The position numbers were made by a program, and so were the translations under genes. The notes beneath the pieces are model-generated. The model saw only the letters and a program-made list of their open reading frames with translations. It did not search any database and had not been told where the DNA came from. A stretch of 31,999 nt of DNA. Source: an uncultured Myxococcales bacterium. Lineage in GTDB: Bacteria; Myxococcota_A; Polyangia; JAHFDS01. The DNA is taken from the NCBI GenBank assembly GCA_964593795.1, contig CAZQJC010000017.1, positions 81,389-113,387 on the forward strand, given 5' to 3'. This document shows positions 1 through 31,999 of this stretch, piece after piece (positions within the stretch are counted from its first letter, which is position 1; each line of letters opens with the position of its first letter).

Positions 1-295
1 TGGCGGCCTCCTGCTGCTTGCCCTGGTCGTCGTAGACGATGACCTCGAACTGCTTGCCGAGGACCCCGCCCGCGGCGTTGAGCTCCTTGCGCGCGAGCTC
101 GACACCGTCACGCGTGGACACGCCGAAGGTCGCGGTTGCGCCCGTGAGCGAGCCGTACTCGCCGACCTTGATGGTCGCGCCCGATGGCGCAGGCCCCGCG
201 GATCCGGCCGCGCCCTTGTCCACCTGCTTGCTGGGGCACCCCCCTGCGAGCAGGGCGAGCGCCGCGATCCCGAGCCACCGACGGTCCCCGTGCAT
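1..295 (-). CDS. Branched-chain amino acid ABC transporter substrate-binding lipoprotein (LivK/LivJ family), N-terminal part; continues past window start
   Basis: Reverse strand from ATG at 295..293 encodes MHGDRRWLGIAALALLAGGCPSKQ... (lipoprotein signal with lipobox LAGGC). This is followed by IKVGEYGSLTGATATFGVSTRDGVELARKELNAAGGVLGKQFEVIVYDDQGKQ, typical of Leu/Ile/Val-binding proteins. Not in the ORF track because it runs off the edge. Confidence 0.7.
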   Translation of the reverse strand, partial: MHGDRRWLGIAALALLAGGCPSKQVDKGAAGSAGPAPSGATIKVGEYGSLTGATATFGVSTRDGVELARKELNAAGGVLGKQFEVIVYDDQGKQQEAA

Positions 296-296
296 C

Positions 297-1823
297 ATGG
301 CCCGGCGACGTATCATATACTCCTGGGCCGTGTCGATAGGAGCAGGGGGCAGAGGGCGGCTGCCGAGCCGGATCCGGGGCCGAATCGGCCTCGCCACGGT
401 GGCGCTCGCGGGCCTGCTCGCCGGCAGAGCCGAGGCCCGCACCATCGCGGTCGGCGACGTGGCCGCGTTGCGCGCGGCGGTCGCGGCCGCCTCCCCCGGC
501 GACGTCCTCGAGCTCGCGCCGGGCACCTACGAGATCGACCAGACGATCGACTGCACGCGGCCGGGGCAGGCGACCGCGCCGGTGGTCGTACGCGCCGCGA
601 CGCCGCTCGGCGCCGTCCTTCGCGTCAGCGTGCAGGAGGGCTTCCGCGTCAAGGCCGCGTACTGGCGGTTCGAGGGGCTCGACGTGGTCGGGACCTGCTC
701 GACCGACGATCTCTGCGAGCACGCGTTCCACCTCTCGGGCGACGCCGACGGCGTCGTGCTGCGGGGCAACCGGCTGCGCAACTTCAACGCGCAGGTGAAG
801 TCGAACGGGGACCCCACCGGCGCGGGCGGGCGCTACCCCGACGACGTGGTGATCGAGGGCAACGAGCTCTTCGACGAGGCGGCGCGACAGACCTCGAACC
901 CGGTGACGAAGCTCGACGTGGTCGGCGGGCGGCGCTGGGTGGTGCGCGCGAACCACATCCACGACTTCGAGAAGGGCGGCGGCGACGGCATCAGCTACGG
1001 CGCCTTCTTGAAGGGCCACTCGATGGGGGGCCTCTTCGAGCGCAACCTCGTGGCCTGCGAATCGCGCGGCACGCGCACGGGAACGCGCATCGGGCTCTCG
1101 TTCGGCGGCGGCGGCTCGTCGCCCGACACCATCTGCGAGGAGGGCACGTGCACGCCCGAGCACGACGGCGGCACGCTGCGCAACAACATCATCCTGCGCT
1201 GCAGCGACGTGGGCGTCTACGTCAACAAGGGCGCTCGCTCGCGGATCCTCGCGAACACGCTCTACCTCACGACCGGCATCGACGTGCGCTTTGCCGAGAC
1301 GTCCGCCGAGGTGCGGAACAACGTCACCGACGGGCGCATCCGCACCCGCGACGGCGCGGTGCTGATGACCGGCCTCAACCTCGAGGAGGTAGCCCTCGGC
1401 TACCTCGATCTGGCGTTCCGCAACCCGGGCGCCGCCGACTTCGCCCCGGTGGGCGACCTGTCGATGATGCTCGACCGCGGCGAGCCCCTCGCCGACGTGA
1501 CCGACGACTACTGCGGCCATCCGCGCACGGGCGCGACGAACCGCGTCCCGGACCTCGGCGCGCTCGAGCTCCTGCCGGGCCCCGTGTGCGACACGAGGCG
1601 CCCGCCGTTCGACGGCGGCGGCGGTGCGGCGGGCGATGGCGGCACGGCGGGGCCGGTGGACGGAGGCGCCCCGGACGCCGCGCGGGCGATGGGGAACTTC
1701 CCGGGCGGCTCGAGCACGCTGCCGGTGGACGAGAAGAAGGGCTGCGCCGCGGCTGGGACCGGCCGCGGCGCCTGTTGGCCGATGGTGCTCCTCCTCCTCC
1801 TGCGCCGGCGCCCGCGCGGATGA
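297..1823 (+). CDS. Secreted right-handed parallel beta-helix (pectin-lyase-fold) protein with C-terminal MYXO-CTERM sorting signal
   Basis: ATG at 297 (MARRRIIYSW...). Long Arg-rich N-region then hydrophobic core GLATVALAGLLAG-RAEA. Repeated beta-helix-like segments (NNIILRCSDVGVYVNKGARSRILANTLYLTTGIDVRF). C-terminus GCAAAGTGRGACWPMVLLLLLRRRPRG matches the Cys-containing / TM / Arg-cluster architecture of MYXO-CTERM. Confidence 0.65.
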   Translation: MARRRIIYSWAVSIGAGGRGRLPSRIRGRIGLATVALAGLLAGRAEARTIAVGDVAALRAAVAAASPGDVLELAPGTYEIDQTIDCTRPGQATAPVVVRAATPLGAVLRVSVQEGFRVKAAYWRFEGLDVVGTCSTDDLCEHAFHLSGDADGVVLRGNRLRNFNAQVKSNGDPTGAGGRYPDDVVIEGNELFDEAARQTSNPVTKLDVVGGRRWVVRANHIHDFEKGGGDGISYGAFLKGHSMGGLFERNLVACESRGTRTGTRIGLSFGGGGSSPDTICEEGTCTPEHDGGTLRNNIILRCSDVGVYVNKGARSRILANTLYLTTGIDVRFAETSAEVRNNVTDGRIRTRDGAVLMTGLNLEEVALGYLDLAFRNPGAADFAPVGDLSMMLDRGEPLADVTDDYCGHPRTGATNRVPDLGALELLPGPVCDTRRPPFDGGGGAAGDGGTAGPVDGGAPDAARAMGNFPGGSSTLPVDEKKGCAAAGTGRGACWPMVLLLLLRRRPRG

Positions 1824-2632
1824 TCCGGCTCCTCGCCCTCGACATCGACGGCACGCTCCTGCGGCGAGACGGCACGATCGATCCGCGTGATCGTGCGGCC
1901 ATCGCACGAGCCCGCGGCGCCGGCCTCAGCGTGACCCTGTGCACCGGGCGCATCTGGTCGGGCACCGCGGCGCTCGCCGCGGCCCTGGGCATCGACCTCG
2001 AGGTGGTGTGCGCCGACGGCTCGAGCGTGGTCTGCGCCCGTCGCTCCCTCGAGGTGGAGGCCCACGCGCTGAGCGTCGCCGAGCTCGAGGATCTGCTCGG
2101 GCAGTGCGCCGCGGCGCCGGGGCTCGCGCCCTTCCTGCTCTCGAACCACGAGGTGCGCCACGACCTGCGCGGCGCGCCGCACCTGCCGTACGTACGCGGC
2201 TGGAGCCCCGAGCTCCGCTCGCTGCCGGCGGTCACGGCCACCGACGACGTCCTCATGGGCGTGGCCCTCGGCGATCGTGACCTCATCGAGGTCACCGCGG
2301 ACTTCATGCTGGCGCGCCACGGCGAGCGGCTGCAGGTGATCAAGTTCCCCTCGCGCCGCGGGACCGGCACCTGGGCGCTGCTCCTGCGGCGGGCGGGTCA
2401 GACCAAGGGCAGCGCGATGGTCGCGCTCGGCGCGCGCCTCGGTCACGCGCCCGAGGAGCTCGCGGCCGTAGGCGACTGGTGGAACGACCTCACGATGCTC
2501 AAGGCCGTCGGGCGATCCTTTGCGATGGGCCAGGCACCGGCCGAGGTGGCGGCCGCGGCCAACGAGCGCCTCTCCGCCACCGACGAGACGGGCGGAGGCG
2601 TCGCCGAGGCCATCGCGCGCATCCTGGGGTGA
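1820..2632 (+). CDS. HAD-superfamily hydrolase, Cof-like (sugar-phosphatase type)
   Basis: MIRLLALDIDGTLL (motif I DxDGT) ... C-terminal GDWWNDLTMLKAVGRSFAMGQA (motif IV). ATG overlaps the upstream TGA (ATGA), implying translational coupling with the beta-helix gene. Confidence 0.75.
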   Translation: MIRLLALDIDGTLLRRDGTIDPRDRAAIARARGAGLSVTLCTGRIWSGTAALAAALGIDLEVVCADGSSVVCARRSLEVEAHALSVAELEDLLGQCAAAPGLAPFLLSNHEVRHDLRGAPHLPYVRGWSPELRSLPAVTATDDVLMGVALGDRDLIEVTADFMLARHGERLQVIKFPSRRGTGTWALLLRRAGQTKGSAMVALGARLGHAPEELAAVGDWWNDLTMLKAVGRSFAMGQAPAEVAAAANERLSATDETGGGVAEAIARILG

Positions 2633-2662
2633 CCACCGCGTCGACGGCCGATTCTGCACTTC

Positions 2663-4186
2663 GTGGCTCCCCGGATTGACTTGCCAGCGCCACGCGTGCC
2701 GGCGACCATCGAGCCGGGGTCCGTGAAGGAACGCAGGGTTTCTCGACGCGTGCGGGTGGAGTTGTCCGTCGGGGACGACCTCGACGTCGGGTTCACCTCG
2801 GCGCTCTGGGACGCCGGCTTCGCCCTCGAGACGCGTCGGCTCGCCAAGGTAGGCACGCCGGTCCGAGGCCACGCGCTGCTGCCAGGTGCCCAGTCCGGCG
2901 GGAGCGCGCGCGTCGCCTTCGAGGGTCAGGTCTCGGCGGTCGTCCCCGGCGATCCGACCACGGTGCGCCCGCCGCTCCTCGAGGTGACCTTCGGTGACGC
3001 CATCGACCCGCGGTGGACCTCGTTCGTGTTTCGACTGACCGGCGTCCCCGAGAGCACCGCCCCGCGCCCGGCCGCGACCGACTCCCAGCTCGTCGCCCCA
3101 CCCGCGCCTGGTCCCGTGGACGACCCGCGCACCGCCCGGAGCAGCACCATCCGTCGCGCCGTTCGCGCCGGGGGCCGGCGAGAGTCGCGGAAGTTCCCGC
3201 GCTTCGACTGCAAGCTCGAGGCGCGGTACGAGTTCTTCGTGGGCCCGGTGGCCGAGCGCAACCACCTCGGCGAGATCCTCGACGTCAGCCGTGGCGGCTG
3301 TCGCCTGAGCACCGGCGAGCGCAAGGAGGCCCCGTTCTCGCGCGCGTTCGTGCACCTCAAGCTGCCCGTCGGCGACAAGGTCCGCATGCTGGCCGTCGTG
3401 CGCTGGTCGGTGGCGCCCGCCGAGGGGCGCCCCGGCTCGATGGGCGTCCAGTTCGAGTCGGGACAGACGCTCTCCCCGGCGTACGAGCAGTACCTCGCGC
3501 AGCTCGAGGTCGCAGAGGCCGAGCGCCTGGCCCGCGAGGCGCCGCCACCGGAGCCGATTCCGCCCCCCGTGGTGCCGCCGGTTCGGCGCCAGGCGACGAT
3601 CGGCCTTCGCGAGGTCGCCGAGGTGGCGCGCGCGGCGCAGCAGGCCCGGACCGGCACGCCGCCGCCCCCGACCAGGCGCGACGAGACGTTCCCCATGTGG
3701 CGCGGGCCGGGTGGGCGGATCATGACGCCGGACCCGGCGAGCGCGCCACTCGAGCCGCCCCTGCCCGCTGCGCCGCGGACGACTCCCGCGCCGCCACCGC
3801 CCGCGCGGACCACGCCGCCGCCCTCGGCTCCCCCGCGAGCCACGGCTCCGCCCGCGGAGCGCACGCGAACGGCGCCGCCGCCCGCGGCTCCCGGGGGGGA
3901 CGCCGAGGCGAAGGTGGCGGACCTCCTGTCCGAATACCTCGCCTCGCCCGAGCCACCGCCCGCGCCCACCACGGCTCCCCCCGATCCCGCGCCCGCGCCG
4001 CCCGACGAGGCGTTCGCGAGCATGCTGCGCGACTACGTCGTGGAGGAGCCCGCGGCGGCCCAGCAGGTGCCGTCACCGCCTCCCGAGCCTCCTGCCAGCC
4101 CGGCACCGGCCGCCAGGCCCGCGAACGTCGACTTCCTCCTCTACGACTACCTGACGGACGATCCCGCGAAGAAGAAAAAGACCTGA
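2663..4186 (+). CDS. Tandem PilZ-domain (c-di-GMP binding) protein with long Pro/Ala-rich C-terminal tail
   Basis: Second domain has canonical RxxxR...D/NxSxGG (RRESRKFPRFDC ... ILDVSRGGCRLS). First domain has RRVSRRVRVEL with a degenerate second motif. The C-terminal ~200 aa are low-complexity Pro-rich. Start is ambiguous (GTG at 2663 or GTG at ~2720). Confidence 0.6.
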   Translation: MAPRIDLPAPRVPATIEPGSVKERRVSRRVRVELSVGDDLDVGFTSALWDAGFALETRRLAKVGTPVRGHALLPGAQSGGSARVAFEGQVSAVVPGDPTTVRPPLLEVTFGDAIDPRWTSFVFRLTGVPESTAPRPAATDSQLVAPPAPGPVDDPRTARSSTIRRAVRAGGRRESRKFPRFDCKLEARYEFFVGPVAERNHLGEILDVSRGGCRLSTGERKEAPFSRAFVHLKLPVGDKVRMLAVVRWSVAPAEGRPGSMGVQFESGQTLSPAYEQYLAQLEVAEAERLAREAPPPEPIPPPVVPPVRRQATIGLREVAEVARAAQQARTGTPPPPTRRDETFPMWRGPGGRIMTPDPASAPLEPPLPAAPRTTPAPPPPARTTPPPSAPPRATAPPAERTRTAPPPAAPGGDAEAKVADLLSEYLASPEPPPAPTTAPPDPAPAPPDEAFASMLRDYVVEEPAAAQQVPSPPPEPPASPAPAARPANVDFLLYDYLTDDPAKKKKT

Positions 4187-4246
4187 CGCCAGGCCCCAGG
4201 CCCGATGGGCTCGAACCAGCGCTTGGATGCGCTGCGGCATCCGCCT

Positions 4247-4383
4247 TCGAGGCGAGCGCAGCTCGCCGCAAGGGCGTAGCGAAGCGAAGACGCAGGGTGG
4301 GGGGCCCGTGAGGCCATGCCGAGCGGGGGTGGGGCGGCGCGCCCCGCCTGCGGACGCCTTCCGAGGCGTCCGATCGTAACTAG
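4247..4383. repeat. Copy A of a multi-hairpin intergenic repeat element (shared with 28816..28995)
   Basis: Aligns to 28843..28995: ttcgagGcgagcgcagc...cgcaagggcgtagcga(a)gcg...aagacgcaggg.gggggccc..., then hairpins GGGGC/GCCCC and GGACGCC-ttccga-GGCGTCC. Ends with CTAG, whose TAG is the kamA stop codon. Confidence 0.6.
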
Positions 4384-5765
4384 CCGCGCTGGAAGCGGCG
4401 CGCCTTGTCGAGCGCCTCGTCGAGCATGGGCTGGTGCTGCGCGGGATCGGCCCAGCGCGCCTGGCCGGCCGCCGGTAGCTCGTCGATCGGGTCGAAGTAA
4501 TAGAAGTAGCGATCGGCCTTCACGGCGGGGCTCGTGAACACCGACACCCCGGTCGTGCGGTCGTAGTGCTCGAACGAGTGCGCGTCGCGCTTGCCGCCGC
4601 CACCGGGCGCGTCCACGACGAAGGTCGGCGTGTTGAAGCCGGCCGTGGCCCCGCGCACGTGCTTCTCGAGCGCAATCGCGGTCGCCAGGGTCGTGCGCAG
4701 ATCCTCGACGCCCTGCACGAGGTCGTGCACGTAGACGTAGTAGGGGTGCACGTTGACGAGCGCGAGGCGCCGCAAGAGGAGGGTCATCACCTCGGGCGCG
4801 TCGTTGACCCGGCGCTGCAGCACCGACTGGTTCCGCACGAAGATCCCGCGCTCGAACAGCACGTCCATCGCGCGGCGCGTGATCTCGGTGACCTCGGCCG
4901 GGTGGTTGAAGTGCGTGTGGAGGACGACCTCCTTGTGCATCTTGCGCCCGCGCTCGACCACCCGCGTCAGCGCGTCGAGCCACGCGTGGTCGGTCAGGAT
5001 CTTCTGCGGCATCACCGCCGGCCCCTTGGTCGCAAAGCGCATGCGGCGGATGTTCGGCATCTCGAGCAGCGTCATGCCGATCGCCTCGATCTGCTCGGCG
5101 CGCAGGTTGTACGCGTCGCCGCCCGAGATCACGATGTCCTCGAGCTCCGGCCGGGACTCGATGTAGCGGTAGGCCTTCTTCCAGCGCTCCTCGTTGACCT
5201 TGAGCTGGACCTTCTCGACCTCCTCGGTGTCGATGCCGACCGCGTAGCTGCGCGTGCAGAAGCGGCAGTACACCGGGCACGTGTTGAGCGGCAGGAAGAG
5301 CGCCTTGTCGACGTAGCGGTGGGTCAGCCCCGGCACCGGCGCGTCCGCCTGCTCGCCGAGGGAGTCGAGCCCGAGCTTCGGGTGGTCCGGCAGGAGCTTC
5401 GTCCCGACGGGGATGAACTGGATGCGCAGCGGGTCGTTGTACGGATCCGCCCAGTCGATGAGCGAGAGGAGGTACGGCGAGACGCGCACGCTCATGGGCG
5501 CCCGCGCGAAGCCCGCCTCGGCGTCCTGGAAGAAGCTCTCCGGCGCGAGGCCCTTGATCGCGTCGAGGAGCTTTCTCGCGTTGGTGATCGAGTGCTTGGC
5601 CTGCCAGTGGTGGTCGAGGAACTCCGCCTCCGACACGCCCGCGTACGACGGGATCCGGCGCCAGAAATCCCCACCGAGCAGCTCGCGGTGCGCGAGCGAC
5701 TTCGGGTCCACAGGGGGCTTCTGCGCGGGGACCGCTTCCTCTGAAATCACGGACAGCGACGACAT
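4380..5765 (-). CDS. kamA: Lysine 2,3-aminomutase family radical SAM protein (KamA/EpmB-like)
   Basis: [10 protein letters not shown] (CxxxCxxC radical-SAM cluster motif typical of the KamA family). Length 461 aa. ATG at 5765..5763 ([10 protein letters not shown]). The 1197-aa ORF in the track is an artefactual upstream extension. Confidence 0.75.
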
Positions 5766-5849
5766 GCGCGTCTTATAGCGCACCGGCGAAGCGAGGCGAC
5801 TTGCGTTTCGATGATCCAGGCGGCCGGGGGCGCTATACTCGCCGCCCCC

Positions 5850-7526
<1,677 letters not shown>

Positions 7527-7665
7527 CCAGTGGCTAGGGGTGGCGCCCCATGGAACGCCACCGTTGCTCGACCTCTGACACAACTCGACATGATCCGGCC
7601 GGCAAGGCCGCGAAAGTCCGTCGTCGTGTGGTGGTACGCCGGTTGCTTTGTGCTCCTGGTTACGA

Positions 7666-8289
7666 ATGGACTGGCGCAGAAGCATCGGGATCGTGGGGCT
7701 GGCGCTCGCGGCTGGCGGCTGCAAGGACTTCATCGACGTCTCGAGCCGCGGCACGATGGAGGTGTCGTCGAACGCCTCGAGCGGCTCGTCGTCGGCCGCC
7801 GCCGGAGGCGGCGCCATCATCGCGACCGACTGGCGCAAGACGGGCACGGAGCGCCGCTCGCAGGTGGTCGGCGGCGAGCACCCGCACGCGGTGATGGCCC
7901 CGGAGGCCCGCGGGGACCAGGTGGTCGTGCGGGTCAGCACCGCCAGGGCGCGCGACTGCCTCGTCACCGTCACCGAGTCCTGGGCGAAGTTCGCGCGCTA
8001 CGAGAACGGCACCGAGCGCGCCATCGACCGCAAGGCAGAGGAGTCGCGCGTGACGGAGCTGTGCGAGGTCGCGCCGGCGGGGGGCGTGCCGGTCGTGATC
8101 GAGGACGACAAGCACAGGGTCGTGCTCTCCGCGACTAGCGACGGTACTGGCCGGGCCGAGGCGACCGTCCCCGTGACGCGCCTGGCCGACGTGGCGTGGC
8201 TGCGACTGCGCGCCGGGGGACGCGAGATCCCCGACGGCGCGGTGCCCCTCTTCAAGCTCGCGCGCAGCAGCGGAGCCGGCAGACCATGA
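7666..8289 (+). CDS. Lipoprotein, hypothetical (paralog 1 of tandem pair)
   Basis: MDWRRSIGIVGLALAAGGC lipoprotein signal. Shares a C-terminal block with the next gene (DCLVTVTE...ELCEVAPAGGVPVVIED...SATSDGTGRAEATVPV). Confidence 0.55.
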   Translation: MDWRRSIGIVGLALAAGGCKDFIDVSSRGTMEVSSNASSGSSSAAAGGGAIIATDWRKTGTERRSQVVGGEHPHAVMAPEARGDQVVVRVSTARARDCLVTVTESWAKFARYENGTERAIDRKAEESRVTELCEVAPAGGVPVVIEDDKHRVVLSATSDGTGRAEATVPVTRLADVAWLRLRAGGREIPDGAVPLFKLARSSGAGRP

Positions 8290-8933
8290 CGGCGCTCATC
8301 CCCTCGGTCCTCGCGGTCCTCCTCCTCGGTGGGTGCGACCTCATGATCAAGCTGGCCGACCTGTCTTCGAGCGGGGGCGGGGGCGGTGCGTCGCGAGAGC
8401 GCGTCCAGGACCCGAGCCCGACCGGCGAGCAGCTCGTGTCGTCTCGTCGCGTCAAGGGGCCGCTCGGCGCGACCGCGCGCGTGCTCGCGCTGCACGCCTA
8501 CGAGAAGTCGCCGGGCCAGGTCGTGATGTCCCTCGAGGCCGCCGACGAGCGCCGCTGCGTGGTCAGCACGATCAACACCTACCGCATCGGAAAGGCCTCG
8601 CCTGGCGAGGGCGATCAGGGCAGCGCGAGCCGCACCAGCACCGAGGTCGAGGTGTGCGAGTCCGCGCCCGTCGCGGCGCCGATCGCGATCGCGTTCGCCG
8701 ACGGCGCCACGCTCGCGAGCGGCACGACGGGGCCGGACGGCAAGCTCGAGGTGGTCGTCACCCCCGACGTGTTCGCGACCCACGCGGGCGCGCCTGTCGC
8801 CACGCTCGGCGGTGCGCGCATCGCCACCGCCGACGCGGCCCTCGCCCAGCTCGCCGAGATGCTGCGCAAGCGGGCGCCCAAGGCGGGCGCCGAAAGGGCG
8901 CCGAACGTTACTGCAGCTTCTTCGACGCCGTGA
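8286..8933 (+). CDS. Lipoprotein, hypothetical (paralog 2 of tandem pair)
   Basis: MTALIPSVLAVLLLGGC lipobox. ATGA start/stop overlap with the upstream gene. Paralogous block RCVVSTINT...EVCESAPVAAPIAIAFADGATLASGTTGPDGKLEVVVTP. Confidence 0.55.
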   Translation: MTALIPSVLAVLLLGGCDLMIKLADLSSSGGGGGASRERVQDPSPTGEQLVSSRRVKGPLGATARVLALHAYEKSPGQVVMSLEAADERRCVVSTINTYRIGKASPGEGDQGSASRTSTEVEVCESAPVAAPIAIAFADGATLASGTTGPDGKLEVVVTPDVFATHAGAPVATLGGARIATADAALAQLAEMLRKRAPKAGAERAPNVTAASSTP

Positions 8934-9783
8934 CGGCGCCGGAGGGCAGGCGCTTGAGCGCCTCCTGGTAGACCTTCTTCGCGCGGTTGGCCTTCTCCTT
9001 GGCCACCGCGGCGTCGCTCATCTTGCCCATCGTGAGCTCGGCGAACGCGCGCCCCTGCTGCGCGCCGATGCGCTCGTGGACGTCGCGGGCGCCGACGGTG
9101 TCCCACTCCTTGCGCGAGCCCACCTTGACGCGGAGGACCTCTCCGTCCTTGTGCACGCCCACGAACGTGAGCTTCTCCAGGGCCGGCACCTTCTCGTACA
9201 GGCGATCCGCGTAGTCGAGGAAGTCCGTCACGGCCGCGACGTAGTTGATGCTGGCGCGCCACTCGTCCTTGCCGGGCTCGACGAACGGCAGCGTGAGGAC
9301 GACCGCCTTCTGCGCCTCCTCGATCTCGGTCTTCGGCTTCTTGCTGCCGACGAACGTGTCGCCCGCGAGCACGGCGGCGACCTGCTTGCCGAACGAGAGC
9401 TCGACCTTGTTGTCGAACGTCGGCCCGAAGTCGCCCCGCTTCTTGGTGACGCTCGCGATCCAGCCCTTGTCCGGGCTCTTCTGGGCCGCCTCGGCCGAGG
9501 GAAAGACGAAGGCGGAGACCTGCAGCGGCTCGCCGGCGCGCGTCATCATCTGGCGATAGAGGTGCTGCAGGACCTTGTCGAGCTCCTCGCGCTCGGGGAC
9601 GGCCGAGAGCGCGACGCGCACCTCGACAGTGTCGCGGTCCGCCGACACCTTGTCCTCCACGACGGTGAAGGCGGGCGTACCGGCCGGCGCCGCCGCGATG
9701 GGCGGCGGAGGCGGCGGTGCCTCCGGAGTGCTCGAACCCGAGCAGCCGACGAGCGCGAACAAGAGACCTGCGCAGAGCCGCAT
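8908..9783 (-). CDS. Lipoprotein, hypothetical
   Basis: Start at internal ATG 9783..9781 giving MRLCAGLLFALVGCSGS (lipobox), then a Pro-rich linker and a globular K/E-rich domain. Its 3' end overlaps the convergent paralog-2 lipoprotein gene (8286..8933, + strand) by 26 bp. Confidence 0.5.
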   Translation of the reverse strand: MRLCAGLLFALVGCSGSSTPEAPPPPPPIAAAPAGTPAFTVVEDKVSADRDTVEVRVALSAVPEREELDKVLQHLYRQMMTRAGEPLQVSAFVFPSAEAAQKSPDKGWIASVTKKRGDFGPTFDNKVELSFGKQVAAVLAGDTFVGSKKPKTEIEEAQKAVVLTLPFVEPGKDEWRASINYVAAVTDFLDYADRLYEKVPALEKLTFVGVHKDGEVLRVKVGSRKEWDTVGARDVHERIGAQQGRAFAELTMGKMSDAAVAKEKANRAKKVYQEALKRLPSGAVTASKKLQ

Positions 9784-9850
9784 GAAACCCCCGGGAAGAG
9801 AGGTGCGTACACTAGCACACACGCGTTTGCTCCGATCCCGGTTATCTTGA

Positions 9851-11677
9851 TCAATCCAAGGCGAAGCGCGCGAGGTGCGCGGCGCGGGCCGCCGGGACCG
9901 CCGGCTGCTCGGCCTTCCAGAGCACGAGATCCTCGATCACGAGGACGTCCATGTCGCACGCGAGGAAGCACCGGTACGCGTCCTCGGCGGTGCACACGAT
10001 GGGCTCTCCCCGGATGTTGAAGCTCGTGTTGATGACGACCGGGCAGCCGGTGTCGGCCAGCATGCGCGCGAGGAGCGCCGCGAAGCGCGGGCTGCGCAGC
10101 GGATCCACGGTCTGCACGCGCGCGGAGCCGTCGACGTGGGTGACCGCCGGGATGGTCGAGCGCGGACGGCGCAGGCGCTCGAGGCCGGCCGGCTCGGGCC
10201 CCTCGGCGGCGAGCCTGCGCGATGGGTGCACGCCCGCGACGAGCAGCATGTACGGGCTCTCGGTGCCCTCGGGGAGCTCGAACCACTCGTGCGCGTGCGC
10301 CGCGAGCACCGCCGGCGCGAACGGCCGGAAGGACTCCCGGAACTTGATCTGCAGGTTGAGCTGCGACTGCATCTTCGCGGAGCGCGCGTCGCCGAGGATG
10401 GAGCGACCGCCGAGCGCGCGCGGGCCGAACTCCATGCGGCCCTCGCAGACCCCGACGACCTTGCCGTCCTGGATGGCCCTCGCGACGAGCGCCACCGTGG
10501 CAGCCTGATCCGGCTGCCGGTGGTAGCGGGCGCCGGCGCGGTCGAGCGCGGCCGCCGCGGAGTCGCTGTCGAGGCCCGGCCCGAGGCGCGAGCCCCGCTG
10601 CGCGTCCCCGGCCCCCGGCGTGCGCGGCTTGTCGAGGAGCTGGTGCCACGCGAAGAGCGCCGCCCCGAGCGCCCCGCCCGAGTCTCCGGACGCGGGCTGG
10701 ATCCAGATGCGTGAAAACGGCCCCTCACGGAGCAGGCGCCCGTTGGCAACGCAGTTGAGCGCCACGCCACCGGCCAGCACGATCGCGTCGAGCCCTGTCT
10801 GCGCGTGGAGGTCGCGCGCCATGCGCAGCACGATCTCCTCGGTCACCGCCTGGATCGACGCCGCCAGGTCCATCTCGCGCTCGGTGAGCGGCGCCTCGGC
10901 CGCGCGCGGCGGCCCGCCGAGCAGCGCGTCCATCCTGCGCGAGGTCATGCGCAGGCCCGCGAGGTAGTCGAAGTACGAGAGGTCCAGGCGGAACGAGCCG
11001 TCGGGCTTGAGGTCGAGGAGGTGCTCGAGGATGAGATCCTTGAACCGCGGCGTCCCGTAGGGCGCGAGGCCCATCAGCTTGTACTCGCCGGAGTTGACGC
11101 GGAAGCCGCAGAAGTAGGTGAACGCCGAGTAGAGCAGGCCCAGCGAGTGCGGGAAGCGGAGCTCGTCGGTGAGCGTGATGCGATTGCCGCGGCCGTGGCC
11201 GCGCGAGGCGGTCGCCCACTCGCCGACGCCGTCGAGCGTGAGGATCGCGGCCTCCTCGAAGGGCGACGGGAAGAACGCGCTCGCCGCGTGCGACTCGTGG
11301 TGCTCGGGGAACAGGAAGCGCCCGCGGTAGGCGCCGCCGAGGCCGCGATCGATCGCGCGGGGCAGGAAGAGCTTGTCCTCGAGCCAGACCGGCAGCGCCT
11401 TGGCGAAGGCGCGGAAGCCGCGCGGCGCGGTGTGCAGCCACGTCTCGAGCAGGCGCTCCAGCTTGAGGAGGGGCTTTTCGTAGAACACGACGAGGTCGAG
11501 ATCCGCGGCGGTCGCGCCGGCCGCCTCGAGGCAGTAGCGGACCGCGCCCGCGGGAAAGCCGGCGTCGTGCTTCCTGCGCGAGAAGCGCTCCTCCTCGGCC
11601 GCCGCGACGATCTCACCGTCGCGCACGAGGCACGCGGCGCTGTCGTGATAGAAGGCCGAGAGCCCGAGGATCAGCAC
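9851..11677 (-). CDS. Carbamoyltransferase (NodU/CmcH family)
   Basis: N-terminal ILGLSAFYHDSAACLVRDGEIVAAAEEERFSRRKHD (ASKHA/Kae1-like fold) and a C-terminal carbamoyltransferase domain. 608 aa. Confidence 0.8.
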   Translation of the reverse strand: MLILGLSAFYHDSAACLVRDGEIVAAAEEERFSRRKHDAGFPAGAVRYCLEAAGATAADLDLVVFYEKPLLKLERLLETWLHTAPRGFRAFAKALPVWLEDKLFLPRAIDRGLGGAYRGRFLFPEHHESHAASAFFPSPFEEAAILTLDGVGEWATASRGHGRGNRITLTDELRFPHSLGLLYSAFTYFCGFRVNSGEYKLMGLAPYGTPRFKDLILEHLLDLKPDGSFRLDLSYFDYLAGLRMTSRRMDALLGGPPRAAEAPLTEREMDLAASIQAVTEEIVLRMARDLHAQTGLDAIVLAGGVALNCVANGRLLREGPFSRIWIQPASGDSGGALGAALFAWHQLLDKPRTPGAGDAQRGSRLGPGLDSDSAAAALDRAGARYHRQPDQAATVALVARAIQDGKVVGVCEGRMEFGPRALGGRSILGDARSAKMQSQLNLQIKFRESFRPFAPAVLAAHAHEWFELPEGTESPYMLLVAGVHPSRRLAAEGPEPAGLERLRRPRSTIPAVTHVDGSARVQTVDPLRSPRFAALLARMLADTGCPVVINTSFNIRGEPIVCTAEDAYRCFLACDMDVLVIEDLVLWKAEQPAVPAARAAHLARFALD

Positions 11678-11719
11678 GCGGCGCGAGGGTATTTCGAAAC
11701 GCCCCCGCTGGCCACCGCG

Positions 11720-12883
11720 TCAGCTCGCGCGGGCTGTCGCGCGGCGGTCCCACGCCGAGAACACGAGGGCGCCGGCCACCACGATCCCGGCCGCGGTGAC
11801 GAACATCGCGCCGTAGCCCTGCCGCGTGACGACCGCGCCGAGCAGCGGCCCGCCGACCAGCGTCCCGCCGTCGAAGAGCGCGGTGAAGATCGCGAGCGCC
11901 GCGCCGCGCTCGGTCGGGCGCGCGCGCGTGACGACGAGGCCGAGCAGGATCGGGAAGGTGAAGCCGTGGCCGAGTCCGCAGAGCACGCCGGCGCAGCCGA
12001 TCGCGCGAGCGTCCCTGGCCATCGCCAGGACGAGCAGGCCCGCGCACAGGGAGGCCAGCGCCGGAAGAAGAGTCCGCCGCGGACCGAGGCGCTCGGGCCA
12101 GCTCGAGCCCACGAGGCGCAGCCCCACCGCGGCGATGGAATAGGCCGAGTAGAAGAGGCCGAGCGTGCCCACGCCGCGCAGGAGCACGAACGTCTTCATG
12201 AAGCTGAAGTAGCTCGCGATCGCCGTCGCGAAGCACAGGCCCGTGACCCAGAGCGGCAGGAGATCGCGTTGCAGGAGCGCCGCGAGGAGCCCGCGGGGCG
12301 GCTCGCCGGGAGGCCGCGGCACCTCACGCAGCGGTGTGGACAGCGCGAGCGCGGTCGCCGCGAGGCCCGCCGCCACGGCGAAGAGCGGCCGGTACCCGCC
12401 CGCCTCGAGGAGCGCGTCGCCCAGCAGCCCACCCACCGACATGGGCAGCAGGCCCGAGACGCCGAAGAGGGCGATGCCCTGGATGCGCCGCGAGGCCGGC
12501 AGGATGTCCGTCGCGTAGGCGAACAGGGACGCGAAGAGCGCCGCCTCCGCGAGGCCGTGCAGCACGCGCACCGTGTAGACCCACGGCCCGAGCACGGAGA
12601 CGGACAGGTACGCCAGGCAGACGAGGACGTGGAGCGCGCCGCCGAAGACGATGACGAGGCGCCTGCCGCGGAGGTCCATCGCGCGACCGAGCGCGGGGCG
12701 GGCGAGCACGGCCGTGGCGCCCGTGATCCCGACGACGAAGCCGATCTCGAGCTCGCGCGCGCCGAGCCCCTGCAGGAAACCCCCGAGGTGCAGGTAGAGG
12801 TTGAACGCCAGCGCGTGCAGGAAGTGGACGAGCGACAAGAGGAGAAAGCGCGGCGACAGGATGCGGTCGTCGTCGGTCACCAC
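11720..12883 (-). CDS. MFS transporter
   Basis: 12 predicted TM segments. Start placed at GTG (12883/12880) just before TM1 (RFLLLSLVHFLHALAFNLYL). Sequence upstream of this in the track ORF is non-coding-like and overlaps the divergent gene. Confidence 0.6.
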   Translation of the reverse strand: MVTDDDRILSPRFLLLSLVHFLHALAFNLYLHLGGFLQGLGARELEIGFVVGITGATAVLARPALGRAMDLRGRRLVIVFGGALHVLVCLAYLSVSVLGPWVYTVRVLHGLAEAALFASLFAYATDILPASRRIQGIALFGVSGLLPMSVGGLLGDALLEAGGYRPLFAVAAGLAATALALSTPLREVPRPPGEPPRGLLAALLQRDLLPLWVTGLCFATAIASYFSFMKTFVLLRGVGTLGLFYSAYSIAAVGLRLVGSSWPERLGPRRTLLPALASLCAGLLVLAMARDARAIGCAGVLCGLGHGFTFPILLGLVVTRARPTERGAALAIFTALFDGGTLVGGPLLGAVVTRQGYGAMFVTAAGIVVAGALVFSAWDRRATARAS

Positions 12884-12932
12884 CCGGGACGTAGCACACC
12901 ACCGGCGGCCGAGTCGGCTATCCTGCCGGCGC

Positions 12933-15404
12933 TTGCGGCCGGCCCTCGCCCTCCTCGCCGTCCTCGCCGCGATCGGCGCCAGCGCCGGTGCGGCAGCGGC
13001 CCCGCCCGAGATCACCGCGGCGCGGGCCGAGCGGCCGCCCGTGCTCGACGGCAGCCTCGACGACGAGGTGTGGCGCCGCGCGCCCGCGGTCGATCTCTTC
13101 CGGCAGCTCCGTCCCGAGGAGGGACGCCCCTCGAGCCAGCGCACGGAGGTGCGCCTCGCCTTCGACGCGCACGCGCTCTACGTCGCCATCGTCGCCTTCG
13201 ACCGCGCCCCCGACGAGATCGTCTCGGCCCTCGGCAGGCGCGACGACTTTCCCGAGTCCGACTGGGTCGCCGTCCTCCTCGACAGCCAGGGCGACCGCCG
13301 AGCCTCGAACTGGTTCCTCGTCAACGCGGCCGGCACGATGGCCGACGGCGCCTCGGTGGAGGGCGGCGGCGACACCGAGTGGGACGGCGTCTGGCGCGTC
13401 GAGGTCGCGCGCCGCCCCGACGGCTGGGCGGCGGAGTTCGAGATCCCGCTCTCGACGCTCCGCTTCTCCGGGGACCGCCCCCCGCACTTCGGCATCGGCT
13501 TCAAGCGCTGGCTCAGCCGCCGCAAGGAGGAGTCGATGTGGCCGTTCGTGCCCATCAACTCGCCCACTTTCATGCCGAACCTCGCCGACGTGCGGGGCCT
13601 GGACGGCGTGCGACCGGGCCTCTCGCTGCAGCTCCTGCCGTACGCCGCCGCCACCTTGCAGCCGAGCTTCCAGGGCGGCAGCCTCGCGCCGCGCGACACG
13701 GCGAGCGCCAACGTCGGCTTCGACGCGAAGTACTCCGTCGGCGGGGGGCTGACGCTCGACGCCACCGTGAACCCCGACTTCGCCCAGGTCGAGCTCGATC
13801 CCGCGGTCATCAACCTGTCCGCCTTCGAGGTCTACTTCCAGGAGCGGCGCGCGTTCTTCCTCGAGGGCGTCGACATCTTCCAGTCCGCAGGCCAGATGCT
13901 CTACACGCGCCGCATCGGCGCCGCGCCGCCGGTGCCGGCCCCGCAGCACGGCGGGGACCTCGTCGAGGTCACGCCGCGCGCGCGCATCCTCGGCGCCCTC
14001 AAGCTCACCGGCAACGTCCGCCCCGGCACCGCGATCGGCCTCCTCTCCGCGGCGGTCGACGAGGCCTTCGCCGTCGAGAGAGCCGAGGACGGCGCCGCAC
14101 ATCGCCTGCTCGCGACGCCTTACACGATCTATTCGGTTGCACGAATTCGTCAAGCCGTGGGCGACGCCTCCACCGTCGGCGGCACGGTGACCCACGTCGG
14201 AAGGGCCGCCGGGCGGCAGGACGCCCTCGTCGCGGGCGCCGACTTCGATCTGCGCGGCCAGGGCGACTACACGCTCTCGGGCCGCGCGGGCGCGAGCTTC
14301 ACGCAGGCGTGCGATCCCGTCCTGCGGCCCGCGTTCGGCGGAGGCTGCGATCCCATCGGCACCTCCGTGAGCGGCGGCAAGACCGCCGGCGAGCTCCAGG
14401 TCCGCGGCGAGGTCGGCTACCTCGGCGCCGAGCTCGACGTCAACGACCTCGGCTTCCTGCAGCACTCGCTCGGCACGCAGAACCTCTGGCAGAGCGCCTC
14501 CGTCGGCCTCTACCGCAACCGGCCGCTCGGTCCGATCGACTACACGTACCTCGCGCTCGTCCAGGGGACGTCCTTCGATCCGACCGTGGGCGACGAGCGC
14601 CACGGCGTGCCGATGACCGGCAACTACCTCGGCTTCGACGGCACGCTACGCTTCCGCGGCAACGCCGAGCTCGGGTGGTTCGCGCAGGAGCACTTCCCGC
14701 GCTACGACGACGCCGAGACGCGCGGCAACGCCCTCGTCCGGATCTTCGGCCGCCCCGCGCAGCACTTCCTGTTCACGCGCGTGCGCAGCGACGACACGCG
14801 CGCGGTGTGGCTCCAGCTCCGCCACCTCATCACGCTCGAGCGCGGCACGTACACGCAGACCGCGGGCGCCGACTTCGGCCTGCGCCTCGGCGGACGCTTC
14901 CAGCTCGGCGGCGGCGTCAACTACGACGGCTGGTACGGGCGCCCGCGCTGGGTCGACGACGGCCCGAGCGGCCTGCCCCGCTTCGCGGACCTCGAGCTAC
15001 GCCAGCTCGGCCTGTCGCTGCGGGGCACGCTCGCCTTCTCGCGCGCGCTCACGCTGCAGTCGTTCGGCCAGCTCCTGCGCTCGGTGCAGCGCTACACGGC
15101 GGTGCGCACGCTCGCGGACCCTGACACGCTCGCGGCGTGCGAGGCTGGCTGCGCGGACGCGGCGCCGCCCGCCGTCTTCAACGGCGACTTCACGTCGGTC
15201 ATCGTCAACACCGTGCTGCGCTGGGAGCTCCGCCCCGGCTCCGCCCTGTACCTCGTGTACACGCACAACTCGCAGGTCACGGCCGACGAGCTCGGACGCG
15301 TCGCCGACGGCGAATGGGCGCTCCGCAGCGCGCTCCGCGGGCTCGGTCGCGTGCCGGCCGACGACGTCCTCGCCGTCAAGCTGACGCTGCTCTGGTCGCT
15401 GTGA
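12933..15404 (+). CDS. DUF5916 / CBM9-like carbohydrate-binding domain secreted protein
   Basis: TTG at 12933 gives signal peptide (M)RPALALLAVLAAIGASAGAAAA. Conserved N-terminal PVLDGSLDDEVWRRAP...YVAIVAFD module. The start codon is uncertain (ATG 12861 would overlap the MFS start). Confidence 0.55.
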   Translation: MRPALALLAVLAAIGASAGAAAAPPEITAARAERPPVLDGSLDDEVWRRAPAVDLFRQLRPEEGRPSSQRTEVRLAFDAHALYVAIVAFDRAPDEIVSALGRRDDFPESDWVAVLLDSQGDRRASNWFLVNAAGTMADGASVEGGGDTEWDGVWRVEVARRPDGWAAEFEIPLSTLRFSGDRPPHFGIGFKRWLSRRKEESMWPFVPINSPTFMPNLADVRGLDGVRPGLSLQLLPYAAATLQPSFQGGSLAPRDTASANVGFDAKYSVGGGLTLDATVNPDFAQVELDPAVINLSAFEVYFQERRAFFLEGVDIFQSAGQMLYTRRIGAAPPVPAPQHGGDLVEVTPRARILGALKLTGNVRPGTAIGLLSAAVDEAFAVERAEDGAAHRLLATPYTIYSVARIRQAVGDASTVGGTVTHVGRAAGRQDALVAGADFDLRGQGDYTLSGRAGASFTQACDPVLRPAFGGGCDPIGTSVSGGKTAGELQVRGEVGYLGAELDVNDLGFLQHSLGTQNLWQSASVGLYRNRPLGPIDYTYLALVQGTSFDPTVGDERHGVPMTGNYLGFDGTLRFRGNAELGWFAQEHFPRYDDAETRGNALVRIFGRPAQHFLFTRVRSDDTRAVWLQLRHLITLERGTYTQTAGADFGLRLGGRFQLGGGVNYDGWYGRPRWVDDGPSGLPRFADLELRQLGLSLRGTLAFSRALTLQSFGQLLRSVQRYTAVRTLADPDTLAACEAGCADAAPPAVFNGDFTSVIVNTVLRWELRPGSALYLVYTHNSQVTADELGRVADGEWALRSALRGLGRVPADDVLAVKLTLLWSL

Positions 15405-15423
15405 TTGCGGCTATGCTGCGCGG

Positions 15424-16197
15424 ATGCCCGGCACGCTAGGCACGACGCGACGAGGCGACGTCCTCGTCCTCGAGCTCCAGAACCCCGACAAGCGCAACGC
15501 CCTCGACCCGGCGCTCTGCGACGCCCTCACGGCCGCGCTGCGCGACCCGGGCGACGCGCGCGCCATCGTCCTTTCGGGAGCCGGCGAGAAGGCGTTCTCG
15601 GCCGGCTTCGACCTCGAGGCGCTGCCGGCGCCGGGCGAGCCGATGCCGCGTGACCCCTTCGAGGGCCTGCTCGACGCGGTGTCCGCGAGCGACCTGCCGA
15701 TCGTGGCGGCCCTGCGCGGCGTCGCGATGGGCGGCGGCCTCGAGCTCGCGGCCGCGTGCGACCTCCGCGTCGGGCACCCCGAGCTCAAGCTCGCCATGCC
15801 GCCCGCGCGGCTCGGCATCATCTACTCGCCGCGCGGCCTCGCCCGCTTCTCGGCGCTGTGCGGCGAGTCCCGCGCCCGGCGTCTCTTCCTGACCGCGTGC
15901 ACCCTCGACGGCGCCGAGGCGCATCGCATCGGCCTCTGCGACGAGCTCGTCCCCGCGGGCGAGGTGCTCCCGCGGGCGCTGGCGATGGCCGCCGAGATCG
16001 CGGCCCTCGCGCCGCTCGCCGTCCAGGGCATGCGCAGGGTCTTCGAGACCTTGTGCCGCGCGCGCCTCGAGGCGCTCGATCCCGTGGACCTCGAGGCCAT
16101 CGCACGGCTCCGGGCCGCCTCGTTCGCCTCCGCCGATCACGCCGAGGCGCGCCGCGCCTTCGCCGACAAGCGCGCCCCGCGCTTCTCGGGTCGGTGA
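15424..16197 (+). CDS. Enoyl-CoA hydratase/isomerase (crotonase) family protein
   Basis: VLVLELQNPDKRNALD ... AIVLSGAGEKAFSAGFDL ... AALRGVAMGGGLELAAACDLRV, the crotonase-fold oxyanion-hole motifs. Confidence 0.8.
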   Translation: MPGTLGTTRRGDVLVLELQNPDKRNALDPALCDALTAALRDPGDARAIVLSGAGEKAFSAGFDLEALPAPGEPMPRDPFEGLLDAVSASDLPIVAALRGVAMGGGLELAAACDLRVGHPELKLAMPPARLGIIYSPRGLARFSALCGESRARRLFLTACTLDGAEAHRIGLCDELVPAGEVLPRALAMAAEIAALAPLAVQGMRRVFETLCRARLEALDPVDLEAIARLRAASFASADHAEARRAFADKRAPRFSGR

Positions 16198-17099
16198 TGC
16201 GTCGCCTCGCGCTCGCCGCGCTCCTCCTCCTGCCGCGCCCCGCGCAGGCGCTCGACAAGCAGGGCTCCGCGCACGGCGGCGCCGTCGCGGTCGACCCGAC
16301 GGGCTTCAACGTCTCGGGCGCCCTGTCCTTCGGCGTCGCGCTCTACAACCCCACCTACGCGGCGCGCCCCGACAACACCGGCAGCGCGCTCTTCTGCTAC
16401 GCGCTCCACCTCGACACCGACGTCCTCGGCCAGGCGCTCTCGTTCCCGCTCGACCTCAACTTCTTCACCGACAGCAGCGAGGCCGGCGGAGGCAAGGCGT
16501 CCCCCACCGAGTTCGACGTCATCGCGGGCGTCACGACCACGCACAAGCTCTGCCCGGGCGCGCTCGAGCTCGGCCTGCGCGTCGAGCACGATCGTCCGGT
16601 CGACCGGGGCGGCTTCAGCCAAACGTATGCGGATATCCGGATGCGTTACCTGTTCTCGCTGGCCGAAACGTTCCCGCGCCTCGCCGACGCGCTCTCGGAC
16701 GGCGACGTCAACGGCTGGCTCACGCTCGGCGCGTTCGCCTGGAACCCGACCTACGCGGCCCGGCCCGACAACACCGGCAAGGCGCTCCTGCGCTACGCCG
16801 CGCACCTCGAGCTGTCGCTCTGGTCCGACCTGCTGTCCGTCGGCGTCGACGGCACGATGTTCACCGACCGCGAGCGACAGAGCGATCTTCCCTTCGCGCC
16901 GACCGAGCTCGATCTGACCGCCGAGATCATCGGTCACCCCGGCCGCCACGAGCTCCACGTGGCCTACGAGCGCGACCTCCCGCTCGATCGCTCGGGCCTC
17001 GTGCAGCACTTCGTGTACGCGCTCTACGTGGTGTCCTTCGACCTGCGAACGGACCGCCCCGCCCCCCTCGAGACCAAGCACCAGATCCCGTCGCCCTGA
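16197..17099 (+). CDS. Secreted protein with internal tandem duplication, amphipathic beta-strand pattern (putative outer-membrane beta-barrel)
   Basis: ATG overlaps the crotonase TGA (ATGA). Signal MRRLALAALLLLPRPAQA. Two ~140-aa halves share [LF]G(VA)(AF)xxNPTYAARPDNTG[SK]AL...(L)xLxxF(T)D...PTE(FL)D. Strands alternate hydrophobic/polar residues. Confidence 0.5.
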   Translation: MRRLALAALLLLPRPAQALDKQGSAHGGAVAVDPTGFNVSGALSFGVALYNPTYAARPDNTGSALFCYALHLDTDVLGQALSFPLDLNFFTDSSEAGGGKASPTEFDVIAGVTTTHKLCPGALELGLRVEHDRPVDRGGFSQTYADIRMRYLFSLAETFPRLADALSDGDVNGWLTLGAFAWNPTYAARPDNTGKALLRYAAHLELSLWSDLLSVGVDGTMFTDRERQSDLPFAPTELDLTAEIIGHPGRHELHVAYERDLPLDRSGLVQHFVYALYVVSFDLRTDRPAPLETKHQIPSP

Positions 17100-17971
17100 C
17101 GCCGGGCCCTCGCCAGCAGCGCGAGCAGCAGGAGCAGCGCGAGCGCGGCGAGCCCGCTCGGACCTTCTCCACCCGCGGCGCAGCCCTTCGTCCCCGCCGC
17201 CTTCCTCGACACCGTCTCGCACGTGCCCGGGTCCTTGGTGGTCGGGTAGATGCCGCAGAAGCCGGCGACGTCGTCCGCCTCCGGCGAGCGCTTCTTGGTC
17301 TCGCCCGGGTCGGCGAAGTTGTACATGGTGGCGTCGGTGAGCGCGGCCGGCAGCGTGCCGAAGCAGCGCGGCACGGCGTTGCCCTGGTCGTCCTTCGGCG
17401 TCGGGCTGCGCGCCCCGTCGTCGCACGTGTGGTCGAGCCCGATGAGGTGCCCGAGCTCGTGCGTGAGCGTGTTCTGCACGTCGGTCTGCCGCCCGCCCGA
17501 GACCACCGCGAAGGTGAAGTTGACGGCGTTGAGCTCGATGTCGGCGTCCACGATCTCGCCGTTGTTCGCAGCGGTCTCGCTCTCGACGAAGCGCAGCGTG
17601 GTGAGCGCCGCGGCCTGCCGGTCGTAGGGGACGAAGTCGTTGCCGCTGCCGGAGCCCCACTGGTCCTCGAGGAACGTGATGCGATTCGCCGAGTCGTAGC
17701 TCGTGCCCTGGCTCGCCGCCACCGGATCGAGGCGCAGCTCGAGGTACGAGCAGGACGCCGTCGCGTTCATCCAGGCGTCGATCGAGCGCTGGATCTCCGC
17801 GAGCGTCGCCGCCTCGCCGAGGTCCTTGGCACCGCCGGCCGAGGGCGTGAGGAACACGCAGCCGCTCTTCCAGTAGACCGCCTTGCCGGTCTTGTTGGCG
17901 GCGCGCACGTAGGCGGCCGCCGGGCTCGTCATCCCGACGAGCGCGAGCAGCGCGAGGGCGAGCCGGCTCAA
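17024..17971 (-). CDS. Secreted zinc metalloprotease of the metzincin clan (HExxHxxGxxH + Met-turn), C-terminal MYXO-CTERM-like tail
   Basis: TTG start at 17971..17969 (MSRLALALLALVGMTSPAAA signal). HELGHLIGLDHT (pappalysin/M43-like flavour) and downstream TMY Met-turn. GCAAGGEGPSGLAALALLLLLALLARARR followed by 25 extra residues. Overlaps the 3' end of the 16197..17099 gene by 76 bp. Confidence 0.6.
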   Translation of the reverse strand: MSRLALALLALVGMTSPAAAYVRAANKTGKAVYWKSGCVFLTPSAGGAKDLGEAATLAEIQRSIDAWMNATASCSYLELRLDPVAASQGTSYDSANRITFLEDQWGSGSGNDFVPYDRQAAALTTLRFVESETAANNGEIVDADIELNAVNFTFAVVSGGRQTDVQNTLTHELGHLIGLDHTCDDGARSPTPKDDQGNAVPRCFGTLPAALTDATMYNFADPGETKKRSPEADDVAGFCGIYPTTKDPGTCETVSRKAAGTKGCAAGGEGPSGLAALALLLLLALLARARRQGDGIWCLVSRGAGRSVRRSKDTT

Positions 17972-18468
17972 CGCTGCACCAGCGCTCGTACGCGCGCCGA
18001 GAGCGCCTCGAGGGACTCCGACGCGGCCGGAGCCTGTCCCTTGATCTCGAGGCCCGCGCCGCCGAACACGACGAGCGCCTTGTCGCCCGTCCGCACCACC
18101 TCGCGCTTGCCCATCGCCATGCCGACCAGGCGGTACGCCAGCGGGAGCTTCTGCACCCGCGGGATCTCGGCGAGGAAGAGCACGACCTCCGTGCCCTCGC
18201 GCAGGAGCGACTCGCCCATGACGCGCATGCCGATGCCGTCCACCGAGCCCCCGAGCTGGCGGACCATCACCTCGCGCGCGGGCGCGCCCTTCCACGGCGA
18301 CGCGACCTCCACGCGTGACTCCGTGAGGATGCGCCTGTGCGCGGCGTCCCAGCGCGAGCGGGCCTCCACCACCCGCCCGTGGACCACCACGTCGGAGGCC
18401 TCCACGAGGCCCTTGGTGTCGTAACCCGTGATGACTGTCAGGAAGATCCCGAGAAAGGCGCCGATCAT
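17968..18468 (-). CDS. Membrane-anchored hypothetical protein (N-terminal TM), translationally coupled to the downstream metzincin
   Basis: MIGAFLGIFLTVITGY signal anchor. Its stop TGA overlaps the TTG start of the protease (TTGA). Confidence 0.45.
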   Translation of the reverse strand: MIGAFLGIFLTVITGYDTKGLVEASDVVVHGRVVEARSRWDAAHRRILTESRVEVASPWKGAPAREVMVRQLGGSVDGIGMRVMGESLLREGTEVVLFLAEIPRVQKLPLAYRLVGMAMGKREVVRTGDKALVVFGGAGLEIKGQAPAASESLEALSARVRALVQR

Positions 18469-18603
18469 GGCCCGCCCAGCCTAGCACCTCGCGTCGGACC
18501 CCCGCGGCGCGATCCCTGTGCGGTCCGCACGCCAGCCGGAAACCATCGCGATTGCGACCCGTTGGACCTCGCGGGCATCGGGCTTACAAGGAATTACATC
18601 TGG

Positions 18604-18609
18604 TTGACA
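18604..18609 (+). promoter_or_regulatory. Consensus -35 hexamer TTGACA upstream of the GT2 gene
   Basis: Perfect TTGACA in a locally lower-GC stretch 35 bp upstream of ATG 18644. No convincing -10 at 17-bp spacing (best TACGTT at 21 bp). Confidence 0.25.
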
Positions 18610-18643
18610 GCATGCGTCATGGCCCGGCGCTACGTTCGCCGCG

Positions 18644-20104
18644 ATGCCTGCAGAAGCCTTGATTGTCGCTTACTTGGCGGTGCTCCTGCTGCTCGCGGTC
18701 TACGGGTTCCACAGAAGCCACCTGGTCTACCTGTACTTCCGCCATCGGCGGAACCTCCCGGTCGCGCAGCGCCAGATGTCCGAGGACGAGCTGCCGGTCG
18801 TCACGGTGCAGCTCCCGATGTTCAACGAGATGTACGTCGTCGAGCGGCTCCTCGACGCCGTCGCGAAGATCGACTACCCGCACGACCGCCTCGAGATCCA
18901 GGTCCTCGACGACTCCACCGACGAGACCACCGAGATCGCGCAGCGCAAGATCGCCGCCCTGCGCGCGATCGATCCGACCCTCGACCTCCGGTACCTCCAC
19001 CGCACCGACCGCACCGGCTTCAAGGCGGGCGCGCTCGAGGCCGGCGTCAAGGTCGCGCGCGGCGAGTTCCTGCTCATCTTCGACGCCGACTTCGTGCCGC
19101 AGCCGGACATCGTCCGCCGCACCATCCACCACTTCTCCGATCCCAAGGTCGGCATGGTGCAAGTGCGCTGGGAGCACGTGAACCGCGACTATTCGCGCCT
19201 CACCGAGGTGCAGGCGCTCATGCTCGACGGCCACTTCGTGATCGAGCACGCGGGCCGCGCGCGCGCCGGCCGCTTCTTCAACTTCAACGGCACGGCCGGC
19301 ATCTGGCGCCGGCAGGCCATCACGGACGCGGGCGGCTGGCACCACGAGACGCTGACCGAGGACATGGACCTCAGCTACCGCGCGCAGCTCGCCGGCTGGA
19401 AGTTCGTCTACCTGCCCGACATCGTCGCGCCCGCCGAGCTGCCGATGGAGATGGCCTCGTTCAAGAGCCAGCAGTTCCGCTGGGCCAAGGGCTCGATCCA
19501 GGTGGCCCGCAAGCTCCTACCGCAGATCTTCCGCGCCAAGCTGCCGCTCAAGGTCAAGCTCGAGGCGTTCTTCCACCTGACGAACAACTTCGCGTATCCG
19601 CTGCTGCTCCTCCTGTCGCTGCTGCTCCTGCCGAACCTGCTCGTGCGCACGCGCCACGGCATGCGCGAGGTGCTGCTCATCGACCTGCCCCTCTTCCTGG
19701 GCACGACGCTGTCGATCGCATCCTTCTACATCACCTCGCAGCGCGAGATCCGGCCGCTCGACTGGAAGCGCTCGCTCAAGCGGCTGCCGCTCGTGATGTC
19801 CGTCGGCATCGGCCTCTGCATCAACCAGACGCGCGCGGTGTTCGAGGCGCTGTTCGGCCACGAGAGCGAGTTCGTCCGCACACCCAAGCACGGCGTCCGC
19901 GAGCGCTTCGAGCACTGGACGCAGCGCCGCTACCGCGCCGCCAAGTCGCTCACGCCCTTCGTCGAGCTCGGCCTCGCGCTCTACTTCGTCGTCGCGATCG
20001 GCTTCGCAGCGGTCGGCGGGCACTGGATCTCGGTGCCCTTCCTGCTCCTGTTCCTCGTCGGCTACGCGTACGTGGGCGTGCTGTCCGTCCACCAGCGGCG
20101 GTAG
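18644..20104 (+). CDS. Membrane-embedded family 2 processive glycosyltransferase (CesA/NodC/HAS-like)
   Basis: N-terminal TM, DDSTDET, FDADF, QQFRWAKG (QxxRW), multiple C-terminal TM helices. Confidence 0.8.
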   Translation: MPAEALIVAYLAVLLLLAVYGFHRSHLVYLYFRHRRNLPVAQRQMSEDELPVVTVQLPMFNEMYVVERLLDAVAKIDYPHDRLEIQVLDDSTDETTEIAQRKIAALRAIDPTLDLRYLHRTDRTGFKAGALEAGVKVARGEFLLIFDADFVPQPDIVRRTIHHFSDPKVGMVQVRWEHVNRDYSRLTEVQALMLDGHFVIEHAGRARAGRFFNFNGTAGIWRRQAITDAGGWHHETLTEDMDLSYRAQLAGWKFVYLPDIVAPAELPMEMASFKSQQFRWAKGSIQVARKLLPQIFRAKLPLKVKLEAFFHLTNNFAYPLLLLLSLLLLPNLLVRTRHGMREVLLIDLPLFLGTTLSIASFYITSQREIRPLDWKRSLKRLPLVMSVGIGLCINQTRAVFEALFGHESEFVRTPKHGVRERFEHWTQRRYRAAKSLTPFVELGLALYFVVAIGFAAVGGHWISVPFLLLFLVGYAYVGVLSVHQRR

Positions 20105-20114
20105 CCGGCGCCCG

Positions 20115-20903
20115 TCAGCCCAGCTTGCTCAGGATCTGCTCGCGCCCGAAGAGGGGGCGCGCGACGAGCAGGATGCCGACATCGACGGCGCCTAGCACCA
20201 GCGAGAACGTCACGTAGAAGCTCGGGCCGAGCACGAGCCGGAACGCGGCCTGGCTGGCGATGATGCCGACGATCGGCAGGATGAGCAGCACCGCGGCCTG
20301 CTGCGCCGAGCGCGGGTCGCGCGCGCGCGCCGACACGAGGAGCATGAGGAGGTCCGCCGCCAGCGTCAGCGGCGGCGTCACCACGCCGAGCGCGAGCGGC
20401 CAGCTCGAGCAGATGGCGTTCCACGCGTCCGCGTCCGGGTGCGACACGATGATCATGAACGCGGCCCCGACGGTCGCGGAGCCCACCGTCGCGAGGAGCG
20501 CGGGGATCGTCACCGCCAGCGTCTTGCCGAGGACGAGCTCGCGCACGGTCACCGGCGTCGCGAGGAGCGGCTCGAGCGTCCGCGCGACCTTCTCGCCGAC
20601 GACCGAGTAGCTGGCCAGCACCGACGACAGCATCGTCGGCAGGAGGAGGTAAACCGCCGCGAACTGCGCGACCACGATGCGCGTCGCTGCGGCGGCAGGC
20701 GCCAGGCCCGCCACGTCGAGCCCGGAGAACTTGGCGGCCTGGAGCTGCTCGAGCGCCCGCGGATCGTGCGTGATCGCGGCGGCGACGAAGCCCGGCAGCG
20801 CGGCCAGCAAGATCGGCGGCAGGACGAGGCCCGACAGGAGGCCGGGCCGGCGGGCGAGATCGCGCAGCTCCTTCCTCGTCACGATCCAGACCTTGCCCGT
20901 CAC
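20115..20903 (-). CDS. ABC-2 type transporter permease
   Basis: GTG start overlapping the ATPase stop (GTGA). Six hydrophobic segments. Ends ...GREQILSKLG. Confidence 0.65.
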   Translation of the reverse strand: MTGKVWIVTRKELRDLARRPGLLSGLVLPPILLAALPGFVAAAITHDPRALEQLQAAKFSGLDVAGLAPAAAATRIVVAQFAAVYLLLPTMLSSVLASYSVVGEKVARTLEPLLATPVTVRELVLGKTLAVTIPALLATVGSATVGAAFMIIVSHPDADAWNAICSSWPLALGVVTPPLTLAADLLMLLVSARARDPRSAQQAAVLLILPIVGIIASQAAFRLVLGPSFYVTFSLVLGAVDVGILLVARPLFGREQILSKLG

Positions 20904-21826
20904 GACGCGTCCCCTCCCGTGGCGTCCCCGCCCGCGTGACCCACGAGGCGGAAGTACAGCTCCTCCACCTTGGGCGTCGCGCGGCCGAGCTCGAGGATGC
21001 GCGCCCCCGCGCCGACCAGCGCCGCCACGAGCGCCGGGTGCACGCGCGCCTCGTCGTCGACGTGCACCTCGAGGCGGCCACCCTCGGCGCGGACGTCTCG
21101 CACGCCCGGCACCGCACGCGCGCACGCCTCGAAGCTCCGCGCGTCGCCGTCGACACGCACGAGCGACGGCGGCCGCGCCTCCAGCTCCGCCGTCCCGAGG
21201 AGCCGCCCACGGATCACGAACACACGACGGCACAGGCGCGCCGCCTCGTCGAGGTTGTGCGTGCAGAGCAGGATGGTGCGCCCCTTGGCGGCCTCCGCGG
21301 CCACCAGCGCGCGCACGGCCCTGGCCGCCTCCGGGTCGAGCCCGCTCGTCGGCTCGTCGAGGAACAGCACCTCCGGCTCGTGCAGCAGCGCCCGGGCGAG
21401 GGCGACCTTCTGGCGCATGCCCTTCGAGAACCCGCCCACCCGATCGCTCGCGCGGTCGCCGAGGCCGAAGTCCCCGAGGAGCGCGTCGATCCGGCTCCTG
21501 GCCCGGGCGGACGGCAGGCCGTAGAGGGCGGCGAAATACGCGAGGTTCTCGACCGGCGTGAGGTGGTCGTAGAGGCCGGGGGTCTCGGTCAGGAACCCGA
21601 CCCGCGCCCGGATCTGGTCGTTGTCCCGGCCCACGCGCAGCCCGCCGACCTCGGCCTCGCCCTCGCTCGGCGCGATGAGGCCCCCGAGCATGCGCACCGT
21701 GGTGGTCTTGCCGGCTCCGTTCGGCCCGAGCAGCCCCACGACCTCCCCGTCCCCTGCCTGCAGGTCGAGGTCGGCGATGGCGACGCGAGATCCGAACCGC
21801 TTGCCCAGCCCACGCGCCCGGATCAC
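20900..21826 (-). CDS. ABC transporter ATP-binding protein (ABC-2 exporter ATPase)
   Basis: GPNGAGKTT Walker A, LSGGMRQK-like signature FSKGMRQKVALARAL, Walker B LFLDEPTSGLD, H-loop CTHNL. Confidence 0.85.
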   Translation of the reverse strand: MIRARGLGKRFGSRVAIADLDLQAGDGEVVGLLGPNGAGKTTTVRMLGGLIAPSEGEAEVGGLRVGRDNDQIRARVGFLTETPGLYDHLTPVENLAYFAALYGLPSARARSRIDALLGDFGLGDRASDRVGGFSKGMRQKVALARALLHEPEVLFLDEPTSGLDPEAARAVRALVAAEAAKGRTILLCTHNLDEAARLCRRVFVIRGRLLGTAELEARPPSLVRVDGDARSFEACARAVPGVRDVRAEGGRLEVHVDDEARVHPALVAALVGAGARILELGRATPKVEELYFRLVGHAGGDATGGDAS

Positions 21827-21869
21827 CGGAGGATCGTACCAGGGCGCCGGCGGCGCCGCGAATCGCCGC

Positions 21870-22071
21870 CTAGTACCTCGCCACAGTGAAGATGATGGCT
21901 TCGAGCTCTGGAGGAACGCTGTGGCGAGGTACTACGTGGCGGGCCGCCGGGCCGCCCCAAGGCACGCCACAGGGACCCGCGCAGCCCGGAGGGCGGAGCG
22001 GGAGAAAACAGCTAGTACCTCGCCCCGCCACCTCCCACCAGCCGATCAAGACCCCTGTGGCGAGGTACTAG
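21870..22071. mobile_element. MITE-like non-autonomous element / structured repeat with perfect 17-bp terminal inverted repeats
   Basis: CTAGTACCTCGCCACAG at 21870..21886 and its exact reverse complement CTGTGGCGAGGTACTAG at 22055..22071. An internal second copy of each end lies at 21919..21934 and 22012..22024. The 8-mer CTGTGGCG/CGCCACAG occurs 6 times as three inverted pairs. The element is flanked by CTAG. No coding capacity. Confidence 0.5.
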
Positions 22072-22700
22072 GCCCAGAGGTCGGCGAACACCTCGAGGAA
22101 CGCCGGCTCGACCAGCGCCCGGACGTCGGCCATCGCGATCTCCCGGCCGGCCTCGACCGAGAGCGAGGTCATGACGCCCGCGGCGAAGCCGCACGGGTTG
22201 ATCGCGCGGAACTTCTCGAGGTCGGTGCTGACGTTCAGCGCGAAGCCGTGCAGGGTCACCCACTTGCGCACGGCCACGCCGATCGAGGCGAGCTTGCGCC
22301 GGCCGTCCACCCAGGTGCCGGTCTTGCCCTCGGCGCGCCCCGAGGGCACGCCCAGCCGCGCCGCTACCGCGATGAGCACCTCCTCCAGGTCACGGAGGTA
22401 GCGGTGCAGGTCGCGGCGCGGGCCGTCGAGCCGGAGGATGGGATAGCCGACGAGCTGGCCCGGGCCGTGGTACGTGACGTCGCCCCCGCGCTCGACCTCG
22501 AAGATCGGGATATCGCCCGGTGCGAGGACGTTGGCCACCGAGCCGAGCCGCCGTCCCAGCGTGATGACGTCGGGGTGCTCGCAGAGCAGGAGGGTGTCCG
22601 GGGCGGTTCCTGCGATCCGGGCCTGCAGGATCTCCTTCTGGAGGGCCCAGGCGGCGCCGTATTCGACCCTGCCAACCCAGCGGATCTCCGGGTGCCCCAC
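22068..22700 (-). CDS. lipB: Lipoyl(octanoyl) transferase LipB
   Basis: GTG start. EHPDVITLGRR, HGPGQLVGYPIL, RKLASIGVAVRKWVTLHGFALNV, the characteristic LipB motifs. 210 aa. Confidence 0.85.
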   Translation of the reverse strand: MGHPEIRWVGRVEYGAAWALQKEILQARIAGTAPDTLLLCEHPDVITLGRRLGSVANVLAPGDIPIFEVERGGDVTYHGPGQLVGYPILRLDGPRRDLHRYLRDLEEVLIAVAARLGVPSGRAEGKTGTWVDGRRKLASIGVAVRKWVTLHGFALNVSTDLEKFRAINPCGFAAGVMTSLSVEAGREIAMADVRALVEPAFLEVFADLWA

Positions 22701-22730
22701 GAAAAAAGACTAGCATGGTCGGCAATTTCT

Positions 22731-22791
22731 GCACCGCGTCATTAGATTTAACGCAGACGACGTTGACGCGGTGCGTTGTCGTGGCTAGCCT
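22731..22791 (+). promoter_or_regulatory. Sigma70-like promoter (TTGACG-17-TAGCCT) overlapped by an 11-bp inverted repeat operator, followed by AGGAGG RBS
   Basis: GCACCGCGTCA (22731..22741) N22 TGACGCGGTGC (22764..22774). -35 TTGACG at 22763..22768, -10 TAGCCT at 22786..22791, SD AGGAGG at 22802..22807, ATG at 22816. Confidence 0.4.
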
Positions 22792-22815
22792 TCAGTTGTC
22801 AGGAGGTATGACCAC

Positions 22816-23511
22816 ATGCTGAAGCACCTTCCTCGAAGGTTTCTCGTGCTCGCCGTCATGGCGGCCGCCCCGGCCTGCTACTACGACGCCAGCACCGGCG
22901 CGGATCGTCCTGCGGACGACTACCCGCTGCCCCCCGACGGGGCGTCCGAGCTCCCCGACTGGCCGGATCCGACGGCCCGCCGGGAGTTGCTCATCAATTC
23001 AGAGGCTTCCAGCCTCCGGCTGACGGTGGCCGATCTCGTCGGGCATACGGAGACCCCGAGCAGCCTGCCGGTCCTGGGCGGCGTGCTGGGCTTCTCTCCC
23101 GACGAGAGCGGGGCGCTGGCCCTCGACGAGATCCAGGTGGTGCTCGGGGACGTCCACGTGCCCACGCAGTCGAGCGGGGACGTGGTGCTGACCGGGATCC
23201 GCCTCGAGTCGGAGCCGGGGCTCGCGTTGCCGGTCGCCTGGCGGGAGCCCGGCCATCAGGGTTTCCTCAAGGCCCCGGTCAAGCTCAGGCTGCTGTGGCA
23301 GGTCATCGGAAACTCCGGTCGGGCCTGGCCGCTCGCGGAGCAGTCCCTCCAGGGAGCGACGCTCTACCTGCACGTCGGCGTCGACTCGAACGGGCGCCTC
23401 CGTGCCGACGTCCTCGGCATCGACACCGGAACGTTCTGGCACTGGGACGGCATCTACGCGCTCAAGGACGCGGTGCTCACCCTGGTCGCACGGGAGCCGG
23501 CGATCGGCTGA
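22816..23511 (+). CDS. Lipoprotein, hypothetical
   Basis: Strong SD. MLKHLPRRFLVLAVMAAAPAC lipobox. No recognisable catalytic motif. Confidence 0.55.
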   Translation: MLKHLPRRFLVLAVMAAAPACYYDASTGADRPADDYPLPPDGASELPDWPDPTARRELLINSEASSLRLTVADLVGHTETPSSLPVLGGVLGFSPDESGALALDEIQVVLGDVHVPTQSSGDVVLTGIRLESEPGLALPVAWREPGHQGFLKAPVKLRLLWQVIGNSGRAWPLAEQSLQGATLYLHVGVDSNGRLRADVLGIDTGTFWHWDGIYALKDAVLTLVAREPAIG

Positions 23512-23720
23512 TCGCGGCGACGGGAATGAACTGACAACCGAGGAGGCGGTCGGCGGGAAATCGCGGTACCGGGGCTCCGCGTAGGGGTCTGTGAGGGAGG
23601 GGGTTGCCCTCGACTGCTCCGGGCGCTCGCGCCCGGAGGCCGGGAAATGCCACGAGGACCACCCGAGGGTGGCCAGCCCGCCGGCCGCCCGCCTCCTCGG
23701 AGGCGGTGCCCCGGCGCCTG

Positions 23721-25127
23721 TCAGCGATTGACGATGTGAACGGCCTCGCCGAGCGCCGCCTTGGCGGCCTCCATGAGGCTCTCGGGCAGGGTCGGGTGCG
23801 GGTGCACGGTGAGCGAGAGGTCGTCGGCGACGGCGCCCATCTCGATCGCGAGCGCCGCCTCGCTGATGAGGTCGGACGCGCCCGCGCCCACGATGTGCAC
23901 GCCGAGCACCACGTGCGGCTCGGCCGCCTCGCAGATCACCTTCACGAAGCCCTCGGAGTCACCGGTCGAGAGCGCGCGACCGCTCGCGACGAACGGGAAC
24001 TTGCCGACCTTGATGTTCTTGCCGGCCGCCTTGGCCTCCACCTCGGTCAGGCCCACCGTCGCGATCTCCGGGTCGGTGAAGATGACGGCCGGGATGCAGC
24101 GCACGTCGTTCGCGGCCTTCTTGCCCGCGATCACCTCGGCCACCACCTCGCCCTCGTGCGTGCCCTTGTGCGCGAGCATCGGGCCCGGCGCGATGTCGCC
24201 GATGGCGTAGATGCCGGGAACGTTCGTGCGGAGCTGCGCGTCGACCACGACGCGGCCCTTGTCGATCTTGACGCCCGCCTCCTCGAGGCCGAAGCCTGTG
24301 AGGTTCGGCCGGCGCCCGACGGTGACGAGCACCTTGTCGGCCTCGAGCTCGCGCTCCGGGCCGTCCTTCGGCTGCACCTTGCAGCCCTTCGGCGTCATGG
24401 CGATCGCCTTGGTCTCGAGCAGCACCTCGACCCCGAGCTTCTTGAGCTTCTTCTCGACGAGCTTGACCATCTCCGGATCGGTGCCGGGCAGGAGCGTCGG
24501 GGTCGCCTCGACCACCGTCACCTTGCTGCCGAGCTTGGCCAGGCACATGCCGAGCTCGAGGCCGATGTAGCCGCCGCCGATGACCGCCAGGCGCGGCGGC
24601 GCCGCGTCGAGCGCGAGCCCGCCCGTCGAGTCGAGGACGCGCTGCTGATCGAACTTGAAGCCGGGGATCTCGATCGGCCGGGAGCCCGTCGCGACGACGA
24701 CGTGATCGCAGAGGTAGCGCACCTCTTCGCCCGCGGTCTTGACGAAGACCTCGCGCTTTTGGCCCTCGAGCTTGCCGATGCGCGCCTCGCCGAGCACGAA
24801 CTCGGAGCCGTTGGCCTTGAGGAGAGACTTCACGCCGCCGGTGAGCTTCTTGACGATGTCGCCCTTCCACGCCTGCAGGCGCTTCATGTCGATGCGCGGG
24901 TTGTCGGCGTAAAGGCCCATCTCCTCGCCAGAGCGCATCTTCTCGAAGTTCTTCGCCGCGGTGATGAGCGCCTTGGACGGGATGCAACCCACGTTCAGGC
25001 ACACGCCGCCCGCGTACTCCTTGTCCACGACGACGGTCTTGACGCCGAGCTGGCCGAGGCGGATGCCCGCGGGGTATCCGGCCGGGCCGGCACCGATGAC
25101 GAGGGCGCTGATCTCTACGGTCTTCAT
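23721..25127 (-). CDS. lpdA: Dihydrolipoyl dehydrogenase (E3)
   Basis: MKTVEISALVIGAGPAGY (FAD GxGxxG), GGVCLNVGCIPSK redox-active disulfide, NAD-binding VIGGGYIGLE, C-terminal dimerisation HPHPTLPE. Confidence 0.9.
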   Translation of the reverse strand: MKTVEISALVIGAGPAGYPAGIRLGQLGVKTVVVDKEYAGGVCLNVGCIPSKALITAAKNFEKMRSGEEMGLYADNPRIDMKRLQAWKGDIVKKLTGGVKSLLKANGSEFVLGEARIGKLEGQKREVFVKTAGEEVRYLCDHVVVATGSRPIEIPGFKFDQQRVLDSTGGLALDAAPPRLAVIGGGYIGLELGMCLAKLGSKVTVVEATPTLLPGTDPEMVKLVEKKLKKLGVEVLLETKAIAMTPKGCKVQPKDGPERELEADKVLVTVGRRPNLTGFGLEEAGVKIDKGRVVVDAQLRTNVPGIYAIGDIAPGPMLAHKGTHEGEVVAEVIAGKKAANDVRCIPAVIFTDPEIATVGLTEVEAKAAGKNIKVGKFPFVASGRALSTGDSEGFVKVICEAAEPHVVLGVHIVGAGASDLISEAALAIEMGAVADDLSLTVHPHPTLPESLMEAAKAALGEAVHIVNR

Positions 25128-25165
25128 GGAAGCTCCTGCTGGCTGTCTGCGCTGGTGCGCTGTCG

Positions 25166-26443
25166 CTAGCCGCGCGCGCGCGCGGCCTTGAACTCTTCGA
25201 GCTGATCGCGGAGGTGACGGGGCACCGCCTCGTAGACGTCCTCCACCAGGGAGTCGATCGGCGGCGGACCGACCTTCTCCTCGGCCTCGACCGCTGCCTT
25301 GACCTCCGCGTCGAGCGCCGCCGTGAGCGCGGCGTCCTCGGCGTCGGACCAGAAGCCGCGCGACCCGAGGTACGCGCGCATCCGGACGAGCGGGTCCCGC
25401 CCCTTCCACGCCTCGGTGATCGTCTCGTCGCGGTAGCGCGACGGATCGTCCGACGAGCTGTGGGCGCTGACGCGATACGTGAGCGCTTCGATGAACGTGG
25501 GGCCGCCACCGGCGCGCGCGCGATCGACCGCACGCTTGACCGCGGCGTACACGGCGAGCACGTCGTTGCCGTCGATGCGCTGGCTCGGGATGCCGTACGC
25601 GAGGCCCTTGAGCGCGATCGTCTGGGCCGCGGTCTGGCCGCCGACGGGCGTCGAGATGGCCCACTGGTTGTTCTGGCAGATGAACACCACGGGCACCTTG
25701 TAGACGCCGGCGAAGTTCACGCCGACGTGGAAGTCCTCCTCGCTCGTCGCGCCGTCGCCCATGAAGCCGAGCACGACCACCGGGTCCTTGCGGATCTTGG
25801 CGGCCCACGCCATGCCGGTCGCGTGCGGGATCTGCGTGGCCACGCAGCTCGACATCGTCACGTAGTGCGACGCGCGCGAGCCCGGGTGGCAGGGCATCTG
25901 GCGTCCCTTGGAGGGGTCCGACGCGTTGCCGAGGATCTGCGCCACGTACGTGCGCAGCGGCAGTCCGCGGAGGATCGCCGCGCCCGCCTCACGCAGCGCG
26001 GGGACGACCCAGTCGCGCTCCTCGAGCGCGAGCGCCGCGCCGACGACCGTGGCCTCCTGGCCCTTGGCCTCGCCGTAGAAGCCGATGCGCCCTTGCCGCT
26101 GCAGGCCCATGAGGCGCTCGTCCATCACGCGAATGAGCAGCATCCCGCGGTAGAGGGCGAGGAGCTTGTCCTTGGCCAGGTCGGGCAACGCGTCCGGCGC
26201 GCCCACCGTGCCGTCCTCGCGGAGGACCTGGAAGAGCTCGAGGCACGGCCGGATCTCCGCTTCGGTCAGGCCCGGCACGTCGCGCAGGTCCGCCGGCAGG
26301 AACACGGTGGTCGCGCGGCCCGAGGGCTCGCCGTCCTTGTGCGTGCCGTTCCTCGGTGCCGCCTTCCTGGGCGCGGCCTTCGTGGCCTTGCCGGGCTTCT
26401 TCGCCGCGGCCTTGCCGCGACCTGTCGTCGGACGCGGGGGCAT
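25166..26443 (-). CDS. 2-oxo acid dehydrogenase E1 component alpha subunit (TPP-dependent), with Lys/Ala/Pro-rich N-terminal extension
   Basis: LYRGMLLIRVMDERL, GFMGDGATSEEDFHVGVNFAGVYKVPVVFICQNNQWAIST (TPP GDG...N motif). The ATG overlaps the E2 stop (TGATG). ~50-aa KAAAKKPGKATKAAPRKAAP N-terminal tail. Confidence 0.8.
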   Translation of the reverse strand: MPPRPTTGRGKAAAKKPGKATKAAPRKAAPRNGTHKDGEPSGRATTVFLPADLRDVPGLTEAEIRPCLELFQVLREDGTVGAPDALPDLAKDKLLALYRGMLLIRVMDERLMGLQRQGRIGFYGEAKGQEATVVGAALALEERDWVVPALREAGAAILRGLPLRTYVAQILGNASDPSKGRQMPCHPGSRASHYVTMSSCVATQIPHATGMAWAAKIRKDPVVVLGFMGDGATSEEDFHVGVNFAGVYKVPVVFICQNNQWAISTPVGGQTAAQTIALKGLAYGIPSQRIDGNDVLAVYAAVKRAVDRARAGGGPTFIEALTYRVSAHSSSDDPSRYRDETITEAWKGRDPLVRMRAYLGSRGFWSDAEDAALTAALDAEVKAAVEAEEKVGPPPIDSLVEDVYEAVPRHLRDQLEEFKAARARG

Positions 26444-27798
26444 CACACGGCCTCCAGCATCATCATGGCCGGATCGGCGAGCAGCCGCACGACCTCCTGG
26501 AGGAAGAGGGCGCCCTCGTAGCCGTCGACCACGCGATGATCGATCGAGACGGACAGGTTCATGAGGTCCTTCGGGACCACGTTGCCCGCGTCGTCATACG
26601 TGGGCGTGCGCTTGATCTTGTGCACGCCCATGATCGCGACCTCCGGATAGTTGATGATCGGGGTCGCGAGCACGCCGCCGAGGACACCGAGCGACGAGAT
26701 CGTGAACGTCGAGCCGGTCACCTCCTCGCGCTTGGCCTTGCCCGCGCGAGCGGCGGCCGAGACGCGATCGATCTCCCTGGCGATCTCGAAGATCGAGAGC
26801 CGATCGGCGTGGCGCACCACCGGGACCATGAGGCCCTGCTCGGTCGCAGCCGCCACGCCCACGTGGTAGTAGCGCTTCCAGACGATCTCGCCCGCCGCGT
26901 CGTCGAGCGTCGCGTTCATCATCGGGTACTTCTTGAGGCCGGCCACGACCGCCTTGACGATGAACGGCAGGTAGCTCAGCTTGACGCCCTGCGCCTCGGC
27001 GGCCTTCGCGGCACGCTTTCGGAGCGCGACCAGCTCGGTCATGTCGCACTCCTCGACGTAGGTGAAGTGCGCGGCGCGCTGCTTCGAGAGCGCCATGTTC
27101 TGCGCGATCGCGCGGCGCAGGCCGCGGAGCGCGGTGCGCTCCTCGGGCTCGTCGGGGCCCGCGGGCGCGCGCGGTGCGGGCGCGGGAGGCGGCTGCCAGC
27201 CGGCGGCGGGGGCGATCATCGGCCCCGAGCCTGCGGCGCCTCCACCCCCGCGCACGTCCTCGACGGTCACGCGGCCGCGCGGGCCCGTCGGCCGCACGCC
27301 GCGAAGGTCGACGCCGAGGTCTCGCGCGAGCTTTCGCACCGCGGGCGTCGCGAGCACCTCGCGCGCGGAGGCGACCATCGGCGCCGCCGACGGCGCCGGC
27401 GCGGGCGCGGGACGCGCGGGTGCGGTGACGAGCGGCGGGATGGGCGCCGCCATCGGCGCGGCCGCGTGCGCGTGCCCCGCGCTGCCGTTGCCGCTGCCGT
27501 TGCCGTGGCTCGGGGGTGCGGCCCGGGGCGCCTCCACGGGCGCCGCCTGGGCGGCCTCGCCCACGACGGCGAGGCTGATCATGACCTGGCCGACCTTGCA
27601 GATCTTGCCCTCGGCGACGTGGAGCTTCTCCACGCGTCCCGCCTTGGGCGTCGGGATCTCCACGGTGGCCTTGTCGGTCATGACCTCGACCATCGGCTGG
27701 TCCTCGCGGAGGACGTCGCCCTCCTTGACCAGCCACTTGACGATCTCGCCCTCGACCACGCCCTCGCCGATGTCGGGAAGCCTGAACTCGAAGCTCAT
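26443..27798 (-). CDS. Dihydrolipoamide acyltransferase (E2) with one lipoyl domain, PSBD and catalytic domain
   Basis: MSFEFRLPDIGEGVVEGEIVKWLVKEGDVLREDQPMVEVMTDKATVEIP (lipoyl-Lys motif TDKA), PAVRKLARDLGVDL (E3-binding domain), DHRVVDG catalytic His. Start at the ATG at 27798 rather than the track start. Confidence 0.85.
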   Translation of the reverse strand: MSFEFRLPDIGEGVVEGEIVKWLVKEGDVLREDQPMVEVMTDKATVEIPTPKAGRVEKLHVAEGKICKVGQVMISLAVVGEAAQAAPVEAPRAAPPSHGNGSGNGSAGHAHAAAPMAAPIPPLVTAPARPAPAPAPSAAPMVASAREVLATPAVRKLARDLGVDLRGVRPTGPRGRVTVEDVRGGGGAAGSGPMIAPAAGWQPPPAPAPRAPAGPDEPEERTALRGLRRAIAQNMALSKQRAAHFTYVEECDMTELVALRKRAAKAAEAQGVKLSYLPFIVKAVVAGLKKYPMMNATLDDAAGEIVWKRYYHVGVAAATEQGLMVPVVRHADRLSIFEIAREIDRVSAAARAGKAKREEVTGSTFTISSLGVLGGVLATPIINYPEVAIMGVHKIKRTPTYDDAGNVVPKDLMNLSVSIDHRVVDGYEGALFLQEVVRLLADPAMMMLEAV

Positions 27799-27799
27799 C

Positions 27800-28774
27800 T
27801 CAGAACTCCATCGCGCGCTTGACGGCCTCGAGGACGCGCGGCGCATCAGGAAGGTACTCGTGCTCGAGCGTGTACGGGAACGGCGTGTCGAAGCCCGTCA
27901 CGCGCAGGATCGGCCCCTCGAGGTGCAGCATCGCGCGCTCCTGGATGGTCGCGATGAGCTCGGCCCCGTAGCCGCAGGTGCGCGGCGCCTCGTGGACCAC
28001 CACGGCGCGCCCGGTCTTCTTGACGCTCGTGATGATGATGTCGACGTCGAGCGGCACGAGCGTGCGCGGATCGATCACCTCCATCTCGATGCCCGCCGCC
28101 GCGGCCGGCTCGACCGCCTCGAGCACCGTGTGCAGCATCGCGCCGTACGCGATCACGGTGACGTGGCGGCCCTCGCGCACGACGCGCCCCTGACCGAGCG
28201 GGATCGTGTACTCGCCCTCGGGCACGTCCGCGCGCGCTGCGCGATACACGCGCTTGGGCTCCATGAAGATGATCGGATCGTCCTCGCGGATGGCCGAGAG
28301 CAAGAGGCCCTTGGCCTCGTACGGGTCCGCGGGGATGACGACCTTGAGGCCCGGCGTGTGGCAGAAGTACGCCTCGGGCGACTGCGAGTGGTAGTGCCCG
28401 CCGCGGATGCCGCCGCCGTAGGGCGTCCGGATCACCATCGGCGCCGAGTACTGCCCGCCCGAGCGATACCGGAACTTCGCCAGCTCGTTCACGATCTGGT
28501 CGTACGCGGGGTAGATGAAGTCGGCGAACTGGATCTCCGGCACCGGCCGCAGGCCATAGAGCGCCATGCCGATCGCGGCGCCGATGATGCCGGCCTCCGC
28601 GAGCGGCGTGTCGATCACGCGCTCTCCGCCGAACTCGTCGAAGAGGCCGCTCGTCGCGCGGAAGACTCCACCGAACTTGCCGACGTCCTCGCCGAGCACG
28701 ACGACGCGGTCGTCGCGACGCATCTCGAGCTTGAGCGCATCGTTGACGGCCTGGATGATGTTCATTTGGGGCAT
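27800..28774 (-). CDS. 2-oxo acid dehydrogenase E1 component beta subunit
   Basis: MPQMNIIQAVNDAL...VVLGEDVGKFGGVFRATSGL...RVIDTPLAEAGIIGAAIGMALYGLRPVPEIQFADF. Strong SD AAGGAG 6 nt upstream of the ATG. Its stop lies 1 nt before the E2 start. Confidence 0.85.
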   Translation of the reverse strand: MPQMNIIQAVNDALKLEMRRDDRVVVLGEDVGKFGGVFRATSGLFDEFGGERVIDTPLAEAGIIGAAIGMALYGLRPVPEIQFADFIYPAYDQIVNELAKFRYRSGGQYSAPMVIRTPYGGGIRGGHYHSQSPEAYFCHTPGLKVVIPADPYEAKGLLLSAIREDDPIIFMEPKRVYRAARADVPEGEYTIPLGQGRVVREGRHVTVIAYGAMLHTVLEAVEPAAAAGIEMEVIDPRTLVPLDVDIIITSVKKTGRAVVVHEAPRTCGYGAELIATIQERAMLHLEGPILRVTGFDTPFPYTLEHEYLPDAPRVLEAVKRAMEF

Positions 28775-28815
28775 TTCTGGCTCCTTGGCGCGTTCCGACG
28801 GCGGCTAGTGCCTCG

Positions 28816-28995
28816 ACCGAGGCGTGGTGATTCGCGCCGGCGCGTTCGAGCCGAGCGCAGCGAGGCGCAAGGGCGTAGCGAGCGCGCGAGCGAAGACGCA
28901 GGGAAGGGGGCCCAGTCGGGCTGTGCCCGACTGGGGGAGGGGCAGTCGTGCCCCTCCTGGTGACGGCCTTCCGAGGCCGTCACACGCAACACCTA
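28816..28995. repeat. Copy B of multi-hairpin repeat element (shared with 4247..4383), flanked by CTAG on both sides
   Basis: Three hairpins: GTGACGGCC-ttccga-GGCCGTCAC, AGGGGCA-gtcg-TGCCCCT, CCCAGTCGGGC-tgt-GCCCGACTGGG. A core of ~60 bp is near-identical to copy A (gcgcaagggcgtagcga...gaagacgcaggg). It lies between the stop of the PHM-like gene and the E1beta RBS. Confidence 0.6.
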
Positions 28996-30054
28996 GTGCT
29001 CGCGCGCGATGCCGTCGGGATCGGTGGACATGAGGATGCACCCCTGTCCGCCCACGCGATCCGCCGGATCGTTGACGTACCAGACGCCGCCGAGGATGCA
29101 CATCTCGTCGCTCGCGAGGAAGCCGAACGAGAGCGCGTGGTCCGTCGTGTTGTTGTAGCTGCACTGGAACCGGAAGCCCGTGCCCGCCTTCATCAGCACC
29201 GGTGAGTCGAACGAGTAGTCGGTGGTCTCGTAGTCGGGCGACGCGAAGATCATCTGCCCGTCCTTCTCGCCACCCGTGTACCAGACCTTGAAGTCGGTGC
29301 CCCACTGGTGCGTGTGCCGGACGATCTTCTGCACGATGAGGTCGTGATCGAAGCGGCACTCGCCGAGGAAGTCCTTCTGCTGGCCCGCGGGCGTGTTGAT
29401 CGTGTAGTTGACGAAGGCGAAGACGCGGGCCTTCTTCTGCACCTTCGAGGCGTCGATCGTGTGGAAGTTGATCGCCGCGCGGGCGCGCACGCGCGACGCG
29501 GTGGCGTTGAGCATGTGCAGGTCGAAGACGATGTACTGGCCGCCGTGGTACTCGCGGCCGACGCCCTCGGGGTACTTCTCGTCGTAGTACTTGTGCTGGA
29601 TGCCGATGACCGGCTGCTGGTTCTCGCCGAACGCCTGCGCCCCGAAGGGCGAGCACGACACCACGTCGCCCTCGTGCATGGAGGCCTCGGTCGCCGAGCC
29701 CGGATCGATGGCCGTCACGATGAGGTGGTGGCTGCCGGGCGTGAGGCCGAGCTCGAAGCGGTTGACGTAGTAGGTGTCGCTGGGGCTGCCCGGGAGCTTG
29801 GCGACCTCGCAGTACTCGCGGTCGTCGCCGGGCTCGATGTTCGTGCCCGACGAGCGGATCTGGAAGCCCTGCGCGGGCAGCGGCAGGCACGGCGGGTCGT
29901 CGCACTCCGCGCTCCCGCCGACGCCGGCGTCGGGCGTGGCGGCTCCACCCTGGCCCGCAGCACCGGAACCGGCGGTGCCGCCCGCGGCCCCCTTGTTCCC
30001 ATCGGAGCCGCAGGCCACGAACACGAGCAGAGCGAAGGGAAGGAGGCGACGCAT
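28993..30054 (-). CDS. Lipoprotein with copper type II ascorbate-dependent monooxygenase-like (PHM/DBH) fold
   Basis: MRRLLPFALLVFVACGS lipobox. Candidate Cu ligands spaced as in PHM: HH (GSHHLIV), H ~61-71 aa later (YHGG/LHML), HxH (RHTHQWG) ~78 aa later, Met in DEMC exactly 72 aa after HTH. Confidence 0.5.
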   Translation of the reverse strand: MRRLLPFALLVFVACGSDGNKGAAGGTAGSGAAGQGGAATPDAGVGGSAECDDPPCLPLPAQGFQIRSSGTNIEPGDDREYCEVAKLPGSPSDTYYVNRFELGLTPGSHHLIVTAIDPGSATEASMHEGDVVSCSPFGAQAFGENQQPVIGIQHKYYDEKYPEGVGREYHGGQYIVFDLHMLNATASRVRARAAINFHTIDASKVQKKARVFAFVNYTINTPAGQQKDFLGECRFDHDLIVQKIVRHTHQWGTDFKVWYTGGEKDGQMIFASPDYETTDYSFDSPVLMKAGTGFRFQCSYNNTTDHALSFGFLASDEMCILGGVWYVNDPADRVGGQGCILMSTDPDGIAREH

Positions 30055-30154
30055 GGCGCATCGTACCCGATCGGCTATCCTCCGCGTCCCGCCATTCGGC
30101 GGGCCGACAACGCCACGCGCCCCGCCGTCGGCGGGCGCACCCAGGGAGGACCCA

Positions 30155-30663
30155 TGACGACCTTCGACACGCTCCGGCTCTTCTCCAAGATGCTGCGCAA
30201 CCTCGACCAGTGGCTCGGCAAGGCCGAGGCCCACGCCAAGGCCAGGGGCTTCGACGCCAACGTGCTGGTCGGTCAGCGCCTCGCGCCCGACATGTACGAG
30301 CTCGCCAAGCAGGTGCAGTCGACCTGCGACACGGCGAAGTTCGCGGCGGCGTACCTGTCCGGCAAGGCGCCGCCCGTGCACCCCGACAACGAGAAGACGA
30401 TCGCGGAGCTGCACGAGCGGATCGGCAAGGCGCTCGCGTTCGTCGAGACGGTGAGCGAGGCGGACCTCGCGGGCGCCGCGGACCGCAAGGTCTCGCCGGC
30501 GTGGCTCAAGGGCGCGTGGCTCAAGGGCGACGACTACCTCGCGCAGGTCGCCGTGCCGAACTTCTTCTTCCACGTCACGACCGCGTACGCGATCCTGCGC
30601 CACAACGGCGTCGACGTCGGCAAGATGGACTACATGGGCAACCTGCCCATCCAGACCGGCTGA
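30155..30663 (+). CDS. DUF1993 family protein
   Basis: MTTFDTLRLFSKMLRNLDQWLGKAEAHA ... VPNFFFHVTTAYAILRHNGVDVGKMDYMG, characteristic of DUF1993. SD GGGAGG upstream. The long track ORF 29308..30663 is an artefactual 5' extension. Confidence 0.7.
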
Positions 30664-30710
30664 GCGCGCGCCCACGCGCTCCGCGCGGCCGGCCGGCGTC
30701 GTGGGGCCGC

Positions 30711-31202
30711 CTATCTCTTCGCGAGCTCGGCCTCGATGTCCGGGGCGAGGTCGGCCGGCTCGTCGCGCGGGCCGAAGCGCTTCTTCACCTGCCCCGTGCG
30801 GTCCACCAGGAACTTCGTGAAGTTCCACTTGATCGACTTGCTGCCCAGGATGCCGGGCGCCTCGGCCTCGAGGTGCTTGAAGAGGGGGTGTGCGCCCGAG
30901 CCGTTGACGTCGATCTTCGCGAACATCGGGAACGACACGCCGAAGTTGAGCTCGCAGAACTTCGCGATCTCCGCCTCGCCGCCCGGCTCCTGCGCCCCGA
31001 ACTGGTTGCACGGGAAGCCGAGCACCTCGAGGCCCTGGTCCTTGTACTTCTTGTAGAGCGCCTCGAGCCCCTTGTACTGCGGCGTGTAGCCGCACTGGCT
31101 CGCCGTGTTCACGATGAGCAGCACCTTGCCGCGATACACCTCGAGCGAGGCGTCCTCGCCGCGAATGGTGCGGGCCGAGAACTCGTACACCGGCTTCGTC
31201 AT
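30711..31202 (-). CDS. gpx: Glutathione peroxidase
   Basis: ATG at 31202..31200. VLLIVNTASQCGYTPQYKGLEALYKKY, GFPCNQFGAQEPG, KWNFTKFLVDRTG, the canonical GPx motifs with catalytic Cys. Confidence 0.85.
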   Translation of the reverse strand: MTKPVYEFSARTIRGEDASLEVYRGKVLLIVNTASQCGYTPQYKGLEALYKKYKDQGLEVLGFPCNQFGAQEPGGEAEIAKFCELNFGVSFPMFAKIDVNGSGAHPLFKHLEAEAPGILGSKSIKWNFTKFLVDRTGQVKKRFGPRDEPADLAPDIEAELAKR

Positions 31203-31243
31203 GCGCGGAGCATAGCAGCGCGGTTGCGCCGTACCATCGTGGG

Positions 31244-31543
31244 ATGGCGCTCGATACGCCGGCGCTGCGCGCCGCGCTCGAGGCTCGCCTCGCCGACCAG
31301 AGCGCCGACGTGCGCGACGAGGCGCTCGTCGGCCTGGCGCAGCGCGGGGACGTGCGCATGCGTGGCCGCATTCGCGCCGAGCTCGCGCGGGACAGCGTCG
31401 GAATCCTCGCGGTCGAGGCCGCCCAGGCCCTCGGCGACCGGTCGCTCCTGCCCGACCTGATCGCGCTGCGCGACCGCGAGGGCGAGTGCGATGAGCACTT
31501 CCGCAGCGTGCTCGACGACGCCATCGCCGCGCTCGGCGGTTGA
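31244..31543 (+). CDS. Small HEAT/PBS-lyase-like repeat protein
   Basis: 99 aa. DVRDEALVGLAQRGDV ... RDSVGILAVEAAQALGD resembles HEAT-like repeats. Divergent from gpx with only 41 bp between starts. Confidence 0.4.
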   Translation: MALDTPALRAALEARLADQSADVRDEALVGLAQRGDVRMRGRIRAELARDSVGILAVEAAQALGDRSLLPDLIALRDREGECDEHFRSVLDDAIAALGG

Positions 31544-31635
31544 GAGGGTTGATCGAAACAGGCGCAGTGCTGCGAGACGGGTACGGAGACCGTGACGGGA
31601 CCGGTTCCGGTTCCGGTTCCGCCTCGGTGCCGGTG

Positions 31636-31760
31636 ACCGGCATCCGGGATCGGTCGCCTGCGTCCGGGATCGGTCGCCGGTTCCCGGCATCCGGGATCGG
31701 TCGCCGGTGCCCGGCATCCGGGATCGGTCGTCGTGACCGGGATCGGGCGACCGGGCCCGG
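31636..31760. repeat. Degenerate tandem repeat (unit ~21-27 bp, core TCCGGGATCGGTCGCC x5), preceded by (GGTTCC)x3
   Basis: catccgggatcggtcgcc at 31641, 31688 and 31715 (last copy degenerate, ggtcgTcg). A variant starting cgtccgggatcggtcgcc at 31661. A degenerate copy at ~31736. Intergenic between the HEAT gene and the downstream minus-strand gene. Confidence 0.55.
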
Positions 31761-31790
31761 GGACACCGAGCCCGGTCACCGCCGGTGAGC

Positions 31791-31999
31791 TACCGCCGTG
31801 GGTTGACCAGGCACCAGAGAAGGGCCGCGAGACGATCGAGGCCGGGCTCGGCCGCGGCGACGAGGTCGGCGTCGACGTACTGCCAGACGTGCGCGAGCCT
31901 GACGGCGCTGCGGACTTCGGCCGCGCTCCCTTGCGCGATGCGGTAGGCGTGAGCGCGGTCCTTGCCGGTGCGACAGGCCCCCTCGGCGAGGTTGAGCGG
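31791..31999 (-). CDS. Four-helix-bundle protein (TIGR02436 / 23S rRNA IVS protein-like), C-terminal part; start beyond window
   Basis: Reverse-strand translation ...LNLAEGACRTGKDRAHAYRIAQGSAAEVRSAVRLAHVWQYVDADLVAAAEPGLDRLAALLWCLV, ending at TAG 31793..31791. Family-typical EG...R......Y.IA.GS..E motif. Confidence 0.6.

Follow-up and report, generated by a model that had tools for sequence, protein, structure and literature searches.

A multi-copy family of small, hairpin-bearing repeats at CTAG stop-codon sites, probably mobile, in an uncultured myxobacterium and its relatives

Dispersed intergenic repeats of 100–200 nt, such as Correia/NEMIS, ERIC, RUP and BOX, are co-transcribed with flanking genes and form stable RNA folds, mainly through long terminal inverted repeats. 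The insertion sequence IS630 prefers CTAG as its target and duplicates TA. Within the IS481 family, ISRe46/TnRErm46 of Rhodococcus equi is bounded by NCTAGN direct repeats followed by the inward inverted repeat TGTTGCGGGTCATGACGTTG, and the TAG of the direct repeat supplies stop codons for the transposase and the adjacent parB genes (PMC6794481). ISLxc2 of Leifsonia xyli is a second IS481 member with NCTAGN (PMC2516522). MITEPsy1, an IS5-derived element of Pseudomonas syringae, is small and non-coding and inserts at CTAG or YTAA, duplicating 4 nt (PMC3189936). The RAYT-associated REP and BIME sequences are extragenic, GC-rich, hairpin-forming and thought to be mobile, and are mostly found 3' of genes, where neighbouring ORFs run in one direction or converge; REP units measure 20–40 bp and carry a GTAG or CGTC tag (PMC3733652). 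The element described here resembles each of these systems in part, and differs from each of them.

The stretch of DNA that was analysed (31,999 nt, hereafter the window) carries two copies of the element. An initial annotation had described a repeat with a shared core and three GC-rich hairpins in both copies, each copy starting at a CTAG that contains a stop codon, and alignment bears this out. The CTAGs lie at 4380-4383 and 28993-28996, and their minus-strand TAGs end a KamA-family radical SAM gene (4380..5765, minus) and a Cu2_monoox_C-like lipoprotein gene (28993..30054, minus), respectively. Copy A (4221..4378, minus in element sense) is 158 nt long and matches the covariance model at 4247-4383 with an E value of 2.5e-30. 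Its hairpin 1, CGGACGCCT-TCCG-AGGCGTCCG on the plus strand (4351..4372; helix 2), has both partners changed in five of its ten pairs. Hairpin 2 is GGGGCG-GCG-CGCCCC with outer pairs (4328..4348; helix 3), and the imperfect hairpin 3 has three central mismatches (4305..4327; helix 4). The conserved core of copy A (4246..4304, minus) is C-rich and G-poor in the mRNA sense, has AGCGA-type short repeats on the plus strand and reads TTCGAGGCGAGCGCAGCTCGCCGCAAGGGCGTAGCGA...AGCGAAGACGCAGGG. Near the 3' end of the element lies a distal hairpin, GGATGC-GCTGCG-GCATCC (4225..4242), with a stem resembling that of hairpin 1; the inverted-repeat test was non-significant. Copy B in its long form (28810..28991, minus) is 182 nt long, matches the model at 28846-28996 (E 5.8e-36) and, in a blastn comparison with the copy in L005, gives an alignment spanning 28804-29000. 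Its hairpin 1 (GTGACGGCC-TTCCGA-GGCCGTCAC, 28960..28983) and hairpin 2 (GGAGGGGCA/TGCCCCTCC, 28936..28957) are followed by a hairpin 3 with a perfect 11-bp stem (28911..28935) and by the conserved C-rich core (28846..28910, minus), which differs from that of copy A by a few substitutions and a 7-nt insertion in B. A repeat search of the window returned the core as family D17 (41 nt, 88% identity).

The element was found to extend well beyond the two copies of the initial annotation. Genomes, one per species, were scanned with a 23-base core pattern, and among the matches listed at least six contigs of the related MAG Myxococcales bacterium nzgw250 carry a full copy each. A scan of metagenomes yielded at least two more distinct copies, in groundwater. 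With these additional copies, at least eight in number and at unrelated loci, the supposed two-copy repeat becomes a dispersed multi-copy family. Two other matches from the genome scan, L001 (Acinetobacter) and L003 (Rhodospirillales), are without the element and represent chance matches of the short pattern in unrelated MAGs. Flanking sequences are mutually unrelated across the ten loci compared. A covariance model built from eight copies scores all ten at E <= 2e-17, and the values of about 1e-30 to 1e-36 for the window copies demonstrate a likeness beyond chance. Applied to about 150 kb of related DNA, the model returned nothing besides the copies already known, and a scan of viral contigs gave no match. 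Likewise, the Rfam 15 covariance models did not match the element at the gathering threshold or at E up to 10, a tRNA/tmRNA scan found neither, and nothing relevant was found in the literature on myxobacterial REPs or MITEs. Close relatives of the host are annotated as Polyangia or Myxococcales, and the host lineage is a Polyangia-like one among the myxobacteria.

The element is approximately 160–190 nt long and, in the sense of the upstream gene, has a common order of NCTAG, an end T(GT)TGCGAGTG, hairpins 1, 2 and 3, the C-rich core and a variable tail; the 3' parts are heterogeneous among copies. Indels in the aligned cores are not multiples of three, which indicates that the element is non-coding. 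It is thus small, non-coding and multi-copy at unrelated loci, as MITEs are. The apparent constancy of the core among copies was in part produced by the search patterns, which demanded an exact core; only the comparison of copies A and B is free of this bias. In L007 (4140-4380) two copies stand in tandem with a run of ten Ns, a scaffold gap, between them; this arrangement could reflect a genuine tandem insertion, with the CTAG regenerated, or else a collapse of the assembly over the repeat.

The locus of copy A could be compared with relatives in which the site is empty. The window is syntenic with L009 over approximately 16 kb at 83-92% nucleotide identity, and around copy A the sole segment of the window lacking an L009 counterpart is 4183-4378. 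In relatives whose KamA is 98%, 95% and 93% identical, the distance from the KamA stop to the stop of the convergent neighbour is 9, 3 and 7 nt. Copy A is absent at the orthologous site in L009, L012 and the P0004 contig, with nothing between the stops. The L009 empty site is GGGTAGTCC, or in gene sense GCGCGGG TAG TCCGAGCCC. The filled site in the window, again in gene sense, reads GCGCGGC TAG T, then the element, then GCTGGT TCGAGCCC, and the TCGAGCCC that follows GCTGGT matches the CCGAGCCC that follows the TAG of the empty site. Comparison of the filled and empty sites demonstrates, at the level of sequence, that copy A is an insertion; GCTAGT and GCTGGT form its borders, and the original TAG stop is preserved. 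The left limit of copy A had initially been placed at 4247, which is too short; the empty sites in L009 and L012 set it at about 4215-4221.

Three further segments of the window differ from L009. Adjoining copy A, 20 extra bases at 4187-4206 (CGCCAGGCCCCAGGCCCGAT, with CCAGGCC twice) are located between the stop of a PilZ gene and a shared GGGCTCGRA spacer; they may represent a footprint, or else a CTAG-type repeat that has decayed. The segments 7866-8065 and 8265-8890 are likewise without a counterpart in the otherwise syntenic L009 contig.

In element sense, copy A is flanked by the hexamers GCTAGT (4379..4384, minus), which holds the KamA stop, and GCTGGT (4215..4220, minus), the putative second copy of a target duplication with an A-to-G change; the empty site sets these boundaries independently. 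In copy B the flanks are ACTAGG (28992..28997, minus), which holds the stop of the monooxygenase-like gene and is followed inward by TGTTGCGTGTGACGG, and ACTAGC (28804..28809, minus). These junctions, which include one clean filled/empty pair, fit a 2-, 4- or 6-bp duplication equally, or an element-borne terminal CTRG. Terminal inverted repeats could not be demonstrated: in local alignments, the first 45-70 nt matched the reverse-complemented last 45-70 nt no better than shuffles did (p 0.4-0.6), and inverted repeats of about 30 nt seen by eye in copy A received no support from the shuffle test. By eye, the ends are of a short TG...CA type, with a convincing right end only in L004 (CACTCGGACAA-CTGG). 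Several copies end in ...GCA-CTRG, and the 3' ends of four copies finish in CTRG. The start of copy B, ACTAGG|TGTTGCGTGTGACGGCCTCG, shares 14 of 20 positions with the ISRe46 inverted repeat TGTTGCGGGTCATGACGTTG, including six of nine A/T positions, and A/T is rare in the host genome; by our own rough estimate, allowing for the choices made, the probability of such a match by chance is well below 1e-3. Most other copies start T(T)GCGAGTG after the hexamer, and their right ends are degenerate.

These ends suggest that the element is closest to the IS481 family, which includes IS481 of Bordetella: the target is CTAG, NCTAGN stands on both sides, the end starts TGTTGCG and the TAG serves as a stop codon. 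However, the element differs from IS481 members in having no transposase gene, a length of 160-190 nt, a degenerate right-end repeat and an interior of three covarying hairpins and a C-rich core, and its host is a myxobacterium, not an actinobacterium or Bordetella. The element is most likely a non-autonomous MITE moved by a DDE transposase, for which the IS481 family is the leading candidate, and we hold this reading as a whole to be probable rather than secure. A DDE-type MITE could also be moved by another CTAG-using family, either of IS5 type, with a 4-bp duplication of CTAG/YTAR, or of IS630 type, with duplication of TA. The equal fit of 2-, 4- and 6-bp duplications at the junctions of copies A and B is compatible with both, MITEPsy1 provides a precedent for 4-nt duplication at CTAG or YTAA (PMC3189936), and a neighbouring small element of the window, described below, is flanked by CTAG...CTAC, which would agree with a TA duplication free of mismatches. 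The ends of our element are, however, unlike the IS5-type repeat GGAAGGT (PMC3189936), copy B matches the IS481-family repeat at 14 of 20 positions, and most copies have TG after the hexamer, as in IS3/IS481 ends. Movement by an IS5- or IS630-type transposase is therefore considered rather unlikely, although it is the strongest of the rival accounts. MITEPsy1 itself is similar in being small and non-coding and in inserting at and duplicating CTAG (PMC3189936), but it is 100 nt long, has clear 18-nt inverted repeats, GGAAGGTCTGAAAAAGCC, end sequences unrelated to those of our element, and no multi-hairpin interior.

The relationship between the element and stop codons was assessed across all copies. 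Nine of the ten begin with NCTAG, and seven of the ten have a TAG that closes, in frame, a long upstream ORF of high GC3. In the case of L017, the ORF reads through the site as CTA and stops at a TGA of the element four codons inside. The L005 copy abuts another repeat, and the L016 copy has lost its CTAG and adjoins a divergent gene. CTAG itself is depleted approximately five-fold in the window, with 15 occurrences observed against 83 expected from base composition. Genuine stop codons account for at least four of these 15, and a small repeat lies next to three of the four. The first hairpin lies 8-9 nt from the stop codon, and in all eight gene-adjacent copies the hairpins come first (two-sided binomial p ~0.008). 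The link to stop codons is best explained by the target specificity for CTAG and not by a function tied to translation termination. Three other tetranucleotides are also scarce in the window: TTAA, TATA and ATAT occur 1, 3 and 3 times, respectively, where 13 of each were expected.

The hairpins were the basis of the initial claim of compensatory change. As proposed, hairpin 1 keeps an identical loop in both window copies while its stem differs by paired substitutions, GGACGCC-TTCCGA-GGCGTCC in copy A (4351-4372) and GTGACGGCC-TTCCGA-GGCCGTCAC in copy B, and hairpin 2 does the same (GGGGCG/CGCCCC against GGAGGGGCA/TGCCCCTCC). The changes remained compensatory, not random, when all ten copies were compared. 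Across these copies the paired share of cells is 94.5%, as against 87.3% in shuffles, and none of 500 shuffles reached the observed value. RNAalifold and pair counting gave 13 double-changed pairs (33 cells), compared with one or two pairs when the partner column was slid. At least three different, perfectly complementary central triplets occur in hairpin 3 (GTC/GAC, GCT/AGC and GAT/ATC). All covarying changes lead from one Watson-Crick pair to another; no cell has a one-sided G-U change, and the few mismatches include A-C cells, which are G-U on the opposite strand. In both window copies the antisense fold is no less stable than the sense fold. Since G-U intermediates are lacking and the antisense folds no less well, the covariation is not specific evidence for RNA. 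The earlier reading of selection on structure therefore stands insofar as the covariation is real and persists with more copies; the strictly Watson-Crick changes do not point to RNA in particular. The pattern agrees with maintenance of a palindrome at the DNA level at least as closely as with a selected RNA fold, and possible routes to this are recognition during transposition or template-switch correction of quasi-palindromes.

Such DNA hairpins, together with the fixed orientation, bring to mind a single-strand element of the HUH/Y1 type, either palindrome-associated and derived from IS200/IS605 or a composite REP, which would insert 3' of CTAG without duplication and have its DNA hairpins recognised. 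The lack of significant terminal inverted repeats, the subterminal and internal hairpins with purely Watson-Crick covariation, the strict orientation relative to the upstream gene (8/8) and the CTRG at four 3' ends, which could be an element-borne cleavage site, all agree with this account. IS200/IS605-derived palindrome-associated elements share with our element the absence of obvious inverted repeats, the subterminal hairpins, a fixed tetranucleotide and a fixed orientation. The ends of our element, however, resemble IS481, its 5' end the IS481 repeat in particular, and show the NCTAGN pattern; a duplication is plausible, no Y1 transposase is linked to the element, and none was noticed in an unsystematic look over approximately 230 kb of retrieved loci. 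Moreover, other CTAG-flanked elements of the same genome have classical inverted repeats, and the GTAG or CGTC tag beside the 20-40-bp palindromes that define REPs (PMC3733652) is missing. In extragenic position, GC content, hairpin formation, presumed mobility and location downstream of genes the element is REP-like (PMC3733652); yet it is a 160-190-nt composite of three unrelated hairpins and a non-palindromic core, with a CTAG tag and signs of duplication, and does not have the palindrome-tag arrangement. Correia/NEMIS-type repeats differ as well, since the structure of our element consists of three independent internal hairpins and its terminal repeats are barely detectable. An HUH/Y1 origin is thus regarded as improbable, and the non-autonomous MITE is preferred.

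A role at the RNA level was also considered, in which the element would primarily be a host cis-regulatory RNA, inherited vertically at each of its loci and serving as a multi-hairpin terminator, an attenuator, a stabiliser of mRNA 3' ends or the dehydrogenase operon leader. The element always lies in sense orientation directly after the stop, with hairpin 1 8-9 nt away, and its hairpin stems are maintained. On the mRNA-sense strand the core contains C at ~0.49, G at ~0.25 and A at ~0.05, and its C-over-G skew is near the 99th percentile within the window. Such a composition is that of sites where Rho loads and would suit an unstructured tract of this kind, which is taken as a lead only. Against an ancestral RNA stands the absence of the element at the same sites in 93-98% identical relatives, whose genes function with spacers of 3-9 nt, as well as the 28-nt E1alpha-E1beta spacer in relatives and the presence of the element downstream of unrelated genes. 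It also has no U-tract after its hairpins, no promoter, no Rfam family match and no G-U pairs, and its antisense fold is at least as good. When both copies and their surroundings were scanned for consensus motifs, no U-tract terminator was detected at the hairpins and no sigma-70 promoter inside the element; the sole terminator-like site (4178-4197) is outside the element, and none is present in 28500-29300. Accordingly, the element is without the GC-rich hairpin and following U-run of an intrinsic terminator. A conserved cis-regulatory RNA is very improbable, and a secondary, exapted RNA effect of the element may exist. The core lacks the GG of a sigma-54-type -24/-12 promoter, and this reading was rejected. 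An integron attC was rejected too, since R''/R' core sites are absent, nothing but the element was inserted and the genes on either side are of the housekeeping type.

Copy B differs from copy A in its surroundings. As initially noted, it precedes the dehydrogenase operon, 30 nt from the ATG of the 2-oxoacid dehydrogenase E1-beta gene (27800..28774, minus), with which a minus-strand E1beta-E2-E1alpha cluster begins. In four relatives a 377-aa E1-alpha gene, ending GGC CAC TAG, directly precedes E1-beta. The spacer between the two is 28 nt in L020, L021 and L022, and 103 nt in nzgw250 (L019, L024), where a different insert, flanked by CTAG, occupies it. The monooxygenase-like gene has orthologues (77-78% identity) that end in GAGCAC TGA and are followed by a convergent gene, with the element absent; in L014, L015 and L020 the orthologous genes are not followed by copy B. 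In the window the 377-aa E1-alpha gene is missing before E1-beta, and the monooxygenase-like gene and copy B are found in its place. Copy B therefore sits where the E1alpha-E1beta junction of the relatives has been replaced, and it thereby marks a rearrangement breakpoint. The non-identical hexamers ACTAGG and ACTAGC are the pattern that would be expected if two copies had recombined.

Other small repeats are present in the window and in its relatives. Most intergenic CTAGs of the window come in pairs, with a small structured insert between them. A different small element, present twice (21870-21935 and 22012-22071), has clean 13-nt inverted repeats, TACCTCGCCACAG / CTGTGGCGAGGTA; its copies are flanked by CTAG...CTAC and CTAG...CTAG, respectively, and the CTAG at 22068 supplies the stop codon of a LipB-like gene (22068-22709, minus). 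A weak Rfam match to mir-4860 at 21861-21946 is simply the hairpin of the TACCTCGCCACAG element. Between the LipB-like gene and the next gene (22710-22788) lies a comparatively AT-rich insert of 71 nt with CTAG on both sides and a 10-bp hairpin, CACCGCGTCA / TGACGCGGTG. Near the window end, at 31629-31745, there are four tandem copies of a 27-nt unit, GCCGGTGACCGGCATCCGGGATCGGTC, with 74-86% identity to the reference copy. In nzgw250, a further CTAG-flanked repeat family (L019 5024-5117, also in L024, and L005 2827-2934) is 96% identical over 80 nt. This repeat fills the E1alpha-E1beta spacer in L019; in L005 it adjoins the element studied here head-to-tail, the two sharing a CTAG, and it starts with an IS481-like end, CCTAGG|TGTTGTCTTGCGC.

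These data demonstrate a multi-copy family with CTAG-associated ends and hairpin covariation. Of the candidate roles first put forward, the REP/MITE-like mobile repeat is the one supported, by ten independent loci, by the absence of copy A from 93-98% identical relatives and by the CTAG-centred flanking repeats. For a non-autonomous MITE, the following course of events is proposed. A DDE transposase, likely of IS481 type and encoded elsewhere in the genome, would recognise the element ends and insert the element at the tetranucleotide CTAG, duplicating a short CTAG-centred target (NCTAGN). Many of the CTAG sites that survive in this 71% G+C genome would be stop codons of the form C+TAG, and insertions would land exactly at gene ends. 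The duplicated TAG would keep the gene closed and make the insertion nearly harmless. Copies would thus appear to start at stop codons because insertions targeted to CTAG regenerate TAG at little cost. The hairpins and the C-rich core may be kept for propagation, or as a barrier or terminator at the transcript 3' end.

Several observations count against the MITE. Its end-to-end inverted repeats do not exceed shuffles, its 3' parts are heterogeneous, and its junctions would also fit an element-borne CTRG. A symmetric CTAG target does not predict the single orientation of all eight gene-adjacent copies, and compensatory changes as clean as these are not expected of decaying MITE copies. The element could also do more than spread itself, as an orientation-locked, transposon-borne 3'-end cassette acting as a portable Rho-type terminator, insulator or mRNA stabiliser, or else its strictly Watson-Crick covariation could reflect a DNA-hairpin-dependent mode of transposition that is new for CTAG-specific elements. 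Such a cassette could consist of three stop-proximal hairpins followed by an unstructured C-rich tract, retained only in sense orientation. We consider these options unlikely, if somewhat less so than an HUH/Y1 origin. Worth following up are the interior with its several hairpins, the fixed orientation and the fact that covariation is purely Watson-Crick.

The element family is new, and its kind, a small CTAG-targeting mobile element, is familiar; it is not a new regulatory RNA. Target choice explains why a structured repeat seems to start at stop codons, in that a transposon acting on the depleted CTAG regenerates TAG, and this regeneration offers a safe landing place in compact, high-GC genomes. 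An unannotated repeat family, with at least two more CTAG-flanked families nearby, is thereby flagged in uncultured Polyangia-like myxobacteria. Repeats of this type can fragment assemblies and misdirect gene prediction, and they can indicate where rearrangements took place. Should the hairpins or the C-rich core have an effect on transcripts, operon polarity would be rewired by the family as well.

Follow-up and report, generated by a model that had tools for sequence, protein, structure and literature searches.

A probable chimeric MITE of the IS630/Tc1-mariner family at the lipB stop codon of an uncultured Myxococcales bacterium

A 202-bp block that abuts the lipB stop codon in an uncultured Myxococcales bacterium is very probably a non-autonomous transposon (MITE) of the IS630/Tc1-mariner family, chimeric in build and inserted there as a selfish element. 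The block occupies positions 21870–22071 of the window, the whole 31,999-nt stretch of DNA that was analysed. A sequence-only reading of the same stretch had called it a MITE-like mobile insertion, and this call holds, as the terminal inverted repeat (TIR) of the block recurs in at least 111 stretches of other genomes, orthologous loci have empty sites, and full-length ISs carry the same TIR. The contrary outcome named in that reading, a TIR unique to this locus and orthologs without indel polymorphism, is not what these comparisons returned, given the at least 111 stretches elsewhere and the empty sites.

Results

Anatomy of the block

The block, counted as 202 bp including the flanking C-TA and TA-G, has perfect outer TIRs, is absent from four orthologous loci and matches a MITE/IS family at its ends. 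The outer arms, CTAGTACCTCGCCACAG at 21870–21886 and CTGTGGCGAGGTACTAG at 22055–22071, are complementary over all 17 nt, exactly as had been described from the sequence, and the outer inverted repeat reaches 19 nt once the flanking GC is counted. Four arms alternate in orientation across the block (left-type, right-type, left-type, right-type) and form two foldback modules, termed unit L and unit R. Unit L (21870–21935, 66 bp, with TA at both sides) begins with the complete outer left end (21870–21901, plus strand), in which CTAGTACCTCGCCACAG is followed by TGATGGCTT, the second block of the family consensus, and closes with an inner truncated arm (21919–21935, plus strand) that matches 16 of 17 positions, ends in CTAC, lacks TIR block 2 and pairs with the outer left end. 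Unit R (22012–22071, 60 bp, with TA at both sides) consists of a degenerate inner arm (22012–22028, minus strand), which matches 14 of 17 positions, reading CTAGTACCTCGCC before it diverges and again lacking TIR block 2, and of the complete outer right end (22040–22071), which reads CTAGTACCTCGCCACAG followed by TGATCGGCT on the minus strand. The loops of the two foldbacks are unrelated. Between the modules lies a 76-bp GC-rich spacer (21936–22011) with a GTGGCG...CGCCAC hairpin of its own at 21936–21970. Judging from the family ends and the IS630 literature, the putative TA target-site duplication has its left copy at 21871–21872 and its right copy at 22069–22070, the latter forming the lipB TAG stop together with the terminal base of the element.

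Matches to the 17-mer with three mismatches or fewer number four in the 32-kb window, compared with 0.05 expected, and no shuffle reached four; no further TIR blocks were found in the window beyond 21870–22071. The exact octamers CTGTGGCG/CGCCACAG likewise occur four times (at 21879, 21919, 21965 and 22055), a count that alone is not unusual, as 21 of 100 shuffles reach it. A fifth and a sixth half-site, ACGTGGCG at 21934 and CGCCACCT at 22025, are degenerate, with two mismatches each. Thus, where the sequence-only reading had described six half-sites arranged as three hairpin pairs, the three hairpin-capable pairs are present (21870–21886/21919–21935, 21936–21941/21965–21970 and 22012–22024/22059–22071), and the six motifs come down to four exact octamers and two degenerate ones. 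The only open reading frames overlapping the block are mechanical ones of 59–61 aa with no sign of coding, in agreement with the statement that it contains no ORF.

In unit L, complementarity runs 21 nt past the arms, with 21849–21869 matching 21936–21956 at 15 of 21 positions, so that 38 nt are complementary at 82% overall. This extra stretch joins the conserved flank upstream of the ABC gene with the spacer, and unit R has no such extension. It could have arisen by chance, given the GC-rich DNA, by inverted duplication in situ, or from a target site that was itself palindromic.

The lipB–ABC locus and its empty counterparts

The block lies between two genes that are both on the minus strand, as had been read from the sequence. 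On one side is lipB (22068–22700), encoding lipoyl(octanoyl) transferase (PF21948 at 3.6e-44); its homologs are named LipB, and these named homologs come from Polyangia or Myxococcales, in keeping with a high-GC window of Myxococcota origin. Downstream of lipB is the gene for an ABC transporter ATPase (20900–21826, PF00005). CTAG is seen at both ends of the block, and the right-hand CTAG does supply the lipB stop, a TAG at 22070..22068 of the minus strand. The 43 bp upstream of the ABC ATPase gene (21827–21869) are conserved and intact, and align with the orthologs up to the element boundary.

Four relatives keep the order lipB then ABC ATPase with a much shorter gap than the 241 bp of the window. 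The gap between lipB and the next gene is 48 bp in L113–115, where LipB is 87% identical to that of the window, 54 bp in L116–118 (82% identity), 12 bp as called in L120–121 (about 82% identity; same 90% cluster as P0003) and 57 bp in L122 (69% identity). The TIR core was found in the lipB–ABC spacer of none of the four orthologous loci, and alignment of the flanks extends as far as the outer TIRs: the L113 sequence is ...CTCTGG TAG ccgggccgcaattcgcgg, and the window reads ...CTCTGGGCC TAG, followed by 200 bp and then GCGGCGATTCGCGG. The comparison of orthologous lipB–ABC regions that the earlier reading had proposed therefore yields empty sites, with spacers of 12–57 bp free of the element. 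These short spacers indicate that the whole block, including its own 76-bp spacer, is an insertion relative to the nearest relatives.

A TIR family in public genomes

Scanning one genome per species for the exact 17-mer CTAGTACCTCGCCACAG returned at least 111 stretches from other genomes, the majority of them MAGs of Myxococcota. Among the matches listed, those in Myxococcota belong to Kofleriaceae, Polyangia, Sandaracinaceae, Myxococcaceae, Archangium, Haliangiales and Anaeromyxobacteraceae, and those outside it to Bradyrhizobium, Rhizobium, Vineibacter, Novosphingobium, Chloroflexia and Vicinamibacterales. Beyond Myxococcota, the 17-nt terminus is thus seen in Alphaproteobacteria, Acidobacteriota and Chloroflexota (L008, L011, L018, L036, L047, L050, L091, L095 and L096). 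Single matches occur in Mycobacterium, Porphyromonas and Saccharibacteria MAGs; some of the single matches may be due to chance or to mis-binned contigs, and the remaining cross-phylum matches suggest a wide horizontal spread of this IS630 subgroup. By hand count among the matches listed, one Kofleriaceae MAG has about 35 loci and MFD06435.bin.2.192 about 16. About 40 of the matches listed (hand count) are no more than 250 bp away from the end of a contig, as is typical of multi-copy repeats at which assemblies break.

Element sizes were obtained by pairing left-type with right-type ends. Among the matches listed, the modal MITE measures 166 bp (17 pairs), other intermediate pairs span 106–253 bp, mini forms are 39, 61 or 65 bp long (6 pairs), and long elements extend over 1185–1499 bp (8 pairs). 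The elements of about 166 bp are non-coding. An identical 39-bp mini-element, made of 27 nt of one end and 12 nt of the other, is present twice in MAG J06636_7, in opposite orientation (L056:537–575 and L069:3819–3857), and these two loci show that very short one-armed derivatives still spread; the same MAG also has a 191-bp element (L107) with ends matching those of its 39-bp element. At L014:7045–7249, a complete left end and a 140-bp interior are followed by ...CGATCGTA-CTAGTACC..., which leads straight into a 65-bp foldback unit. This arrangement looks like one element inserted into or beside another, and fits with element ends recreating CTAG targets.

Full-length partners encode an IS630-family transposase

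A search for full-length ISs with matching TIRs, suggested in the sequence-only reading, identified elements of about 1.49 kb with an IS630-family transposase. The exact 17-mer bounds elements of 1476–1499 bp in L008, L013, L025, L035, L036, L091 and L102. The two long elements tested, from Bradyrhizobium (L008) and Sandaracinaceae (L035), encode proteins of 373–378 aa that match NF033545, 'IS630 family transposase', at 247.9 and 243.9 bits, respectively (cutoff 100), and PF13358 (DDE_3) at 1e-28 to 1e-29, and that carry N-terminal HTH domains. Additional Myxococcota genomes with 166-bp elements also have homologs of the transposase and of a wHTH protein enclosed by TIR pairs, e.g. at L102 (MFD06435.bin.2.192). 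IS copies that are about 80% identical occur on plasmids of Bradyrhizobium, Rhizobium, Ralstonia and Streptomyces, where they are annotated 'IS630 family transposase'. Inside the 32-kb window, neither a transposase nor a wHTH homolog was found.

The full-length elements also carry a winged-helix ORF of 92–109 aa (LexA_DNA_bind-like) on the strand opposite to the transposase, which ends at or inside the TIR. It is located at L008:674–1003(-) and L035:7542–7820(+), and is present in L013, L025, L036, L091 and L102 as well; in L035, its stop codon is the terminal TAG of the element. Plasmid annotations of this ORF vary among HTH protein, 'SOS response transcriptional repressor' and MarR. The predicted winged-helix protein may be a regulator of transposition that binds the TIR.

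A bipartite TIR and a chimeric build

Across the family the TIR is bipartite and about 32 bp long, with nearly invariant positions 1–17, a variable hexamer at positions 18–23 and a conserved TGAnnGGTT at positions 24–32. In the window, the second TIR block is present only at the two outer ends, and the inner arms stop after 13–17 nt. The block joins two foldback modules into a chimera, and each module combines a complete outer TIR with a truncated inner arm. Its earlier description as a simple MITE with a 17-bp TIR needs to be amended accordingly: the MITE assignment stands, and the TIR length and the simple build do not, as the functional TIR is bipartite with about 32 bp and the block is a two-foldback chimera. 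The variable hexamers of the two outer ends agree at only 1 of 6 positions, compared with a mean of 4.7 of 6 within other elements, and agreement this low is seen in only 1 of 43 elements among the matches listed. The mismatched hexamers imply that the two halves come from different subfamilies and thus that the block is chimeric. Among the matches listed, the left outer end is closest to Kofleriaceae and Archangium copies (L041 and L005), and the right outer end to L109 and L051.

Foldback modules of 61–65 bp that resemble unit L are found in L010, L014, L038 and L062, most of them as the ends of longer elements. A module of the unit R type, i.e. a complete end plus a truncated GGGCGAGGTACTAG arm, forms one end of a subfamily of 193–205 bp (L026, L038, L010, L062 and L119). 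A metagenome scan for the L-R' module gave one match, L119, which belongs to the L026-type subfamily of about 200 bp and is not the version present in the window. In a blastn comparison of the window with all fetched loci, among which the source genome is not represented, only the first and last about 35 bp of the block matched other elements. The spacer alone had no blastn match in the fetched loci, a 20-mer from it had no exact match in the metagenome contigs, and its local alignments with the interiors of the L026/L038/L010 subfamily scored no better than shuffles. The 76-bp spacer is missing from every ortholog examined.

A second local copy is hinted at only by a Logan contig, L001 (SRR13076506), which agrees with the window at every position for about 2.5 kb through lipB. 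Its positions 2505–2589 correspond to window positions 22071–21990 (minus strand), with unit R identical at 58 of 60 positions and two C-to-T differences. Right after the CTAG of the module, L001 runs on into unrelated sequence, AGCACCGAACGGGTTGAACTGCGTT, that the window lacks. At this junction, either the assembly switched to another copy because of the repeat, or L001 represents a real structural or strain variant. An exact-protein look-up of the ABC ATPase, made for the other side of this junction in the Logan assembly, had no entry on record.

Probable insertion at TA within a preferred CTAG

TA precedes 147 of 151 family ends among the matches listed, a count biased to CTAG since the query itself contained CTAG. 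Among the partner ends of paired elements listed, the base next to the element is invariant, and the deviant ends are mainly TTAG on the left (TTAG...CTAG) or CTAA on the right (CTAG...CTAA), with the TA retained. Variation of the outermost base while TA is kept is what duplication of TA within an NTAN target would predict, with C and G as the preferred outer bases. The IS630 family inserts at TA and duplicates it, and the TA duplication has been demonstrated for ISY100 (PMC2170065); a preference of IS630 for CTAG is attributed in PMC2170065 to Tenzen & Ohtsubo 1991. Around the empty sites of the orthologs, the sequence has diverged too much to tell TA from CTAG as the duplicated unit, and a TA duplication of the window copy is deduced from the family.

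Element ends supply stop codons

With G as the first base of the element and C as the last, insertion into TA creates a TAG that reads inward from either side. Since TA plus G rebuilds TAG, lipB keeps its stop codon. This siting is common in the family: among the matches listed, 28 of 151 element ends (18.5%) supply the TAG stop of a coding-looking frame, meaning a long frame with high GC3, compared with 3 and 1 when the other two frames of the same 151 ends are used as a control. Ordinary CTAG sites in the same loci end such frames in 37 of 1073 cases (3.4%; Fisher p = 1e-10). The lipB insertion is one case of this stop-codon habit. Two likely reasons for the siting are that TA and CTAG are rare outside stop codons in these genomes and that gene-internal insertions are purged by selection, an insertion at a stop codon being harmless because the stop is regenerated. 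In two copies, L078:5212–5357 and L020:3938–4103, both terminal TAGs end long, high-GC3 frames on opposite strands, so that one element apparently supplies the stops of two convergent genes.

Predicted RNA folding of the region

The lipB-sense RNA of the region has a predicted folding energy of −146.5 kcal/mol (z = −4.4), most of which stems from the unit L hairpin (−42.8 kcal/mol, z = −6.7); the z-scores of unit R (−0.4) and of the spacer (−0.9) are unremarkable. A search of Rfam with positions 21500–22500 at a permissive E-value returned no family; the best match, 29 bits compared with a gathering score of 100, is to a eukaryotic miRNA hairpin model and represents a generic hairpin match. 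A scan of the same interval found no promoter-like or terminator-like site. The block also lacks the mark of an intrinsic terminator, a GC-rich hairpin with a U-run immediately behind it on the sense RNA. At unit L, the strong hairpin is followed by GGCGGCGAU. A terminator formed by unit R and the downstream UGUUUUCU run was considered and rejected, as the foldback does not form in the predicted fold, where the run pairs elsewhere, and unit R has z = −0.4.

Discussion

By analogy with the rest of the family, the element would depend for its movement on a transposase supplied in trans by full-length relatives of about 1.49 kb, and the N-terminal helix-turn-helix domains of this transposase would recognise the terminal repeat of about 32 bp, CTAGTACCTCGCCACAG-n6-TGAnnGGTT. 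Cut-and-paste transposition would then insert it at a TA, preferably within CTAG, and duplicate the TA. In the present case, the target TA would have been in or beside the lipB TAG, and insertion would have rebuilt the TAG. That the lipB stop is kept and the 43 bp upstream of the ABC gene are intact is probably the reason for which the insertion is tolerated.

Three other accounts of the block can be weighed against this assignment. CTAG flanks the block on both sides, as it does most members of the family, and at this locus it had been taken as a possible 4-bp duplication of the kind generated by some IS5-like transposases; some IS5-group elements do duplicate CTAG-like 4-mers. An IS5-derived MITE is nevertheless very improbable, because all full-length elements examined that have these TIRs encode IS630-family transposases, with NF033545 scores of 244–248 bits and a DDE_3 domain, and because copies flanked by TTAG...CTAG or CTAG...CTAA are inconsistent with a 4-bp duplication and are those expected when TA is duplicated within NTAN. 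The short, hairpin-forming, intergenic and multi-copy units in inverted pairs also recall REP/BIME-type palindromic elements moved by a RAYT (IS200/IS605-like) or by another hairpin-recognising system. We regard the probability of such an origin as negligible, given that the ends are identical to IS630-family TIRs, TA flanks are present, the 17-mer itself is not palindromic, and none of the loci examined showed an association with a RAYT. Finally, four copies of a 13–17-nt motif within a single 241-bp same-strand spacer, together with strong predicted folding of the region and of unit L in particular, could be read as a locus-specific regulatory structure, either a multi-site operator or a terminator/insulator hairpin array between lipB and the ABC operon, and roles of this kind had been proposed from the sequence. 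Against this reading, at least 111 unrelated sites across many genomes carry the motif, some of them at the termini of ISs that encode a transposase; a spacer of 12–57 bp free of any such sequence suffices at four orthologous loci; no terminator-like site or Rfam match was obtained in the region; and unit R folds no better than shuffles. A regulatory structure specific to this locus is thus highly unlikely. The simplest and most likely interpretation is that the block is without adaptive function and persists as a tolerated selfish insertion; an effect of the predicted hairpins on read-through or stability of the lipB–ABC transcript is possible.

Within the assignment to an IS630-family MITE, the order of events is less certain. 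We lean towards an arrival of the three pieces together, mobilised through the two complete outer ends, a single event for which the completeness of the outer TIRs and the clean gap in the orthologs speak. The mismatch between the outer TIRs could, on the other hand, reduce or abolish the mobility of the block as a unit. A stepwise build-up through two or three separate insertions, in which one mini-MITE of 60 bp landed at the lipB stop and another of 66 bp at a distance of 76 bp, with the spacer as older lineage-specific or degraded inserted DNA, is a less probable but tenable course. It would account for the TA on both sides of each module and for outer TIRs of different subfamilies with hexamers identical at 1 of 6 positions; truncated-arm mini forms are seen to disperse alone (L056 and L069; L001), and the ends of elements already in place recreate CTAG targets. 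It is harder to reconcile with the lack of the spacer in all orthologs, whose flanks align precisely as far as the outer ends, with the restriction of the complete bipartite TIR to these outer ends, and with L-R' modules that elsewhere travel within elements of about 200 bp. A combined scenario that we consider unlikely takes the family as a genome-wide gene-end module with co-opted copies and the spacer as foreign DNA captured by mini-MITEs. According to it, the elements may land on TAG stops in high-GC Myxococcota, rebuild them and place a hairpin immediately behind the ORF; a subset of copies, the double-foldback one at the lipB–ABC junction among them, could have been recruited to stabilise 3' ends or to act as insulators; and the spacer may have been captured between two mini-MITEs and moved along with them, in a MITE-mediated transduction of host sequence.

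The full-length partners resemble IS630 of Shigella sonnei and ISY100 of Synechocystis, members of the Tc1/mariner group, in their HTH-HTH-DDE_3 transposase, TIRs, TA flanks and CTAG at most sites. The window element differs in lacking a transposase, and the partners differ in their additional winged-helix ORF of 92–109 aa, which to our knowledge is missing from classical IS630 and ISY100. Bacterial MITEs derived from IS630-type elements include RUP of Streptococcus pneumoniae and Nezha of cyanobacteria. Like these, the elements described here are small, non-coding, TIR-bounded, TA-flanked, multi-copy and intergenic, and have only their ends in common with an autonomous IS630 element. They differ in sequence family and in host range, which here comprises high-GC Myxococcota, with the TIR also found in Alphaproteobacteria, Acidobacteriota and Chloroflexota, and the window copy differs further in being a chimera with two terminal foldback modules. 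The Correia elements of Neisseria are TA-flanked MITEs that are often located near gene ends and whose inverted repeats form RNA hairpins in co-transcripts, with a documented effect at the RNA level. TA flanks, hairpin-forming inverted repeats and siting close to gene ends are shared with the present family; the sequences are unrelated, and an autonomous partner was found here, whereas we know of none for the Correia elements. Stowaway-like MITEs are described in PMC3814204 as miniaturised Tc1/mariner derivatives that arise by microhomology-mediated internal deletion. The size series of about 1.49 kb, 166 bp and 39–65 bp, with the termini kept throughout, is what deletion derivatives would be expected to give; the mini forms found here differ in keeping one complete and one truncated TIR in a foldback shape. 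In the literature searched, which did not cover ISfinder, we found no described myxobacterial MITE or IS630 family with the TIR CTAGTACCTCGCCACAG. IS630-derived MITEs are thus already known as a kind, and the abundant Myxococcota family reported here is apparently undescribed.

These findings leave the understanding of transposition itself unchanged and bear instead on how such loci are read. The palindromic block between lipB and the ABC gene is to be understood as a mobile-element insertion and not as a regulatory site; it should be annotated as a repeat or mobile element and calls for no search for a binding protein. Because many copies lie at contig ends, the family is one that breaks short-read assemblies. 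The identity of the 17-bp terminus across several phyla suggests horizontal spread of the IS, and targeting of TAG stops combined with their regeneration offers a simple account of why, in high-GC genomes, MITEs come to abut genes.
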